Shown: positions 1-64,000 of the stretch, one piece after another
Layout: the number at the start of each line of letters is the position of its first letter
Numbering within the stretch: the first letter of the stretch is position 1
Assembly: GCA_051382295.1 (NCBI GenBank)
Contig: JBBCAW010000041.1
Span: 30,504-94,503, forward strand
Source of the DNA: Bdellovibrionota bacterium FG-1
GTDB lineage: Bacteria; Bdellovibrionota; UBA1018
Length of the DNA: 64,000 bases
Direction of reading: 5' to 3'
The notes under the pieces: generated by a model
What the model saw: only the letters and a program-made list of their open reading frames with translations
Told to the model about the DNA's origin: nothing
The model's database searches: none
Program-made: the position numbers and the translations under genes

Positions 1-1011
1 CGAGGGGATAATCAAAAGCTCTCCATCTTTAAGCGACTCCAGGCTCAGACTGATGTGAGGATGGGCGGCGCGAGGCTGAGGGAGTTTTTGGGTGATGATC
101 TCAACCCGGAGTTTGGCTTCTAAGGAAGGAAGAACTTCGGTGACTAACGTGAGGATTTCAGGGGGTGACCGAAAGAGCCGACCTTGAGAGCTCAGGGCGG
201 CGCTTTCAGTGGGGTTGAGTGAAGGGAGCTGGAGGGGCTTCAAGGTGTCGCCGCAAAGAGCCGCTCCATTCGAAAAAACCTCACTGATATCAGAGGCCAT
301 CTCTCCCGTGAGTCGAAACCCTCCTCCTGGAAAGTCGTCCAGGCGGGCCCTCATTCCGGTAGGGACTGCCGAAACTTGGATGGGTTGGCCATCTAAAGTG
401 ACTCCGCCGGTTTGAGCTAAAAAGGGAAAAATCGCCCGCAAAATCGCAGGTTCCAAAATGTGCCGGCGTCTTTGAAGGGCGGCATCGATGCTAAAATCCT
501 CTCGGGTGGCCGGTAGGGGGGGTGAAACAATTCGGCCACTGGCAATGCCGCCCATGTGGGCGACGAGGGTCTCGCTTAAAAGAATTTCGCGGCCCGCATG
601 GAGGATCCATCGGTCAAAAGAGAGGGCATTCCCTATGCGAGTCAAGCGATAGGCGAGGTAGGCTCCCCGCCCCGACGCAGCAGCGGAAGCCTCTTCTGGG
701 GCGGCTGCCGGGGCCTGTTTGGTGATCCCGGCTTTGAGCGCGACGGCACAAGCCGCGATATGGGCGCAAAGTTCGTTGCGATCTCCGCAATCACAATAAG
801 CATCCTGGTCCTCTAACCACAAACTGACTTTGGGGCTGACAGGACGATCCTTAAGAAGAACTCGAAGGGTGAGCTCTTGTTCTGATGCGTGATCGAGTTG
901 AACCGCGCCCTCGCGTCCAAGCGCGATGCCTTTAGCCCAAATTCCGGGCAAGGTGTCTTTTTGAAGCTGGGCTAAAAAGGCGCTCAGCGCGGGGGAAAGT
1001 GAGACTGACAT
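1..1011 (-). CDS. N-terminal part of a SWIM zinc-finger protein, probably a SNF2-family helicase (runs off the left edge)
   Basis: Not in the ORF track. Manual translation from ATG 1011: MSVSLSPALSAFLAQLQKDTLPGIWAKG...AYCDCGDRNELCAHIAAC, a CxC-x5-CxH SWIM motif typical of bacterial SWIM-SNF2 proteins; the helicase motifs would lie outside the window. Confidence 0.7.
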   Translation of the reverse strand, partial: MSVSLSPALSAFLAQLQKDTLPGIWAKGIALGREGAVQLDHASEQELTLRVLLKDRPVSPKVSLWLEDQDAYCDCGDRNELCAHIAACAVALKAGITKQAPAAAPEEASAAASGRGAYLAYRLTRIGNALSFDRWILHAGREILLSETLVAHMGGIASGRIVSPPLPATREDFSIDAALQRRRHILEPAILRAIFPFLAQTGGVTLDGQPIQVSAVPTGMRARLDDFPGGGFRLTGEMASDISEVFSNGAALCGDTLKPLQLPSLNPTESAALSSQGRLFRSPPEILTLVTEVLPSLEAKLRVEIITQKLPQPRAAHPHISLSLESLKDGELLIIPS

Positions 1012-1151
1012 GGTCGCCAAGCTAGCATTGCAGAGGATGACCCCAAAAGGAAAAAATAAGTTTTAATAGTATTGCGGTACAGTGTAATAATTTATTGACT
1101 AACCCGGATGCTCATGAGAACCGGATGCGTCGAAAAGCTTTTGGAGGACGC

Positions 1152-2483
1152 ATGATTAAGTTGAAAAACAGTATCATTTCAAATATTTGTACCTTGGTTG
1201 TGGTGTTTCTGCTTGGGGGGTCCCTTCCCGCCCAAAGTGCTTCTCGACTGTATGATTTTTTTGCTTCTGATGTTGGCCTAGTCTTACTTCGCGATACAGC
1301 GCTAGGGCGTGAGCTCGTCGAGAAAATCTTGGGGCGCCGATTAGTTGACGTGACGAGGGATTTGCCAGCTTTACGAAGCCGGCTTGAACGTCCGGATGTT
1401 GAGTCTGTCAAGTTCAAGGGGGAAATAGAAACTCGGATCCTCGAATTCGAGTCGGAGTTTCAAGCTCGGCTGAGAGTCAGCCCAGGGTTGGGAGCGGGTG
1501 ACCGACAAGCGTTGATCGAGGAGTTGTCCTCGCGATTTTTCGATTTTTCGATTTCTTCCGGACAAGGTGGGTTGGCAGCCGCGCAAGCGGCGTTTGTGAA
1601 TGCCGGAACCGGATCTATGGCTTCGTTTGCAGTGGAGCCAGGGTCAATCGAGGCAAGGCTTGCTCCGAGTGACAAGATTGATGAGCGCCTGGTTCAGCTT
1701 GAATATAAGTATTACCGCGAAAAGCATCTTCTTCAGCCCCGTCGAATGGCTGACGAACTTAAAATCCGGACGGGTTCTCAGCGGGTAACGCTTCGACAGA
1801 TGGTCGAACACATTCTTGAATCTCGTGTGGAGATGGCCCGTGAGCTCTTGGATCTTTCAAAGGTTTATCAAGGCAAGGAGCCTTTTCTTTCCTCGACGCT
1901 TGAAAAGGCATCCCATGAAGTAGGGGTGAGCGAAGGCGCCCGAAATCACTTTGCTGAAAAAGCTTCTGCTTTGGAGGCTATCGAGTATGTGGACGGCAGC
2001 GAGTTTGAGGACCTCAATGGTTACACATCCAAGCTCAGGGGCGAGATGGGGGAACTTCGCGCCGCGGTGAGGCTGGCTGGAGTCAGTGAGCGCGGCCTTC
2101 GCATCGGGCAACTGGGAAGATATTTTGGCCAGGGACCTTTGGGAGACGCTGCTCGGGCAGAATTAGCGGCTCTTGAGGTTGGGCGACCTGAGATTTTTCA
2201 AAAGGAACTCGATTTGATTTTCGAAGGAGGTTTGACTTGGGGCGAAGTCAAGTCTTATGGAAGTCGTTTAAGTCGTCAATCGCAGAATTATTTCAAGGTG
2301 ATGGAGCAGGCGCGAAAAACTGTGGGCATCAAAGCTCTGATAGAGCGGTCACCGGCTATGAGAGCGGCCTTGGCACAGCAAGGCCGTTTGATCGAACTGC
2401 GGATCTATTTTGTAGCGGGCGTGACCGATGGCGTTGCAGCGGAACTTGAGGCCCTCGGTTATCAGGTCTTTGGGATTCGATGA
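1152..2483 (+). CDS. Secreted protein with a C-terminal PD-(D/E)XK restriction-endonuclease-like motif
   Basis: GGAGG RBS before ATG 1152; signal-peptide-like N-terminus (TLVVVFLLGGSLPAQSA); C-terminal GEMGE...ELDLIF...WGEVKSY motif order. Confidence 0.5.
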   Translation: MIKLKNSIISNICTLVVVFLLGGSLPAQSASRLYDFFASDVGLVLLRDTALGRELVEKILGRRLVDVTRDLPALRSRLERPDVESVKFKGEIETRILEFESEFQARLRVSPGLGAGDRQALIEELSSRFFDFSISSGQGGLAAAQAAFVNAGTGSMASFAVEPGSIEARLAPSDKIDERLVQLEYKYYREKHLLQPRRMADELKIRTGSQRVTLRQMVEHILESRVEMARELLDLSKVYQGKEPFLSSTLEKASHEVGVSEGARNHFAEKASALEAIEYVDGSEFEDLNGYTSKLRGEMGELRAAVRLAGVSERGLRIGQLGRYFGQGPLGDAARAELAALEVGRPEIFQKELDLIFEGGLTWGEVKSYGSRLSRQSQNYFKVMEQARKTVGIKALIERSPAMRAALAQQGRLIELRIYFVAGVTDGVAAELEALGYQVFGIR

Positions 2484-2539
2484 GTGAGTCCGCTTTCCTA
2501 TGACAATCTCGGAGTTGTGTGAGATGAAGCTAACTGCAT

Positions 2540-2722
2540 ATGACCTTTGCCGAAATCCTTTTACTGCTCGCTGTTGGTGCCGGTCTTTATTTCTTGATGA
2601 CTCCCTTGCAACGCCGGCTGGAGTCACGACTTTACAAATTTTTTCGGTCTAAAACTCGTCCATCCGGCAAGCCCGTGATCGACATCACCGACTACTCCAA
2701 AAGGAAAAACCCCAAATCATGA
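2540..2722 (+). CDS. Small single-TM membrane protein
   Basis: 60 aa with an N-terminal hydrophobic helix; ATGA overlap with the SPFH gene. Confidence 0.65.
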   Translation: MTFAEILLLLAVGAGLYFLMTPLQRRLESRLYKFFRSKTRPSGKPVIDITDYSKRKNPKS

Positions 2723-3627
2723 ATTATGATTATAATTCTCCTGAATTTATTTCAAAAGTCGTCAGTCGCGCGATTCCTGCGGCGATTGCGCTGGCCCTTT
2801 TGGTCGCGCTTTTTAGCTCCTTTTCAGTAATTTCGCCTGGCTACACGGGTGTCATTTTTAATCTTTGGACCGGATCTCTGAGGACGGTACCGCAAGGGAT
2901 GGCTTGGAGGATGCCGTGGATCACCCAAGTTCAGAGTTATCCCACCGCACTCAGGACCTATACGATGGTTCGCAGAAGTGGCGAAGGTTCTTCATCAGTC
3001 GATGACAGCATCGATCTGCCGACGCGCGAAGGCCAGCATATTACGCAGGATATTTCGGTCACCTATAATACGTCCGAAGAACTCGCAGCGCAGGTTTTCA
3101 AAGCGTTTCGGGGGGCTGACATTTCTGATATCGAATCGACCTTTATTCGTCGGACGATTATCACGGTGTCCCAAAATGTCGCAGGGCAAATGTCGCTTTC
3201 TGAAGTGATCTCCGCCAAACGAAATGAACTTCAAGACGCTATTCAAAAGAAACTCGCCACCGAAATCGAAAAAATGGGGTTTAATTTAGACAAGGTCAAT
3301 CTGGGCGCGAGCCATTTGCCCCAGTCCCTTGAGGCACAGATGCAGCAGAAAATGGCGGCTCAACAACAAGCTCAGCAAGCCGAATACGAACTTCAGAAGC
3401 AGCAAATGCTCGCTAAAGCAGAGGTCGCCAAGGCGGAAGGGGAGTCACAATCTATTCTTGTGCGCGCTAAGGCACAGGCCGAGGCCAATCGACTGCTTCA
3501 GTCCACGTTGTCTCCGAGTCTCATTCAGAGCAAGGCGATCGATAAATGGAATGGGGTGCTACCGCAGGTATCCGGCGGGTCAACACCATTTATTGATCTA
3601 AGAGGGATGAAGGCCGGGAAGGAATAG
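2719..3627 (+). CDS. SPFH/prohibitin (band 7) family membrane protein
   Basis: N-terminal TM, ISPGYTGV..GMAWRMPW..VQSY motif, C-terminal AE/AQ-rich coiled coil, KWNGVLP tail. Confidence 0.9.
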   Translation: MNYDYNSPEFISKVVSRAIPAAIALALLVALFSSFSVISPGYTGVIFNLWTGSLRTVPQGMAWRMPWITQVQSYPTALRTYTMVRRSGEGSSSVDDSIDLPTREGQHITQDISVTYNTSEELAAQVFKAFRGADISDIESTFIRRTIITVSQNVAGQMSLSEVISAKRNELQDAIQKKLATEIEKMGFNLDKVNLGASHLPQSLEAQMQQKMAAQQQAQQAEYELQKQQMLAKAEVAKAEGESQSILVRAKAQAEANRLLQSTLSPSLIQSKAIDKWNGVLPQVSGGSTPFIDLRGMKAGKE

Positions 3628-3649
3628 AACTTTAGGAGGAATCGGCGAA

Positions 3650-4408
3650 ATGCCCTATCAAAATCCGATCGAAACGGTGTTAAAAAATCCGTTTCGTTTC
3701 GTCGGTATTATTAAGATTTCTCTCTTGTGGATGAAGAGCTATTTCAAAGCTCAGGAGCAGGCTGATTCCGTAGGCGCTAAAGTCATAGAGACGCTTGTGG
3801 ATGACCGCATTCCTCCGGATGAACGCGCGATCTATCCGTACCTTTTTGCCTGTCTCTACATTCTGTATGGCGTCTGGCATCTGATGGACAAGCTTTCAAA
3901 AGAGGATTATCTCAAGGCGACCGAGGCCTACATGAATATGATTCGCGAGGCGGAACGGGTTTTTCTCAACAACCCCACTCGAATGCGTGACCGCGAAAGA
4001 CTCCATCATCCTTTGACTCGCTTCACCCATACGATTGATGGTCCGACCAATTGCTTTCCATCGCTTCATGTGGCGTTCGTGATGCTGTCATTCCAATTTC
4101 TCAAGGGTGAAAAGGGCATCGACCCCCTCCGCTTGGAGGCCATGAAACACTCCTGTATCGACATTTGTCGGTCCACGATGCAGACCAAGCAGCACAGCGT
4201 GATCGATGTGATTGGGGGCATCGCTTTGAGCCGAAGCGTTTTCCTCAACGCCCACGGTCCATCGATGGCAACACAGTTCGACGATCTCTTGAATGAAATC
4301 CTCCCCGAACTCACGACCGAGGAAAAAACCGTCGCCCGGGCGGCGATTGAAAACGAGGCGGGCCTCATTCCCCTGATGGAAACACTTTTGGGACGATTTT
4401 CGGGTTAA
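3650..4408 (+). CDS. PAP2-superfamily phosphatase/phosphotransferase-like protein
   Basis: NCFPSLHV and KQHSVIDVIGG motifs. Confidence 0.7.
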   Translation: MPYQNPIETVLKNPFRFVGIIKISLLWMKSYFKAQEQADSVGAKVIETLVDDRIPPDERAIYPYLFACLYILYGVWHLMDKLSKEDYLKATEAYMNMIREAERVFLNNPTRMRDRERLHHPLTRFTHTIDGPTNCFPSLHVAFVMLSFQFLKGEKGIDPLRLEAMKHSCIDICRSTMQTKQHSVIDVIGGIALSRSVFLNAHGPSMATQFDDLLNEILPELTTEEKTVARAAIENEAGLIPLMETLLGRFSG

Positions 4409-4437
4409 ATCGTCCGGATTTTGCTATATCTCGGAGT

Positions 4438-5463
4438 GTGACTCTTACTGATCAATTTTTTTCACTGACGCCAGACTTCATTCTTAGCGCAGTTGAACGT
4501 GCAATGGGAGCGGGAGCTCGTGCTACCGGCCGCACCCTCGCGCTCAACAGTATGGAAAACCGGGTTTACGATATTGAAATGGAATGGGACGAAGGGGTGA
4601 GTCCTCCGTCTAGTAACCCGTTGCTTCGCGTGGATCCCTCGCGGGTGATCACGAAATTTTATCGGCCGGGCCGCTGGACGCGGGAAACCATTCTGGAGGA
4701 ACATGCCTTCACGCTTGATCTGGAACGGGCGGAGGTCCCAGCGGTACCGCCTCTGATGCTTGCGAATGGCTCAACGCTCGAGCAGTCCGAAGAGGGGTTT
4801 CTGTTCGCCGTCTTTCCAAAGGTACGCGGGCGCATCTTACAAGAACTCGATGATTCGCGTCTGCAACAGGTGGGACGGCTTCTGGCTCGTCTGCACAATG
4901 TGGGTGCAACGAAACCAGCACCGCATCGCTTGCGGTTGACCCCAGAAACCTATGGGTGGAGGTCGCTTGAATTCCTTGAAGCCAGCGGGCTGATCCACGA
5001 AAATCTTCGCGTTCGTTATCGGCAGGTGGTTGAAGAAGTTTTGAAAACGATTGAACCAAAATTTTCCGACGTGCCGACCTTCCGTCTTCATGGTGACTGC
5101 CATCTTGGGAATGTCCTTTGGCAGGAGACGAGCCCGTTCTTTCTGGACTTTGATGACATGGTCACCGGACCCGCGGTTCAGGACATCTGGCTGATTGTGC
5201 GCGGTCGTGATGAAGAGGCGCAGCGCCAACGCGAGGTACTTATTGGTTCATATGAATCCATGCGCGAATTCGATCGCTCCACGCTCGACCTGATTGAGCC
5301 GCTCCGTGCCTTGCGGATTGTCCACTATTCGGCTTGGATCGCGCGACGTTGGGAAGATCCGACCTTCAAAAATGCGTTTCCGGATTTCAACACCTATAAG
5401 TATTGGTTTGAAGAGCTCAATGACCTCGATGAGCAACTCAGGTTGATGATGGGGCGGGATTAA
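4438..5463 (+). CDS. srkA: Ser/Thr protein kinase RdoA/YihE (SrkA)
   Basis: ALNSMENRVY, KFYRPGRW, HGDCHLGN, DFDD, GPAVQDIW, YSAWIARRWEDP motifs. Confidence 0.93.
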   Translation: MTLTDQFFSLTPDFILSAVERAMGAGARATGRTLALNSMENRVYDIEMEWDEGVSPPSSNPLLRVDPSRVITKFYRPGRWTRETILEEHAFTLDLERAEVPAVPPLMLANGSTLEQSEEGFLFAVFPKVRGRILQELDDSRLQQVGRLLARLHNVGATKPAPHRLRLTPETYGWRSLEFLEASGLIHENLRVRYRQVVEEVLKTIEPKFSDVPTFRLHGDCHLGNVLWQETSPFFLDFDDMVTGPAVQDIWLIVRGRDEEAQRQREVLIGSYESMREFDRSTLDLIEPLRALRIVHYSAWIARRWEDPTFKNAFPDFNTYKYWFEELNDLDEQLRLMMGRD

Positions 5464-5508
5464 AGGTTAGACGCCCATTTGTCGATATTCATTTATCGAG
5501 GGTGGTTC

Positions 5509-6423
5509 ATGTCTCAGAAAAAAATAGTGTCGGCCAATGTTAAGGTTGTGGAATTTAAGAAGAAACAGGATATTGATACTGTCAAACCCAAGCCAGGGAA
5601 TCAGTTCTTTCTTCAGCCCATGCCCGAAAAGATGGAGAGCGAGCAGTATGAAACTCTCATGCTCGATCTGCAGATCGAACTCCTGAAGATGCAAAATTGG
5701 GTGAAGCAGACTGGTCAGAAAGTTGTGGTGATCTTTGAGGGGCGGGATGCTGCCGGCAAGGGGGGTACCATCAAGCGATTCAATGAACATTTGAATCCGC
5801 GCAGCGCGATTGTGGTGGCTCTCGAAAAACCTTCGGATCGAGAAAAGGGACAATGGTATTTTCAACGGTATATTTCGCGTTTGCCGGCAGCCGGCGAAAT
5901 CGTGTTCTTAGACCGGTCCTGGTATAATCGGGCAGGGGTCGAGCGAGTGATGGGGTTTTGTACGCCCGAAGAACACCTCGAATTTCTACGGCAGGCACCC
6001 GAGTTGGAGCGCATGCTCGTGAACAGTGGCATTCGACTTTTCAAATTTTGGTTCTCGGTTTCACGGGAGGAGCAGCGCAAGCGGTTTGACGAGCGTCAGA
6101 ACGATCCTTTGAAACAATGGAAACTCAGCCCCATCGATTTGGCTTCTTTGAATAAATGGGATGATTACACGCGTGCCAAAGAGGAGATGTTTTTCTACAC
6201 GGATACCGCTGATGCCCCCTGGACCGTCATTCGCGCCGATGATAAAAAGCGCGCGCGGATCAACTGTATTCGATGGGTCTTGAGCCATCTTCAGTACGAC
6301 GAGAAGTCAGAAAAACGTGTTGGCAAAGTGGACACCCGTATTATTGGCAACGCTCATGAAGTTTTTGAAAAGGGTGAAAAGATACTTTCATCTATCCCTG
6401 GTGAGAAGAAGAAAGTGGCTTAA
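5509..6423 (+). CDS. ppk2: Polyphosphate kinase 2
   Basis: FEGRDAAGKGGTIK, DRSWYNRAGVERVMGF, DPLKQWKLSP motifs. Confidence 0.95.
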   Translation: MSQKKIVSANVKVVEFKKKQDIDTVKPKPGNQFFLQPMPEKMESEQYETLMLDLQIELLKMQNWVKQTGQKVVVIFEGRDAAGKGGTIKRFNEHLNPRSAIVVALEKPSDREKGQWYFQRYISRLPAAGEIVFLDRSWYNRAGVERVMGFCTPEEHLEFLRQAPELERMLVNSGIRLFKFWFSVSREEQRKRFDERQNDPLKQWKLSPIDLASLNKWDDYTRAKEEMFFYTDTADAPWTVIRADDKKRARINCIRWVLSHLQYDEKSEKRVGKVDTRIIGNAHEVFEKGEKILSSIPGEKKKVA

Positions 6424-6452
6424 GCCGCGGGCCAGAAGGATGCAAAGAAAAA

Positions 6453-6479
6453 GCCCGGCACGAAAGATCCGTGCCGGGC
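6453..6479. terminator. Intrinsic terminator hairpin between convergent ppk2 and cytochrome c genes
   Basis: GCCCGGCACG-aaagatc-CGTGCCGGGC stem; A-rich run on the left gives a U-tract on the minus strand. Confidence 0.75.
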
Positions 6480-6491
6480 AAGTCAAAGACA

Positions 6492-6860
6492 TTATTTTTT
6501 AGCAAAAGTTTTAAGGTATTCGACGAGTGCCTTGACTTCATCGTCCTTAAGGTCGCCATAAGCATCCATTTCTTTGGACTGCTTGACGGAAGGGCCACCG
6601 AGCTTGATCGACTTGAACATGCGTTCTTCAGGCGTCATGTCGAGTCCCATTTTGTCGGCAAATACCTTGCCGTCATCAAATCGGGTTGAGACTTTGTTGA
6701 GTTTCTTTGCAGAGCGGCCATCGCCTTTGCCTTCTTTGCCGTGACACTTGGCGCACTTTTCTGCGTAGTAATCGGCGGGTTTAAATTCTGCCTGGGCGGC
6801 ATGGCCTAGCCAGCTCCCTAGTACCATCCCCATAAATGCGAGTAACAAACTTCTTTTCAT
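6492..6860 (-). CDS. Periplasmic monoheme class I cytochrome c
   Basis: Signal peptide, CAKCH heme motif, distal Met. Confidence 0.9.
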   Translation of the reverse strand: MKRSLLLAFMGMVLGSWLGHAAQAEFKPADYYAEKCAKCHGKEGKGDGRSAKKLNKVSTRFDDGKVFADKMGLDMTPEERMFKSIKLGGPSVKQSKEMDAYGDLKDDEVKALVEYLKTFAKK

Positions 6861-6973
6861 GACCTCAAGTCCTCCTAGATTAGATTGAATAGTGAAATAC
6901 TCCTTTCATCATAAACAAAAATCAGAATATTTGGGGATTTGTCTTAAACTTTTCACTGGGGAAAAATGTCCCG

Positions 6974-8497
6974 TTATTGATTGAGGGTGGGACTTTTTGT
7001 AATCGCGAGATTTTCAGCCACGTACAAGCCAATCGCGTAAGTCGTGATTTGGGGAGGGATGCCCAACGAGGTGGGATAAACTGAGGTGTCTGCGACCCAG
7101 AGATTGTCGAGCTGATGAAAGCGTCCTTGACTGTCCGCACAAGAGTTTTCGGGAGAGTCCCCCATCCAGACTGTGCTCATCGGATGGACCGAAACGATGT
7201 CGAGGTCGTTATCGTGAATCTCAAAGGGTAAATGATCGAGCTCTTGAACATTGCTGACTTCGACAGGGTTCGCAAAAGGGATGAGCACACTCCTGGCACC
7301 CGCAGCGAATAGGATTCGGGAGCATCCTTTGAGCCCCCTGACCATCTGCGTACGGTCCTCGCTGTTCATCTTGTAATCGACCCGCACGCCTGTAGCTCCG
7401 CTCGGTGAGACGGTGCCTGAACTCAGGTCATGAACCATTGCAGAGAGTGGCAAGTAATGGGGGAAACGCTGCATCATCCCTGCGTGCTGTGCGCCAAATC
7501 CCGGTAAAAGCGACGCGGCCCCGGCGGGATGGGCCGAGCCACCCACGATCCAAATGCGTTTATCCTCCTTTGCGTCGAATGAGAGAAATTCAGTGCATTC
7601 GAAAGATTGGGGAATTCCATGCCAAGCTTCTACTTTTTGATCAAACACCCCTGCCACCACCGCCCCTGGATGAAGATGAAGGCGGCTTCCGATTAATCGG
7701 TAAGGGTCAGGCACCGATGAACGGATTAAAAGAGCGGGTGTCTCGATTGCGCCGCCCGCGCAGACAAAGATCTTAGCTTCGACAATGAGGCGCGCTTGCG
7801 GAGAATCCTCCCCAGGGGCAAAAACCAGGGCCTCTGCTTGGTGCACGCGACGACCATTCCAGGCAAGTGTCGCAACGCGACAGTTCGCGTAGACTTCGGC
7901 TCCGGCGTGAACAGCTTCTGGAATGAGCACTTTGAGTGCGTTCATCTTGGCATCAAACGCGCAGCCCAGTTCGCAGAAGCCGCTGCCCGCGCAGCCCTGG
8001 CGATTATGATGCAGGGTTCCTCCTTGGTAGCCTAATGCCTCCGTGCCTTTGCGGAAAAGTCGATTAGCGACATTGACGCGCGCCTCCTCGATCGGGGCAA
8101 CACTCAGGCGCGACTCGATTTCCTCGATGTACGGGCGAAGCGTTGAGGGGGTTAAGTGTTTAAGGTTCCAGCCGTTGATGAGCGATTCTGGAGGCCGCTT
8201 ACAGAGGTTGATATTGTGAAGCGTGGAGCCGCCGACACCGTGGCCGTGCAAAATCCGGATCGCGCGGTCGCGGGTTCTTCTGCCTCCTGCATCGTAGAAG
8301 AGTTTGGGAAACATGTCGTCTTCGCGTTGAGAAAAGTTGCGTGGAGTTTGAAAACTTCCGGCTTCGAGTACGACGACGCGCAATCCTTTGCGGCTTAAGG
8401 CAAAGGCCGCCGCGCTGCCGCCTGCGCCCGAGCCGATAATGCAGACGTCAGCAGTGATGTTAAGATCTTTTGTGAGATGGCGGTAAGTGTGGATCAT
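6974..8497 (-). CDS. GMC-family FAD oxidoreductase
   Basis: GSGAGG Rossmann motif, GVGGSTLHN, CxxSGFCxxGC, HPMST. True start is probably ATG 8497 (ATGA overlap with the upstream gene), not 8809. Confidence 0.9.
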   Translation of the reverse strand: MIHTYRHLTKDLNITADVCIIGSGAGGSAAAFALSRKGLRVVVLEAGSFQTPRNFSQREDDMFPKLFYDAGGRRTRDRAIRILHGHGVGGSTLHNINLCKRPPESLINGWNLKHLTPSTLRPYIEEIESRLSVAPIEEARVNVANRLFRKGTEALGYQGGTLHHNRQGCAGSGFCELGCAFDAKMNALKVLIPEAVHAGAEVYANCRVATLAWNGRRVHQAEALVFAPGEDSPQARLIVEAKIFVCAGGAIETPALLIRSSVPDPYRLIGSRLHLHPGAVVAGVFDQKVEAWHGIPQSFECTEFLSFDAKEDKRIWIVGGSAHPAGAASLLPGFGAQHAGMMQRFPHYLPLSAMVHDLSSGTVSPSGATGVRVDYKMNSEDRTQMVRGLKGCSRILFAAGARSVLIPFANPVEVSNVQELDHLPFEIHDNDLDIVSVHPMSTVWMGDSPENSCADSQGRFHQLDNLWVADTSVYPTSLGIPPQITTYAIGLYVAENLAITKSPTLNQ

Positions 8498-9075
8498 AAA
8501 AAACGTGCCAACAGCGCAGCATATTGAGGTTCTAGTCCAATACCTAGGGTAGGCATTGGGATTATTGGCCCCGCGTAACCAATCGAGGCCCAGTTTGTGG
8601 ATCGAGTGTAAAAGGCGAGATAACTGAGATCCTTCAAGCCCACGAAAACTGGGCGGCGCCATGCAGCTCCCAGTCGCCAGCCATCCAAACAGTGCGCCTG
8701 ATCTTTGGGGTTGAGGGCAGTAAAGCGAGAAAGGAAACCGTGAAAGAGAAGCGGCGTCTGCTCGACCAAGTGCAGGGCAGCACGTAGCTCCCTTCGGTCC
8801 CTGGCGCAAAGGTGGGTCATAAAACCGTCCATCGAACGAGTCGCACTTTCGACTGAGACCTGAACATCATCTCCGGTAATCACCGAATAAACGGCCGCCA
8901 GGATACGTGCCTCGTTTGGGCTCAGATGTTTGAGGCCCCTTAACTCAGGTCCACGCGAAGGCGCGAGGAATCGCCAGCCGAGTGTCGCTCCTACGCCAAC
9001 TACTGCCGTCCAGCGTAAAAAGCTCCTTCGTGAAAAAACGTCGAGCCTAGTTTCTGGATTGGATTTCTTCGCCAC
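8494..9075 (-). CDS. Tat-signal small subunit of a GMC dehydrogenase (gluconate 2-dehydrogenase subunit 3-like)
   Basis: SRRSFL twin-arginine motif; RFTAL...W...IGYAGP C-terminal signature; coupled to the GMC gene. Confidence 0.75.
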   Translation of the reverse strand: MAKKSNPETRLDVFSRRSFLRWTAVVGVGATLGWRFLAPSRGPELRGLKHLSPNEARILAAVYSVITGDDVQVSVESATRSMDGFMTHLCARDRRELRAALHLVEQTPLLFHGFLSRFTALNPKDQAHCLDGWRLGAAWRRPVFVGLKDLSYLAFYTRSTNWASIGYAGPIIPMPTLGIGLEPQYAALLARFL

Positions 9076-9137
9076 TGGCTGGAATATAACATAAATTATT
9101 TCTGAAAAGACACAACTCGATATAGAACTGCGTTCTC

Positions 9138-11708
9138 ATGACCCAAAAACGGCGCTTACTCGAACGTCTTCCCGAACACCCAGCCGACTCCTCCCTATTG
9201 ATGGATCATTTTTTGGGCTATGTTCAGGAACAAGGGTTGGCGCTCTATCCTGCGCAAGAAGAAGCCATTCTCGAGATCTATAGCGGCAAGAATGTGATTC
9301 TCAATACTCCGACCGGCTCAGGTAAGTCGTTGGTGGCTGCTGCTCTTCATTTTCTTTCGATCGGCTCAGGGCGCAGGTCCTACTATACTTGCCCCATTAA
9401 GGCTCTGGTTAACGAGAAGTTTTTATCGCTTTGTCGTGATTTTGGACCGGAGCAAATTGGAATGATCACTGGTGATGCGACCGTTAATTCGAACGCACCC
9501 GTGATCTGTTGTACTGCTGAGATCTTGAGCAACATGGCCCTTCGGGATGGGGCGAAAGCTCGCGTAGATGACGTGATCATGGATGAGTTTCATTATTATT
9601 CGGATCGCGACCGTGGGGTGGCGTGGCAAGTGCCTCTTCTCACTCTTCCTCAGTCGCGTTTTTTACTGATGTCGGCGACTTTAGGGGATACTGATTTTTT
9701 TGAAAAAGAACTCACGCGTCTCAATGGGCGCGAAACCGTGACGGTCCGGTCCACTACTCGGCCAGTTCCGCTCGAGTTTAGGTATTCAGAAGACCCTCTT
9801 CACGATGCGATGAGTAAACTCATCAGGGAAGGACGGGCTCCGATCTACCTCGTTCATTTTTCGCAACGTGAAGCCGCTGAAGCCGCGCAAAACATTCTTT
9901 CGACGGATTTTTGCACGAAGGAGCAAAAGAAGCTCATCGCGGAGGCGCTGGAAGCCGAGGGTGCACGTTTTTCGAGTCCGTATGGCAAAGACATCCAGCG
10001 TCTTTTGCGCCATGGGGTGGGCTTGCATCATGCGGGGCTGCTTCCTAAATATCGGATTTTGGTCGAAAAATTGGCCCAAAAGGGACTCCTCAAAATCATT
10101 TGCGGCACGGACACGTTAGGGGTGGGCGTCAACGTACCGATCCGGACCGTTCTTTTTACCAAGCTTTGCAAGTTTGATGGCGAAAAATCGACCATTCTGA
10201 GTATTCGTGATTTTCAACAAATTTCTGGACGTGCTGGGCGTAAGGGATTTGATGAGCAGGGAACCGTGGTAGCCCAAGCGCCAGAGCATGTGATTGAAAA
10301 TCTTAGAAACGAACAAAAAGCTGCGGGTGACGCCAAAAAGATTAAAAAGCTCGTTAAAAGAAAACCTCCCGAAAAGGGGTATGTGGCCTGGAATAAAGAA
10401 ACCTTTGAAAAGCTTGTCAACGGAAATCCAGAGGCGCTCCAATCACGTTTTCAGGTCAATCATGGGATGTTACTGAATGTTTTGAGTCGCCCCGACGAAG
10501 ACGGCTGTCGCGCCATGCAGCGATTGATTCGTGCTAGTCACGAAAATCCCCATTCGCGCAAACAGCATGGAAAGAAGGCTTTTGCCCTGTTTAGATCATT
10601 AGTGGATCGCAAAATTATCGAATTCAACCCGCTCCGCGTGAATGTCGATTTGCAGGAGGATTTTTCACTCAACCATACTTTGGCGCTCTATCTTCTGGAT
10701 ACCCTGAAACTCCTGGACCCTCAAATTCCGGACTATGCGCTGGATCTGCTGACTTTGGTTGAATCGATTCTCGAAAACCCGGAAATGGTTTTGCGGAAGC
10801 AGCTGGATCGGGTCAAGTCCGAAAAGATGGCGGAACTCAAAGCTCAAGGAATGGAGTTTGATGATCGTATCGCGGAACTAGAAAAGTTAGAATACCCTAA
10901 ACCCAACCGCGAAATGATTTACGATACGTTTAATGAGTTTTCGCGAATTCACCCTTGGGTGGGACAAGAAAATATTCGTCCAAAATCGATTGCCCGTGAA
11001 ATGTTTGAAAACTTTCAGTCGTTTTCTGAGTATATTCGAGACTACGAACTTCAGCGAGTCGAAGGGCAGCTTCTTCGATATCTTTCAGAAGTGTATAAAG
11101 TCTTGGTTCAGACGGTTCCAGAATCGGCTAAGGACGCTGCCGCTCATGGGGAAGTGAGTCTGATTGAAGAATTCTTCGGAACGATGATTCGTTCGATTGA
11201 TTCGAGTCTTTTGGATGAGTGGGAACGTATGCGAAACCCCGCCTGGGTTTCACCGACGGCCGAGGTCAAAGATCAGACCGCCGCCGAGGCGAGTGACATT
11301 ACTCGCAATGCCAAAGCCTTTACCGTTCAAGTTCGAAACGCGGTATTTCGGCTGGTTCGAGCCTTGGCGAGCGGGGAGTTCGAAGAAGCGTTAGAGCTGA
11401 TTGAGCCCGAGGGTGACGGCCCTGATGGCCAAGGGGTGCGCTGGACGAAGGATGGTTTTACCGCGATTGCAGAGCAGTATAGTGTCGATCATCAGCGCGT
11501 ATGTACAGACCCCAAGGCCCGCCTGCCTCAGTATACACAAATCACTAAAACTACGGGAGCCTGGAAAGTCTCTCAGGTTTTGGTGGATCCGGAAGGGCAC
11601 AATGATTGGGTGATGTCGATTACTGTCGATTTGGCGCGTTCTCGTGAGGCCTTTAGGCCTGTGCTGAGGCTGGAGCAGATTGGGGCGCTGGCGCTGGGCG
11701 CCCAATAA
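9138..11708 (+). CDS. Ski2-like DEAD/DEAH RNA helicase with DUF3516-type C-terminus
   Basis: PTGSGKS, DEFH, SAT, GRAGRKG motifs; DSSLLDEWE in the C-terminal domain. Confidence 0.9.
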
Positions 11709-11741
11709 AAAAAAAGGACCCGGGAGATCAACCCCGGGTCC
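11707..11741 (-). terminator. Intrinsic terminator with U-tract on the minus strand
   Basis: GGACCCGGG-N8-CCCGGGTCC at 11716-11741 preceded by A9 on the plus strand. Confidence 0.8.
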
Positions 11742-11945
11742 GTAAAAAATCTCTGACACCTTTCTTATGTTGCGAGCGGGACTCAATGCCCGTCTCGAAA
11801 CACCCTTCCGTGCAAGCTTGCCCAGCTACCGGCGGGGTTATGTCTCTCATTAAACCTGTTTCTTATCTGTCGCGTTCCCCTCTGGCCTATAGAGAAGACC
11901 CGACAGTCCGTGAGCTCCGCAGACGCCTGTGCGGCTCCGCTCACG

Positions 11946-12017
11946 CTAACTCGCCTTTGGGGGACCGTGGTTATGATACTCATCCAGATGAACGACTTGC
12001 TTTATGCGGTTTGGCAT
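11946..12017 (-). CDS. Putative 23-aa small protein MPNRIKQVVHLDEYHNHGPPKAS
   Basis: GGGAGG SD 7 nt before ATG; sigma70-like TTGCTC-N17-TAGTCT just upstream; followed by a structured 3' region and terminator. Confidence 0.5.
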   Translation of the reverse strand: MPNRIKQVVHLDEYHNHGPPKAS

Positions 12018-12104
12018 TCAATCGCCTCCCTTATATAAACAAGACTAAATTAGTATGTTAATTAGAGCAACGTTTTTGTTGTTAAGAGAATGCAAATATC
12101 AAAA

Positions 12105-13076
12105 CTAGCCACGGGTCCAAAATCGAACCACTGGGCCGGCGCTGAGGTGAACTCGAGAAACAGCAGGAAGATCAAAGAGTTCACCATCTAAAGTGAAGCC
12201 GTCCGTGAGGTCGCATTCGAGTTCACGCACTTGACTTCCACAGACCAGACGGTCGCCAAAATCGAGTTCTCGCTGGTCGTTCATTCCAAAGATTAACGAG
12301 GGCGAATGCATGGCAACCTTGCCTAGAGGCATCCCATTAGCTGAAAAGTGGAATCCCCCTGGCTTGATTTCTCCGGGTGGAAAAGGCCGAATCCCGAGCG
12401 AAAGTCGCTCAATCGTGCCCGCCGCTAGATTATGCATCGGCGCGCCCACGGGTTCGCCGCCATTGACTCTCAGGTGAATTTCGTCCCGCCTAAAGATGGG
12501 AAGGGTGTCATTAAACGGCGACATCGCTTGTAAAAAGGTCTGCGAAGCCACGGCTGCCGCATCCATGACATTCGGTGATTCGTTGCGACGATAATATTCG
12601 GTCAAAACCCGATAGCCCACGCCCCAGACAAAAACAAAACCGTAGTGGGCAGGGTCGTCATTCACCTGAATTCGAAGGGTGGGAATCTCCCTCAGTTCAT
12701 GGGCTTGTTCCCCCGCAAACCAGCGGTCTAAGGTCTTTTGCGCTCCCTCGCGTTTTCCGGTCACATTGCACAGCATATTGATCGTGCCGGCTCGAACCGC
12801 CAATACTGGAGGGAGGACCATTTCTTCGCCATGATTGCGGATCAAAGAGGTAATACCGCGGGAAATCGACCCGTCGCCCCCAAAGAAGCAAAGGGTTCTT
12901 TCGCCATGCTTCCAGTTGCTCATCAATAAATTGAGTTCATCGAGGTCACGAGTGAGGTGGATTTCAGAATTAGGAGGCAAAAGCTTCCGAAAGTCCTCAA
13001 CTGAAAGCGCATCCATCTTAAGCTTGCGTGCGTTCGGATTAAGAACCAGCGTCATACCACTTTGGTCAGGAGTCAT
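12105..13076 (-). CDS. Diacylglycerol/sphingosine kinase family protein
   Basis: VLNPNA, GGDGS, AGTINM, LDGE motifs; start codon uncertain (13076 or 13055). Confidence 0.85.
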   Translation of the reverse strand: MTPDQSGMTLVLNPNARKLKMDALSVEDFRKLLPPNSEIHLTRDLDELNLLMSNWKHGERTLCFFGGDGSISRGITSLIRNHGEEMVLPPVLAVRAGTINMLCNVTGKREGAQKTLDRWFAGEQAHELREIPTLRIQVNDDPAHYGFVFVWGVGYRVLTEYYRRNESPNVMDAAAVASQTFLQAMSPFNDTLPIFRRDEIHLRVNGGEPVGAPMHNLAAGTIERLSLGIRPFPPGEIKPGGFHFSANGMPLGKVAMHSPSLIFGMNDQRELDFGDRLVCGSQVRELECDLTDGFTLDGELFDLPAVSRVHLSAGPVVRFWTRG

Positions 13077-13165
13077 TATGGGCCACAATCTAAACGCGTC
13101 CGACCCCGAAAGCAAAAGGAATATAGCTGAAATTAATAACGCCATGTGTTACGTAGGCGTCTGGA

Positions 13166-16100
13166 ATGAATTCTCTAAAGACTCTCTTGATATCTTTACT
13201 CTTTTTATCTGGAATGGCGCATCAGTCCATCGCCGGAACGATCACCGTTCCCATGAATTCTTACGCCAAGCGTCCTGCAAAGGACCTCGTTTACCAGGGG
13301 CGTCGCATTGATGAAAACGAAGCCGCGCAATTGAGCCAAAATGGCGTGGCCCTTTGGCAATTAGATCCAGAAGAAAGCATTCTTTGGAAAAATCCGAGTA
13401 CGGAGCAGCCTTCTGGGGTTGAGTCACTTCCGCCTGAAGGTGCGAGCGTTCAATTTAATTCTTACCTGGCTAGCACCCGAGGCATGTTCAGATCCTCGGT
13501 TGAAGATCAGAGTGCTCAGCCTTTTACGCTCACCGTGAGTCTCGGTAGTTCGGCTGCTTTGATGCGGGCCGGTCTTTTACGACGAATTGGCTATCAGAGC
13601 GCGAATCCCAGACTTTATCGTTCACTGACGATTCGTTTCGCCACGGTGTCCGTGCGAAATCAGTTTTTGGATGATCTGGCCGATCGCTCTCTCACTTCAC
13701 GCAAAAGATGGATCAAAGAACTGCCGGCCGATAAAGCCGAAGTCACCTTACAAGGGGTCGTATTGGAACCTGGCCGAATTCATATTCAGGCTGTCCATTG
13801 GGGCTTGATGAGTGCGGCACTTCAAGCGGATCGGCGGGTCTTTCGAGCGCTTTTGATTCCGGATGTTTTGTTGGGTTTTACCGAAAAGGGCAACGGCTTC
13901 GCCTGGGGGACGGGACGGGTCTTCAACGAGGGGGCGGTTTTTGATTATCTCTTTTCAGATGGATTTTCAGATGTTGCTTTCGATGACATCAAGTGGATTC
14001 TGGCCCGTATCGGCGGTCTGACCCGCGAGGATTTCAAAAGTTTTGTCGCCCCAGCCGGATTGCCTGAGGATATTTCGGCGCTTTTGCTTGAAAAGGTGAT
14101 TTCACGTCGAAATGCTTTGGTAGGGCTCGTGGGATTGGGGTCGATTTACCCTTCACTTGCGGCCATCGCAGACGTCAACATCGGCAACGTCATCCATGGA
14201 CAACTCCAGCGGGACGACTATGTCGGATATCCGCAAGAGTTTTTCAAAAAAGCCGAACTCCCTCCGTTGCGCTTTTCACAGCTTTGGCGATTTGGCGCGA
14301 TTGAGGCCATTTCTTCTGGGATCGGTGCACTCCTGGGGCAGGTGAATGAACGCCTTTTAACGCTTCAAAGCTCAGGTACCGCTGTTTCTGCACATCAAAA
14401 CGAGGTTTCTCAAGGGCTCGCCAGTTATCTTTTTCACACGGGTAATCTCACCGGTTACCAAAAAACAACGGGAGTCTGGGCAAAACCCACAGCTGGAGCG
14501 CATCTCAATGCTAGCCGTAACGTCGTGGCCGGCACGTATTTGGGGAGCGATTCTCAGGTTCAGCTCGTCGACACACTCACCGCCGATGTGGAGGCCGGTT
14601 TCTATTTAGGTTGGGATGCCGTGGCGCCAGCGGGAGTCGGCGTGAATAGTGCTGTCACCTTGAGTCGATCCTATTCGCATGTTCGGCCCGTTCAAGATAT
14701 GAATACGGCTTTTAAGACCAGTTGGGGGAAGCTCGTGGTTTCACCCTTCATGAGTCATTTGGCTGGAGTTCTGAATCCCAGTATTGAATGTTCGATTTCT
14801 GAAGGGCCGTGGACGAGCTGCACTGAAGTCGATGGGGTTCAGTTTGCCCGAATTAATTATGACCTTGGCCGCCCCACTGGCAAAGAAGAAGCCTTAACGC
14901 TTCGAGCCCAGCTGATTGCTTCAGGCACGAGCGCGGATCGAATTTTTTTGCAAGGAAATGATCGAAAAGAAGACTGCAAAGCAGAAATTGAAAAAGCTGT
15001 GGATAAAAATCTCGAGGCCTTTGTCGACCAACTGGCTGTAGGCGAGATGTTTATCATCACGGATAGTGTTCAATTGGGGACCCAAGGGTCGGTTACGATT
15101 CCGATTACCGCTATTCTGGGGGCCCAAGCGGCAGTCCAAACTTCAGGCGCCTTAAGTTATAAAATTGGCCGGCAAACGATGATTCGCCGAACGAGTACTG
15201 GGTTTCAGGTCTACCTTCAAGATAATCGGCTTGATAACGCGCAATACGGCGTGGACTTCAATTTTTTTGTCAACGTGATTGGCTATTCCAAGGCCAAAGA
15301 GCATGGTAAAGCCGACACGGATTTTTACAATTTAAATATCGATGATTCGGATACGGCTACAAAGCAAAAGACGATTCGCTCCATCAAGGCTCTTTTGCTC
15401 GATAATAACGCTGAAATCCTCAGCGATAGTTTTGAACCCTATTCTCTTCATCAAGATCTTTTTGCCCGAATTATTAAGTTTAAATTTCTCCTTTGGAAAA
15501 AAGACTCGGCCCAAGAAAGTGAAACGGTGGACATCTACCCCCCCATGGATGCTCAGGGACAGCGAAATCGGGGCGATTACAAACGAACTTTAGCCATGAG
15601 TCGTTTCGTCACGCGGACGGGAATGGATTGGTTTGGGTTTTTAGGGGATTTTATCGGAAAACTAACCCAAGGGGTAGTTTCATTGCCAAACGGCGGTGAC
15701 CCTGGGAGTAGTCCAGGGGGACGAAGCTTTACGCAAGCTGTGTCCACCCAGGCGGAGATTACTCCCAATAAGCCGATGCTGCCGATGACGGCACTTGAGC
15801 AAACCTACCGAGGCTGGCAGTTATCCCGCAATAGTTTGTTTCGCATCTTTGATCGAATTGAGGCGACTTATGGCAAACTCGGAACAACACTTACCTCAGA
15901 GTCGCGTGCGCTTTTTGATCGCTCTCAGTTTGTCCAGACACGTGAATTACAGCTCTACCAAATTGATACGACCCTTATTTTTTATCCGGAAGCAGTCGAG
16001 AAAGCAAAAAACTGGCTATTAGGGAACTGGACCGAAAAGGATCTTTTTGGATTTTTATTGCGTCTCAATGGGGCTCAAAAAACCCGCATTTACTGCGATA

Positions 16101-16504
16101 TTGCTGAGAGTACCTTTGGACGTTACGGTCCTCAAATTTATTATGGACGTGAAGTACGGGGTTGTGCGCCTGATTGGGTGCAATGGGTGATGCAACTTCG
16201 AGCCAAAGGGCTCCCGCAGGATAAACAACAACAGCTGGGATGGTACAATGCCCTCATGAGCGATCTAGTCAACGGAGCGATGCCCTCTGAGTTGATGAAG
16301 GAATTTGATCCGAAAAGTTACTTTTTTGTGACTCGCGTAAATGGTTTTCGAAAGGGAGATATCAACGGGGGAGTTGAGTATCTTTCAGATACGGTGGGAA
16401 AATACGACAGCGAACGCGGGTTAGGAATTTATCGCGAATTTGCAAGTAGCTACGGAATTTCACTTTTTGAACTTTATGGACAGTTTTTTACGGAGGGTTT
16501 GTGA
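13166..16504 (+). CDS. Large (1112 aa) secreted hypothetical protein
   Basis: Long ORF with signal peptide; GTGA overlap with the downstream subtilase. Confidence 0.8.
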   Translation: MNSLKTLLISLLFLSGMAHQSIAGTITVPMNSYAKRPAKDLVYQGRRIDENEAAQLSQNGVALWQLDPEESILWKNPSTEQPSGVESLPPEGASVQFNSYLASTRGMFRSSVEDQSAQPFTLTVSLGSSAALMRAGLLRRIGYQSANPRLYRSLTIRFATVSVRNQFLDDLADRSLTSRKRWIKELPADKAEVTLQGVVLEPGRIHIQAVHWGLMSAALQADRRVFRALLIPDVLLGFTEKGNGFAWGTGRVFNEGAVFDYLFSDGFSDVAFDDIKWILARIGGLTREDFKSFVAPAGLPEDISALLLEKVISRRNALVGLVGLGSIYPSLAAIADVNIGNVIHGQLQRDDYVGYPQEFFKKAELPPLRFSQLWRFGAIEAISSGIGALLGQVNERLLTLQSSGTAVSAHQNEVSQGLASYLFHTGNLTGYQKTTGVWAKPTAGAHLNASRNVVAGTYLGSDSQVQLVDTLTADVEAGFYLGWDAVAPAGVGVNSAVTLSRSYSHVRPVQDMNTAFKTSWGKLVVSPFMSHLAGVLNPSIECSISEGPWTSCTEVDGVQFARINYDLGRPTGKEEALTLRAQLIASGTSADRIFLQGNDRKEDCKAEIEKAVDKNLEAFVDQLAVGEMFIITDSVQLGTQGSVTIPITAILGAQAAVQTSGALSYKIGRQTMIRRTSTGFQVYLQDNRLDNAQYGVDFNFFVNVIGYSKAKEHGKADTDFYNLNIDDSDTATKQKTIRSIKALLLDNNAEILSDSFEPYSLHQDLFARIIKFKFLLWKKDSAQESETVDIYPPMDAQGQRNRGDYKRTLAMSRFVTRTGMDWFGFLGDFIGKLTQGVVSLPNGGDPGSSPGGRSFTQAVSTQAEITPNKPMLPMTALEQTYRGWQLSRNSLFRIFDRIEATYGKLGTTLTSESRALFDRSQFVQTRELQLYQIDTTLIFYPEAVEKAKNWLLGNWTEKDLFGFLLRLNGAQKTRIYCDIAESTFGRYGPQIYYGREVRGCAPDWVQWVMQLRAKGLPQDKQQQLGWYNALMSDLVNGAMPSELMKEFDPKSYFFVTRVNGFRKGDINGGVEYLSDTVGKYDSERGLGIYREFASSYGISLFELYGQFFTEGL

Positions 16505-19500
16505 TCCTTCCTCTATTGTCGGTCTCAGCTGTATTTTTTATTTCCTCGGCAGTTGGCCCCTCGGCCGATGTCCTTTTGCAGCAACTCCGTGCTGCCCCTG
16601 GGGTTTTAAGTGGAGAACCTGTTTTTCAGAAGGGCGAGCAGGAGTTTTTAATTCAGCATGGGGAAGGATCTTTGGCTACTGCCCTCCGTCTCACCTTTCA
16701 GGATTTTGAGTCGTACGAGAGTCTTCAAAAAACGGTCAAAGTGCGTCATCTTGGGCATCTTGAACGAAATGGCCGTTTTCAGGTCAACTCGAATCCTGAA
16801 CAATGGGGTCTCAATAATACGGGGATCCCGCAGCAAATCGAAGTCACGGATATTCTCTCTCGAACTGTAAATGCGGTAACGGGCGAAGACGTCGGCGTGA
16901 TTCATGCGCCTAGTGAAATTGCTCATCGACGGATTCGTGTCGCGGTAGTGGATACTGGAGTCGACATCAGTCATCCCGCGTTACAGGCTCAGATTTACCA
17001 TAGCCCGACTGAGTGCCAAGCCCTTGATGCCTATCAAAAGTGCTTGCGTGAAAATGCGGATAAGTCAGTTTGTCATCAAAGGTATGCCAATCAGGATACC
17101 GATCAAAACGGCTACCCTTTGGATTGCACGGGATGGAGTGCTTTAGGGGGAGGGGATCATGAGGTTTCGGACTCCATCGGACACGGAACCCATGTGGCAG
17201 GCATTATTGGCGCTCAGGGGTTAGTGGACGGAGTCGCGTCGCAGGTTGAGATTTTACCCGTTCAAGTGATGGGAAAAGGAGAGACTGAAGCCGGTGCCTT
17301 TGCTGATGTGGTTGCCAGGGGTGTGCTTTATGCGATTCGAACGCATGCGCAGATCATCAATATGTCGCTGGGCTATTCGATTCATGAAGATTCGGAGTTG
17401 ATGCGAAAGATGGTGGCTTTAGCACAGGCGGAAGGAATTTTGGTGGTTGCGGCGGCGGGCAACGAGTCATCATCTATCCCTGTTTATCCATGTCGGTATG
17501 CGGGGGTCATCTGTGTCGCGTCCTTTAGTGCTGACGGGGCTATTTCGGGCTTTTCAGACTTTGGTGATGCAGTTGATGTAGCGGCCCCTGGCGAGAAAAT
17601 TCTGAGTACTTGGCCGACCCTATTTTTCCCGTCGCTTTTTACCGAAAGAAAGGGCTACGACTTCAAAAGTGGTACTTCCATGGCGGCCCCCTTTGTCACG
17701 GGTGTCTTAGCCCGACTTTTGAATGCAGGTATTCAGCCAGCAGAGGCCTACGCTCGTTTGCTTTTAGGCGTTCGCCCCCATCGCCAACCCACGATTCCGC
17801 TGAATGGCGATTCTAAGTTTACGCTTTCTGGCAATGTCGACTTGTCCCGCTCCTTTGCGGTGGACCCCCAACCGTTGATTCTGCCTTCCAATAAAGAACC
17901 CGTACTTCTCATTCTGGATCGCATGCGTGGGACCGCTCTCAATGAAGCCCGTTTTCGGTTGAGCCTTAAGAACTATTGGAAAACCGCTTCATCCGTTCAA
18001 ATTCAGGTGAGTGTGAGTGGAGAGCCGCAATTGACGAGTCAGGTGGACTTATGGCCGCAGGGTGAAAACCGCGATTTTGAGGGAGTTTTTCGATGGGCCG
18101 GGACGACATTAAAAGAGTTGCCAGGGAACTTTTATTTTGATGTGACGGTGTCCGATTCGCTGGGAGAAGTTCACCATTTTCGTAAGGGCGCCGAATTTGT
18201 GGTTCCGGTGAGACCGTTGCGAACAGAGGATAGCATCGCGGCAATGGCCGGGTTTGAGCGAATCATGACGGACTTAGGCTTGGCTGATTTGTCAGCAAAC
18301 TATTCGATCAAACCGATCAGTTGTTTGTCTGGAGGGGGGCAAGATTTGCTCCTGATCAACAAAGGCGAGCGCTTCACCGCTTTGCGACTCTTGGATCACA
18401 CTGAAACCTCATCTGGGATCAGGATGATCCAAAAACAAGGCATAGCGCTTTTGGATACTTCAAAAGAACAGCTGTTTTCTGTTTCTTGTTTAGATCAACG
18501 TCCTTTTGTTCCGCGCGAATTTGCCATTAGTTCCTTCAATGCGGCTGAAAAGAAATTTGCAGTCACTTTTTATGATGACAAATTTCGACGGCAAAATCGC
18601 TTAGAATGGGACGCCGCTACCGCCGCGTTGGCAGCTGATTTTAGGTGGTTGTCAGCCGCTGATGGTAAACAGTGGCCCGCTTGGATTGGCCGAGGACGAT
18701 TACCGGACTCGGAGATCCCCAGCTTTGATCCTTGGGATAAACGTCCCTTCGAGCAGCGCAATCCCCTTGAATCGCGCCTCTACTATCTGTCGCCTTCGGG
18801 GCTGCATACCCTGGTGGCGCCAGCGGGTTATCGGTATGTTGGTTTTTTGAAGCCTACGAACCCTGAATTCAAAAATGGAAGTGTCAGAGTTCTTTTATTG
18901 AAGGGACAGGATTTTGTTGCTGAATTTTCAGTCGCACAGCTGGCTGCTTTTAAGTGGGAAGAGCCGCAGAGCCTTTCTTTTGAGGTTTATCAGCGTCTTT
19001 CAGGCTTGAAGAGTTTGTCGGTTTTTTCGATGGAGGGATCATTGGGAGATACGGCATTTATTGAGGACGGGGCGGCCGGGAAAATGAGACTATCCCTGGT
19101 TTTAGGCTCGAGTAGCGACGCAAGTTTGCAAGTCAAGTCTTGGGTTCTAGAAGCACCGCAAGCGGGAGATTGGGTGAGTGAGGTTCTCGGCGTTTTCCAG
19201 GGAGAATCCGCCTTTTTTCGTTCTCGTTTTGGTTTGTATTTTTACGATGGTCTGAGCCGCAGAGCATTTGCCAGTGACCTGAGGCAATTTGATAGCGTGA
19301 CTCGTTACCTCCCGGCTTGGAGGGACGGGCGTCCCGCCGTGGTTTTACCTGAAGGCCAAGGAAGCTCGCTAGCCGCTGAAGTGCTTGTTCCAACCACCCA
19401 GGGACTTCAACGTCCGGCATTATTGAAGTTCTTTGGGGTCAGTGATCAGCAGGGAAGTTGTGAGCCGATACAAATGGTTTCAACAGGTCGGGACGGTGCA

Positions 19501-19575
19501 GGGGGAATGCCCGATCAACCCATCAATAGCTTGATCTATTTTTGTGGCGATCATTTCATTCGAGCAACACTATAA
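16501..19575 (+). CDS. Secreted S8 (subtilisin-like) serine protease with large C-terminal extension
   Basis: VDTG, HGTHVAG, AAAGN, GTSMAAP catalytic motifs. Confidence 0.93.
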   Translation: MILPLLSVSAVFFISSAVGPSADVLLQQLRAAPGVLSGEPVFQKGEQEFLIQHGEGSLATALRLTFQDFESYESLQKTVKVRHLGHLERNGRFQVNSNPEQWGLNNTGIPQQIEVTDILSRTVNAVTGEDVGVIHAPSEIAHRRIRVAVVDTGVDISHPALQAQIYHSPTECQALDAYQKCLRENADKSVCHQRYANQDTDQNGYPLDCTGWSALGGGDHEVSDSIGHGTHVAGIIGAQGLVDGVASQVEILPVQVMGKGETEAGAFADVVARGVLYAIRTHAQIINMSLGYSIHEDSELMRKMVALAQAEGILVVAAAGNESSSIPVYPCRYAGVICVASFSADGAISGFSDFGDAVDVAAPGEKILSTWPTLFFPSLFTERKGYDFKSGTSMAAPFVTGVLARLLNAGIQPAEAYARLLLGVRPHRQPTIPLNGDSKFTLSGNVDLSRSFAVDPQPLILPSNKEPVLLILDRMRGTALNEARFRLSLKNYWKTASSVQIQVSVSGEPQLTSQVDLWPQGENRDFEGVFRWAGTTLKELPGNFYFDVTVSDSLGEVHHFRKGAEFVVPVRPLRTEDSIAAMAGFERIMTDLGLADLSANYSIKPISCLSGGGQDLLLINKGERFTALRLLDHTETSSGIRMIQKQGIALLDTSKEQLFSVSCLDQRPFVPREFAISSFNAAEKKFAVTFYDDKFRRQNRLEWDAATAALAADFRWLSAADGKQWPAWIGRGRLPDSEIPSFDPWDKRPFEQRNPLESRLYYLSPSGLHTLVAPAGYRYVGFLKPTNPEFKNGSVRVLLLKGQDFVAEFSVAQLAAFKWEEPQSLSFEVYQRLSGLKSLSVFSMEGSLGDTAFIEDGAAGKMRLSLVLGSSSDASLQVKSWVLEAPQAGDWVSEVLGVFQGESAFFRSRFGLYFYDGLSRRAFASDLRQFDSVTRYLPAWRDGRPAVVLPEGQGSSLAAEVLVPTTQGLQRPALLKFFGVSDQQGSCEPIQMVSTGRDGAGGMPDQPINSLIYFCGDHFIRATL

Positions 19576-19578
19576 GAA

Positions 19579-19609
19579 AAGGCCCAAGAAGAATCTCTTC
19601 TCGGGCCTT
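19579..19609. terminator. Terminator hairpin between convergent genes
   Basis: AAGGCCCAAGAAG...CTTCTCGGGCCTT imperfect stem. Confidence 0.6.
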
Positions 19610-19634
19610 CACTGAATACATGGGATTTGATGAA

Positions 19635-20177
19635 TTAAAGCTGGATGCCTTGTTGCTCAAGCAACTTGCCATGAAGCGTCTTGACGATCGACTTCATATT
19701 GTCTGAAGTCGTGTTGAAATTCTTGGCTGCCTCGGCAACCACGTTATTCAACTCGGTTGAGTCACCCGCTTGGGCTTTTCCTGCGGCGGCCACAATTTTG
19801 GTTGGGCTCACACCGTAGAGACGCTCTGCGAAGTCAGCTACGTCTTTGTCTGAACGGTTTTGAACTGTATTGAAGTCGTTGATCGTTTTGGCAATCTTCA
19901 TGCCTTGATCTTCAGAAAGGCTAAACTTTGTTGCATAGTGTTTAGCTTGGGCCTGAAGCATTTGTTGCTCAGCTTGGGCCATGTCGGTGATCATGTCGTG
20001 AGATGTGTCTTTGGTGCCATCTCCGTTGTAGTAGTAGCTGTCACAAACCCAGTAGCCATAATAATCATAATAGCAATCTTGATAGGTCTGAGGCGATGAA
20101 ACGACCATATTGCAGCCCATGTTGCCGATCAAAAATGCCGCAGTGGCCAATGTTACAAATAATCTCTTAAAAGTCAT
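19635..20177 (-). CDS. Lipoprotein, hypothetical (Tyr-rich N-terminal loop, helical C-terminus)
   Basis: GAGGAG RBS before ATG 20177; lipobox-like NMGC; CYYDYYGYWVC segment. Confidence 0.75.
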   Translation of the reverse strand: MTFKRLFVTLATAAFLIGNMGCNMVVSSPQTYQDCYYDYYGYWVCDSYYYNGDGTKDTSHDMITDMAQAEQQMLQAQAKHYATKFSLSEDQGMKIAKTINDFNTVQNRSDKDVADFAERLYGVSPTKIVAAAGKAQAGDSTELNNVVAEAAKNFNTTSDNMKSIVKTLHGKLLEQQGIQL

Positions 20178-20294
20178 ATAATACTCCTCTAAAGAAGTCG
20201 GTTCAGGTTCGGCGGTTGAATACAGCAAAAGGCTGTTTGCTGTCTATTGAATAAACCCAAATGACGAGGAAATAATTATGCGCGTCAGAGTGCC

Positions 20295-21368
20295 TTATTG
20301 GAGTGCTTTAATGGGCTCTATCCCACAAAGCGGACCAACAACTCGCGTGACGCTACGCGTAAAAAACTCTTCAAGCGTGTCGTCGCCCGAAGGACGCATT
20401 TCGGCAGGGATAATATCATCGAGCAGTCCTGCTTGGGGCACTGCCATGATGCTGTATGGAAATGATTCTTGGGAGACGCCTGGACGATTGGGGCATAGCG
20501 GTTCAGCATATTCATCGGGAAGTCCCAAACGGTGCCCGAGTTCATGGACGATCATATTACAATACTCGCGGGTTCGTGCGGGTTCGCATGCAGTGCTGCA
20601 ATCCGAATTGAAATCCGTGATTTTACCTTTGGCTTGGCCTGGCTTGCACTGAGTTTGTGTGCAGGCGCGAGTCAGGCCTGCTGGAATTTTAATATTCGGA
20701 ATGACAAAGGGAAGACTGGGCACTTGAGGGAGTGGTACCTCGCCATCGAGCCCGTCAAAAAAGAACATTTTCGAATTGGATCGGCCTGCGCCGTTGACCA
20801 CGGTTAAGGTGTTGGCCGTGGGTGTTTGGTTTTTAAGTCTTTCTGAAAAGCTAAAAACCAGATTGACCCCGTAATGATTCCAATAGCGATTGACCGTAGG
20901 CATGCAAGCGCGAGTGGTTTCAAGAATTCGGGTGCGGAATTCTGCCTTGAGTCGTTGAGGCGGTTTTCCCCATTTTGAAGGTTTAATGAGAGAGTTGAGT
21001 TCCTCAGATGAAATGATATCGAGCAAAAGGTCTGCCTTGACGCTCACTCGTTTTTCTAGAGTTTTCGTGTTTTCATCCGGCTCACGCGTCAGCACATAAT
21101 CGGTACTGTCCCCCATCTGGTGATAGGGGTGGTCCTTATCCGGCTGCGCGGCGCACAACTGCGTCCAGTCATATTTAACTAGGATTGACGTACCCACTGC
21201 GACTTTGTCGGCGCAACTTTGTACAAACTTTTTACTCTGTTCTCTGACGCTGGGATTGGCCTCTGGGGTCGTGTCATCTGCTTGGGTGCTAAAAGTCATG
21301 AGGAGAGTTGCGGCCACAGAAGTCATCAACGCAATGGCTAAAATTTCGCGGGTTCGACTCGAAAGCAT
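20295..21368 (-). CDS. Secreted zinc metallopeptidase (metzincin-like)
   Basis: Signal peptide; HELGHRLGLPDEY zinc motif and SIM Met-turn. Confidence 0.8.
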   Translation of the reverse strand: MLSSRTREILAIALMTSVAATLLMTFSTQADDTTPEANPSVREQSKKFVQSCADKVAVGTSILVKYDWTQLCAAQPDKDHPYHQMGDSTDYVLTREPDENTKTLEKRVSVKADLLLDIISSEELNSLIKPSKWGKPPQRLKAEFRTRILETTRACMPTVNRYWNHYGVNLVFSFSERLKNQTPTANTLTVVNGAGRSNSKMFFFDGLDGEVPLPQVPSLPFVIPNIKIPAGLTRACTQTQCKPGQAKGKITDFNSDCSTACEPARTREYCNMIVHELGHRLGLPDEYAEPLCPNRPGVSQESFPYSIMAVPQAGLLDDIIPAEMRPSGDDTLEEFFTRSVTRVVGPLCGIEPIKALQ

Positions 21369-21400
21369 AAAAGAAACCTCACTCTGATGAGACTCACAAT

Positions 21401-21416
21401 TGCATTTTAGGTGCCA
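21401..21416 (-). promoter_or_regulatory. sigma54 -24/-12 promoter for the metallopeptidase
   Basis: Minus strand TGGCACCTAAAATGCA (GG-N10-GC), about 30 bp before the start codon. Confidence 0.65.
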
Positions 21417-21620
21417 GGGTGTTCTTTTTTTTAAGTTGCCGATAATAAAGAGAAAATCATGGAATAGTGTGAGGTGTTCCGTGATCTATCTGTCTAACAT
21501 TCAGGCAAGTGGCCAAACAACTATTTTGAGGAGACTGCGCACTTGCGAACGAGAAACTTGTCGATTTCACCTTAAACTTCGTTTACGCTCCTCGGTGGGT
21601 ACCTAAGGAGACTATCAAAA

Positions 21621-23783
21621 ATGAAATTTGCACCTTTCGAAGGACAGGCAGTCAAAACCCAACTCATTTCGGGCGAAAACGGTATTGCTGAGCTTCAATT
21701 CAACTTGAAGGACGACTCGGTCAATAAGTTTAACGCGCTCACCTTGCGTGAGCTGCGGGAGGCTATCACCAGTCTCAAGTCTGCCGAAGGAATTCAAGGC
21801 TTGTTGGTCACCAGCGCCAAGGACGTTTTTATTGTCGGCGCGGATGTCACTGAGTTTTTGGGCTATTTTAAACAGACCGAAGAACAGCTCGCGAGCTGGC
21901 TCAAAGAGGTTAACCAAACTTTCTCGGATGTCGAAGATTTTTCATTTCCTACCGTGACCGCGATCAATGGTTTTGCTTTTGGTGGCGGCTTTGAGTTTGC
22001 CTTGGCAACTTGTTACCGAGTCATGGCGGATTCCACAAAAGTCGGGCTTCCTGAAACAAAATTAGGAATTTTTCCAGGCTGGGGTGGCACTGTACGGTTG
22101 TCTCGCGTCACTGGTGCCGACAATGCGATCGAATGGATTGCCTCAGGTGAGCAATGGAAGTCCGATGTTGCTCTCAAGATTGGCGCGGTGGATGCCGTGG
22201 TTCCGAGTGATCGGGTACGCGATGTAGCTCTTTCCATGTTGAAGGACGCCGTGGCAGGAAAATTGGATTGGAAAGCGCGAGTCACTGAAAAGAAGTCACC
22301 GCTTAAATTGAATGCCATTGAATCCACGATGGTTTTCGAAGGAGCCAAAGCCTTTGTGGGGGGACAAGCAGGCCCAAATTATCCCGCGCCCGTCGCTGCT
22401 ATTGAAGTCATGCAAAAGGGCGCAAACAAAACTCGTGAGGAAGCCCTTGCCATTGAAGGTGCGGCTTTTGCGAAAATGGCCAAAACTCCTACGGCCGCCG
22501 CTTTGGTGGGCCTGTTTTTGGGAGATCAGGCTCTCAAAAAAATGAGCAAAAAAGCTTCAAAAGAAGCCAAGCCCGTGCAGACGGCCGCTGTCCTCGGAGC
22601 AGGGATTATGGGGGGCGGGGTAGCCTATCAATCGGCTTCCAAGGGGATCCCCATTTACATGAAGGATATCGCCACCAAGGCCATCGATTTGGGTCTGAGT
22701 GAAGCCGCTAAGTTGCTCGATAAACAAGTCACTCGTGGTAAGCTTTCGTCCGCTAAGATGGCTGAGACGATGGCCAGGATTCGCCCGGCGCTTTCGTATG
22801 GGGACTTTCAGAATTTGGACTTTGTCGTTGAGGCCGTCGTTGAAAACGAGAAGATCAAAAAGAGTGTGCTCGCCGAGACCGAAGCGGCCTGCAAACCCGG
22901 GACAATCCTCAGTAGCAATACCTCCACTATTTCCATTACGCGCCTGTCGGACTCGCTCAAGCACCCCGAAAATTTTGTCGGGATGCACTTCTTTAATCCG
23001 GTCCATCGGATGCCCCTGGTAGAAATTATTCGAGGCAAAAAGTCGAGTGACGCCGCGGTGGCCACTGCAGTGAGTTACGCGACCGCCATGGGAAAAACTC
23101 CGATCGTCGTGAATGACTGTGCAGGGTTTCTCGTGAATCGTGTTCTGTTTCCGTATTTTGCCGGATTTATGAAGCTTTTGAATGACGGTGTGGATTTTCA
23201 ACGCATTGACAAGGTGATGGAAAAGTTCGGTTGGCCCATGGGGCCGGCCTATCTTTTGGATGTGGTCGGAATTGATACCGCTCATCATGCGGATAGCGTG
23301 ATGGCGACGGAATTTCCAGATCGCATGAAGCACGAAGGCAAAACTGCGATTGAAGTGATGTATGAAAATAAACGCTTCGGTCAAAAAAATGGCGTTGGAT
23401 TTTATAAATACACTCCGGATAAAAAGGGACCACCCAAGAAAGAAGCGGACCCTTCGGCTTATGAGTTATTGAAGCCACTGATTCATGGAAGCCCTAAAGA
23501 CGTTTCCGACGCCGAAATCGTGGATCGCATCATGCTTCCTATGATCATCGAATGCTCGCGTTGCCTTGAGGGCAAGATTGTTTCGACCCCGGTTGAAGTC
23601 GATTTGGGATTGATTTATGGCCTCGGCTTTCCACCGTTCAGGGGCGGCGCGCTTCGGTATTCCGACGCCCGTGGCTTGAAAGATCTTTGTCAAGCGGGTG
23701 AGCGGTATAGCGCTTTGGGTAAGTTGTATGAACCGACCGCCCAGATGCGTAAATTGGCGAACGAAAACAAAGGGTTTTACTGA
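21621..23783 (+). CDS. fadB: Fatty acid oxidation complex alpha subunit
   Basis: Enoyl-CoA hydratase domain ([18 protein letters not shown]) plus 3-hydroxyacyl-CoA dehydrogenase ([14 protein letters not shown]). Confidence 0.96.
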
Positions 23784-25342
<1,559 letters not shown>

Positions 25343-25349
25343 ACCTAAA

Positions 25350-25376
25350 GGATCGGAACTTTGGACCCAAACTTGA
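25350..25376 (-). promoter_or_regulatory. Putative sigma28 (FliA) promoter
   Basis: Minus strand TCAA-N15-TCCGATCC, just before ATG 25342. Confidence 0.4.
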
Positions 25377-25474
25377 GTCTTTTTACCCGACTAATGAGGT
25401 TTTGAGGGCTTTTCTTTTTTGAATTCTAGGTGTTAAATAGAAAAGTTCATTTCATTAGCCAGAAGGAGTGTTCT

Positions 25475-27304
25475 ATGGATCGGAACCCAAATGTGAGTCC
25501 CTTTGGAAACCCTTGGCAGGGATTTGCCCATGTTGATCATCGGGTTGAGGAGTACGAAGGGATTCTCAGAACTCTTCGCTTTGCCCTGATTCAGCTCAAT
25601 AAATTTTGGGTAGAAATTAACTCCTTTCCCGTTTTCATGAATGAAATGAAGGGATCTTCGATTCGTGAGATTGAACGTTTGCTTCAGTGGTTCCAGCAAA
25701 CCCCCCGCTGGCACGAGGTGCTTTTGCAGCCACGCTTGATTTCGGACTTGCGGCAACCTCCTTTGCGCGCAGCCCTTTTGGACTTTGTAGAATGTGTTTC
25801 ACGGGCGGGCGACTTAAGGGCTTCGACGCTTGAAATTCAGAGTCGGCCTCTTCCTGAGGTTTCGGCGCTCCAGTCATCATTGGCGCAGCTAGGCCTTGCG
25901 ATCGCATTGACACGTCAGCTTGGTCTTGAGGGTGGCAAAATCATCGACGTGCAATGCCGGATCCATGAAGTGAGTCGCCGGCTAGAACGAAATCGGAAAA
26001 TTCACGGTTTTTTTGGGAAACTTTCGTCCAAATGGGGTCTTCCGGAGGCCACCTGTCTTTTTCAATGCGCCCGACTGTTTCGATGTATGGACTTGATCCG
26101 CCAGACGCCGCGGGAGATCCTTTCGTGGCGCAGTCCGCAAATTTTGGGAGAGCAACAAAAAATTCGGATTCAATCGTGGCAGGATCGTGTCAAAGCCACT
26201 CTTGAAAGCCGAAAAGGGCTGATGCAACACTTCGAACTCCACCAAGCGGCTAGTGCAAATAGTCTAAGAGAGCTCGCGACAGCCCTGAAAAAGGGCGGGG
26301 CCTTCAGAGCGTTTACGACCGCCTTTAAGGACGCAAACAAGTTTTATGAGACGTTGCTTAAGCCGGAAATAAACGTCAAAGTCGTCTCGAAAGAAACTCC
26401 AGAAAACCGGGCTGATCGCCTTCTCGAGTGGGCAACCTATCTAGAAAAAAAGGTGGTTTTTGAGAACAGTACTGAGGGACGCGCGTTTTTTGCCCCCCAT
26501 TTTAATGGGATTGACACTGATTTTACCCAAGCTTTGAAAACCCATGATTGGGGCTGTGAGCTTCGAAGTGAAATGCAGGTGGGAAATACGGCAACGTTAG
26601 AGGGACAAAGAGACGCAGAGTATTGCGCAAAGTTGTTGGAATGGGCTTTTTCAGCTCCCGCTGCGGCACTCTGGGGTGCCGCTGAGGAATCAGGCAACGC
26701 CGAAGCGCTTCAGGCTCAAAAATTTTTGTTAGAACCCGAATACGATTTGGGACGCGGTTTTCAGAGTGTTGCCCGCGAAGAAGAAGTACGTTTAATTGAG
26801 GTCACACGTCTGGTTGAAAGTCTTGAAAATTTGACTATTCGGCCTGAAACTACTTTAAATCGTTTGAGTGAGTTGCGCGGCTTGGTTGAAGAGAGATTAC
26901 TTTTACTCAGGCGAATAGAGTCCTGGTCTGAGATGAGAAGTTTACTCAAAAATCATTTCTTAGGCGAGGAAACTGATTTAACTTTGATTGAAAACCCACG
27001 GCTTTATATCGAGTTTATTGAAACGGCACCTTTGCCGGAATCATTGCGAAATTCGCTCTTAACGGCCCACGGCCCTGCACGACTCCATGATACGCGATCT
27101 TTAGTGGCTCCGGCCCTCAATGGGCTCGTTGCCGTAAAAGATCATCTTCAACGGCTTGAAATCGCGACGAATGGGCAATCGCGAATGCTGGAAGATGAGC
27201 CGCTTCTGGATTTGATTCAACGTCTGCAACGCGCCTTAAAAAACCCCCAAGGATTAGCAGAATGGGTTGATCAGGCAAAAACACAGACCCGCTGGCAACA
27301 GTAA
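25475..27304 (+). CDS. Helical hypothetical protein resembling the central insert of DUF4011-type SF1 helicases, with no NTPase motifs
   Basis: AAGGAG RBS before ATG 25475; repeated FNGIDTDF/FLGEETDL motifs; no Walker A seen. Confidence 0.55.
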   Translation: MDRNPNVSPFGNPWQGFAHVDHRVEEYEGILRTLRFALIQLNKFWVEINSFPVFMNEMKGSSIREIERLLQWFQQTPRWHEVLLQPRLISDLRQPPLRAALLDFVECVSRAGDLRASTLEIQSRPLPEVSALQSSLAQLGLAIALTRQLGLEGGKIIDVQCRIHEVSRRLERNRKIHGFFGKLSSKWGLPEATCLFQCARLFRCMDLIRQTPREILSWRSPQILGEQQKIRIQSWQDRVKATLESRKGLMQHFELHQAASANSLRELATALKKGGAFRAFTTAFKDANKFYETLLKPEINVKVVSKETPENRADRLLEWATYLEKKVVFENSTEGRAFFAPHFNGIDTDFTQALKTHDWGCELRSEMQVGNTATLEGQRDAEYCAKLLEWAFSAPAAALWGAAEESGNAEALQAQKFLLEPEYDLGRGFQSVAREEEVRLIEVTRLVESLENLTIRPETTLNRLSELRGLVEERLLLLRRIESWSEMRSLLKNHFLGEETDLTLIENPRLYIEFIETAPLPESLRNSLLTAHGPARLHDTRSLVAPALNGLVAVKDHLQRLEIATNGQSRMLEDEPLLDLIQRLQRALKNPQGLAEWVDQAKTQTRWQQ

Positions 27305-27359
27305 TTGACACGATGCATTAATAATGATAACGATTCCTTCCTGAAAGGCGGGAATCTCA

Positions 27360-27902
27360 ATGACCTTGCTCTCAAGAACACACGCTCAGACTTTCATTCT
27401 CCTCTCTCTCGTTCTTTTGCTGTCAGTCCAGCAGTGGCCTTCAGTCGCTCAAGCCGCGCCATCTTCCACTTTAGTTAAAGTTCAGGAACTTCGAGCACGG
27501 TTTAAAGATGCAATAGCGCCTACCGTTCGTGATCTTCACTTGGGTGAGGACTGGGATTGCCGGTATTGGTCAGCTCTTGAGGAGAGTGGGGAAGAATACT
27601 CTGTACCGGCGTACTACCGCTTTATGCAGAGTTCCGACGGGCGTGGAATCGTTTTAAAAGATGACCCAGCGATGGAACCTTATCGATTTACCTCGACTGC
27701 TTTGGTGGCCGCTGAAAAATGGGGAAGCGGCACTGTGGGTTTTGATCATATTCGTATCGGTGAGCAAGGTGAGCTGCTCGTGGAGTTTACTCTCCCACAT
27801 TGCTCTGGCTTCGGGTGTCTTTTTCCTTTGATTCGGAAGTCTTCAGTGGATGATTGCTGGGCGTTTGCGATTGGATACCGTGAATGTCGCCTCCCGCAGT
27901 AA
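27360..27902 (+). CDS. Secreted Cys-containing hypothetical protein
   Basis: Signal peptide ending AQA; several Cys. Confidence 0.65.
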   Translation: MTLLSRTHAQTFILLSLVLLLSVQQWPSVAQAAPSSTLVKVQELRARFKDAIAPTVRDLHLGEDWDCRYWSALEESGEEYSVPAYYRFMQSSDGRGIVLKDDPAMEPYRFTSTALVAAEKWGSGTVGFDHIRIGEQGELLVEFTLPHCSGFGCLFPLIRKSSVDDCWAFAIGYRECRLPQ

Positions 27903-28836
27903 GCGCAGCGGGCGATTTGAGAGTCAAAAAGGTAGTTGGAACGCCCTTGTGCTTGAGAATGTCTTGGCAGTATGGACTCACGTAGTAACGCGCCTTGTCG
28001 AGTTGGCTAATTTCCGCACACTTCTTAACGTCAATGGGGCAGCTCAAGCCCATGCGTTTTAGGTTTTGTTCCACTCTTGTAGCGATGGAGGGGAGCATTT
28101 CGCTGCAGTTGATGGCCTCATCCCATGCATCATTGACATAATCGGCCCAGGAAAAATTACGCGCTTTGACCCAGTGTTTACCACCTGCGCAACGAACGTA
28201 AGGATGTCCCCCTTGGTAAAGCTCATGCCAAAAACGGTAGCCTTGGTAATTAGCGGCCATATCAGCATACGACATGACGCCGCTCGTGGAGAGTCCCCAA
28301 TATCCGTCTTCGTGGTGCTCATACTGCATCACGTGGTCTAGATTTGCCCCTTCGAGATCTACGCGGTTGAAATAGCTAAGCCCTTGCATAAAAAAGTGCC
28401 CAAGTTTATCGGTTCCTACAATATGTCCATTTAACCTGAGCGAGCGACCAATCCCGCCCACCCACATGCCCATGGACTCCCTAAATGACACGCCGGCGTA
28501 AATACTTTCGTTGACGCCCTCCTGAGTATGTTGAATTTCATCCGTCAAAACGGCCCAAAATTCTAAAACCCCAATGGGATCGGGCCCGGTCCATCGGACA
28601 ATTTCTTGCCTCAGGCCGACGTGGCTGCAGCGATCTGGGGATTCCTGATTGGCGGTATGAATCGCATGTTGCAGAATCTTGTTAATCCGCTGGTCCAAAA
28701 CAACCAGGGCATCTCGCGTCAGCGTGTTGCGGCTCGTATAATTGTCAACCTCGTGAGCATGGATAGCGGGCGAGGTTGCGCCAAAAAGACTGAAGGCCAG
28801 GATGGCTCCGAACCCGACCTTTGGGGTATTGCGCAT
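27787..28836 (-). CDS. Secreted hypothetical protein (HEVDNY / GTDKLGHFF / SYADMAANYQG motifs)
   Basis: Signal peptide; conserved-looking motifs; 116-bp convergent 3' overlap with the previous gene. Confidence 0.7.
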   Translation of the reverse strand: MRNTPKVGFGAILAFSLFGATSPAIHAHEVDNYTSRNTLTRDALVVLDQRINKILQHAIHTANQESPDRCSHVGLRQEIVRWTGPDPIGVLEFWAVLTDEIQHTQEGVNESIYAGVSFRESMGMWVGGIGRSLRLNGHIVGTDKLGHFFMQGLSYFNRVDLEGANLDHVMQYEHHEDGYWGLSTSGVMSYADMAANYQGYRFWHELYQGGHPYVRCAGGKHWVKARNFSWADYVNDAWDEAINCSEMLPSIATRVEQNLKRMGLSCPIDVKKCAEISQLDKARYYVSPYCQDILKHKGVPTTFLTLKSPAALTAGGDIHGIQSQTPSNHPLKTSESKEKDTRSQSNVGE

Positions 28837-29040
28837 TTACTGAGTTTAACTTTGAGTCGAAACAAATTCAGGCAAAAAACCGTAAAATCAGCAAAATAAT
28901 AGGCGCTTAGGCAAATATTACCTAAAAAGCCCCAAACATGACGAAACAACTCGGGTCAGGTCGGGATTGCCGAAATCGTAAGAGCATGGGATATATAGAA
29001 AAATTAGTTCTAGTGACCTAATAACGGAGAAGAGTGCCCC

Positions 29041-30267
29041 ATGATTGATCAGTTCGATAATGGTGATAGTGGCGATGATGGCGAAGAGAAAGTTAAAAAA
29101 TCCAATGAATTCGCTCACATGCTGGAGGCTTCTTTTAAAACCCAGCAGAAACGTCTTTCAGTGGGGGATAAAATCCAGGCTGAAATTCTGGTGACAGGCA
29201 AAGAGGACATTTTCGTTTCAACCGGAACGATGAATGATGGAGTGGTGTCCAGGCGAGAGCTACTCAACCAGGATGGACTTTTCACCTATAAGCAGGGCGA
29301 TATTTTATCGCTCTATGTCACCCAAGTGCGAGGCACGGAGATTTTTCTTTCGCCTAAGGCTACTTCAAAAAACCTGGCCGGCGACCTTGAAGATGCCTTT
29401 GACATGATGATGCCCATTGAAGGGCGGGTTGTTGAAGTGGTTAAAGGTGGTTTTCGCGTTTCCATTAAAGGGAAGCTCGCTTTTTGCCCTGTCAGTCACC
29501 TGGACTCAAAGCATATTGACAATTTGGAAGACTATATCGGAAAGAAATTTGAATTTCGAATTACGAAATTTGAAGAAGGGGGCCGCAATATCGTAGTTTC
29601 TCGTCGAAAAATTTTGGAGGACGAGCGCGAACTGAGTATGGGAAATTTTACCACGGAGCACAAAGCGGGCGATGTGGTGCCAGGTAAGATAGCAAGACTG
29701 GAAAAGTTTGGGGCGTTCGTTGAATTAGCGCCTGGTATGGATGGTCTGGTGCACGTATCCGAAATCGCCTGGTCGAGGGTGAATGATCCCGCCGAAGTTT
29801 TGCGTGTCGGGGATCCTGTGCAGGTCAAGATTTTAAAGATGGAAAATCCAGATGGAAAATTCCGTATTTCGCTTTCGATTAAACAGGCCGGAGCAGGGAC
29901 TGATCCCTGGACCTTGGCCAGTCAAAAGTTTCCGGTGGGTACGATTCTCAGCGGTAAGGTGGAACGACGCGAGGCCTATGGTCTGTTTATCCGTTTGGAT
30001 GACTGTATTACCGGACTTCTCCCTAAGTCAAAAGCTCTTGAAAGTCCTGAATTTGCTTTCGATAAATTCAAAGTAGGCGATTCGGTGACTATTCAGGTGA
30101 GCGAATTACGAACAGACGAGCATCGGATTTCGCTTTGTGTGCCACGAGACCCAGGAGCCGATGACTGGAAGGGGTTTGTCGCCTCTGGGTCCAATCATGA
30201 GCTGGGAACCTTAGGCGGCGCTCTCGGCGCTCAGCTCAAGGCCGCTTTGGAGAAAAAAAGAAAGTAA
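29041..30267 (+). CDS. RpsA-like protein with four S1 RNA-binding domains
   Basis: Four S1 repeats (e.g. FGAFVEL..GMDGLVHVSEIAW); C-terminal LGTLGGAL tail; shorter than six-domain RpsA. Confidence 0.85.
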   Translation: MIDQFDNGDSGDDGEEKVKKSNEFAHMLEASFKTQQKRLSVGDKIQAEILVTGKEDIFVSTGTMNDGVVSRRELLNQDGLFTYKQGDILSLYVTQVRGTEIFLSPKATSKNLAGDLEDAFDMMMPIEGRVVEVVKGGFRVSIKGKLAFCPVSHLDSKHIDNLEDYIGKKFEFRITKFEEGGRNIVVSRRKILEDERELSMGNFTTEHKAGDVVPGKIARLEKFGAFVELAPGMDGLVHVSEIAWSRVNDPAEVLRVGDPVQVKILKMENPDGKFRISLSIKQAGAGTDPWTLASQKFPVGTILSGKVERREAYGLFIRLDDCITGLLPKSKALESPEFAFDKFKVGDSVTIQVSELRTDEHRISLCVPRDPGADDWKGFVASGSNHELGTLGGALGAQLKAALEKKRK

Positions 30268-30666
30268 ATGGCCAAAACCGTACTCATTGTCGATGATGTT
30301 CCTTTTGCACGCAAAGCGCTGACTGAGATTTTGACCTCTGCTTACTACCAGATCGTGGGTGAAGCGTCTAATGGGGTTGAGGCGCTCGCAATGTATGCCA
30401 AACTTCGTCCCGATTTGGTGACTATGGATATCGTGATGCCTACAATGAGTGGTATTGAAGCCACGCGCAAGCTCTGCAAGGCCGACCCAGATGCTCGGAT
30501 TGTGGTCGTTTCTGGAATTGTGCAAGACAATTTGATTATGGAGGTGATTGCATTGGGCGCTAAAGATTTTATTACTAAACCTTTTACGCCTGATGATGTT
30601 CTCAAAATCATTGAGCTCGCGATGGTTGATGAGTCGCAGCTTTCAAATCGTAGCGGAAAACGTTAA
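30268..30666 (+). CDS. Single-domain CheY-like response regulator
   Basis: VDD, DIVMP, KPF motifs; starts immediately after the S1 gene stop. Confidence 0.9.
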   Translation: MAKTVLIVDDVPFARKALTEILTSAYYQIVGEASNGVEALAMYAKLRPDLVTMDIVMPTMSGIEATRKLCKADPDARIVVVSGIVQDNLIMEVIALGAKDFITKPFTPDDVLKIIELAMVDESQLSNRSGKR

Positions 30667-32594
30667 CTGTTTGAAAAACCGGACTGGACCGGGACCGTGG
30701 CCACCACAAGGGTCATGTCATCGGGTCGTGCTTTGTCGCCGTCCCCAAAAAATCGTAGGGCCTCGTCTATCACGGAGTCGCAGGCGTGCACCGCCTGTTG
30801 GTTGGCCTCGCCCGCATGGGAGGCCAACATCTTCAGAAATGCAGGCTTGTTGATTTTTGCTCCGTCCGACGGGCGTGATTCCATAATCCCGTCTGTGTAC
30901 CAAAACACCCGATCCCCCGGGTGAATTTGAAATAGGGTGCTTTTGACTTCGATAGTGGCATTTTCGCCCAAAGAGGCGATTCGAGCGCCCATAAGTGGCT
31001 TAAAGCATTTGATTGGGTTGCTGGCGGCTTTGTTGTCGGGGCTGCCGAAACCCTCGGGTTTTCGGTAGATGTAGATCGGTGGGTGGGACGCGTTGGTCAT
31101 CGTCATTTGACCTGTTTTTAGGTCAATAATCGAAGCCACAAAGGTCATGGTGGATTGGTGTCCCCCTGCGGCCACCACCACTGAGTTGAGTGACGAGATG
31201 AGGATCTCCATTGAAACCAGTTCCTCGGGTTTTTTAGAAAATTGATCCATGAGTAGCGAAAAGGCGCTATGTGCGGCTGCGGTCACCAGAGCCGCCGAAA
31301 CCCCATGACCGGTCACGTCCCCTACGACCACAATCAGCTGATCTCCGATCTGCGAGTAGTGCCACCAATCCCCAGCGCACTCGGAGGCGGGGACGTATCT
31401 CCCCGCAATGGAGATGGCAGCATTGTCAAAAGGCTTTGCTGGAAAAAATCGGCTCTGAACCGTCTGCGCGGTCTCGAGTTCTTTTTCCATTCGCGCCTTT
31501 TCAGCGGTTTGGATCATCAGTTCATCAATTTTATTGGCCATGACATTAAACGAATGAGCCAGGCCCCCCACTTCGTCCTTGGACATTCCCTGGGTGTTCA
31601 CACGCACTGAGAAGTCGCCGTTAGCCACTTTTTGGGTTGCATGCCACATTTCTCTCAGCTTACGGGTGAGTGTCCGAACTGAAAGCAAAGTCGCCCCGGT
31701 TGCCAGCAATAAAATACTCAGACCCAACACTAAGGAGCGGGCCACTAACTGTTTGGCAGCGACAAAGGCCGTATCTCGTGAAATCAAACTTGTGACCGTG
31801 AGCTTTTTCGAACCCAGCCGCTGATAACCTGCAATATACTCCTTGCCTCGATGATTCCAATCGCGCACTCCGGATTCAAAGGTCCCCGAAGTAAGAGCGC
31901 GCGAAAACGCATCAAATGCCTCGGGGGCAATTGTCCCCTCGGTCGATGGTTTGGTCAGCAGTGTGTGGCCGAGGTGATCCACCAAACGGATCTCATAATT
32001 TTTGCCTCCATCTTTAAGAAAACCCGCATCGAGTTGTGTCAGCGTAAAAAACGCCACCGGCTTGCCCTCTCCGTCGGTCGCTCTCACTCCTACCGGAATG
32101 CGCGGAGTCCCGTTGGCGACCGGGATTGGAATTCCGATGAGGATCGGCTCTTGATCAAACGCTTGCGGAGTCCATCCAACGAGCGCTAACGCCTCTGTAT
32201 AGTGAGCACTTTCAGCATCACCGACGTGCGCGAGCAACTCAAAGTGCTCAGTGTCGGAAGGGCGCAAAACCAGCGCGCCCGTAATCCCGAGTTCCTTCGA
32301 GTATTGATTAAACAATGCCTGAGCAGGTGAGGATGCTCCAGGCGTAGGGTTAACGGGATCATTTGCTCGAACGAGATTGCTGACCATCCGGCCTACGGAA
32401 TTAATTTTTTGAAATCGAGAATCAATTTTATCAGCGGCGGATTTAACCTCTGCTAAGGTGTAATCGTAAATATAAGAAACCTTGTCTTCAATGATCAAAT
32501 GGGTCCCCACATAGAGGTACGAAAGCAAACTGATCGCCAGCGCTCCGATGATCAAAATCAGGATTTTGAATCGAATAGATAATTGAGTTTTCAA
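30663..32594 (-). CDS. Membrane sensor PP2C/SpoIIE phosphatase (periplasmic Cache-like + HAMP + SpoIIE)
   Basis: Two TMs, HAMP (DEVGGLAHSFNVM), GDWW, GDVTGHG, YTDG, DDMT motifs. Confidence 0.9.
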   Translation of the reverse strand: MKTQLSIRFKILILIIGALAISLLSYLYVGTHLIIEDKVSYIYDYTLAEVKSAADKIDSRFQKINSVGRMVSNLVRANDPVNPTPGASSPAQALFNQYSKELGITGALVLRPSDTEHFELLAHVGDAESAHYTEALALVGWTPQAFDQEPILIGIPIPVANGTPRIPVGVRATDGEGKPVAFFTLTQLDAGFLKDGGKNYEIRLVDHLGHTLLTKPSTEGTIAPEAFDAFSRALTSGTFESGVRDWNHRGKEYIAGYQRLGSKKLTVTSLISRDTAFVAAKQLVARSLVLGLSILLLATGATLLSVRTLTRKLREMWHATQKVANGDFSVRVNTQGMSKDEVGGLAHSFNVMANKIDELMIQTAEKARMEKELETAQTVQSRFFPAKPFDNAAISIAGRYVPASECAGDWWHYSQIGDQLIVVVGDVTGHGVSAALVTAAAHSAFSLLMDQFSKKPEELVSMEILISSLNSVVVAAGGHQSTMTFVASIIDLKTGQMTMTNASHPPIYIYRKPEGFGSPDNKAASNPIKCFKPLMGARIASLGENATIEVKSTLFQIHPGDRVFWYTDGIMESRPSDGAKINKPAFLKMLASHAGEANQQAVHACDSVIDEALRFFGDGDKARPDDMTLVVATVPVQSGFSNS

Positions 32595-32620
32595 TGGTAA
32601 AGGGGGTCTCCTTAGTTTTC

Positions 32621-32647
32621 TTATCGACGAACGAGTTCAAGGCTTGA
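32621..32647 (-). promoter_or_regulatory. Putative sigma28 (FliA) promoter for the PP2C gene
   Basis: Minus strand TCAA-N15-GTCGATAA. Confidence 0.5.
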
Positions 32648-32693
32648 GTCTTTGTTGATAAATTCCGATAGGCTTTATTGAGAAATCAAAGAC

Positions 32694-34784
32694 ATGCCTC
32701 TGGGAATAACGTTCAAGAAACGTCCAATAGTTACCAATAGTTCCGCCGGAGTAGTGACGGCTCCTCCAGACCGTGCTGATTGGGTGGTGGCTTTCTTTTG
32801 CCTCCTTTTGGGTCTTCTGGGTCTGCGGGCCGTTAACGATCCGGTCTTATGGAACGAATTACTGAGTCGCGAAGGGGTGACCGAGGTGATGGGTTCCCTT
32901 GAACGCAAGCAAGGGGGCGTGCGATTTAAAGCCCATGGGTCCCCCCTCTGGCATGATTTAGTGGTGGGGGCTGAGGATCTTTCAGCGGGCGACACGGTTT
33001 TTACGGCTGAGGATGGCAAGGCTCACCTTTTATTGAAAGATGGAAGTTCCGCGGACATCATGCCGGGGTCGCTCATCGTAGTGGGCCGTACGGCCGAACT
33101 GGAAGGCGGACCAAGCGATTGGCTCAAGGGTGCCTTTCGTGAACTTCTCACGGGGCGCGTGAGTTCTTCTATTTTAAAAGTAGAAAAAGGGTCTGCCAAG
33201 GTCAACCTCAACAAAGATGCCACACCCACTCGTCTCAAGATCAAAGACAAACTCTATATGCTGAGTTCGCACATCGGCGGATCATCCGCCGATGTGACCG
33301 TCGACATTGGCGCAAATCCTGGCGAGGTGAGCGCGCGTTTTTCGTCTGGTTCGGCCGGAAAAGTGCAGATTCAAGAAGAAACCGGTCAAAAAATCTCGGA
33401 GGTCGGCGCGGGCGAAACCGCACTCGTTCGCGAGGGAAGCAAAGGCCTTGAGCTTCAGCCTATTTCGGTGGCTCTGGGGCAGCCGTCACCCGGGGATCGA
33501 CTTTTGCGCAATCCTGAGCAGCCGGTGGCGTTTACCTGGCGGTGGGATAGTGCGGGCATGAATGTCGCGTCCATTGAGCTTACGGATGCGTCGGTGAGTG
33601 ATCAACCTCAAGTGATCAAAATTTCGGGTCCAGAGCAGATTGTCAAAGTTCCGCTCAAAGCTGGAGTTTATCGATGGAGAATCGTGCAAGGGGAGAAGGG
33701 TGCCCGATTTGAAACAAATTGGCGGCAGTTCACGCTGATGAACTTGATCCCTCCCCGGCCAGCCGGTCCCATTGCCGGCACTGTCATTCGGGTTCCAGTG
33801 GGGGCTTCCTCAGCTCCCGTGGTTTTCAGCTGGGTCGGGCAGGGAGCCCCATTTCAGACTGAGCTTGAGTGGAATACATCGCGGACAATCACTTCTCATT
33901 CGGGGCATCAGGCTCAACTTGGGGTGGGCGATTATCAATGGCGAGTTCGTTCAGTGAGTGATGGTGGACGATCTTCGGATTGGTCAGGATGGATTCATTT
34001 TTCAGTGCGCGCGACCAGCTTAGCCAGCAATGCAGAGATGGATTCACCCCTCGTAGTACCGTCCCATCTAAAAAGTGACGTACCCATCCCTGTTTTTACC
34101 CCTACCCCCAGAATTAGGCCTAAAGCCTCCGTTCCGTTTAAGCCAAACGCGGTGGTTGTGCGGGCTCCCATCGCCAAACCTGGGCTAGAGAGCCCAAGCT
34201 TGAAAGCGGGGAGTGGGGTGGGCTCAACCCAGTTAGGCTCTTCTGAAACGTTGGATCAGCTAGCGATTCCGCTCCATTGGGGGGCAGTGCCCGACGCCAA
34301 GTCGTATACCGTCCGAGTATTAGACTTAAAAGGCGTCGAAATCGCCTCTCAGTCAGTGACCCAACCTTCATGGGTTTGGTCGCTTCAGTCTCTCATCGAG
34401 GTCAAGTTTCAATATCAAGTGATAGCCATTCTTGCATCGGGTAAAAAAATAATGAGTTCATGGGTGCCCATCGATATCAAATTAACGGCTCCGCCCTTAA
34501 AGACACCCGTCAACGGCGCAAAAACCGCATTACACACGGCCGGCACGTCTGGGGCAATCCTCATGACTTGGGAGCGGACGGTGTTGACCGAGAAATATGA
34601 ACTGACGATTGCTGAGGACCCTGAGTTTCGAGAGAGGGTACGGACAGAGGTGGTTTCTCGAAATCTCTTTGCGCTCAAAGGAATGAAAGCCGGAACCTTC
34701 TATTGGCGAGTGAGATCCAGGGCTTTTGGGCACTTAAGCGGCTGGAGCGATGTTTCGTCATTTACGCTGACAACAGGCCGTTAG
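32694..34784 (+). CDS. Membrane-anchored FecR-like domain protein with FN3-like repeats
   Basis: TM then GDTVFT..A.L.L.DGS FecR signature; repeated Y.WRVRS..SDWS FN3-like motifs; Pro-rich linker. Confidence 0.75.
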   Translation: MPLGITFKKRPIVTNSSAGVVTAPPDRADWVVAFFCLLLGLLGLRAVNDPVLWNELLSREGVTEVMGSLERKQGGVRFKAHGSPLWHDLVVGAEDLSAGDTVFTAEDGKAHLLLKDGSSADIMPGSLIVVGRTAELEGGPSDWLKGAFRELLTGRVSSSILKVEKGSAKVNLNKDATPTRLKIKDKLYMLSSHIGGSSADVTVDIGANPGEVSARFSSGSAGKVQIQEETGQKISEVGAGETALVREGSKGLELQPISVALGQPSPGDRLLRNPEQPVAFTWRWDSAGMNVASIELTDASVSDQPQVIKISGPEQIVKVPLKAGVYRWRIVQGEKGARFETNWRQFTLMNLIPPRPAGPIAGTVIRVPVGASSAPVVFSWVGQGAPFQTELEWNTSRTITSHSGHQAQLGVGDYQWRVRSVSDGGRSSDWSGWIHFSVRATSLASNAEMDSPLVVPSHLKSDVPIPVFTPTPRIRPKASVPFKPNAVVVRAPIAKPGLESPSLKAGSGVGSTQLGSSETLDQLAIPLHWGAVPDAKSYTVRVLDLKGVEIASQSVTQPSWVWSLQSLIEVKFQYQVIAILASGKKIMSSWVPIDIKLTAPPLKTPVNGAKTALHTAGTSGAILMTWERTVLTEKYELTIAEDPEFRERVRTEVVSRNLFALKGMKAGTFYWRVRSRAFGHLSGWSDVSSFTLTTGR

Positions 34785-34854
34785 TTCATTTTCCATAATT
34801 TTTCCTTGACCTCCTTTTGAGTTCTGTATAAAAACGCGGTTCGACTGATCATGC

Positions 34855-34931
34855 GCGGGAGTAGCTCAGTTGGCTAGAGCGCCACGTTGCCAACGTGGAG
34901 GTCGAGGGTTCGAGCCCCTTTTCCCGCTCCA
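34855..34931 (+). tRNA. tRNA-Gly (GCC)
   Basis: GCGGGAG acceptor stem, CCACG-TT-GCC-AA-CGTGG anticodon arm, GGTTCGAG T-loop, encoded CCA. Confidence 0.97.
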
Positions 34932-34992
34932 TTTTTTTCAAGTCATTCATGACTCGATTTTCTTATCTTAATTCTACAAGTAGCTGAAGCTT

Positions 34993-35541
34993 ATGAAGAT
35001 CTACACGAAACAGGGGGACGCTGGTGAGACAGGCCTTTTTGGCAATGTCCGAGTTCCTAAGGATGATCTGCGCATCCAGAGTTACGGCGCCTTAGATGAA
35101 CTCAATGCCGCCCTAGGGATCGTGTTAGCGCGACAAGAACTGTCCTCGGAGTTACGAAATCAATTAAGTAGAATTCAGGCTGAGCTTTTTCAATTAGGTG
35201 CTGAACTTGCCACTCCTCGTGGAAAGACTACACGGGTCCGTCTACTGGGAAACAGCGAGATTCAGCACATGGAACAGGACATTGATACGATGGAAGCGGT
35301 TTTACCGCCCCTATCCACCTTTATCCTACCGGGCGGCTGTCTTTGCTCCGCAGACCTCCATCTGGCGCGGACCATGAGTCGACGAACCGAGAGAGAAATG
35401 ACTTCACTTCATCGGGCGGAGCCTCTTCGACCTGTCGTGCTTCAATACATCAACCGGTTGAGCGATTTCCTTTTTGTATGTGCTCGTGTTGCCAACCATC
35501 AGCAAGGTGTGGCGGACATTCCCTGGGTAGCACCCACCTAA
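34993..35541 (+). CDS. pduO: ATP:cob(I)alamin adenosyltransferase, PduO type
   Basis: KIYTKQGDAGET, DELNA, FILPGG, YINRLSDFLF motifs. Confidence 0.92.
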   Translation: MKIYTKQGDAGETGLFGNVRVPKDDLRIQSYGALDELNAALGIVLARQELSSELRNQLSRIQAELFQLGAELATPRGKTTRVRLLGNSEIQHMEQDIDTMEAVLPPLSTFILPGGCLCSADLHLARTMSRRTEREMTSLHRAEPLRPVVLQYINRLSDFLFVCARVANHQQGVADIPWVAPT

Positions 35542-35552
35542 AACAGGGGGTT

Positions 35553-36221
35553 CTAGTTCTTCTTATGAGCAGATCTCGCTCGCTTGGCCGCAAGACGAGC
35601 GGCGCGGGCTTGAAGCTTGAGTTCACGCTTCTTCCTCATCGCCTTAAAAAATCCAACGATATAGTCTTTAGCTGACCAAAGACTGATCCCTAGCGAAATG
35701 TACAGTAGGACCATCCCGAGTGTATAAACAGGAAGGGTCCAGAGATTGCGTACCATAATCAAAGGGATAGCGACCATCTGGGTTGCTGTTTTCCACTTGG
35801 CTGATTCTGAGGCCGAAATAATCAGCCCCTCAGCACTTGCCAAGGCACGAAGGCCTGTAATCGCCATTTCGCGGCAAATCAGCAAGATGACTACGATCGG
35901 ATGAATGCGTCCCAGTTCTTGCAACATGATGAGCGAAGAAACGACCAAAAATTTGTCCGCTAACGGATCCATGAGCTTGCCGTAGACGGTGACAACCTGC
36001 TGTTTTCGCGCAAGATAGCCATCAAAGAAATCCGTAATGCTAGCAACCGTAAAAGCAAATCCGGCCCAAAAGTCAGTATTCTCTCGGTGAAGCATCAAAA
36101 GCGCGACCACCAAAGGAACGAACGCCATCCGAAGCAAGGTGAGTTGGTTCGGGGTGGTATTAAAGGTCAATTCGTCCGACTTCTTGTGGAGGTCGGCTGA
36201 GGAGGTCTCTAAGGTCGACAC
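35553..36221 (-). CDS. pgsA: CDP-diacylglycerol--glycerol-3-phosphate 3-phosphatidyltransferase
   Basis: PNQLTLLR, TDFFDGYLAR, GKLMDPLADK, KWKTATQM motifs. Confidence 0.95.
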   Translation of the reverse strand: MSTLETSSADLHKKSDELTFNTTPNQLTLLRMAFVPLVVALLMLHRENTDFWAGFAFTVASITDFFDGYLARKQQVVTVYGKLMDPLADKFLVVSSLIMLQELGRIHPIVVILLICREMAITGLRALASAEGLIISASESAKWKTATQMVAIPLIMVRNLWTLPVYTLGMVLLYISLGISLWSAKDYIVGFFKAMRKKRELKLQARAARLAAKRARSAHKKN

Positions 36222-36315
36222 GTTTTTACGGTAAAGGGGGCTGGCACTGTTTGTCCAGTGCTCTTGTGGGTAGGTTCATCTTGGTCGCAAGCCTTCCTTG
36301 AGTTAGAATAGAAAA

Positions 36316-36990
36316 GTGGGACTGAAAATTTGGTTTTTTGCTGCAATCCTGACAGGATGCGGAATTGACGCGATATGCTATGGGTCGGAAGTGGCGCCCG
36401 CCATTTCTGGTCTCCTCAAGTCTTCATTGCTCAAGCGGGTGGTTTCGGATCGGGAAATCCTCACAAACGCACACTTAGACGATAGGCGTTATTCTTATTA
36501 TGTGGCCATGCTGGTTCACTCCAGTCTGGCGCGCACCCGAAAAATTTTAACTCATTACCCTTTGTATTCGAAGCTGATTTCGTACGTCGATCGGGCCGAT
36601 TATTCCCCGGGTACACACATTTTGGACGTGGAAGGCGGAGTCTGGATGTTTCGCATGCGAAGCTGGGTTCGTTTTGAAGAGCGTGGCCTTGGCTGGATCC
36701 ATTACAAAGTGGTGGGCGGGCGCTATTTCGTAGGCCTCGAAGGAAACATCTATTTTGAATCAGGACCTGAAAAGGGGACTTTGGTCTATTTTGATGGGGC
36801 TCAACAGGGAGATCATTGGCCCCCCCGCGTTGTCATTGAGAGAGGTGCTGAAATAGTTTTTGGATTTACTGCGCGACGCATGCGAAACTATTTGGAGTCA
36901 AATGAGGATGCGCCTCCCGTTGGAGCGCCTATAGGAGACTCTCAACGTCATGACGACGAAACCATTCCAAAGCCTCGAGCTCATCTCTAA
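36316..36990 (+). CDS. Secreted START/SRPBCC-like hypothetical protein
   Basis: Signal-like N-terminus; helix-grip-like pattern (KILTHYPLYSKLISYV, strands, C-terminal helix). Confidence 0.5.
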   Translation: MGLKIWFFAAILTGCGIDAICYGSEVAPAISGLLKSSLLKRVVSDREILTNAHLDDRRYSYYVAMLVHSSLARTRKILTHYPLYSKLISYVDRADYSPGTHILDVEGGVWMFRMRSWVRFEERGLGWIHYKVVGGRYFVGLEGNIYFESGPEKGTLVYFDGAQQGDHWPPRVVIERGAEIVFGFTARRMRNYLESNEDAPPVGAPIGDSQRHDDETIPKPRAHL

Positions 36991-37684
36991 TTCCCCCCCC
37001 CCTCAGCCTCCGCGGCACCCAGGAGAGCGAAGGCGCCTTCCACGCCTCAATTTAACTGCTGAACAGTTTCGACTTTCGTTGAACGGCAAGATCTTTTCGG
37101 TCACAGATCTTTCATCGGACGGTCTGGCGCTTCGAATTTTGGAGCAAGCTGATTTTTTGCTTTTTCCAGTGGCTACGGTTTTTGAGGGAACCATCAATCT
37201 CAAAGGTGAGAAATACGACATCCGTGCCAAAGTGCGCCACATTGCGCCTGAATCGGTGGGTTGCCAATTCGAATCGATTTCTGAAATAACCCGTAATGCT
37301 TTAACCCGGTTTTTAGATCCGGTGGCCCTCGGAAGGGAGCTTAGACCCATTCCCTCATCTGAAAGCGGAACGCTTTGGTACCATGGGCCTTCTGGGACAG
37401 ATTTACTTCTAAAGCGTGGAACAGATGGACAATACCACCGTATGACGCTTTACGTTCAGGGGAATTTTATGCAGTGGTCCGAGGAGCAGGGACTCATCAC
37501 CGGGCGGGCTTGTCCGAGTGATGAACAGGGTGAAACGCGCGGCATTTTGCGGATCGAGACGCTCTGGTTGGTTTCAGATAGCGACAAGGACCGTGACAAG
37601 CTTGCAGTTGCAAAAACCCTCATCCTGAGTTCTAACCTTTCTGAAGACTTAAAAAAGTGGTGTGTCCGCAAACTCGAAGGTTAA
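36950..37684 (+). CDS. PilZ-domain protein
   Basis: RRRLPR and DLSSDG c-di-GMP-binding motifs. Confidence 0.8.
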   Translation: MTTKPFQSLELISNSPPPQPPRHPGERRRLPRLNLTAEQFRLSLNGKIFSVTDLSSDGLALRILEQADFLLFPVATVFEGTINLKGEKYDIRAKVRHIAPESVGCQFESISEITRNALTRFLDPVALGRELRPIPSSESGTLWYHGPSGTDLLLKRGTDGQYHRMTLYVQGNFMQWSEEQGLITGRACPSDEQGETRGILRIETLWLVSDSDKDRDKLAVAKTLILSSNLSEDLKKWCVRKLEG

Positions 37685-37697
37685 GCAGGAAGGCATT

Positions 37698-38651
37698 ATG
37701 GATAGAAATTTTGCATTGGAATTTGTTCGGGTGACCGAGGCGGCTGCACTAGAAAGTGCGCGACTTATGGGACGTGGCGACGAAAAGGCAGCTGACCATG
37801 CTGCCGTTGAAGCCATGCGAAAAGCCCTCAATCAGATCCAGTTTGATGGCACAGTCGTCATCGGCGAAGGGGAGCGGGATGAGGCTCCGATGCTTTATAT
37901 CGGGGAAAAGGTCGGCAAAGGACAGGGGCAAAAACTGGATCTTGCTTTGGATCCGCTTGAAGGCACCACGATCTGTGCCCAGGGCGGTACCAATTCTATT
38001 TCCGTAATCGCGATTGCCGAAGAAGGTAAGTTTTTGCACGCTCCAGATACGTACATGCAAAAAATCGCGGTGGGCCCGGACGCTCGAGGGGCAATCGACC
38101 TGAAGGCTTCGGCCACTGAAAACCTCAAGAACATCGCGCAGGCCAAAAAGTGCAATGTTGAGGATCTCACGATCGTGATTTTGGACCGCCCGAGGCATAT
38201 CGAACTGATCGCCGAGGTTCGTAAAACCGGAGCGCGCATTCATCTCATTGGTGACGGGGATGTTTCAGCCGGCATCGCAACGTGTAAGCGGGATAGCGGG
38301 GTCGACGTTCTCATGGGATCCGGCGGTGCTCCTGAGGGGGTGATTACCGCGGCGGCTTTGCGCTGTATGGGTGGGGATTTTCAAGGCCAACTCATTTTTA
38401 GAAAAGAGGACGAACGTGAGCGAGCCCGAAAGATGGGAATCACTGATTTCAACCGAATCTATGGAATTGATGAACTCGCGCAGGGCAATGTGATGTTTTG
38501 TGCGACTGGCGTGACGCAAGGTACGTTTTTGAATGGTGTCAGATTTTTTAGCGGGGGCGCCCATACCACCTCAGTGGTGATGCGGTCCTTGTCGGGTACG
38601 ATTCGGTTTATCGAAGCCGAACACCACTTTGATCGCAAACCCAGGTATTGA
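37698..38651 (+). CDS. glpX: Class II fructose-1,6-bisphosphatase
   Basis: VIGEGERDEAPMLYIGE, DPLEGT, DGDV, GGAPEGV motifs. Confidence 0.96.
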   Translation: MDRNFALEFVRVTEAAALESARLMGRGDEKAADHAAVEAMRKALNQIQFDGTVVIGEGERDEAPMLYIGEKVGKGQGQKLDLALDPLEGTTICAQGGTNSISVIAIAEEGKFLHAPDTYMQKIAVGPDARGAIDLKASATENLKNIAQAKKCNVEDLTIVILDRPRHIELIAEVRKTGARIHLIGDGDVSAGIATCKRDSGVDVLMGSGGAPEGVITAAALRCMGGDFQGQLIFRKEDERERARKMGITDFNRIYGIDELAQGNVMFCATGVTQGTFLNGVRFFSGGAHTTSVVMRSLSGTIRFIEAEHHFDRKPRY

Positions 38652-38660
38652 GGAACAGAG

Positions 38661-39089
38661 ATGGCACAAGCCGAGATTCAGGAAATTTTATCAGTGAGTA
38701 AGGATAAACTTTGGGAGGCGATTGTTCGTTACGAAGAGTACCCCACGTTTGTCGAAGGCTGCACCCAGGTTCACGTTGAACGCAAGAAAAAGGGGCAAGC
38801 GCGGGCGACCTATCATATTTCGATGATGAAGGACGTGGTTTATACCCTGGACCATAAAGAAAGCAAAGACGAAGGAGTGGTCGAGTGGACGCTGGTGGAA
38901 AGCGATTTTTTCAAAAAGAATATCGGCCGTTGGGAACTCAAAGAAGTCGGCCCCGGCAAAACCTCCGTTCGTTATGCCCTCGATGTGGAGTTTAAGATTC
39001 CCGTTCCAGGATTAATCTTAAATCGTCTCGTTAAGGGAAGCCTGCCCGGCATGGTCAAAAGCTTCGAAAAACAGGCCAAAAAAGGCTAA
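38661..39089 (+). CDS. SRPBCC/polyketide cyclase (RatA/Coq10-like) protein
   Basis: YEEYPTFV motif and START-fold length. Confidence 0.8.
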   Translation: MAQAEIQEILSVSKDKLWEAIVRYEEYPTFVEGCTQVHVERKKKGQARATYHISMMKDVVYTLDHKESKDEGVVEWTLVESDFFKKNIGRWELKEVGPGKTSVRYALDVEFKIPVPGLILNRLVKGSLPGMVKSFEKQAKKG

Positions 39090-39100
39090 AAAGGTTCACC

Positions 39101-39415
39101 ATGGGAGATGATCTAAAATCAAAATCCGCCGAAGTCATGAAGAAGATGTTGACGGTGGGGGTTGGAACTATTTTCCTAACTGAGGAAGCCCTGCGCGGGA
39201 TGGTTTCAGAATGGAAACTCCCTAAAGAGGTCATCAGCGCGATCATGGAAAGTTCTCGCAAAACCAAGAACGAACTGTTTCAGATGATTTCGCACGACGT
39301 ATTCTCGAAAATCGTCGATCAGGTAGACCCTATTGCGCTGATTCAGGAGTTTATTACACGCAACGACTTTGAGTTGAATATTAAGATCGCGGTTAAACCC
39401 AAAAAGCACGATTAA
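39101..39415 (+). CDS. Hypothetical protein (phasin-like N-terminus)
   Basis: KKMLTVGVGTIFLTEE pattern. Confidence 0.6.
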   Translation: MGDDLKSKSAEVMKKMLTVGVGTIFLTEEALRGMVSEWKLPKEVISAIMESSRKTKNELFQMISHDVFSKIVDQVDPIALIQEFITRNDFELNIKIAVKPKKHD

Positions 39416-39422
39416 AGACATT

Positions 39423-40454
39423 TCAATCGCATTTGCCCCCGTAGATCAAAACGAGCTGTTTGAACAGGTCTTCGTCCACTTTCATGGCAAGCTTTTCTTT
39501 CATGAAGTGAAGCGCTTCAAAGGGCGTGCGTGCCTGAGAATAACTACGATTGGTCGTCAGAGCGTTAAAAATATCGCAAATACCCACAATTCGAGAAAAC
39601 AAGTCCATTTCGAGTGATTTTTTTCCAAAGGGATACCCAGTGCCATTTTTGTCTTCGTGGTGCTCTAAAATGGCGTTTTTAGCACGAATACTGATGAGTG
39701 GATTGACTTTGACGATTTCGAAGCCTTCGACCGGATGGGCGTGCATTTCATCCCATTCATTCGGATCCAATGGGCCCGGTTTGTTGATGATTTCTTTTTT
39801 GATCTTGGTTTTGCCGATATCATGCAAAAGCCCTGCGGTACCGAGATCCGTTAACTCGTGTTCGCGTGTGATGCCGTTTTTCTTGCCTAAAATGATACAT
39901 TGAACCGCAGTTCCCACCGAGTGCTGGAGCGTGTAGGGATCATGACTGGAGAGCCGTGATAAAAGGAAATAGGCTTTGGGTTCTTTCATGATGGCATAAA
40001 CAAAAGATCCCACCAACTTCGCGCTCTTATTAATGTTTTCAGGCGATGGGTTTTCAAAGAGGTCTTCACATACCAAAATAGCCGTGCGTCGCAAGCCCTC
40101 CATGCGTTTATCGATTTCAAGAGAGGGTTCAATGGAGCCATTTCGGGAGCCCAAGAATAAATCCTCCGCAAACGCTAGAAGCCCCGCTAATTCAGACTGA
40201 TGAATCCACACCGTGGGTTGCAGTAAAAGCGCTAGGGCCGAGCAAGGTTGATCGGGAGTGCGCATGCGTTCAAACTCTTTTGAAGCCTTCAAACGATAAA
40301 AAGATATGGGGGGAAGGTGAGGGATATCATCTTCGGACGATTTAAAAAAAGTCGCGGTTGGAACCTCAAAAAACTCACCTTGTTGGTGCAAGCGTCCCGC
40401 ATAAACCAGTTCCAGTGCCCGCTGATGGGCTCTCAGTTGAGAATCTTCGCTCAT
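39423..40454 (-). CDS. HD-GYP c-di-GMP phosphodiesterase
   Basis: YTLQHS, HDIGK, HHE..GTGYP, DIFNALT..RSY motifs. Confidence 0.9.
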   Translation of the reverse strand: MSEDSQLRAHQRALELVYAGRLHQQGEFFEVPTATFFKSSEDDIPHLPPISFYRLKASKEFERMRTPDQPCSALALLLQPTVWIHQSELAGLLAFAEDLFLGSRNGSIEPSLEIDKRMEGLRRTAILVCEDLFENPSPENINKSAKLVGSFVYAIMKEPKAYFLLSRLSSHDPYTLQHSVGTAVQCIILGKKNGITREHELTDLGTAGLLHDIGKTKIKKEIINKPGPLDPNEWDEMHAHPVEGFEIVKVNPLISIRAKNAILEHHEDKNGTGYPFGKKSLEMDLFSRIVGICDIFNALTTNRSYSQARTPFEALHFMKEKLAMKVDEDLFKQLVLIYGGKCD

Positions 40455-40618
40455 CTGCTCATCATAACCTGCTTTTGAGTAGGCGTGTACTACTGCCCAA
40501 TCTTTAGGCAGTTCGAAATGCTACCACTGCTCAATACCGGTAAGAGTGGTGGGTGTTAACCTATTGAATTAATTACATTAAATCAAAAATTGAAAAATAA
40601 AACGAAACCAGTTGGAAC

Positions 40619-40634
40619 TGGCACCTTGCTTGCT
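40619..40634 (+). promoter_or_regulatory. sigma54 -24/-12 promoter
   Basis: TGGCACCTTGCTTGCT upstream of ATG 40707. Confidence 0.75.
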
Positions 40635-40706
40635 CCAAGTATCAACCGTGATGTCTCTGCTGAAGTACATATCGTTGATGTTGAGTTGACCAGAGGAGTG
40701 CCCCAG

Positions 40707-41015
40707 ATGTCTGCAACCCGTGATAAGTCCCAAAAATTTACATTTGTTTATTCCAATCTTTATTCCATTTACAAGAAAGGTTTAAAAACCGAAAATTCGG
40801 TTTCCGTATCCGCCCCCCCCCCGGCTCCAGCACCTGTTATTCGAAGCTACACGCCCGCGGAACTGATCGGTAAGCGCGTCCCACGTCCCGCAGTCATTCG
40901 AACGGATGCGGAGTCACCTATTCAAAGTTTGAAGCAAAACCTTCAGCAGTTAAATGAACTCCAGGCGAGGCTTCGTTTTATGCTGAAAGAGCTTGAAGAA
41001 CTGATTAAAGAATAA
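40707..41015 (+). CDS. Small hypothetical protein with C-terminal coiled coil
   Basis: GAGGAG RBS before ATG 40707; C-terminal RLRFMLKELEELIKE helix. Confidence 0.65.
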   Translation: MSATRDKSQKFTFVYSNLYSIYKKGLKTENSVSVSAPPPAPAPVIRSYTPAELIGKRVPRPAVIRTDAESPIQSLKQNLQQLNELQARLRFMLKELEELIKE

Positions 41016-41024
41016 CCCCAGTCG

Positions 41025-42200
41025 CTATTTAGGTTCTTCGATTTTTGCCAGTGGAATATTTTCCGGAAATTTAGGTCGTTCCACTCGGACCCGCGAAGGT
41101 TTTTCTTTGACTGGGCTCTTGTAAGGATTACCCGCCTTTTTCGGAACCCGGACCGTCAGTTGTTCGCCATCAAATTCACGACTCATTTTGTTGGCGTCGA
41201 CCGGCCAAGCAATTGGAAAAGTTTCCAAAAAAGATTGATACGAACTAGTGCCTTGCTGACGACCGGGCTCGAGTTCCAGCTTTTCTTCACTGCGCCTGTT
41301 TCCGGTCATGACCAGTTGATTCCCTTTGACGGCCACCGAAACATTCTTTTGTTCATGAATGGGAATGGTCGCGGTGAGGATGTATTCATCAGCATTTTCT
41401 TCCATCCGCGCGTCAAGGGATAACATTCGATAAAAAGGGTCTTTTTGGCGAGTTTCATAAGCTGAAAGTTTGCGCGTATAGTCTTGTCTGACCTCGCGTA
41501 TCGCTCGACTGGCCCGTTGGTCGAGGTCCTGAAGCGTTTTGTCATGCTCAGCGACCTGGCCCTCATATTGGCGGTGAAAAGTCTCTTCTGCCTTTTGATT
41601 GGATTCTAGGGTGTTGCCCTTTGCTTTTTGATATTCATCCTGCGAGGCGGCTTGAATAGCCTTGATCTTAACGTCCTGCATTCCTTTCATCTCTTCGGTA
41701 CGTCTCTGATATTGAGCTTCTCTGGCTTTGGTTTCATCCTGCTGGGTGCGCGTTTTGTATTCCACTTCGCTATTGGATCGTGCGTCAATTTCCCTCGTTT
41801 TTTGAGATCCGTCTCGGGTTATGTTCGCTAAGGTATCGCGATAGTAAGTTTTAGACTTTTCAAGTTCACGTTCGCCCTCGCGCCGAGTGCGATTCAGGTC
41901 AGCCTGCTGTACACGCTGCATTTCTCGCAGTTCTTCGTAACCCTTGTTTCGTTGTTTTTCGAGCAGGTCACTTTGCCGAGTGGTCTCTTCTTCTTCGTGT
42001 TTTTCGTAGCGGTCACGCATGGAGTCGATCCGCTCGCTCGCCACGCGCTGGGCTTCATCGACGCCCTGAGAAGCGGTCGCAATACGACGGTTCGCCTCCC
42101 GTTCAGCTTCATAGGCTCGATCCTCGGGCGAATTCAAAGCGGCTGATGATCGTCCTTTCTGCGTCGCATGACTGGGACTGCCGATCGGAGGAAGAGCCAT
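41025..42200 (-). CDS. Long coiled-coil protein with C-terminal Hsp20/alpha-crystallin domain
   Basis: About 250 aa E/R/Q-rich coiled coil, then VSVAVKGNQLVMTG...VDANK...GEQLTVRVPK. Confidence 0.8.
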   Translation of the reverse strand: MALPPIGSPSHATQKGRSSAALNSPEDRAYEAEREANRRIATASQGVDEAQRVASERIDSMRDRYEKHEEEETTRQSDLLEKQRNKGYEELREMQRVQQADLNRTRREGERELEKSKTYYRDTLANITRDGSQKTREIDARSNSEVEYKTRTQQDETKAREAQYQRRTEEMKGMQDVKIKAIQAASQDEYQKAKGNTLESNQKAEETFHRQYEGQVAEHDKTLQDLDQRASRAIREVRQDYTRKLSAYETRQKDPFYRMLSLDARMEENADEYILTATIPIHEQKNVSVAVKGNQLVMTGNRRSEEKLELEPGRQQGTSSYQSFLETFPIAWPVDANKMSREFDGEQLTVRVPKKAGNPYKSPVKEKPSRVRVERPKFPENIPLAKIEEPK

Positions 42201-42517
42201 TAATGCTTTTCCTCGATCCTTCCGACCAAGTTATTTTCGACGATGCAAAAATAGGTGCGAACGACTGTATCAAAGGTCCGCTTATCGAGTTGATCGAGCA
42301 ACGCGCGCTTCTGCGCGATGGTGGGCTCTTGAATGAGTTTTTCGATAATGGGTTCGGCAGCGTAGGCCTCTGCTTCAGTTAAAAGATTAGACTGTCGTCC
42401 ATGCCCACGGAAAATCCGACGCAGGTCTCGAGTTTCAAATAAAATGTGATTACCGCGAAGTGATTGTTCGATGAGGTACTCAACTTGGTCCATTTGAGGC
42501 TTTGGAATTTGAATCAC
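42200..42517 (-). CDS. Hypothetical protein
   Basis: 105 aa; GGAAGG SD; stop/start overlap with the Hsp20 gene. Confidence 0.7.
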   Translation of the reverse strand: MIQIPKPQMDQVEYLIEQSLRGNHILFETRDLRRIFRGHGRQSNLLTEAEAYAAEPIIEKLIQEPTIAQKRALLDQLDKRTFDTVVRTYFCIVENNLVGRIEEKH

Positions 42518-42787
42518 TTGACCTTCCTTCCTTGGAAGAGAGTGGTGGAAGGGAGCGGGCTTCCTGCCCGATCATTGCCTTCCTATTCTTAAGAATAAGG
42601 CTCTCTGCCAGAATGTGCAAGCTGTCGGGTAACTACCCGGATTTTGCCTCAGAGGAGGCCTACCCGCCCGTCAGGGCATTGACGTGGAATGCATAAGACA
42701 TCAAGGCAGCAAGAAAAAGGCCAAAGTGTCAAAATTAACACAGGGGTGGGTTTGACTCTCTTTGAAAAGCCAATCACAATAGTCATT

Positions 42788-43765
42788 ATGAGACGTGGCG
42801 CTGTAAAAAAGAGTCCCCCCGTAGAAAGAAGAAAAAAATCAAGAAACAAGGCACCCTCCAAGCTGAAGGCCGTGGGCAGCCAAGAGCATTGTGTCCATTG
42901 CTCGAAAGGACTCATTGGCGAGGAGCAGGCGCTGTTTGTTGAAGAAGAGATCAACCGGGTATTTTGCTCTGAGGCGTGTATTACGGGATATTTTGGACCC
43001 GAAATCGAACGGCTCGAAAAAGAGTACACGAGACGCTTGGTTCCCTCGGATCTTTCGGGTGAAGAAAGGGAACATCTCGCACACCTTCGCTTTATTACAC
43101 TGAAGGAGCCCGACGAGGTCTGGCGGGAAAAAACCCTGACGGGTGATTATCGGTATGTGATGATTGCAGAATTCCAACCCGGCAATCGCACTGTTTGGAG
43201 TATTTGTCTTTGTTTATTTCTTCATGGGGAGCCAAGCTTTCTGTTTATGGCCTTTACGACCAAAAACGCGGCTATGGTTAATGCCTACCGACGAGGAGAG
43301 CGAGTGGAGTGGGAACGAACGAGGAAGCGCAAACCAGCGGCAGAGGGAAATGATGCCGCTGCTCCCGAGGGGGTAAGCGATCGGCTTGCCGATGCGTGGA
43401 CTGAAGAAGAAACGTTTTTGGCTCAGGTCAATCAGGAACGCAAGGGGGATGATATTCCGCCGGAAGAGTTCGAAGCGTTTCAGAGCTGTATCGAGCAAAC
43501 CCTTGAAACCCCCGATGAAGTTTGGAGTATGGAACTCGCTGAAACCGAGGGGATTCATTTATACCATTTTATTAAACACTATTTAGATGAAAAAACGCCT
43601 TATTGGTATGTCATTCTGGCTCGCGAAACCGAGGATGAAGAGCAAATTGAAATCATCGATGCTTTTCCCACTCGCGATAGCCAGTTAGTAGAGCGCTACC
43701 GACGGGGGGCTCAAGAAGTAGGAGAGACTTCGGAGGAGCAGGCGATGGGAAGGGTGGTTCATTAA
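42788..43765 (+). CDS. Zinc-finger protein with two PBECR2-like (barnase/RelE-fold) repeats
   Basis: CVHC...FCSEAC, then TLKEPDEVW and TLETPDEVW repeats each followed by beta strands and AF(T/P)T; sigma70-like TTGACT-N17-CACAAT directly upstream. Confidence 0.6.
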   Translation: MRRGAVKKSPPVERRKKSRNKAPSKLKAVGSQEHCVHCSKGLIGEEQALFVEEEINRVFCSEACITGYFGPEIERLEKEYTRRLVPSDLSGEEREHLAHLRFITLKEPDEVWREKTLTGDYRYVMIAEFQPGNRTVWSICLCLFLHGEPSFLFMAFTTKNAAMVNAYRRGERVEWERTRKRKPAAEGNDAAAPEGVSDRLADAWTEEETFLAQVNQERKGDDIPPEEFEAFQSCIEQTLETPDEVWSMELAETEGIHLYHFIKHYLDEKTPYWYVILARETEDEEQIEIIDAFPTRDSQLVERYRRGAQEVGETSEEQAMGRVVH

Positions 43766-43768
43766 TCA

Positions 43769-44037
43769 CCCAACCGAGGCGCGCCCTCTGCCATGAGGGC
43801 TCCGGGTTGACTGGACAGCTGTACCCGCGAACCTCCTCTAGCTTTGGTCTAAGTGACTGGAAACAAAATCGATAAGAACAACCAGAAGTTTGCAGATCAG
43901 CAAAAAAAGTGCGGATCTGAACTTCAGTTCTTCACACCGACGCCGAGAAGAATAACGTGTTTGTTTATTCTTCATAAGGCACCTCTCTTTCTTTCGGGAA
44001 GGGAGGTGTTTTCCTTTTCACGCGCGCCTCGGTTGGG
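43769..44037 (-). ncRNA. Structured RNA of about 270 nt closed by a 16-bp terminal inverted repeat (candidate type I toxin mRNA)
   Basis: CCCAACCGAGGCGCGC (43769-43784) and GCGCGCCTCGGTTGGG (44022-44037) are a perfect IR; several internal hairpins. Confidence 0.6.
43838..43975 (-). CDS. 45-aa basic/hydrophobic peptide MKNKQTRYSSRRRCEELKFRSALFLLICKLLVVLIDFVSSHLDQS (putative type I toxin)
   Basis: GAGGTG SD just before ATG 43975; one TM-length hydrophobic stretch; below the ORF-track length cutoff. Confidence 0.55.
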   Translation of the reverse strand: MKNKQTRYSSRRRCEELKFRSALFLLICKLLVVLIDFVSSHLDQS

Positions 44038-44051
44038 CTGGCGTATCTCAA

Positions 44052-44067
44052 AGCAAAGTCAATGCCG
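44052..44067 (-). promoter_or_regulatory. sigma54 -24/-12 promoter for the structured peptide RNA
   Basis: Minus strand CGGCATTGACTTTGCT (GG-N10-GC); expected TSS near 44041, just before the IR arm. Confidence 0.6.
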
Positions 44068-44268
44068 TAACAAGGTGCAAAGATTCCCGGTTTTCAGGCT
44101 CCGGCGGTTCGAATTTCGAATTAAGGTACGGAATCCGGACTTGCTCACTGGCCGCAAATCCCCACAAACGTATCTAAAAGGTGACACCCCTCCGGTTTTT
44201 TCAAAAAGAAATCGGGCTGAATTAGCTTAAATTTCAGCTAGATAAGAGTTTTGACGGATTCTTGATTT

Positions 44269-44284
44269 CGGCCTCAGCCTTGCT
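44269..44284 (+). promoter_or_regulatory. sigma54 -24/-12 promoter, divergent from the previous one
   Basis: CGGCCTCAGCCTTGCT, followed by GAGGAG RBS and ATG 44313. Confidence 0.55.
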
Positions 44285-44312
44285 CATAGGTGCTTTCGAA
44301 AGAGGAGACACT

Positions 44313-44752
44313 ATGTTAAAGCTGAAACGAAATTTTCCACATAAAAACAATAGAATTACCCGGTTTATGATCTGCTCGAGAAATACCCCTGGCCTGGAAA
44401 TGTCAGGGAATTGCGTAATCTGGCTGAGAGATTGGTGATTTTATCCGGTGCTCAAATCGAGCCCAGGGACTTACCCTCCCACTTCTTAAAGTCTTTAGAC
44501 CCGACCACTGGGGCCCCTTCTGGGCAGACTTCGCTTCGTGAGTTTAAAGCTAGGTCTGAGCGGGCTTACATCGTTCAGACCCTGCAAAGCGTGCAGGGAA
44601 GTATCTCTCAGGCCGCACGGCTTTTGGATCTTGAGCGAACCTATCTTCACCGGAGAATTCAAGAACTGGGGATCGAAAAGAAGAGTATTTTTAGCGAAAT
44701 TTTCCGCTCGCAAAAGTGGGGCAAGAACCCAAATTGGCCGTTTGTAAATTAA
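44313..44752 (+). pseudogene. Truncated NtrC-family enhancer-binding protein (AAA+ lid + Fis HTH only), frameshifted relative to its ATG
   Basis: YPWPGNVRELRNLAERLVIL and ISQAARLLDLERTYLHRRI lie in a frame with an upstream TAG at about 44350; RBS/ATG 44313 is in another frame. Confidence 0.75.
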
Positions 44753-45275
44753 AGCCAGCCTGTTGCAAACACCAGTTCATATTAGGTTGATCGGCCTCAG
44801 ATACGATCATGGCCGCATTGTAATTAGTGGATACGAACGAAAATTTCATTCCAGCGGGATCGTAGCTCACGCAGATCGACATCGCTTTTCCGCCCTGATC
44901 CAGCTTGGGGTAAGCATGGGTTGAATCGACCACATCGACAGGATAGAGACAAACTTTAGGCACGCCCTGGGACGAGTCAGCTTGGTAGGGTTTACCATAA
45001 ACCAAAATGTCCGAGGCAGTCACGGTTGATGCGCAGACTTGATAGGTATTACTCAAATCCGCACTGTAGCTCGACCCCACCTTGGGCTTTACGTTGGCTT
45101 GGGCGGGACAGGTGTAATTGGTTTGCTCAGGGTGACCGCCGTTGGAGCTAGGATCAGCAGAGACCGTCTGCGGTAATTGATAGGATTCTGAGCTTACAGT
45201 TAGATTAGGATTGGGGGCCATGCCGCAACCACTGATCAACAAAGCTAAACTCAATACATAAAAACTGGTTTTCAC
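44691..45275 (-). CDS. Cys-rich lipoprotein, hypothetical
   Basis: Lipobox LISGC; AAGGAG RBS; sigma54 motif upstream. Confidence 0.75.
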   Translation of the reverse strand: MKTSFYVLSLALLISGCGMAPNPNLTVSSESYQLPQTVSADPSSNGGHPEQTNYTCPAQANVKPKVGSSYSADLSNTYQVCASTVTASDILVYGKPYQADSSQGVPKVCLYPVDVVDSTHAYPKLDQGGKAMSICVSYDPAGMKFSFVSTNYNAAMIVSEADQPNMNWCLQQAGFNLQTANLGSCPTFASGKFR

Positions 45276-45318
45276 GGGGGCCTCCTTTTCTTGAATGGAT
45301 GCTATGCGTTATTTATAA

Positions 45319-45334
45319 AGCAAAGGCTGTGCCG
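45319..45334 (-). promoter_or_regulatory. sigma54 -24/-12 promoter
   Basis: Minus strand CGGCACAGCCTTTGCT. Confidence 0.7.
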
Positions 45335-45397
45335 CATGAAGCACGAATTATTATTCAATGATTTAAGCGAGTTAAATAAACCTATTCGACCCAAACC

Positions 45398-45451
45398 TGC
45401 CTAGACTGTTGACAGATTTCGAATTTTTCGTCGGTGTCTAAAAGTTTGACA
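45398..45451. promoter_or_regulatory. Tandem palindromic upstream activator-like sites
   Basis: TGCCTA-GACTG-TTGACA (45398-45414) and TGTCTA-AAAGT-TTGACA (45435-45451). Confidence 0.5.
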
Positions 45452-45464
45452 GCCCGACTTTTAT

Positions 45465-46098
45465 TTATTTAGCCAACGAACCAATTGCGGATTGAACCGC
45501 TTTCACATAGGGCACAAATCCCTGTGTGAGGTCCGCCTCGTTCAACTCGTACTCGAGGTCAGGCTTCACTCCTAGATTCTCGATTGGATTGCCATCCACG
45601 CGTTCAGCGATGGATTCTGTGCAACGAAAGGACGCAATGCCCACATTATTTGGAATCTGGACGTCATTCACGTGGAACGGAAACGAGGCTTCTGAAAGTT
45701 TATTACGGTCAATGTAGACAATAAAATACTTGTCACCGGCTCCTTTGATCGAAAGAGGAAGTGAGGCGGCTTCAGTCGAAATAAATGAAATGCTCGTGTG
45801 GTAATCCCGCATCGAGTAGACAAAGGTCTTAAAAATTTCCCGTGCGTCCGCAAGCGTTAGATTGGGGCGAGATTGCACGCTGGCCAGTGCATTGCTAAAT
45901 TCGGTTTCCAGGTCATAGTGAGCAAATTTCTTTTTCCAAGCGGCGGGCGCGTACTCAGCTCGGTAAACACTTTTCATGGTGTAAAGCCACTGTTACATCA
46001 TCCGAGAGTGCATCACTGGCGTGGGCTGGGAGTCCCAATGAAAAGGCGGCCAAGAGAAAGAAAGCGACAGCGGAAAGAGCGGAACGCAAATTTTTCAT
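45465..46098 (-). pseudogene. Internally deleted, frameshifted CPAF-like S41 protease
   Basis: Signal peptide from ATG 46098 is out of frame with the body; N-terminal YAPAAWK..DYH..STEAASLP is joined directly to C-terminal SIAERVDGNPIENLGVKPD. Confidence 0.7.
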
Positions 46099-46158
46099 TG
46101 GCCGGAACTATCACTGAATAGGTGATCTGGCAATTGGTGGTAAATATGCCAACGAAAA

Positions 46159-47835
46159 TCATGATTTACGAAGTTTGCGAATTACTCGCCCCAATGGAAG
46201 GAGTGCCATCCCCGCAAACAGCAACGCAAACCAACCGAACCAGTCCCCCCACGCAAGCATGAGGGTCGGTATGGGATTGAGGAGCGGTACCGTCACATTT
46301 AGCACCTTGGCTTGCCCGACTGGAGTAGGCTGGGTGATGTCACCATTCGGCAAAATCAGGGCGGATATCCCGGTATTGGTAGAACGAAGCTGCGGTAGCC
46401 GTGTTTCGATACTTCTAAAAGCAATCAACGCCAAGTGCAACTCGGGCTCGCCATAGGGTCCAAACCAAGAGTCATTGGTAATATTGAGAATCAGTTGACT
46501 GCCTTTTCGTGCGGCTTGAATCACATAATTAGGAAACAAGGCCTCATAGCAAATAATGGGACCCGCTCGAACGGTTTGGTGAGTGGCGGGGATCTCCACT
46601 GGAACCACCGAGGCCCCCACCCCTTGACCAAAGTTTCCGACCTGAGGAAAGGTCGTTTTGATCCACGGAAAAGTATCGGCGCCAGGAATGTATTCGCCAA
46701 ACATGAGCAGCATGCTTTTGCGGTAGATTTGCAGATCTTCGTTGGGGTTCACCCCCCGTGCTCCGCGCGGAGACAAAAAGAAGAAAGCGTTAAAATCTTT
46801 ACCCTCAAAATGATCATACCCTCCAAACAAGATCGGGACCCCCCGCGATTGGGCAAAGTTCTCAACTTTAGTGTCGCGCTCCATTTCACTGGCAGTTTGA
46901 GGAGTGCGAAACGTCGAAGGATAAGAGGTTTCTGGCCAGATCAAAACTTGAGGCTTGGGTTGCATCGCAAGAGCCTGGTCCGAAAGCCAAAAATAGGTCT
47001 CTAAGACTTTTTGAGCCGCGCCAGTGACGCCGCGCTCAGCGGCGACTTTATCAAAATCTCCGATATTGCCCTGAATCACGCCAGCCTGAAGCGTGGAGCG
47101 AGGTGTTTGTTCAAAACTCGCGATCTGGTGGTATCGCCACTGTCCGTAAAGCAAAAGGCCTGCAACACACAAAGCACTGATGGTGAGCGGCCCAAGTGCG
47201 ATTCGAAGAACTGGAAGAATACTTGGCTCTTTCCGAAATCGAACCAGGGAGAGGAGGCGAAAAAAGGATTCGTTAACCAGGACGATCACAAAGGTCAAAA
47301 GCGGGGCGCCCCCCAAATCGGCCGCTTGCCTCAAGTATTGAGCCCGGTACAAGGAATGGCCCAGCGTATCGGTAAATAACTTAGGAAGAGCCCATTCCAG
47401 ACCAACATACAGAGCCGCCAGCCCGAGAGCGCGAAAGATAAGCCGCCCCATGGATTGTTGCGCACCCTGCGCGTGGCCCGCATCAGCCAAGCGAACGGCA
47501 CGCCAAAGGGGGCCAAAAAGCAATAATTGAGGCTGGGCGATCAGACCAAAAAGCAATAGGCCCAGGACCGCCAAAGGCCAGGGTAGATTGGCAAATTCTT
47601 GAAGTACATGAGCAATCCAGTAATAGCCACCTAGAGTCGTGGCAAACCCCAGCCAAAGACCTTGGAGCGCCGCGGCTTTATGATTAGGCGCTCGCGTCAG
47701 AGCCATCAACCAAGGGATCAATGCGATCCAGATCAGGGGCGCACAATTCCACGGTGGAAACGCAAAGACAATGAGGGCAGCCGAAAGGAGGGTGAGCCAA
47801 TCGGGTTTGAGTTTACGGACAAGTGCAACAAACAT
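46159..47835 (-). CDS. lnt: Apolipoprotein N-acyltransferase
   Basis: Multiple TMs, QGNI, WPET, K..L..FGEYIP, ICYE, NITNDSWFG, RSTNTGIS motifs. Confidence 0.95.
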   Translation of the reverse strand: MFVALVRKLKPDWLTLLSAALIVFAFPPWNCAPLIWIALIPWLMALTRAPNHKAAALQGLWLGFATTLGGYYWIAHVLQEFANLPWPLAVLGLLLFGLIAQPQLLLFGPLWRAVRLADAGHAQGAQQSMGRLIFRALGLAALYVGLEWALPKLFTDTLGHSLYRAQYLRQAADLGGAPLLTFVIVLVNESFFRLLSLVRFRKEPSILPVLRIALGPLTISALCVAGLLLYGQWRYHQIASFEQTPRSTLQAGVIQGNIGDFDKVAAERGVTGAAQKVLETYFWLSDQALAMQPKPQVLIWPETSYPSTFRTPQTASEMERDTKVENFAQSRGVPILFGGYDHFEGKDFNAFFFLSPRGARGVNPNEDLQIYRKSMLLMFGEYIPGADTFPWIKTTFPQVGNFGQGVGASVVPVEIPATHQTVRAGPIICYEALFPNYVIQAARKGSQLILNITNDSWFGPYGEPELHLALIAFRSIETRLPQLRSTNTGISALILPNGDITQPTPVGQAKVLNVTVPLLNPIPTLMLAWGDWFGWFALLFAGMALLPLGRVIRKLRKS

Positions 47836-47846
47836 GTCCGACCATC

Positions 47847-48980
47847 TTATTCAGCAGAGGGTGCTGGGGTCAATGCGTTCATTAAAGAAACTGGGTGTCT
47901 TGAAGCCACCACCGTATCCCGAAGACGAGGATTGCGAGCTGCCAAAAGTGCCGAATAGGCATTGACGCGACCACCGGTAACAAGCTTTCCGGCTAACTGT
48001 GGAAATCGATCGACTGAACCCTTGATGATTTTTTTGATCTCGGCCGGTTTGAGGGTTGGATTCTGGGAAAGAAGCAGCGCCGCCATCCCACTGACAAAGG
48101 CGGTCGCCTGCGAGGTGCCGGACATATAGCCATAGCGATTTCCAGGAAGCGTGCTGAAAATATTTTCACCCGGGGCGGCGACATCCACAAATTGTTTACC
48201 CCAATTGGAGGATGGCAAAAGGTTATTGTGGATATCGGTAGCTGCTACTGAAATCATATTACTGAGCCGATAGGCCGCTGGAAAATAGCGATTTTCGGTG
48301 AGATCCGTATTTTGATGTTCATTGCCCGCAGCTGAAACGACTAAGATGTCCTTAGACTCAGCACGCTTGAGCGCGAGGTACTCGTCTTCAGAGAACTCTG
48401 GCCCCCCCCCTGAGTAGTTGATGATCTGGGCACCATGATCAATGGCGTAATTGATCGCGCGAATCGTGTTTCGCAAGTTAACGGGCCCTGGATTAGCGTC
48501 CGAATAATATTTAACCGCCATGATCGAAACCCGATGGGCAACGCCACTCACACCGCTCAATGGATCGGCCACTGCGCCGATAATTCCAGCAACGTGGGTG
48601 CCATGCCCGTGATCGTCCACCGGATTAGCCTTATCGTTGACAAAATTCCAGCCATAAACCTGTGAATGCTTCTGATTTGGATCGTGCCAGATATTGACAT
48701 TGAGATCTTTGTGATTGGCGTCGATACCCGTATCAATGACGGCAACCACGACTTGACGACTCCCTTCTTCTAGCTTCCAAGCCTCCACCGCACTGATATG
48801 AGAGCGGGCTTCAGTATTGACCAAACCCCAGTTCTTAAAAGAAGGGATCTTGACTGTGTTTTGAAGGGCCTCTTTGAGAAGGGATTTGCCAATCGAAGGC
48901 TCCGGATGAGTAAATCCAAAGCTGACTAGGCTCCCTAAGATCAAGGTGGTTGCGATTCCTGCTTTTACTGCTCGACGCAT
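47847..48980 (-). CDS. Secreted S8 subtilisin-like protease
   Basis: IDTG, HGTHVAG, AAGN, GTSQAT motifs. Confidence 0.93.
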   Translation of the reverse strand: MRRAVKAGIATTLILGSLVSFGFTHPEPSIGKSLLKEALQNTVKIPSFKNWGLVNTEARSHISAVEAWKLEEGSRQVVVAVIDTGIDANHKDLNVNIWHDPNQKHSQVYGWNFVNDKANPVDDHGHGTHVAGIIGAVADPLSGVSGVAHRVSIMAVKYYSDANPGPVNLRNTIRAINYAIDHGAQIINYSGGGPEFSEDEYLALKRAESKDILVVSAAGNEHQNTDLTENRYFPAAYRLSNMISVAATDIHNNLLPSSNWGKQFVDVAAPGENIFSTLPGNRYGYMSGTSQATAFVSGMAALLLSQNPTLKPAEIKKIIKGSVDRFPQLAGKLVTGGRVNAYSALLAARNPRLRDTVVASRHPVSLMNALTPAPSAE

Positions 48981-49004
48981 AGTTCTCTCCGCTGCTCACG
49001 GTAG

Positions 49005-49020
49005 AGCAAGGGTTGGGCCA
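49005..49020 (-). promoter_or_regulatory. sigma54 -24/-12 promoter for the S8 protease
   Basis: Minus strand TGGCCCAACCCTTGCT; palindrome TGTCAA-TGAAT-TAGACA at 49150-49166 upstream. Confidence 0.7.
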
Positions 49021-49190
49021 TTTCTGGTAAATTTTTGACAGGCGGGCTGAATTTAAAAAAAAATCAATAAAAGCATGATCTTAATGTTTATATTGTGAGT
49101 TGAACGCGAGTCAGCCTGAGCCGAAAAAGGCAAGGCGTGCCCCCTGGGGTGTCAATGAATTAGACACCTGTGTCATCTCGAATCCATTCT

Positions 49191-49217
49191 CTAGAACTAG
49201 GAAAAACCTGCCGATAG
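49191..49217 (+). promoter_or_regulatory. Putative sigma28 promoter
   Basis: CTAG-N15-GCCGATAG just before ATG 49225. Confidence 0.4.
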
Positions 49218-49224
49218 GCAATCT

Positions 49225-50121
49225 ATGATGCTGTTGCGCATTCATGGAGCGTTGAGGCAGACCCTGATAGGGGTGGCGTTGTGGGGGATTCTCATAGCCC
49301 CATCTCTCGCACCCGCAGAACCTCAAACTGAAGAAAGAGATCCGTTATCCACCGCACTCAATGTTCTTTCGCATATTCCCAGTGGCCAACAGATCCTCAG
49401 ACAAGCACAAAGCTTTTGGAATCTTCCCATTCGAAATGTTTTGCGTTGGGGAAAAGCTTCCAAAACTGATGCGGTACTTACCCGGCACTTCGACACTAAG
49501 ACAGGCCAAGAAACTCGCGAACGCGAAGTGGTGGTTTATCTTCGAAAAGATCAACGTCTTGAAAATCTTATTTTGGACCTGGTCCATGAACTGGTTCATG
49601 CCACTTCACGGCCCAGCTGGGACCCCTATGATCCACGACTTACGCCCGGCAAATACATTTGGGCCGCTATTGAAGGGGAGGGTGGGGAGGTAGACGCTGT
49701 TGCCTTTGAGTGTCGAGTGGGCTTTGAACTTTTGGATCGATTTGGAGTGGAATCCGGAGCTCGTGAGCGATGTGAGGGATATTTAGCAAAAAAGGGTCCA
49801 CACGCCCGCATTGATCGCAATTTGATCCGAAGGGACTTTTATCGGATTGGAAAGTGGGGTCATGATCTCGCGCAACAACTTGGCACAGAGCGACGGCTAT
49901 TTCCGCTTCTGACCTCCGAAGTCCCCCGCCTTTTTTCTTCGACTGGAAACGCCCCTTACCCGGTCGCTCTCCTTCGAGAGTTTGAAGAGCTTTCTCAGAT
50001 CGCCTGTAATAACTCGCGTAAACGATTCATGAGTGAACGTGAACGATCGCCGGCATCTTCGAATTTAGGCGCACAGGCAGATGTGCAGGCGTTTCTTGCC
50101 GGACGCTGCTCAGCGGAATAG
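49225..50121 (+). CDS. Secreted HExxH (zincin-like) protein
   Basis: Signal peptide; LVHELVHA with downstream GGEVDA. Confidence 0.65.
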   Translation: MMLLRIHGALRQTLIGVALWGILIAPSLAPAEPQTEERDPLSTALNVLSHIPSGQQILRQAQSFWNLPIRNVLRWGKASKTDAVLTRHFDTKTGQETREREVVVYLRKDQRLENLILDLVHELVHATSRPSWDPYDPRLTPGKYIWAAIEGEGGEVDAVAFECRVGFELLDRFGVESGARERCEGYLAKKGPHARIDRNLIRRDFYRIGKWGHDLAQQLGTERRLFPLLTSEVPRLFSSTGNAPYPVALLREFEELSQIACNNSRKRFMSERERSPASSNLGAQADVQAFLAGRCSAE

Positions 50122-50153
50122 CCATTGCAGTCTTCTGCTTGCGGAGGTGGCTT

Positions 50154-50444
50154 ATGGGTATTCTGGGATGGATCCTGTTTGGCTTTGTGGTCGGGTTGAT
50201 TGCGCGCGTGATTACCCCTGGGCGAGACCCTTTGGGTCTCATCGGGACAATCGTCCTTGGGGTGATGGGTGCCCTGCTTGCCGGTTGGCTAGGGCAGGTG
50301 ATGGGTTTTTATGGACCCAATAATGGAGCGGGAATTATTTCAGCTACCTTAGGAGCGATCGGCATCCTCAGCCTTTATCAAATTGCGATGTATCGCAGGC
50401 AAAGGCGCCAAAAACCCCCCATCGCTCATGACCGTGCTGCGTAA
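50154..50444 (+). CDS. GlsB/YeaQ/YmgE (transglycosylase-associated) membrane protein
   Basis: GWILFGFVVGLIAR..PG..TIVLGVMGALLAG signature. Confidence 0.9.
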   Translation: MGILGWILFGFVVGLIARVITPGRDPLGLIGTIVLGVMGALLAGWLGQVMGFYGPNNGAGIISATLGAIGILSLYQIAMYRRQRRQKPPIAHDRAA

Positions 50445-50809
50445 ATTTCGGCCACAACGGAAAGAAGTGTTTGCATGCGGAGCGGCTTTTTTAGAAATCT
50501 CACGAAGGGATCTGACTGGGGCCCTGAAGGAGCGTCGCTGCCTGCCGACAAAATAATCACCGGCAGAGTTTTCCAGCGGTCGTCTTTTCGTAAGGCGGCA
50601 AGCAGCTCCCATCCATTCATGACGGGCATCATGAGGTCCATGATCAAAAGAGTAGCAGGAAGCAACCCTTTGAGTTTTTCAAGGGCATCCTGGCCATGAA
50701 TCGCGGTAAAGGTTTGATATCCTTGATACTGAAGAATTTGTTCCAGCGCGCTTCGAATGACTTCGTCATCTTCGACCACAAGAACCGTTTGGGTGGGCAT
50801 AGAAGGCAT
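50426..50809 (-). CDS. Single-domain response regulator
   Basis: VEDD, DLMMPVMNG, KP motifs. Confidence 0.9.
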   Translation of the reverse strand: MPSMPTQTVLVVEDDEVIRSALEQILQYQGYQTFTAIHGQDALEKLKGLLPATLLIMDLMMPVMNGWELLAALRKDDRWKTLPVIILSAGSDAPSGPQSDPFVRFLKKPLRMQTLLSVVAEIYAARS

Positions 50810-50840
50810 TCAAAACCGAACCAGAATACTGGTTAAATGA

Positions 50841-50925
50841 TGGTGCGGTCGACTGGACTTGAACCAGCACACCTTTCGGCATACGCCCCTCAAACGTACG
50901 TGTCTACCAATTCCACCACGACCGC
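50841..50925 (-). tRNA. tRNA-Leu (GAG)
   Basis: Reverse complement GCGGTCG...TACGT-TT-GAG-GG-GCGTA, long variable arm, GGTTCAAG, CCA end. Confidence 0.96.
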
Positions 50926-50972
50926 ACACATAGGATCATCATCATGAGGGTAACCGACCGGAACTTAACCGC

Positions 50973-51833
50973 TCACAACTCCAAGCGCAAGCCGAAAAAG
51001 AGGGACATTCCGCTTAAAGAAAGGTTGGCATCGGTGCCTGAAAGGCTCCGAAGCTCAGCTAAAAGGTAAGAGCGGGATATCCCATTTTCAACATAACTTT
51101 CTGCCGCTGCAGAGGGCTCTAGCCAGTTTAACAGAAGCATCCCACCGAAAGACGGCCCCGTAGCCATCAGCGCGCCACTCATTCCACTGGGTGATGGATA
51201 AGTGAAACGATAGCTCAGGTATTCAAACTGAAATCCAGCAATCGGAACAATCGGTTGCTCACGAAAAAATCGAAATTGATATCGAACCTGCCCACCCACC
51301 TCAAATACGGAAACCGCGTTTGAGGTAATGGATCCAAAAATAGGGTACGTGCCTACCGTCGGCCCGAGACTGAGTACTCCAATCGACTGCAAAAATGGAA
51401 ACAGGTATTCACCTGAAACCTGAAATGCTCGGGTCGGCACGCCGGCTTGGGCAGCAATGAAATCATTACCTCCAAATGCCTTGAGAGCTCCCGTGAACTG
51501 GATCCCCCATGCGGGGCGCGTTATAGTATACGCCGGCACTCTTGAATTTCTGTGTTCGACGGTCGTACTCTCTACGTCATTTTCTGTCGGCTCGCTCTTG
51601 GGGAGCTCTATTTTTTGCGCTTCTTCTACAGCAGGAGGTGGGGGAGGGGCAGGTGGAGCTTCGACCACTGCTTCGGGGGTCGGCTCTGGGGGGGTGGCAG
51701 CCGACTCAATCGAGGGCGGTGACGGCGCAGTGGGGGGTATTTCTTCAGCCGAACAAGGACGGCTTAACGGCAAAACCGTAAGCAGGCAAGCACCTAGCAG
51801 GAGGACCTTTTGTGTTTCGCCTCGCCCGATCAT
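50973..51833 (-). CDS. Outer-membrane beta-barrel-like protein with Pro-rich N-terminal linker
   Basis: Signal peptide, P/E/A-rich linker, amphipathic strands, C-terminal FFGLRLEL. Confidence 0.65.
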   Translation of the reverse strand: MIGRGETQKVLLLGACLLTVLPLSRPCSAEEIPPTAPSPPSIESAATPPEPTPEAVVEAPPAPPPPPAVEEAQKIELPKSEPTENDVESTTVEHRNSRVPAYTITRPAWGIQFTGALKAFGGNDFIAAQAGVPTRAFQVSGEYLFPFLQSIGVLSLGPTVGTYPIFGSITSNAVSVFEVGGQVRYQFRFFREQPIVPIAGFQFEYLSYRFTYPSPSGMSGALMATGPSFGGMLLLNWLEPSAAAESYVENGISRSYLLAELRSLSGTDANLSLSGMSLFFGLRLEL

Positions 51834-51893
51834 CTTAGTGCCATTGTTTCACGGCGATCGACTGATGGGCAACGGGCAAAATTTACCGCTTTA

Positions 51894-52427
51894 TCAGCGC
51901 ACGACGCAGCGGACGGCATGCACGTAGTACCGATAATCGTAATAAGTATACGCTGCATAGCTATCGAAGAGGTAACCATTGAGGTTATCCACGAATGGAC
52001 CGATCGTCGAAGACCAGTAGACTGGGTTGTTCATGTTAGGAAGCACCTCGCGGAAACCATAGATCTCACCGCGTTCAAAGTCACTGATCGAAGGAAGGAT
52101 GCCACCCAGGGCCTTGCAGGTAGAAACCGCATCTTTCTGCGAGTAGTTGCCAACCTCATCGCTCCAGATCCAGCCATCAGGGCCTTTCCACGCCTCACCG
52201 AAGGAACTTTTGGCAACGCGCTCGAAAAGCCAGCCCTTTGAAGTACGACACTTGAAACCAGGTGCAACACTACGCAGATCGGTCTCGTGATCATTGCAGG
52301 CTTTTATTTCCACGCCAAGCACGACCCTTCGGTTGTTAAGACTTGCAGCGTGAACCGCCGATGGCATCATTACGCCCATGACGACCATCGTTGTTACAAA
52401 ACTCAGTGCCCATTTTATTTTCATCAC
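51894..52427 (-). CDS. Secreted DUF1566/Lcl-type C-type-lectin-fold protein
   Basis: GWIWS, A..TC..LG..LPS, YWSST...AVRCV signature. Confidence 0.75.
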   Translation of the reverse strand: MMKIKWALSFVTTMVVMGVMMPSAVHAASLNNRRVVLGVEIKACNDHETDLRSVAPGFKCRTSKGWLFERVAKSSFGEAWKGPDGWIWSDEVGNYSQKDAVSTCKALGGILPSISDFERGEIYGFREVLPNMNNPVYWSSTIGPFVDNLNGYLFDSYAAYTYYDYRYYVHAVRCVVR

Positions 52428-52447
52428 TCGCTCCTGATTCGATATTC

Positions 52448-52463
52448 TGCAGTGTGTATGCCA
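52448..52463 (-). promoter_or_regulatory. sigma54 -24/-12 promoter
   Basis: Minus strand TGGCATACACACTGCA. Confidence 0.65.
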
Positions 52464-52545
52464 GTTTAAATGTTTGTTTTTATTGCTTTTTTTAACTTCA
52501 AAGTGTCTAAATTTTGTACGTCTGTATAGGCTTACGTAGCAATTC

Positions 52546-52708
52546 CAGGTGTTGGCTCTTTGGTCCCGGACCCACGTAGGGGCTCTCGGAAAAAATGAGG
52601 GGATCCGCGCGCGCAGAAGGCGCTTTTTGCGCGGAGGCCAGGGATGGCCGACCCCGACATTTTTTCACCGGGAGCCCCTGCTCGGTTGTGGCAAAACCCA
52701 AAAACCTG
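52546..52708. repeat. Intergenic branched palindromic element (REP/MITE-like or structured RNA)
   Basis: AGGGGCTCTCGG..AAAAAATG pairs with CATTTTTT..CCGGGAGCCCCT; two apical hairpins. Confidence 0.55.
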
Positions 52709-52723
52709 TAAGGTTTTCAAGTC

Positions 52724-53608
52724 ATGGCGACTCTTTTATTTCCGACCGCATTAAAAAGTTTTTTAGGCTACCTCGAGGGGACAAGCAAGGCTCAGCATAC
52801 CATCAAGAATTACCGGCTTGATCTTCTTGCTTTTGAATCCTTTCTTAGAAAAGACCTGGGCGACCGACCTTTATCCCTGGGACAGCTATCATCCAAGGAT
52901 CTCGATCGATTTCATGAGCACCTCAAAGAGTCCGGGCAAAAAACCAATACGCGTCGAAGAAAACTCCTGACCGTCCGCAGATTTCTGAGCTTCTTGGTGA
53001 AACGCAAAAAGCTCCCTATCGAACTCGGGAAAAAGATCTCTACCCCCCATAAAATTGAAAGAGTTCCCAAGGTTTTGTCCTCCGAAACTTTGATTGCGAC
53101 GATCCGGGCGTTGCCGCATGACACGTTTTTGGATGCACGTAATCGAGCCATGCTCTGGACGCTGGCTGAAACCGGCTGCCAAGTCAGTGAGTTAGCCGCT
53201 CTTCGATTTGAGGACTGGAGCGCAAACAAAGTCCAAATTCGAGGCAAAGCCCCCCGCCTGCTCGCGATTTCGAGCGACCTCAGAACGGCAGTGGATGAAC
53301 TCAAAAAGTACTGTGGTGATAGGCCCTGGGTTTTTCTGGGTTTTAATAAACTTGGCCCCCTCGGGGGAGCCATTTCTCCTCGCGGAGTCGAGCTCTTAGT
53401 TCAATTCCACGCACCTCGCCTTGGGCAGGTTGAGCTCACGCCAAGGACCTTTCGGCATTCGATTGTGATTCATTGGTATGCACAAGGATGTACTCTTCAA
53501 GAGATTCAAAACCGACTGGGCCTTAAAACTCAGTATGCCTTTCGATCCTACGAACCGCTCTTCAAATCCGTGCTCAAATCCAAGAGCGAAACCACATCCA
53601 ATCCCTGA
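52724..53608 (+). CDS. XerC/D-like tyrosine recombinase with degenerate catalytic residues
   Basis: Core-binding domain (HTIKNYRLDL, NTRRRKL) is intact; GCQVSE (R>Q), PRTFRH (H>R) and LGL (H/W>L) are substituted; Tyr is retained. Confidence 0.8.
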   Translation: MATLLFPTALKSFLGYLEGTSKAQHTIKNYRLDLLAFESFLRKDLGDRPLSLGQLSSKDLDRFHEHLKESGQKTNTRRRKLLTVRRFLSFLVKRKKLPIELGKKISTPHKIERVPKVLSSETLIATIRALPHDTFLDARNRAMLWTLAETGCQVSELAALRFEDWSANKVQIRGKAPRLLAISSDLRTAVDELKKYCGDRPWVFLGFNKLGPLGGAISPRGVELLVQFHAPRLGQVELTPRTFRHSIVIHWYAQGCTLQEIQNRLGLKTQYAFRSYEPLFKSVLKSKSETTSNP

Positions 53609-54998
53609 AAGTTTCGGACGAAATCCGAAGTGCGGCGATAATAGGGAAAAAATAAACAAACATCACCAAAACACACGCCAAAAAAGCCCAACGAGCCTGA
53701 CTGATCCATTGAAAACGTTCGCTCAAAGTCGTTTTTTGAATGAGTTCAAAAGCATAAGCGAGTGCGAAACTCAACACCATTCCCGCAGGATAGTAATAGT
53801 AATAAAAGGCGATTTTGCGAGGAATCAGTATCCAACATCCATAAAAAGTAAAATAGAACACCAAAATTAAAAATGCTTGCCGACTGCGTTTTTCGATCCA
53901 TCCCCACAAACATCCCAGCAGAGCCAAACATCCCCCCCACATGACCAGGGGGTTACCAATCAACAGAACCCCCCGAACCCACTCTTTCGCCCCGCCCTCC
54001 TTATCAAAGGCATACCAAATGGGACGCCTGATCAAAGGCCAGTCGAGCCAGTTGCTCATATAAGGATGTTGGGTCACCACTCGGAGTTGACCTTCGTACA
54101 TTTTTTTCTGGGTTAAAAAAAGATCCCAAAATCCGAACGCGGGTTTTTGCAAAAAGAAATACGGCGTAAACGTCGCAAAATAGATCAAAACAGGAACGAC
54201 AAAAAGTGTGAGCGCAAACTCATGCCCCCGAACGCCCTTCCAAAGATCAGGTGAATACCAGTCTTCGGAGGTAGGTTCGCTAAACTGGACGTTCCAGCGC
54301 TGAAAAAGACGAACCAGGGCAATGAGCCCCAAACACATGACCCACGGCATTACGGCAAACCACTTGCACGCCATCCCTAGGCCCAAGCACACTCCAGAAA
54401 TGAGGAGCAATTTCCGCGAAAGAGCGGGAGAAATTCCCGCACGCCAGGTCGCTGTAAAAGCCGCCAGCCCCCAAACGACCCCGGCAAACATAAAGGTGTC
54501 CAGCATGCCGATTCTGGATTGAACATACAAAAGTTGATTAAAGAGAGTGACGAGGGCAATCCACAAAGCTGTGGCTTCACTTTCAAACAGCACCAGTCCC
54601 CAAAGGTACATTCCTACGAGTGTGAAGGCGCCGAAAATCGTGCTCATAAAGCGCCAACCAATAGGGATATCCCCCCAAAGAGAGATCCCGACGGCCATTA
54701 CTAACTTAGCTAGCGGTGGATGCTCCCAATTTTGATTTTCCTTCCAAGCAAGCCATTGTTTCGCTGAAGGAACATAATGAAACTCATCAAAGTTATGCCC
54801 CCGTGGAAACTGAATATTGATCAAGAAAAAGATCTGACTCAGCAAGTAAAGAGCCAAACATATCCACAGAATTTTCCGAAAACGACTAGGTGTCCAAAAT
54901 GGAGTAGGGAGGGAGGGCAGTGCTAACTCAGTTTTTTTTCGGTCTTTGCGTCGAGAGTTCACTTGAATGAGACTAAGGCCGTCCGGGGTACTGGTCAA
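53574..54998 (-). CDS. PMT-family (GT39) protein O-mannosyltransferase-like glycosyltransferase
   Basis: FDEFHYV, EHPPLAK, GWRF, SRIGMLD, HPYMS..W.WP, GNP..W, YYYYP motifs; start uncertain. Confidence 0.88.
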   Translation of the reverse strand: MTSTPDGLSLIQVNSRRKDRKKTELALPSLPTPFWTPSRFRKILWICLALYLLSQIFFLINIQFPRGHNFDEFHYVPSAKQWLAWKENQNWEHPPLAKLVMAVGISLWGDIPIGWRFMSTIFGAFTLVGMYLWGLVLFESEATALWIALVTLFNQLLYVQSRIGMLDTFMFAGVVWGLAAFTATWRAGISPALSRKLLLISGVCLGLGMACKWFAVMPWVMCLGLIALVRLFQRWNVQFSEPTSEDWYSPDLWKGVRGHEFALTLFVVPVLIYFATFTPYFFLQKPAFGFWDLFLTQKKMYEGQLRVVTQHPYMSNWLDWPLIRRPIWYAFDKEGGAKEWVRGVLLIGNPLVMWGGCLALLGCLWGWIEKRSRQAFLILVFYFTFYGCWILIPRKIAFYYYYYPAGMVLSFALAYAFELIQKTTLSERFQWISQARWAFLACVLVMFVYFFPIIAALRISSETFRDWMWFRSWI

Positions 54999-55051
54999 GT
55001 TGACTTTGGAGGCTAGGTTCAGGTAACAAATAATGAGGAGAATTTTTAAGA

Positions 55052-55639
55052 ATGAATCAGGAATTAGGTCGAAATGAACCCTGTCATTGCGGAAGCGGCA
55101 AAAAATACAAGCGGTGTCATGGCGTCAGTGCCGCGCCTAAGTTAACCCCGCCCAAATTGCCTGCTGTTGCTGCAGATGGCTCAACTCCTAATCCTATGAT
55201 GCCGGGCGGAATAGACCCGAGCAAACTAGACCCGGACATGATGAGGCAGTTTTCACAGTTGCTTCAACGCCTCCCTAAAGGTCAGCTTCAACGACTTCAG
55301 GGTATTATGCAAAGGGCTATGAGTGGCCAAGATGTCACGCGCGAAGCCTCCGAATTTGAAAAGACGCTTCCGGTCGAGCTTCAATCGCTCATGATTTCGT
55401 TTGCAGGGCAGATGGGCCAGATGGGGGCAGCAGGGGCGGAAGTCGAAGTTCCTTCAGAAACGAGTGGCATGTCCGAAGAACAAGCTCGGGAGATCGTGGC
55501 CGCTGCCGCGGCCGAAGGTCGGATTGAAAAGGATGAGGCCGAAAAACTGCTCACGGATTCAGCACAAACCAGTGAAAAGAAAAAGGGCCTTTCTAAGCTT
55601 TGGAGCGGTTTGACGGGTAAGAACCCCTCATCCACATGA
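55052..55639 (+). CDS. SEC-C motif protein
   Basis: [19 protein letters not shown] at the N-terminus. Confidence 0.88.
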
Positions 55640-56478
55640 AATCACTTCCCCGCCTTCCATCGTTGATAGGTGTGATTCACCTTCCCCCGTTGGCCGGGAC
55701 TCCGGGTAGCGCCAACGCAAATGAAGCGCTACAAAAAGCAGGGCTTCGGGCGGTTCAGGAAGCCAAGGCTTTGACTGATGCCGGCTTTGATGGGTTAATC
55801 CTTGAAAATTTTGGTGATGTTCCCTTTTATAAGACTCAAGTACCGCCCGAAACCGTTGCCAGCATGGCGATTATTGCGGCGGCAGTTCGGGAAGCCACCA
55901 AAATCTTGATTGGAATTAACGTTCTCCGCAACGATGCCCGCGCAGCGCTTGCCATCGCGGCAGTGAGCGGATGTGATTTTATTCGAGTGCATGTCCTATC
56001 GGGCGTGTCAGCCACTGACCAAGGTCTCATCGAAGGAGATGCTGCCTTCCTACTTCGAGAACGCGACCGCTTAGGAGCCCCGCACATCGCGATTTTAGCC
56101 GATGCGCTCGTCAAACATGCACGCACATTTTCAACGGATCAAATCGAGCTTGCGATCGAAGAAGTTGTCCTTCGAGCTGGCGCTCAAGGCGCCATCCTCA
56201 CTGGAACCACTACCGGCCGCCCCGTAGATATGATGCAGCTGGAGAAAGCCTCGAACCACGCGCGTAAGCACGGTATTCCCCTTTATATTGGAAGCGGTGC
56301 TACGCAAAAAAACATACTGGACCTTCGCAAATGGGCCACTGGAATCATTGTGGGTTCCGCTCTTCGAAAAGGAGGGAAGGCGGGCGCGCCGCTAGACCTT
56401 AAAGCGACCCGAGCCTTTGCGAAGGTTTTTTTTTCTAGACGAGGAAAAACCCAGGGAAAAAGCGGGGCCAAAAGATGA
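55636..56478 (+). CDS. btpA: BtpA/SgcQ family TIM-barrel protein
   Basis: [36 protein letters not shown] motifs. Confidence 0.9.
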
Positions 56479-57773
56479 AGAAAAGATCGCGCCGCGGACA
56501 AACCCAGTCCGCTTTAGGCGGACTGATCTTAAAACGTCTGCGCGGATCTCGGCCTACTCGAAAACGTTCACTCAAAACGAAAGCTCAACCTTCCAGCCCC
56601 TTCCAATTCAAGCCTCGGTTCAAAATCAAAAAGCCTCGAATCCGACAGCCAGTAGCTGTAGCGGCACCGCGGTTGCCGCAAAAGGTAGCCGTCCCAGTCG
56701 CTGCTCCCCTTGTTCAAGCTATTCTGCCTGAAGCTGTTGCTCCTACTACGGGCTATTTAACGGCGCGCGCGCTGATTCGTCCGGACGACCGACTCAGGCA
56801 ATGTATCGAAGGCTTTTTGCTCGATCAGCGCTCCGAACACACCCGGCGCGCTTACGGAAAAGACCTGAAGCGCTTTATGGGTTTTCTACTGGGTCGCAAT
56901 TATTCGGATCAAACGCTGGATCGCATTGATCGCAGCGCATTGGTCGCTTATAAAGACCAACTTCTAGGGGAGGGGCTCGAACATACCACGGTGGATCGCC
57001 ATCTGGCCACACTCCGTAGTTTTTTCAGATGGCTTCAAGACGATGGCTGGATCGAAAAAAATCCGGCTGAAGGTGTCCGTTTCCTCAATCCCCGCAAGCT
57101 CTCAACCACCATTGGTTTTAGCGACGAAGAGGTGGTGCGCGTTCTTAAAATGCCCGATCTCCACACCCGAACAGGATCACTGCATTATGCGATCTTAATG
57201 GTACTTTTTTATTGTGGTCTCAGGCGTTCCGAGGTGTGCTCGCTTCGAACGTCGAGCATTACGGTTGAACGCGCCCAGAAAGTACTTCGTTTACGCGGAA
57301 AAGGTAATGTTGAGCGTCTGATCGTGCTCGTTCCGGTTGCCTGGAATGCACTGAAACACTATTTTTTGATCACAGCAAAGAATCCAACCGTGGACCAGCC
57401 CCTTTTTGTGCCCATTCGAAACAATCGAACCGGCGACATGACCAAGTCACTTGACCCCTCCATGGTTTTTTATATTGTCAGAAGATATGCAAAACTAGCG
57501 GGAATCCAGTCCCGGGTTTCACCGCATTCATGCCGCGCGACGGCGATATCCAACGCGCGCGACCATAACGTGCCTGATCGAGCCATCCAGGAGTTTGCGG
57601 GCTGGGCGTCGCCGGACATGATCACTCGCTATGATAAGCGCCGCAGTGCGATCGAGCACTCAGCTGCACACTCCATTGCCTATGGCACCGAACAAAGAGC
57701 CTTACCTACTTGGGTTTCAACCTACGATCCGCCCGGAACGATCAGGGAGTCGCCAAGCACGCATGAACTTTGA
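56475..57773 (+). CDS. Tyrosine recombinase (XerC/D-like) with intact catalytic set and long basic N-terminal extension
   Basis: GLRRSE, GKG, HSCR, GW, RY residues; HTRRAYGKDL and TVDRHLATLRSFF core-binding domain. Confidence 0.9.
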   Translation: MKKRSRRGQTQSALGGLILKRLRGSRPTRKRSLKTKAQPSSPFQFKPRFKIKKPRIRQPVAVAAPRLPQKVAVPVAAPLVQAILPEAVAPTTGYLTARALIRPDDRLRQCIEGFLLDQRSEHTRRAYGKDLKRFMGFLLGRNYSDQTLDRIDRSALVAYKDQLLGEGLEHTTVDRHLATLRSFFRWLQDDGWIEKNPAEGVRFLNPRKLSTTIGFSDEEVVRVLKMPDLHTRTGSLHYAILMVLFYCGLRRSEVCSLRTSSITVERAQKVLRLRGKGNVERLIVLVPVAWNALKHYFLITAKNPTVDQPLFVPIRNNRTGDMTKSLDPSMVFYIVRRYAKLAGIQSRVSPHSCRATAISNARDHNVPDRAIQEFAGWASPDMITRYDKRRSAIEHSAAHSIAYGTEQRALPTWVSTYDPPGTIRESPSTHEL

Positions 57774-58944
57774 TACTGGACTGACCTTTTCCGGCATCGG
57801 TTGCGGCGATACTGACGCTTTGTGAAGTCGGATCGAAGGATCCATTGACGACCTGATCATCCACTAAAACGGTAAGTGAGCCTGGAACAAAACTGGTATT
57901 TCCGTCCAGCACAAATTGGGTTCGCAAATCCACCTCATTAGTGATGATGCCGCCTAACGGCGCAAGAGCCGCGGCGTAGGAATTGTAGGTCGGCAAGTCG
58001 ATGAGTACTCCACCTGGTGAAAGCTTGGCAAATTCAATCAGGCCGTGGCCGATGGCTTCTTCTCCCCAGAAGGTGAGAGCAGGTACGTTTTTGGGATCCA
58101 CATGAGTGATTGCCCCGAGATGCACGGGCTTGTCGCCTTTGAGTTCGACGAGTTTTTTATACACCATCGCCGGAAAATTAGAGGGAGTTTGGCCGGCAGC
58201 ATTGCAATACTTGGCATATGCCGCTTCTTCAATGCTACCGTGGCTTGCAATATAATCTGGGAATTTGAAAAACCCATTGAGCTGCGGCGGAAAGCAAATA
58301 TCATTTTCATCTGAAACCAAAAGCACAGAGAGCGCGGCTTCAGGCCGATAAAACCCCTGCTCTTTAATGGTGGTTAAATGCTTCGAATCCAGGCTTCGCA
58401 TCAGGGAGTAAAGCATGGCCTCGCCATTCGCCTCATCGACGTCTCGCTTGAGGTGTTCGAGGGTGTTGACCAGCATGCTTTGGGTGTTAACAGGAGGATA
58501 TTGGGTAGGATTGAGAATGACCGGCGTGCCTTTGGCAGAAAAAAGAGCCCCTGAATATCTAGAGGCTCCACCATGAGCAAGCATGACAGAAATACGATAA
58601 TCCGTTCCTTCGGGGATTTGGCCGAGAAATTGCCCCATCGCGACGGCCATTTTTTTGTTTTTATCGGGCATGAGCATCGAATCGGACGTATCCACCACAA
58701 AAAGGACATCGACCACGCGGTTGAGGACCGGATTCACCTGCACAAAACTCCAATTAGCGTCTTGGCCCGCCACACAACCGACTGTGCCATCCGTGGCAGG
58801 TTGGGATTGAGGGGGAGTGGCTGGCAAAGGATCAACCGGTGGAACAGTGGGCAGTACATCCTCGGGATTTTTACCGCAACCACCCAAAGCCAACGTTAAG
58901 ACAACTGCAGCACACCCGATTTTGCGAGCCAATTCCATAGCCAT
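57742..58944 (-). CDS. vWA-domain lipoprotein
   Basis: Lipobox LGGC, Pro-rich linker, DVLFVVDTSDSM MIDAS motif, VSDEND. Confidence 0.8.
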   Translation of the reverse strand: MAMELARKIGCAAVVLTLALGGCGKNPEDVLPTVPPVDPLPATPPQSQPATDGTVGCVAGQDANWSFVQVNPVLNRVVDVLFVVDTSDSMLMPDKNKKMAVAMGQFLGQIPEGTDYRISVMLAHGGASRYSGALFSAKGTPVILNPTQYPPVNTQSMLVNTLEHLKRDVDEANGEAMLYSLMRSLDSKHLTTIKEQGFYRPEAALSVLLVSDENDICFPPQLNGFFKFPDYIASHGSIEEAAYAKYCNAAGQTPSNFPAMVYKKLVELKGDKPVHLGAITHVDPKNVPALTFWGEEAIGHGLIEFAKLSPGGVLIDLPTYNSYAAALAPLGGIITNEVDLRTQFVLDGNTSFVPGSLTVLVDDQVVNGSFDPTSQSVSIAATDAGKGQSSIKVHACLATP

Positions 58945-59052
58945 TCCCCTCTTTCCTTGAGTTGTTATCTTGAAGTCTACCATCAATGTGAAAGCATGCA
59001 ACTGCAAGCCGCCTGTTTGCAGAGAGGGCAAATCTTGCCTAGTAGCGGGGGG

Positions 59053-59802
59053 CTACCGGGGGCAACGTTCTAGATCCGGATTGCATAAGGTGTCAGGCAA
59101 GGGATCGGCGGTGAAAGCGATAACGGCCGTGCAGGTGATGACTTTGCTGAAGTCTAAAAGGTAGGTGTCTTTTGAATTCTGCTCAAGATCCCCCAGTTTG
59201 TTTCGATCCACGGTGCATTGAGCGCTCACTACACCCATACTTTTTACAACGACCATTTTGCTCAGTTCTGGCCGGTCTACTGAAGTACCCAATAATCGGA
59301 CTTGAACGCCGTAATTATGCAGTGCCTGCGCGGCCGCCCAGCCGAGAGAGTCTGCGTAAGATTGATATTGGTTTAAAAAATCGCATTGAGCACCACAGCT
59401 CTGCGGTAAATCACCCCTGACGTCAAAATGCGTCAGAAGGGGCAATGGAGACAAGATCGATTTTTCATCTAAAGTAGCCAGGACGGAGCTGCCCTGAAGC
59501 TGGGTACTTTGGATGTCAAATTGGGGATTGCCATCCTTCCCTGTGATCAAGCTGGTTACGTCCAACGATACAAGCGGTGCCAGCCATTGAGCGCTTTTAA
59601 GCTCAATACCATAGGCAGCGGCTACCGAAGCGGGCAAGGTGTCATCCATACGCACGGTTTTCCCGTTGATCACAAGCTGAGCCTCCACCTTTAGACCAAT
59701 TGAGGCATCCACTGTGCCTACCTTCATGTCAGTCCCGTTACAGGCCGTGACCGTAAAGGTCAGCATCATTAAGCTACTCAAAATTCCATTAAAACGACTC
59801 AT
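59053..59802 (-). CDS. Lipoprotein, hypothetical
   Basis: Lipobox VTAC; GAGGT SD. Confidence 0.7.
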   Translation of the reverse strand: MSRFNGILSSLMMLTFTVTACNGTDMKVGTVDASIGLKVEAQLVINGKTVRMDDTLPASVAAAYGIELKSAQWLAPLVSLDVTSLITGKDGNPQFDIQSTQLQGSSVLATLDEKSILSPLPLLTHFDVRGDLPQSCGAQCDFLNQYQSYADSLGWAAAQALHNYGVQVRLLGTSVDRPELSKMVVVKSMGVVSAQCTVDRNKLGDLEQNSKDTYLLDFSKVITCTAVIAFTADPLPDTLCNPDLERCPR

Positions 59803-59927
59803 AACTATACCTCTTCAATCAATTAGATAGACGATTTGCAACTCTAATAACGCAGTGCGTCTAGTTCTGTCAATGGTGTTTTGCAAAAATTACGCGCTTC
59901 CTGCGGGAGGCCTCGTAAACCGGATTG

Positions 59928-59955
59928 ATTCGCGATAACTTTTCTTATCGCGAAT
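59928..59955. other. 28-bp symmetric dif-like recombination site (11-6-11)
   Basis: ATTCGCGATAA-CTTTTC-TTATCGCGAAT, perfect inverted 11-bp arms. Confidence 0.6.
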
Positions 59956-60016
59956 GAGAAATGGAAGGTAGAGCGATCCTGGCGTCTTTAATAACGACGT
60001 GCTTTAATCTACCGAT

Positions 60017-60331
60017 ATGGAGTCGTCGATGAAGTGTCTCAACTGCCAAAAAGAGTTTCCTGAGGAAGCAAAGCCACGCGCCGGCATCGCCATCATGGTT
60101 GCCGGAGACGAGTATACCTACTCGTACTGGCAGTGCGAGGTCTGCTCCTTTTATACCGTGAAGTCTTACTACGACCCTTTTATGGGAGACAACAGCGAGG
60201 TCACCTTCTTGCCTCCCATGTCAAAAGAGGTCGGTGATCGCTGTGTCGCCTTGGTGCTGGCCTGCCCAGCCCCCTTTGACAAGTACTGCGAGTGTGCGTC
60301 TCATCAAGCCCTTTATCGTGGGTCGGCGTAG
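60017..60331 (+). CDS. Small Cys-rich zinc-binding hypothetical protein
   Basis: CLNC, CEVC, C-x7-CEC-x2-H. Confidence 0.65.
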   Translation: MESSMKCLNCQKEFPEEAKPRAGIAIMVAGDEYTYSYWQCEVCSFYTVKSYYDPFMGDNSEVTFLPPMSKEVGDRCVALVLACPAPFDKYCECASHQALYRGSA

Positions 60332-60348
60332 AGTTAAGACCCACTTAA
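60329..60348 (+). repeat. Direct repeat copy 1 flanking the TA module
   Basis: TAGAGTTAAGACCCACTTAA; 19/20 identical to 62317-62336. Confidence 0.8.
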
Positions 60349-61143
60349 TTACTCTTCGACCGTGATCTGGTTCCGGAATAACCGCTCCAGTGCTTCCGCG
60401 GTGTCATGCCAGTCACAATCCGTAAGCCGCTCCAAGGTAAAATGGCGCGTGCAATTTTCCAGCAATCGCTGAAGTGGTGCGAGCGCGATCAATGGGATCG
60501 AAAGTACGTCCGAATCATTCATGGCCGCGCCCATTCGAATAATGTCTCGCAGGTGCTTCACGGCTTTGTTTCTATCTCTGGAATTTGCTGAAACACTTAG
60601 ATTCTCAAACGCATAGGCCTTCATGACCACCAGAAGTGGGATGCTTGCCACCGGAAGAAGTTCATCCCCTTTCTCGTCGAGTGGTAAATATTCGCGATGA
60701 ACCTTGAGCAAGTTTACAAAGTGGGGTTCGCAGACAATTGAGGACATTTCAAATTCTTCGAGCCGCTGCGTGGGCCTTGCAAGGGGGATTCCCTCTTTGC
60801 GACGGGTTGCAATTTCAAGTTGGGAAGGCGCCAAAGGATCGGTTGGTTTTGTGAATCGATAAGCCTGTGCCTTTCCGCTCGTAAGGGCGGCACATTCATA
60901 TCCGCAGCTATTCACATAATTTCCGAACTCAATCAGAAAGTCCGATGCCTGACCATCTTCAGACAAATCCAGCGTAACGATGTCAAGATCGTCGGTTTTT
61001 CGCGGTCGCTTATCTACCCGGCGCTCAATCTGAAGGAGCATTGCGGTTCCACCAATCACCACGAACTTTTCCTTGTGCGGTGCGAATCTGCGTACGAAAT
61101 ATCCGGTATTCTTGGGTGGCGATTGCATTATGGCTGCTCCCAA
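60349..61143 (-). CDS. AbiEii-like nucleotidyltransferase toxin (type IV TA)
   Basis: VVIGGTA, RKTDDLD, MKAYA, KHLRDI motifs. Confidence 0.8.
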   Translation of the reverse strand: MGAAIMQSPPKNTGYFVRRFAPHKEKFVVIGGTAMLLQIERRVDKRPRKTDDLDIVTLDLSEDGQASDFLIEFGNYVNSCGYECAALTSGKAQAYRFTKPTDPLAPSQLEIATRRKEGIPLARPTQRLEEFEMSSIVCEPHFVNLLKVHREYLPLDEKGDELLPVASIPLLVVMKAYAFENLSVSANSRDRNKAVKHLRDIIRMGAAMNDSDVLSIPLIALAPLQRLLENCTRHFTLERLTDCDWHDTAEALERLFRNQITVEE

Positions 61144-62186
61144 AGTGCATTAGGATCAAGGTCATGCGCCGTCACGACTTGGGCCAGCGCGTCGCGAACT
61201 CGCGGGTCGCGTGAGCGGCGCGTATAGAGTGAAAGCTCGATGGAGTTCAGACATTCGTGCTCAGACAAAAACCGAGGATTATCTTTCCAGACCTCAACCA
61301 CAATCGGAATGTTTCGGCCCGCAATGCCTTCTTCCACATTTCCGGGAATAAACTGATCCTGCTGCCAACGATGAAATTCCTTACCCGACATCGCGATAGT
61401 CACCGAGTCGGGTTCGCTCAAGTGGGTCATTCGTGAGAGAGCCGTTTCGCCAGAAAAAACGTATTGAGATATGTCTTTTGGTATTCCCGAAACTTTACCC
61501 TTTCGAATCACCGTCTCCGTCTCAAGTCTGAGGAGTCCGGTCCAGACGTGATTGCGATCTTCAAAATGAAAACGTTTATGTGGGCCTCCGCCTGTGACGG
61601 TAATAAGCTGATGGCCAAGAAGCTGCTGAAACCCCCGCGAGAGCGAACTGATCGAGGTCTCCGCACCGTTTTCGGTTATAGCTTTTGCCCAATCGCGCAA
61701 CGTCCATTGCGGCGAGATTTTTTTCGGCTTCAGAAGAAATAGAACGATGGCTTTTTGAGCGCTTTGCAACAAGCGCTCGTGGATCACTCTTTCTGGAACC
61801 TCACGGAGCAAGTCCGAACGATACCAAGTCCCAAGCTGTGGAGCATAGACCGCCTTTCCGGTGAAGACATGCGGAATGCCCAATCTCACGAGTATTCCTG
61901 CGGATTGGATTGGGAGCGGGTCGGCGACCAGCAATGTGACTATCTCGTCCAAACGCGATGTGACCCGGTAAAGCCGAATGGCTTCTTCGACAGTTGTGGC
62001 ATCTCTTGGCACTATGAGTGCGATTTGGTGATCGGGCCATCGCGCAAGATAGAAATCCGCAACCTGCCGTGCCCAGGCTGGCAACCCAGGAATTTTATGT
62101 ACGGTGACGCCGGGGATGGGAATACTGGTTTTTCGATTGGCCATGAACTGACTGAGGTAGCGTGCGGCAGAAGAAGCAGTCTCCAT
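61128..62186 (-). CDS. AbiEi-like/MarR-type HTH antitoxin
   Basis: HTH (ETSISSLSRGFQQL), SGETALSRMTHLSEP, ELSLY..DPRV motifs; overlaps the NTase gene; leaderless TTGAAT-N16-TATAAT promoter at 62194-62221. Confidence 0.75.
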   Translation of the reverse strand: METASSAARYLSQFMANRKTSIPIPGVTVHKIPGLPAWARQVADFYLARWPDHQIALIVPRDATTVEEAIRLYRVTSRLDEIVTLLVADPLPIQSAGILVRLGIPHVFTGKAVYAPQLGTWYRSDLLREVPERVIHERLLQSAQKAIVLFLLKPKKISPQWTLRDWAKAITENGAETSISSLSRGFQQLLGHQLITVTGGGPHKRFHFEDRNHVWTGLLRLETETVIRKGKVSGIPKDISQYVFSGETALSRMTHLSEPDSVTIAMSGKEFHRWQQDQFIPGNVEEGIAGRNIPIVVEVWKDNPRFLSEHECLNSIELSLYTRRSRDPRVRDALAQVVTAHDLDPNALWEQP

Positions 62187-62316
62187 TACTGATATTATAA
62201 CATGTATTTACCTATATTCAATTGGCTTTTTTCATATCGAGAGATATATACATTTTCCAGTTCAGGAAAAATACGCACTAAATACTGGTAATAGGTCGAA
62301 ATATTTGGAGTTTTGC

Positions 62317-62336
62317 TAGAGTGAAGACCCACTTAA
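62317..62336 (+). repeat. Direct repeat copy 2 flanking the TA module
   Basis: TAGAGTGAAGACCCACTTAA. Confidence 0.8.
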
Positions 62337-62422
62337 GACACATAAAGTGCCATATCCGTCCTTCTGAATTCGAGCAGTGGCAGAAGAGATGGACAACGTA
62401 GCTTCCATCTTTCGGCTGACAG

Positions 62423-63568
62423 CTACTGCTCACTCGGGGCCACGGAACAGCGGAAGCCGAGATACGGCCACGTGCTCAAACGCGAAAAAGCTAGCGACAA
62501 ATTCCATCGTCCGGCTGGAGCCCCCGTGAACGTCGCTCCACCCACGACGGCGCTCCGCAGTACACCGGTATCATCATGTGAAGTGCCGTCGGCATCAGGT
62601 AATGTGTAGGTGCCATCCGAGAAGAGAGTGAACGAGTCGCCTTGGAGTTTGGCCGTTGAAATACCTGCACCGATTGCAAGCGCATTTCCTCCATCACTGC
62701 CAACCATAGGGAGACCCATCGGCGCCGAGAAATAACCAGCGCCGAAGCCTTGAGCCACGGCCGTGCCACCCGCGACTCCAACCGAAAAGAGCCAACTCAG
62801 CGTTCCACTGCTAAATCCGTCAGGGTCACCGCCTGGGAATAGCTGCCCATTGGCTGATCCGCCTGGACCTTGGCTGTGACCTGCCGTGCCGTCAAAATAA
62901 AATCCATTGAGATCACGATTGCCGCTGTCGATGTTGGACGTAATGCCCGTACACGAATGGGAGGATCCCGCATTGCACTGGTCAAGCTGATCGCTCATGT
63001 ATTGATCAACGTTGCCCACCATATCTTGCGCGCCAAAGCGAGATGAGCAGTTTTTCGTTGAATTCGCACCGATGATAACCTGTTTAACGGTGCCGACATT
63101 AGCGCCCGCGCAATCTCCCGTCGGAAAATCACACGTCAAACCCGTGGCACTCTTCGTATTGCACCGAGCCTTGGCCGCATTTGTTAAATGGTCCAAATCA
63201 GTGGTGTATTCCATCGTGTCAATTGCGGCAGTAGACCAGTCCGTAGGCCAAGCGGCGGCCGCGATGTATTCACGATGCCGAAGTAAGCGCTTGGCCCCGT
63301 AATCGGGGTCGGCGGCGGCGACGCAAATGTCATTGGCCCTGGTCTGGTTGACATTGGTGAGCGGTGGCTTGGCCGTCGCGGCCGTGGCCGATGGGGTTAC
63401 AGTATACACCGCTGCTCGCTGGTCGGTGGTGAGAGTGGCGACGTTGCTCGACTTCCATACCCCTGCCACCTTAATCCAACAACCACTGGCTTTGGCGTCG
63501 TAAAACACGTTTCCATCGGCTCCGATTGAATTGTTGGGTAGAACCAGAGTATAGCCGTCCAGCTGATA
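62423..63568 (-). pseudogene. C-terminal part of an FGE-sulfatase/C-type-lectin-fold protein, interrupted by an IS110 insertion
   Basis: QDMVGNV, RSAVVGG, LGFRC motifs; the first ~36 aa of the ORF-track product come from the IS end. Confidence 0.7.
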
Positions 63569-63589
63569 TGGATGGACCCGCCCTTCGTT

Positions 63590-63850
63590 GCAAGGAATTT
63601 TTTGAATCGTGATTTTCAAGTCATTTGAATCGGATGCACCTATGGATCCGGCCTTTAGTTGAGTATTTGACTTCACTCTGGCCCTGATGGGGTTTGCGTC
63701 CTCTGTCCTGATTATCCGATCGGCCTCAAGGGCCTATATCCGCAGCAGGTTTTCAGAGAACCGGTCCGACCTGACTTTTCCATCACTTTTCGTATTTTCC
63801 TCGCAATCCGCTGACGTTAAACCTTACCCTTCAAACTTCTCTCTATGCCC
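63590..63850 (-). ncRNA. Putative bridge/seekRNA of the IS1111-type element
   Basis: GATGG..CAGGTCGGACCG, AAACCTG, CCATCAGGGCCAG, AGGCCGGATCCATA motifs downstream of the transposase; boundaries approximate. Confidence 0.65.
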
Positions 63851-64000
63851 CTATGCTACTTTCACTGACTCACGGTAATTTTCCTCCCGAGCCATAAGCA
63901 CCCAGATCACCCGCGCATTTTTGTTGGCGAGGGCAACGGTTGCCTTGTTAATTCCTCGTCGCTCAATGAGTTTCTTGAGCCACTGACTTTTTGGATCGTC
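63851..64000 (-). CDS. IS110 transposase, C-terminal 49 aa (partial)
   Basis: DDPKSQWLKKLIERRGINKATVALANKNARVIWVLMAREENYRESVKVA*. Confidence 0.9.
   Translation of the reverse strand, partial: DDPKSQWLKKLIERRGINKATVALANKNARVIWVLMAREENYRESVKVA

Follow-up and report, generated by a model that had tools for sequence, protein, structure and literature searches.

In the 64,000-nucleotide stretch of DNA analysed here (the window), a short minus-strand locus combines a sigma54 promoter motif, a long-range inverted repeat and a 45-aa ORF. It raises the question of whether a type I toxin-antitoxin-like unit may be placed under sigma54 control, as an earlier note on this DNA had proposed. We consider it probable that the locus belongs to an undescribed type I toxin-antitoxin-like family, whose two halves would depend on opposing sigma factors.

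The locus and its genomic setting

All sequence features described in the earlier note were recovered on the minus strand where it had placed them, among them the perfect 16-bp inverted repeat, the 9-bp stem at the start codon, the 45-aa ORF and the GGAGGT that follows the stop (Table 1). The whole 4.4-Mb genome contains five perfect 16-bp inverted repeats spaced 200-300 nt apart. The window copy is flanked by a PBECR2-domain gene and by the remnant of a sigma54 enhancer-protein gene. The former (42689-43765, plus strand) is conserved, being present in 14 of the 17 loci compared from relatives; its 358-aa product has a zinc-finger-like motif at the N-terminus, and two of its stretches resemble the PBECR2 nuclease. 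The latter (44340-44752, plus strand) is a C-terminal remnant comprising the AAA lid and a Fis-type HTH; it lies within the inserted segment, and its closest relative in the genome is 31% identical.

The peptide family is absent from all 17 of these relative loci. In seven of them the PBECR2 gene lies tail to tail with a 194-aa ORF gene at a distance of about 60 nt or less, and one locus shows a gap of about 960 nt after the PBECR2 gene. The corresponding gap is 925 nt in the window, which makes the window copy a lineage-specific insertion. The 194-aa lipoprotein-like gene of the window has a strong sigma54 motif of its own (45275-45350, minus strand), with one weak match to the upstream site of the family.

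Table 1. Features of the window copy, with positions in the window
Feature	Position	Strand	Basis or score
Distal palindromic upstream site, predicted enhancer-protein site, starting at about -100	44126..44140	-	12.8 bits
Proximal palindromic upstream site, starting at about -80	44107..44121	-	15.3 bits
Sigma54 -24/-12 promoter motif, GG-N10-GC	44067-44052	-	sequence motif
Predicted peptide mRNA of about 275 nt, ends inferred	43765..44041	-	fold and homology end
Terminal stem P1, 5' arm, 16 bp perfect	44037-44022	-	covariation
Terminal stem P1, 3' arm, 16 bp perfect	43784-43769	-	covariation
Hairpin H1, GGA in loop, possible CsrA site	44006..44021	-	covariation
Anti-SD/SD hairpin, constrained on both strands	43980..44008	-	pairing, G-U counts
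Anti-SD	44008-44002	-	sequence
SD	43985-43980	-	sequence
ORF of the 45-aa cationic peptide with one hydrophobic helix, putative toxin	43975-43838	-	
Start-codon hairpin, 9-bp stem	43947..43973	-	sequence
FliA (sigma28) -35 box motif, embedded in ORF	43922..43930	+	matrix score
FliA (sigma28) -10 box motif, embedded in ORF	43942..43950	+	matrix score
Predicted antisense RNA, U-rich single-stranded 5' tail then 17-bp hairpin, ends inferred	43957..44018	+	
Post-stop purine tract GGAGGT	43836-43831	-	sequence
Near-invariant GGGURCAGC motif in 3' UTR hairpin	43818..43826	-	
Last 3' UTR hairpin before the 3' arm	43784..43799	-	fold

Copy number and distribution

A single-sequence protein search returned the query alone, and the homologs were found by profiles. 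An iterated profile run against the 32,416 small ORFs of the genome retrieved 26 peptides, all preceded by a strong SD and all with E below 1e-16; the E-values jump from 3e-17 for the weakest of these paralogs to 0.79 for the next match. At the DNA level, a profile identified 25 full-length units on 15 contigs, besides a unit with an internal deletion and two halves, one of them 3' and the other 5'; several units are arranged in tandem with a spacing of 429-453 nt. The earlier note had envisaged paralogs with compensatory changes in the terminal stem, and such paralogs are indeed present.

Beyond this genome, the profile matched 18 of the 75 genomes of the taxonomic family, a second count within the same rank giving a patchy 14 of 59, and 21, then 23, of 401 genomes of the phylum. 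All phylum matches fall into one order save one, which has an E-value of 7e-4 and lies inside a 321-aa frame; two further weak matches inside long frames are likewise doubtful. Named homologs are limited to hypothetical proteins of Bdellovibrionota FG-2 and Oligoflexia. FG-2 is placed in UBA1018 and called potentially predatory in PMC13200544, and the host lineage and lifestyle are deduced here from that placement.

The window region produced no Rfam match close to a gathering score, PyrR being the best with 22 of 54 bits, and eight family loci gave no match. The peptide has no match in Pfam or NCBIfam families, and no family fits among its best matches in PHROGs (E 0.04) or in the Atlas (0.86 for an unnamed entry, 0.79 for TisB). 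No sequence homology to any of the known type I toxin families searched was detected, and the family was not found in viral contigs, phage or plasmid collections. On these sequence comparisons the family appears to be real, undescribed, restricted to one order and multicopy. Its units are neighboured by unrelated housekeeping or unknown genes and a few type II toxin-antitoxin-like genes. A leader or attenuator of a fixed downstream gene was ruled out, the neighbours of 17 loci being unrelated and in any orientation.

Sigma54 promoter motif and upstream sites

The sigma54 motif proposed for the window copy is a property of the whole set: all 26 copies of this genome carry GG-N10-GC, with 86-93 nt between it and the ATG, and stem P1 begins 29-31 nt downstream of its first base. 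Exact GG and GC were found in 71 of the 88 copies with a placeable promoter, out of 111 collected; the -12 box served as the alignment anchor, and the independent part of this count is the -24 side, where G occupies the two positions in 72 and 85 of 88. The transcript had been supposed to start at the 5' arm of the inverted repeat. The arm is in place, and the start, which from the -24/-12 geometry we take to be near 44041, falls 4 nt before it.

Upstream of the motif the family carries a 15-bp palindrome, starting mostly at -100 and -80. With a matrix trained on 61 copies of other genomes, which was also used to score the distal site of the window copy, a site above 8 bits was detected in 22 of the 24 copies of this genome, compared with 3.75% of shuffled sequences. 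Two sites lie 18-20 nt apart in 31 of the 36 copies in which both score above 5 bits. Family copies occupied the top 20 ranks of a genome scan for the sigma54 motif plus the upstream site, a partly circular result in that the sigma54 matrix included family copies. The genome encodes rpoN and about 25 full-length enhancer proteins, among which no activator of the family promoters was picked out. No sigma70-like site (0 hits), and no housekeeping TANNNT promoter, was found in 43600-44400.

Two sigma54 promoters outside the family match the upstream palindrome well and may be further members of a regulon (G000:C14:7417-7830 and G000:C5:5970-6290). One of the two lies ahead of an unknown gene of 90 aa that has another copy of the palindrome at its flank.

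A covarying mRNA fold and a hidden ribosome site

For the 286-nt minus strand a folding energy of -119 kcal/mol was calculated (z = -6.56), which none of 200 shuffles matched, and homology among the paralogs stops just past the 3' arm. Of the 74 full copies, 55 were aligned to assess the fold, after removal of near-identical paralogs and of rows whose anchors were doubtful. In this set the 14-bp terminal stem P1 is 97.8% paired with two-sided changes at 11 of 14 pairs, H1 is 88.6% paired (3 of 4) and the SD stem 86.1% (5 of 8). The whole structure is 92.8% paired versus 81.8% when shuffled, a contrast inflated by the relatedness of the copies, and 36-58% when slid. These compensatory changes bear out the 5'-3' pairing that had been read from the inverted repeat of the window copy. 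The perfection of the repeat is peculiar to that copy, the others having 13-15 pairs with G-U and mismatches. Over 50 rows (five rows of the window's subfamily being excluded for a register shift), the G-U pairs of P1 number 41 when the mRNA strand is read and 2 for the opposite strand, indicating an RNA helix and not DNA ends.

The proposed sequestration of the SD is also borne out. The SD hairpin is paired, and opening the ribosome site costs a median of 14.2 kcal/mol in 83 copies versus 8.0 in 200 control genes, 47% of the copies lying above the control 95th percentile. The mRNA would therefore combine SD sequestration with 5'-3' pairing, a lock of the aapA/IsoA and hok/Sok type. The ORF folds on itself as well. 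Its start-codon hairpin has a mean pair probability of 0.3-0.6 in the 55 copies, and the loop of this hairpin is the hypervariable, indel-rich part of the family.

The mode of unlocking suggested by the earlier note did not hold up. A purine tract follows the stop in 77 of 85 copies, and had been thought to capture the anti-SD and so release the SD; it is the weaker partner of the anti-SD (-9.0 versus -14.9 kcal/mol for the SD) and is better than or equal to the SD in 6 of 73 copies. Unlocking by 3' trimming fared no better: the opening cost stays at 14-18 kcal/mol at each of ten 3' ends tried, the start codon included (22 copies, at equilibrium), and activation by 3' processing is therefore not supported. 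Forcing H1 lowers the opening cost from 14.6 to 10.0 kcal/mol (45 copies), partly by construction. H1 is minor at equilibrium, with a pair probability of 0.02-0.24, and we infer from these folding models that it marks the translatable form.

For the GGGURCAGC motif of the 3' UTR no covarying partner was found, and it may represent a protein or nuclease site. A pseudoknot between the RCAGC loop and the 3' arm was rejected, the arm varying in position while the loop is constant.

The peptide

The 85 intact copies, from 20 genomes, encode peptides of 40-53 aa with a median charge of +7. A hydrophobic 19-mer scoring above 1.6 is found in 75 of them and a Lys or Arg at mid-helix in 78, and the predicted model of the window peptide is a single helix spanning residues 5-44 (pLDDT 78). 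By sequence and model, the product is a small hydrophobic peptide with one membrane helix, as in type I systems, and is likely membrane-damaging.

Conservation of the peptide, on which the first interpretation of the locus depended, is supported by signs of purifying selection, with a dN/dS of 0.48 over 26 disjoint close pairs, whose synonymous sites are themselves constrained, and pS exceeding pN in 25 of the 26. A ratio no lower than this, together with a strong nucleotide-level constraint across the ORF, would also suit a functional product that is RNA acting in trans, the ORF being a passenger shaped by promoter and folding constraints. Such RNAs could be paralogous FliA-dependent small RNAs, with a precedent in the sigma28-dependent ncRNA paralogs of Campylobacter that are aimed at sigma54 transcripts (PMC4626219), or the folded sigma54 RNA could serve as a CsrA sponge. 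We regard this as improbable. The strong SD, the invariant ATG, the maintenance of 40-53 codons, the Leu that is invariant in 85 of 85 rows and the excess of pS over pN all argue for translation; moreover, each RNA offers one or two GGA sites and no more, and the anti-SD of the antisense RNA lies buried inside a 16-bp hairpin. A selected, translated peptide remains our preferred reading.

An opposite-strand FliA promoter motif embedded in the ORF

The best-conserved residues of the peptide coincide with an embedded promoter motif. The Arg codon is CGG in 73 of 85 copies, the preceding codon ends in T in 82 of 85, and the conserved codons read TTAAG-N15-CCGAT on the opposite strand. This pattern also occurs in three of the six flagellin leaders of the genome, in which fliA is present, and in B. 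bacteriovorus 92 of the 140 attack-phase promoters bear TTAAG-N16-CCGATA (PMC3627812).

A FliA matrix was grown from two flagellin seeds on the intergenic DNA of the genome, with the family masked. Its best opposite-strand site fell at the homologous place in the 85 copies, 22-43 nt from the ATG. The mean score was 15.4 bits, versus 5.2 for synonymous recodings and -0.3 for the sense strand, and p was at most 0.05 in 62 of 85 copies (12.2 bits and p 0.03 for the window copy), per-copy values that are overstated because the copies share ancestry. The -10 box scored above recoded controls in 85 of 85 copies and the -35 box in 78 of 85, with no indel between the boxes in 85 rows. The top base agrees with the FliA matrix at 10 of 10 informative positions, and at least 12 bits were reached by 65 of 85 family copies as compared with 0.55% of 2000 ordinary genes. 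From these sequence data a chance origin appears unlikely, even if the motif is counted as a single ancestral event.

The bases of the -10 box pair with the start-codon region in the mRNA too, so that part of its conservation may have another cause, and a third-position bias runs along the entire ORF. Conservation is correlated with promoter information over all 29 positions (rho 0.50, p 0.006); for third positions alone the correlation is not significant (rho 0.51, p 0.13, n 10). The same matrix picks about 40 promoters in the genome, which mostly precede secreted or unknown proteins and are not flagellar alone, as reported for Bdellovibrio.

The predicted antisense RNA

An antisense RNA over the initiation region had been proposed from the plus strand. 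The proposal is strengthened at the sequence level by the FliA motif, a promoter motif for such a cis-encoded RNA that the earlier note had not seen, and loses the conserved intrinsic terminator on which it was built. The plus-strand SD hairpin had been read as this terminator; a scan of 43600-44400 found no terminator-like site, and at most 4 U occur in the 8 nt after the antisense hairpin in 76 of 76 copies, with no canonical U tract.

The RNA predicted from the FliA motif has a family median of 64 nt to the hairpin end, with a 24-nt tail and 16 pairs. Its single-stranded tail would lie against the first codons, and the RNA would cover the start codon and the SD. A tail plus a hairpin is the shape of Sok RNA. 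In 63 of 76 copies it is the antisense strand that gives the better fold of the leader. The G-U pairs of the SD hairpin number 39 for the mRNA and 43 for its antisense counterpart, and such two-way wobble pairs are expected if both strands are transcribed.

A possible CsrA layer

The genome carries csrA beside fliW, in the order flgK-flgL-csrA-fliW as read from ORFs, and csrA is present in 22 of the 23 family-positive genomes. In its family form, H1 has a 4-bp stem and an ANGGAN loop, the hairpin form described for CsrA sites (PMC4894983). Its perfect version was counted in 48 of 83 leaders of the family; among the flagellin leaders it is found in 4 of 6, and among genes at large in 43 of 3363. 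By analogy with the flagellin leaders, CsrA may bind H1 and so add a second lock. Of all the layers proposed, we are least sure of this one, because the GGA of H1 pairs within the antisense hairpin as well, so that CsrA is not needed to explain it, and because the window copy has a variant H1 with a 3-bp stem and a 10-nt loop.

Broken copies and the question of mobility

Among 106 loci, 50 partial profile matches were counted. In 17 of these a 5' part is left and the break does not coincide with a contig end; for 16 of the 17 it falls at or after the embedded promoter, pieces that the search favours. Such losses are at most suggestive of a peptide toxic to its host. A group II intron with RT and maturase domains lies within a peptide gene (L106:1101-3027, on contig G071:C317). 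In a second locus of that genome, G071, the intron's 3' end recurs at an identical site (L125), where many G071 copies break, which suggests that a group II intron homes into the peptide family. Two copies of the G069 genome (L094:1600-2200 and L103) are cut at the same junction by the same IS-like sequence with HTH domains. The intron and the IS-like element account for some of the broken copies. The unit thus also resembles a selfish element in its behaviour, multiplying through duplication and frequently ending up broken.

The earlier note had itself offered a MITE as the alternative. In such a mobile element, which is non-autonomous, the terminal inverted repeats would serve as transposase ends. 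The unit does recur, in many dispersed and tandem copies, and seven relatives have both flanking genes tail to tail with the unit missing, as such an element would predict. Yet it recurs without a target-duplication signal, the longest shared word being 4.9 versus 4.7 in mismatched pairs. Moreover, the conserved unit reaches 100 nt past the 5' arm to include the promoter and the upstream sites, and the arms keep G-U pairs on one strand only. The MITE reading, to which we give very little credence, is largely refuted by these sequence patterns.

A more serious alternative accepts the two-promoter switch and takes the peptide for a phase-specific small membrane protein and not a self-toxin: it might regulate a membrane enzyme, or else be directed at prey or serve in exit, in many variants. 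The dedicated enhancer sites would fit such a role, as would the first 20 ranks held by the family in a genome scan whose matrix included its copies, the up to 25 divergent copies per genome, and a lineage called potentially predatory (PMC13200544). The patchy presence of the family is better suited to a dispensable, self-maintaining unit than to a core life-cycle gene, and the unrelated neighbours, the empty site in relatives and the many broken copies point in the same direction; stacked translation locks are, in addition, typical of toxin mRNAs (PMC5416894, PMC9841398). We consider this alternative rather unlikely, and retain the type I-like reading.

Comparison with known systems

The layout of the unit matches aapA/IsoA closely and hok/Sok in part. 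By this analogy it would work like a type I system, and is a candidate member of that class. Like aapA/IsoA of Helicobacter, it is a multicopy chromosomal unit that encodes a small peptide, its mRNA is locked by SD sequestration and 5'-3' pairing, the antisense promoter, predicted in our case, lies within the peptide coding sequence, and copies are inactivated by insertion or rearrangement (PMC5416894). In contrast, aapA/IsoA shows no sequence match to the present family, its peptide has 30 aa as compared with 40-53, and the IsoA1 promoter has a TATAAT box, whereas the present family has a sigma54 motif with twin upstream sites and sigma28 motifs; aapA/IsoA also unlocks by 3' processing, a step not reproduced by folding here (PMC5416894). 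With hok/Sok the unit shares fold-back 5'-3' inhibition of a stored mRNA and a short antisense RNA, again predicted here, to the initiation region (PMC9841398). However, no mok-like leader peptide was seen in the present family and no Pfam match was obtained, hok has a TANNNT -10 promoter (PMC9841398) whereas no sigma70-like site was found here, and the phage, plasmid and viral collections searched do not contain the family.

Other parallels concern regulation. In Campylobacter, the sigma28-dependent RNAs CjNC1/CjNC4 and FlmE/FlmR act on, or are balanced against, sigma54-dependent transcripts; these small RNAs act in trans on flagellar genes, whereas the present pair is cis-encoded and involves a small membrane-type peptide (PMC4626219, PMC11187230). 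The CsrA-FliW control of flagellin mRNA likewise has a GGA in a hexaloop upstream of the SD (PMC4894983), the difference being that the predicted target here is a toxin-like mRNA.

The type I systems compared, aapA/IsoA and hok/Sok, use housekeeping-type promoters (PMC5416894, PMC9841398). Among the records listed from a largely open-access literature, no type I system under sigma54 or sigma28 was found, nor any in Bdellovibrionota. The new element would thus be the predicted wiring, with enhancer-dependent sigma54 for the peptide and sigma28 for the antisense RNA. What comparison of the copies brings to this picture is the copy number, promoter motifs on both strands, a covarying stem, a calculated SD lock and the apparent selection on the peptide.

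Proposed mechanism and implications

We propose that the mRNA of a likely membrane-damaging peptide would be transcribed by sigma54 with an enhancer protein and would fold tightly, and that this primary mRNA would be stored in an untranslatable state, the minor fold, in which H1 is formed and the SD stem shortened, being the translatable form. FliA would make the antisense RNA of about 64 nt from the promoter inside the ORF, and this RNA would block and destroy the mRNA. Its 5' tail may enter through the variable loop of the start-codon hairpin, in which case each copy or subfamily would have its own antitoxin. CsrA on H1 would provide a second lock. If FliA is taken to mark the swimming phase, as in Bdellovibrio, both locks would be on in swimming cells, and the peptide would therefore be made only when the enhancer fires and FliA is silent.

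A broader version of this scheme, which we put forward tentatively and hold to be doubtful as it stands, is a gate on the life cycle: a dedicated sigma54 enhancer regulon, consisting mostly of about 25 peptide genes, that is silenced by FliA antisense RNAs and CsrA-FliW when the cells swim. If true, a cocktail of membrane peptides would be released only while the enhancer is at work and the flagellar programme shut down, and these peptides would kill or leave the prey, or arrest cells that fail to enter the motile phase.

Finally, the family offers a new peptide and RNA fold in more than 100 naturally occurring versions. It also gives an uncultured order a defined enhancer site, and its parts are testable in laboratory E. 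coli or Bdellovibrio. If the proposed wiring is correct, toxin and antitoxin would be coupled to sigma factors that oppose each other, including the one that drives the Bdellovibrio attack phase, and the family would allow a direct test of whether chromosomal type I modules serve development, beyond selfish persistence.

Follow-up and report, generated by a model that had tools for sequence, protein, structure and literature searches.

To our knowledge, XerS, XerH, XerL and XerA are all found in hosts without XerCD, and how the switch from one system to another happens has so far been a matter of speculation. The loxP site of Cre has 13-bp arms and an 8-bp spacer. The dif site of XerCD has an 11-6-11 geometry with an ATAA/TTAT core and lies at the terminus, according to the available parts of PMC2731167 and PMC11318664. 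A dif site was predicted for Bdellovibrio bacteriovorus HD100 (available parts of PMC2731167 and PMC11318664, and of the PMC3025954 supplement). XerS is a single enzyme. Its difSL site is 31 bp long with unequal arms and lies directly upstream of xerS; the available part of PMC1914069 likens this layout to mobile modules and also describes YnbA, a second, catalytically defective recombinase. XerH/difH and archaeal XerA/dif each combine a single recombinase with a terminus site, and XerA also uses 11-bp inverted arms; the portions available of PMC2731167 and PMC5357621 do not describe coexistence of either with XerCD/dif. XerL/difL belongs to Legionellales, which lack XerCD. It uses one recombinase and an intergenic site with perfectly symmetric 10-bp arms, no known Xer motif and varying neighbours. 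The site lies tens of kilobases from the skew switch, and there is a link to a plasmid-borne form (PMC9765430, part available).

We analyzed a 64,000-nucleotide stretch of DNA, here called the window, which forms the right-hand end of contig C41 in a 4.44-Mb assembly of 158 contigs (G000). It contains a 28-bp palindromic site and an intact tyrosine recombinase (Table 1). Sequence comparisons indicate that the two probably form a second, single-enzyme chromosome dimer-resolution system beside ordinary XerCD/dif.

Table 1. Features of the locus, with positions in the window
Feature	Position	Strand	Remarks
Putative second, dif-like site with a symmetric 11-6-11 core for recombination	59928..59955	.	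ATTCGCGATAA-CTTTTC-TTATCGCGAAT; based on sequence, uniqueness, co-occurrence with recombinase, co-varying arms
Left arm ATTCGCGATAA	59928..59938	+	Predicted binding site of one recombinase subunit
Asymmetric 6-bp spacer CTTTTC	59939..59944	+	Predicted strand-exchange region; not self-complementary
Right arm TTATCGCGAAT	59945..59955	+	Exact reverse complement of left arm
Tyrosine recombinase, 432 aa, putatively cognate	56475..57773	+	Core-binding and catalytic domains, basic N-terminal extension
Xer-like paralogue without first catalytic Arg and both His	52724..53608	+	Conserved neighbour of the system
Conserved intervening genes, including SEC-C protein and BtpA	53574..56478	+	Tie the recombinase to a cluster of core genes

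Coexistence with XerCD/dif sets this system apart from XerS, XerH, XerL and XerA. It shares the geometry, core and terminus location of XerCD/dif. It differs in having identical arms in place of XerC- and XerD-specific ones, and in that an ordinary dif is found separately. It resembles XerS/difSL in its single enzyme, in having the site immediately ahead of the gene in most of the clade's families, in its module-like layout and in the presence of a degenerate paralogue that recalls the streptococcal YnbA. However, the recombinase scores 49.1 bits against the XerS model (cut-off 267), the arms are identical, XerCD/dif is kept, and in family f1 the site has moved downstream of the gene. With XerH and XerA the locus shares a single recombinase and a terminus site, and with XerA also the 11-bp inverted arms. 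XerH matches the profile of the present family only at an E value of 0.11 (5jjv/5jk0), and the recombinase scores 97 bits against the XerA model (cut-off 220). Common to the locus and XerL/difL are a lone recombinase, arms of perfect symmetry, an intergenic location with varying neighbours, a distance of tens of kilobases from the skew switch and a plasmid link. The comparator was the plasmid recombinase CBUA0010, which we took to be XerL from the available part of PMC9765430. It is 23% identical (E value of 5e-5) and stands apart from the present enzyme in the tree; the present site, unlike difL, keeps ATAA-N6-TTAT, and G000 has XerCD. Cre/loxP is not matched by the 11-6-11 site. The only shared feature is a Trp in the last motif, and Cre is absent among the 11 PDB matches of the family profile (E values up to 10). 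The enzyme most likely works like XerS, XerH, XerL and XerA. It belongs to none of them; the orthology test failed for each.

The recombinase contains an intact catalytic set, R250-K276-H351-R354-W377-Y386, in which Trp replaces the second His. It scores 131.6 bits against the XerC model and 121.2 bits against the XerD model (cut-offs 335 and 330). It has no RQ motif at the position of that of XerD, and it falls outside the XerC and XerD clades in trees. XerD is among its best matches of solved structure. Residues 1 to 100 (56475-56774) are of low complexity with 24 Lys or Arg and 1 acidic residue, and the length of this extension varies among orthologues. Orthologues, called at an E value of at most 1e-50, were found as single copies in 42/60 relatives. 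Relatives of the recombinase occur in records of Oligoflexia, Bdellovibrionia or Bacteriovoracaceae, including UBA1018, and the gene is probably one of UBA1018-type Bdellovibrionota; a sequence-atlas search returned generic recombinase clusters only. All 44 Trp-bearing members of the clade keep R-K-H-R-W-Y, and they group largely by host family (quick tree, support of 98). The recombinase core is more conserved than XerD in 66/66 pairs among 12 genomes (70% versus 62%). The dN/dS ratio is 0.04 to 0.09 in the three pairs with estimable dS, which indicates that the recombinase is under strong purifying selection.

The closest named sequences are plasmid tyrosine recombinases of Pseudomonas, Burkholderiales, Azotobacter and cyanobacteria, with about 34% identity. 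They differ from the present enzyme in being plasmid-borne and in having His where it has Trp. A sister position of the plasmid enzymes has support of 96 to 97 in two trees, and a third tree gives no resolution. We found no tested function for them. Identification of these relatives as StbA was rejected, since the available part of PMC6354349 places StbA under another resolvase domain. The best matches in phage records are about 29% identical to the recombinase. No related recombinase was found in viral contigs, and an origin from phage was therefore rejected. The site pattern has 8 viral matches, one of which has a weak tblastn match. A looser pattern has 120 viral matches, and a related recombinase lies beside 0/120 of them. 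In two viral contigs (L186, 4999-6159; L188, 4999-6064), a Trp-bearing, Cre-like integrase that is only weakly related to the present family is immediately preceded by a similar perfect palindrome. Of the 120 viral matches (L342-L461), many of them on contigs of about 14 kb, 12 are occurrences of one near-palindrome that shares the core, and no related recombinase lies within 3 kb of it.

The site is intergenic, with divergent ORFs at 59053-59802(-) and 60017-60331(+) on either side, and it begins 2,155 bp downstream of the recombinase stop. The sequence-only reading had described a perfect 11-6-11 symmetry around an asymmetric spacer. This was borne out by complementarity of the arms at 11/11 positions; the next base outward is already asymmetric. 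That reading also proposed a check of uniqueness, and the palindrome gave a single match in the 4.44-Mb assembly with up to 5 substitutions allowed. The genome contains 17 perfect 11-6-11 repeats, so symmetry alone is unremarkable. It contains 63 ATAA-N6-TTAT cores, and 1 of these is perfect, versus 0.004 expected. No terminator-like or promoter-like matches were found in 59700-60100.

G000 encodes XerC (C123) and XerD (C5), the catalytic domains of which alone score 223 and 214 bits against their respective models. XerD retains the RQ motif, and FtsK is also encoded. A matrix was built from the asymmetric sites in nine relative loci. It retrieved two ordinary dif copies from G000, C38:58905 and C25:19246. 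Both carry an XerD-type arm (TTATGTTAA-type), which the palindrome does not, and both resemble the dif listed for B. bacteriovorus HD100 in the available part of PMC2731167. The palindrome had been read as the chromosomal dif. It is instead a second site, because XerC, XerD and ordinary dif copies exist elsewhere in the genome, and its assignment as the dif of XerCD was rejected. Ordinary dif was found with at most one mismatch in 43/61 genomes; at two mismatches the control also gives matches. Pattern searches for ordinary dif gave matches at chance level in f18 and f22. Two XerC/XerD-grade matches were present in 27/27 carriers outside f16 and in 2/5 carriers in f16. The two ordinary dif copies of G000 have different spacers and unrelated flanks. 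Three genomes without the third recombinase (G045, G058 and G060) also have two copies each. A second replicon, an integrated element and contamination are candidate explanations for the doubled dif. On a small contig of G000 (C37:1234-2231), another tyrosine recombinase, of 306 aa, is preceded at 50 bp by a dif-like site.

Sites in relatives were called at up to 3 mismatches, with the reversed pattern as a control. The sequence-only reading had paired the dif-type core with this recombinase and proposed to look for conservation near orthologues. The pairing was upheld, with gene and site kept or lost together and arms that co-vary. The site was found in 31/42 relatives with an orthologue and in 0/18 without one, and the control gave 0/61. 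It is single copy in 29 of the 31 carriers. Four of the 11 orthologue carriers without a match have diverged symmetric sites near the gene. Families f1 and f10, in an overlapping sample of 300 genomes, have the site in 25/27 genomes with the gene and 0/19 without it. Family f18 has it in 30/31 gene-bearing genomes, and 1 of 3 gene-less, incomplete genomes also has it. In genus g46 it is present in 5/5 genomes with the gene and 0/6 without it. These counts take in related genomes, and the non-independence of kin means that they, and the Fisher values, overstate the association. Two gene-less genomes (G044 and G031) have an upstream cluster that continues to ordinary dif, with neither gene nor site. 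Gene and site are dispensable, because 18/60 relatives lack both. A loose pattern was applied to f1, f10, f18 and f28 only, because of chance matches in the AT-rich families f15, f21, f22 and f25. A scan of metagenomes that started from the site gave 41 matches, 11 of which have the gene within the flank of up to 3 kb per side. Taken from these patterns of sequence conservation, the palindrome and the enzyme are very probably cognate.

We compared 53 sites, 40 of them distinct. They were selected on the ATAA/TTAT core, so that the core itself is no evidence, and the spacer length was fixed by the searches. The inner ATAA is present in 53/53, partly through this selection. Base pairs vary at arm positions 1 to 6. 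The outer seven arm positions are symmetric at 5.9, versus 4.86 +/- 0.12 for shuffled partners. The spacers are of 17 types, and 0/53 are palindromic. Flanks are unrelated between genomes save for a few T/A bases. We infer that this pattern fits binding of the core by identical subunits, with an exchange region that has a direction.

Placement of the site varies among families. Among 26 cases from this order with gene and site on one contig, 24 have the site downstream, and the distance is 42 bp to 52.6 kb. Its orientation relative to the gene is purine-rich in 14, pyrimidine-rich in 9 and even in 3. In distant families a core with at least 8/11 symmetric bases lies up to 2.2 kb upstream in 27/40 loci, with 0.026 expected per locus. 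The site is near the gene start in f2, f13, f14, f16, f18 and f28, and the f18 version contains TATAAT. Plasmid relatives have an ATAA-N6-TTAT core upstream in 3/5 (11, 10 and 7 of 11 bases symmetric). Genome G159 (L337/L341) contains two direct copies of a site variant, at C11:1166 and 3119, within identical 129-bp repeats that are 1,953 bp apart. The repeats enclose one gene, and an adjoining fragment looks like a serine recombinase. This arrangement is possibly a site-flanked cargo module.

The sequence-only reading proposed GC skew as a check of a terminus position. Skew supports this position in relatives and is weak in G000 itself. In 12 genomes with both sites on one contig, the palindrome is 130 bp to 27.9 kb from ordinary dif. 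Distances between the site and the peak of cumulative GC skew are 11 kb (G054) and 27 kb (G005); in both genomes ordinary dif is closer to the peak. Of 8 sampled contigs, 5 have the sign change of the skew at the gene; the change is about 50 kb off in G037 and unclear in G134, and the sampled windows showed no switch at the G227 gene. KOPS polarity, judged from few motifs, switches around ordinary dif in G054 and around the palindrome in G005. For G000, the skew peak lies 9 kb from the site, only 13 kb of contig follow that peak, and the peaks of other contigs are equal or larger. Contig C41 ends 4 kb past the site. The motif GGGNAGGG has a leading-strand bias of 255 versus 67 and points to the contig end. 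The skew in relatives and the proximity of ordinary dif place both the gene and its site in the terminus region.

Neighbours of the gene are conserved on one side. The btpA gene adjoins the recombinase in 26/29 loci, and one ORF among the intervening genes is presumably mannosyltransferase-like. The site itself had been placed at a boundary between core and accessory DNA. That boundary belongs at the recombinase stop (57773) instead, and the 2 genes between recombinase and site, with 3 tested to the right, have no match in the loci of other genomes. Of the cargo described to the right, the toxin-antitoxin pair was recovered (AbiEii, 22.8 bits versus a cut-off of 22.5), and a 131-bp repeat is the only trace of the insertion sequence. 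The pair at 60349-62186 is an AbiE-like type IV system with paralogous pairs on C1 and C62. The repeat (63561-63691) is common to the ends of contigs C67 and C150 and is probably the end of an insertion sequence. A gene at 62.3-63.5 kb has a 79% identical copy on C72. The degenerate paralogue is present in 45/60 relatives and lies near the terminus in this order. It is kept in genomes without the active gene and site, and this query did not find it in f10, where gene and site persist; it is therefore unlikely to be an obligatory partner. Degenerate proteins similar to it are present in f22 and f36.

Family f22, probably Bacteriovoracaceae (a sister relation bearing on this is given in the available part of PMC13200544), appears to lack XerCD. 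We surveyed 81 genomes that were at least 90% complete with an XerD profile at 1e-55, a threshold passed by XerC and XerD of other families. It detected XerC or XerD in 0/81. The recombinases of nine f22 genomes and one f36 genome were placed in trees, and none fell within XerC/XerD. A homologue of the present recombinase was found in 76/81. No other intact tyrosine recombinase was found in G227 or in the 0.9-Mb G279, both of which are near-complete and XerCD-less. In four closed f22 chromosomes the homologue lies at 49.8, 48.9, 47.5 and 45.5% from dnaA. The f22 enzymes are 30 to 35% identical to the present one, with support of 89 to 94 for a joint clade in quick trees. We found 7 perfect palindromes among the 29 f22 genomes searched, and 6 of them lie 1 to 42 kb from the homologue. 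The seventh is an 11-6-11 site 51 bp upstream of a recombinase of a different clade, L288 (G199 C19:123511). Seven such genes cluster with the f22 homologues in a Bdellovibrionota clade (support of 89). No site emerged from palindrome searches in G068, G377 and G202 or in the f22 subclade containing G227. Members of an f22/f36 subclade (L281, L290, L303, L305 and L278) can be the sole intact recombinase of a genome and have no nearby palindrome.

Under the reading that we prefer, one subunit would bind each identical arm of the palindrome. Four identical subunits would then synapse two sister copies of the site as a homotetramer, and Tyr386 would cleave at the spacer edges. On a chromosome dimer the sites would be direct repeats; the asymmetric spacer may set their alignment, and the dimer would become monomers after two rounds of strand exchange. 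The module may have originated as a plasmid-type resolvase with the site in its own promoter and then settled at the terminus. In f22 it may have become the only system.

The enzyme and site may instead be a recombining pair with another role: at the terminus they may provide mobile cargo with a landing pad or a place of resolution, or, as a domesticated element, they may do a different job such as local inversion. Accessory genes lie on both sides of the site, the closest named relatives are plasmid recombinases (about 34%) of which 3/5 have a similar core upstream, the orientation of the site varies (14/9/3), and G159 has 1.95 kb between its two direct copies. We nevertheless consider this role unlikely. 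Nearly all carriers have one site copy per chromosome, the tree tracks the hosts, and purifying selection is strong. A related recombinase is found neither in viral contigs nor beside the 120 viral pattern matches, and the homologue is the sole intact recombinase in two near-complete genomes without XerCD. The earlier description of the site as an att site found little support for the same reasons of copy number, host-tracking inheritance and viral scans. It is more improbable still that the enzyme acts as an autorepressor or a terminus-organizing anchor, binding the site but not productively recombining it. All of the catalytic residues are invariant, and the spacers vary and are never palindromic. 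Such binding would fit a site near the gene start in the six families listed above, the TATAAT of f18 and the basic, low-complexity N-terminal extension. In f1, however, the site cannot be the operator of the recombinase gene, because it is downstream and up to 52.6 kb away.

The palindrome has the ATAA-N6-TTAT core, the 11-6-11 geometry and the region in common with dif, and it might be a second substrate of XerC/XerD, or the XerCD dif, with only a positional link to the adjoining gene. This is very unlikely, since the palindrome has no XerD-type arm like that in the ordinary dif of these genomes, is absent in 18/18 relatives without the third recombinase although XerCD is retained in several of them, and has related perfect palindromes in the XerCD-less f22. 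An operator for the divergent genes was the alternative named in the sequence-only reading. The divergent ORFs around the site would suit an operator, and the 17 perfect 11-6-11 repeats a chance hairpin. We give almost no credence to either. The operator was rejected because the site is conserved across genera without the neighbouring genes, and the flanks vary with them.

We found no description of such a system in the literature searched, which most subscription journals and many supplements lay outside. PMC11656739 contains no Xer terms. The PMC8138268 supplement contains no Bdellovibrionota names, and the PMC3025954 supplement contains HD100 only. It is possible, and we propose it tentatively, that Bdellovibrionota record the replacement of XerCD/dif in three stable states, with a domesticated plasmid-derived resolvase as the newcomer. 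The available part of PMC8138268 argues against domestication of mobile integrases. The states would be XerCD only (f21, with no newcomer match, and 18/60 close relatives), both systems (in many, where the newcomer is better conserved than XerD), and the newcomer only (f22). We speculate that the newcomer is kept because it would need neither septum nor FtsK for unlinking, as might matter in multi-chromosome predator filaments.

Related enzyme-site pairs that stand alone in a neighbouring, XerCD-less family suggest that one chromosome-unlinking system is replacing another. Intact coexistence across many genera, loss of gene and site as a unit and the stand-alone pair of f22 make the transition directly testable. 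If the preferred reading is true, a family without XerCD, probably one that includes cultured predators, would gain the dimer-resolution system that it has seemed to lack. The reading would also yield a new collection of 28-bp recombinase/site pairs, symmetric and differing in specificity.
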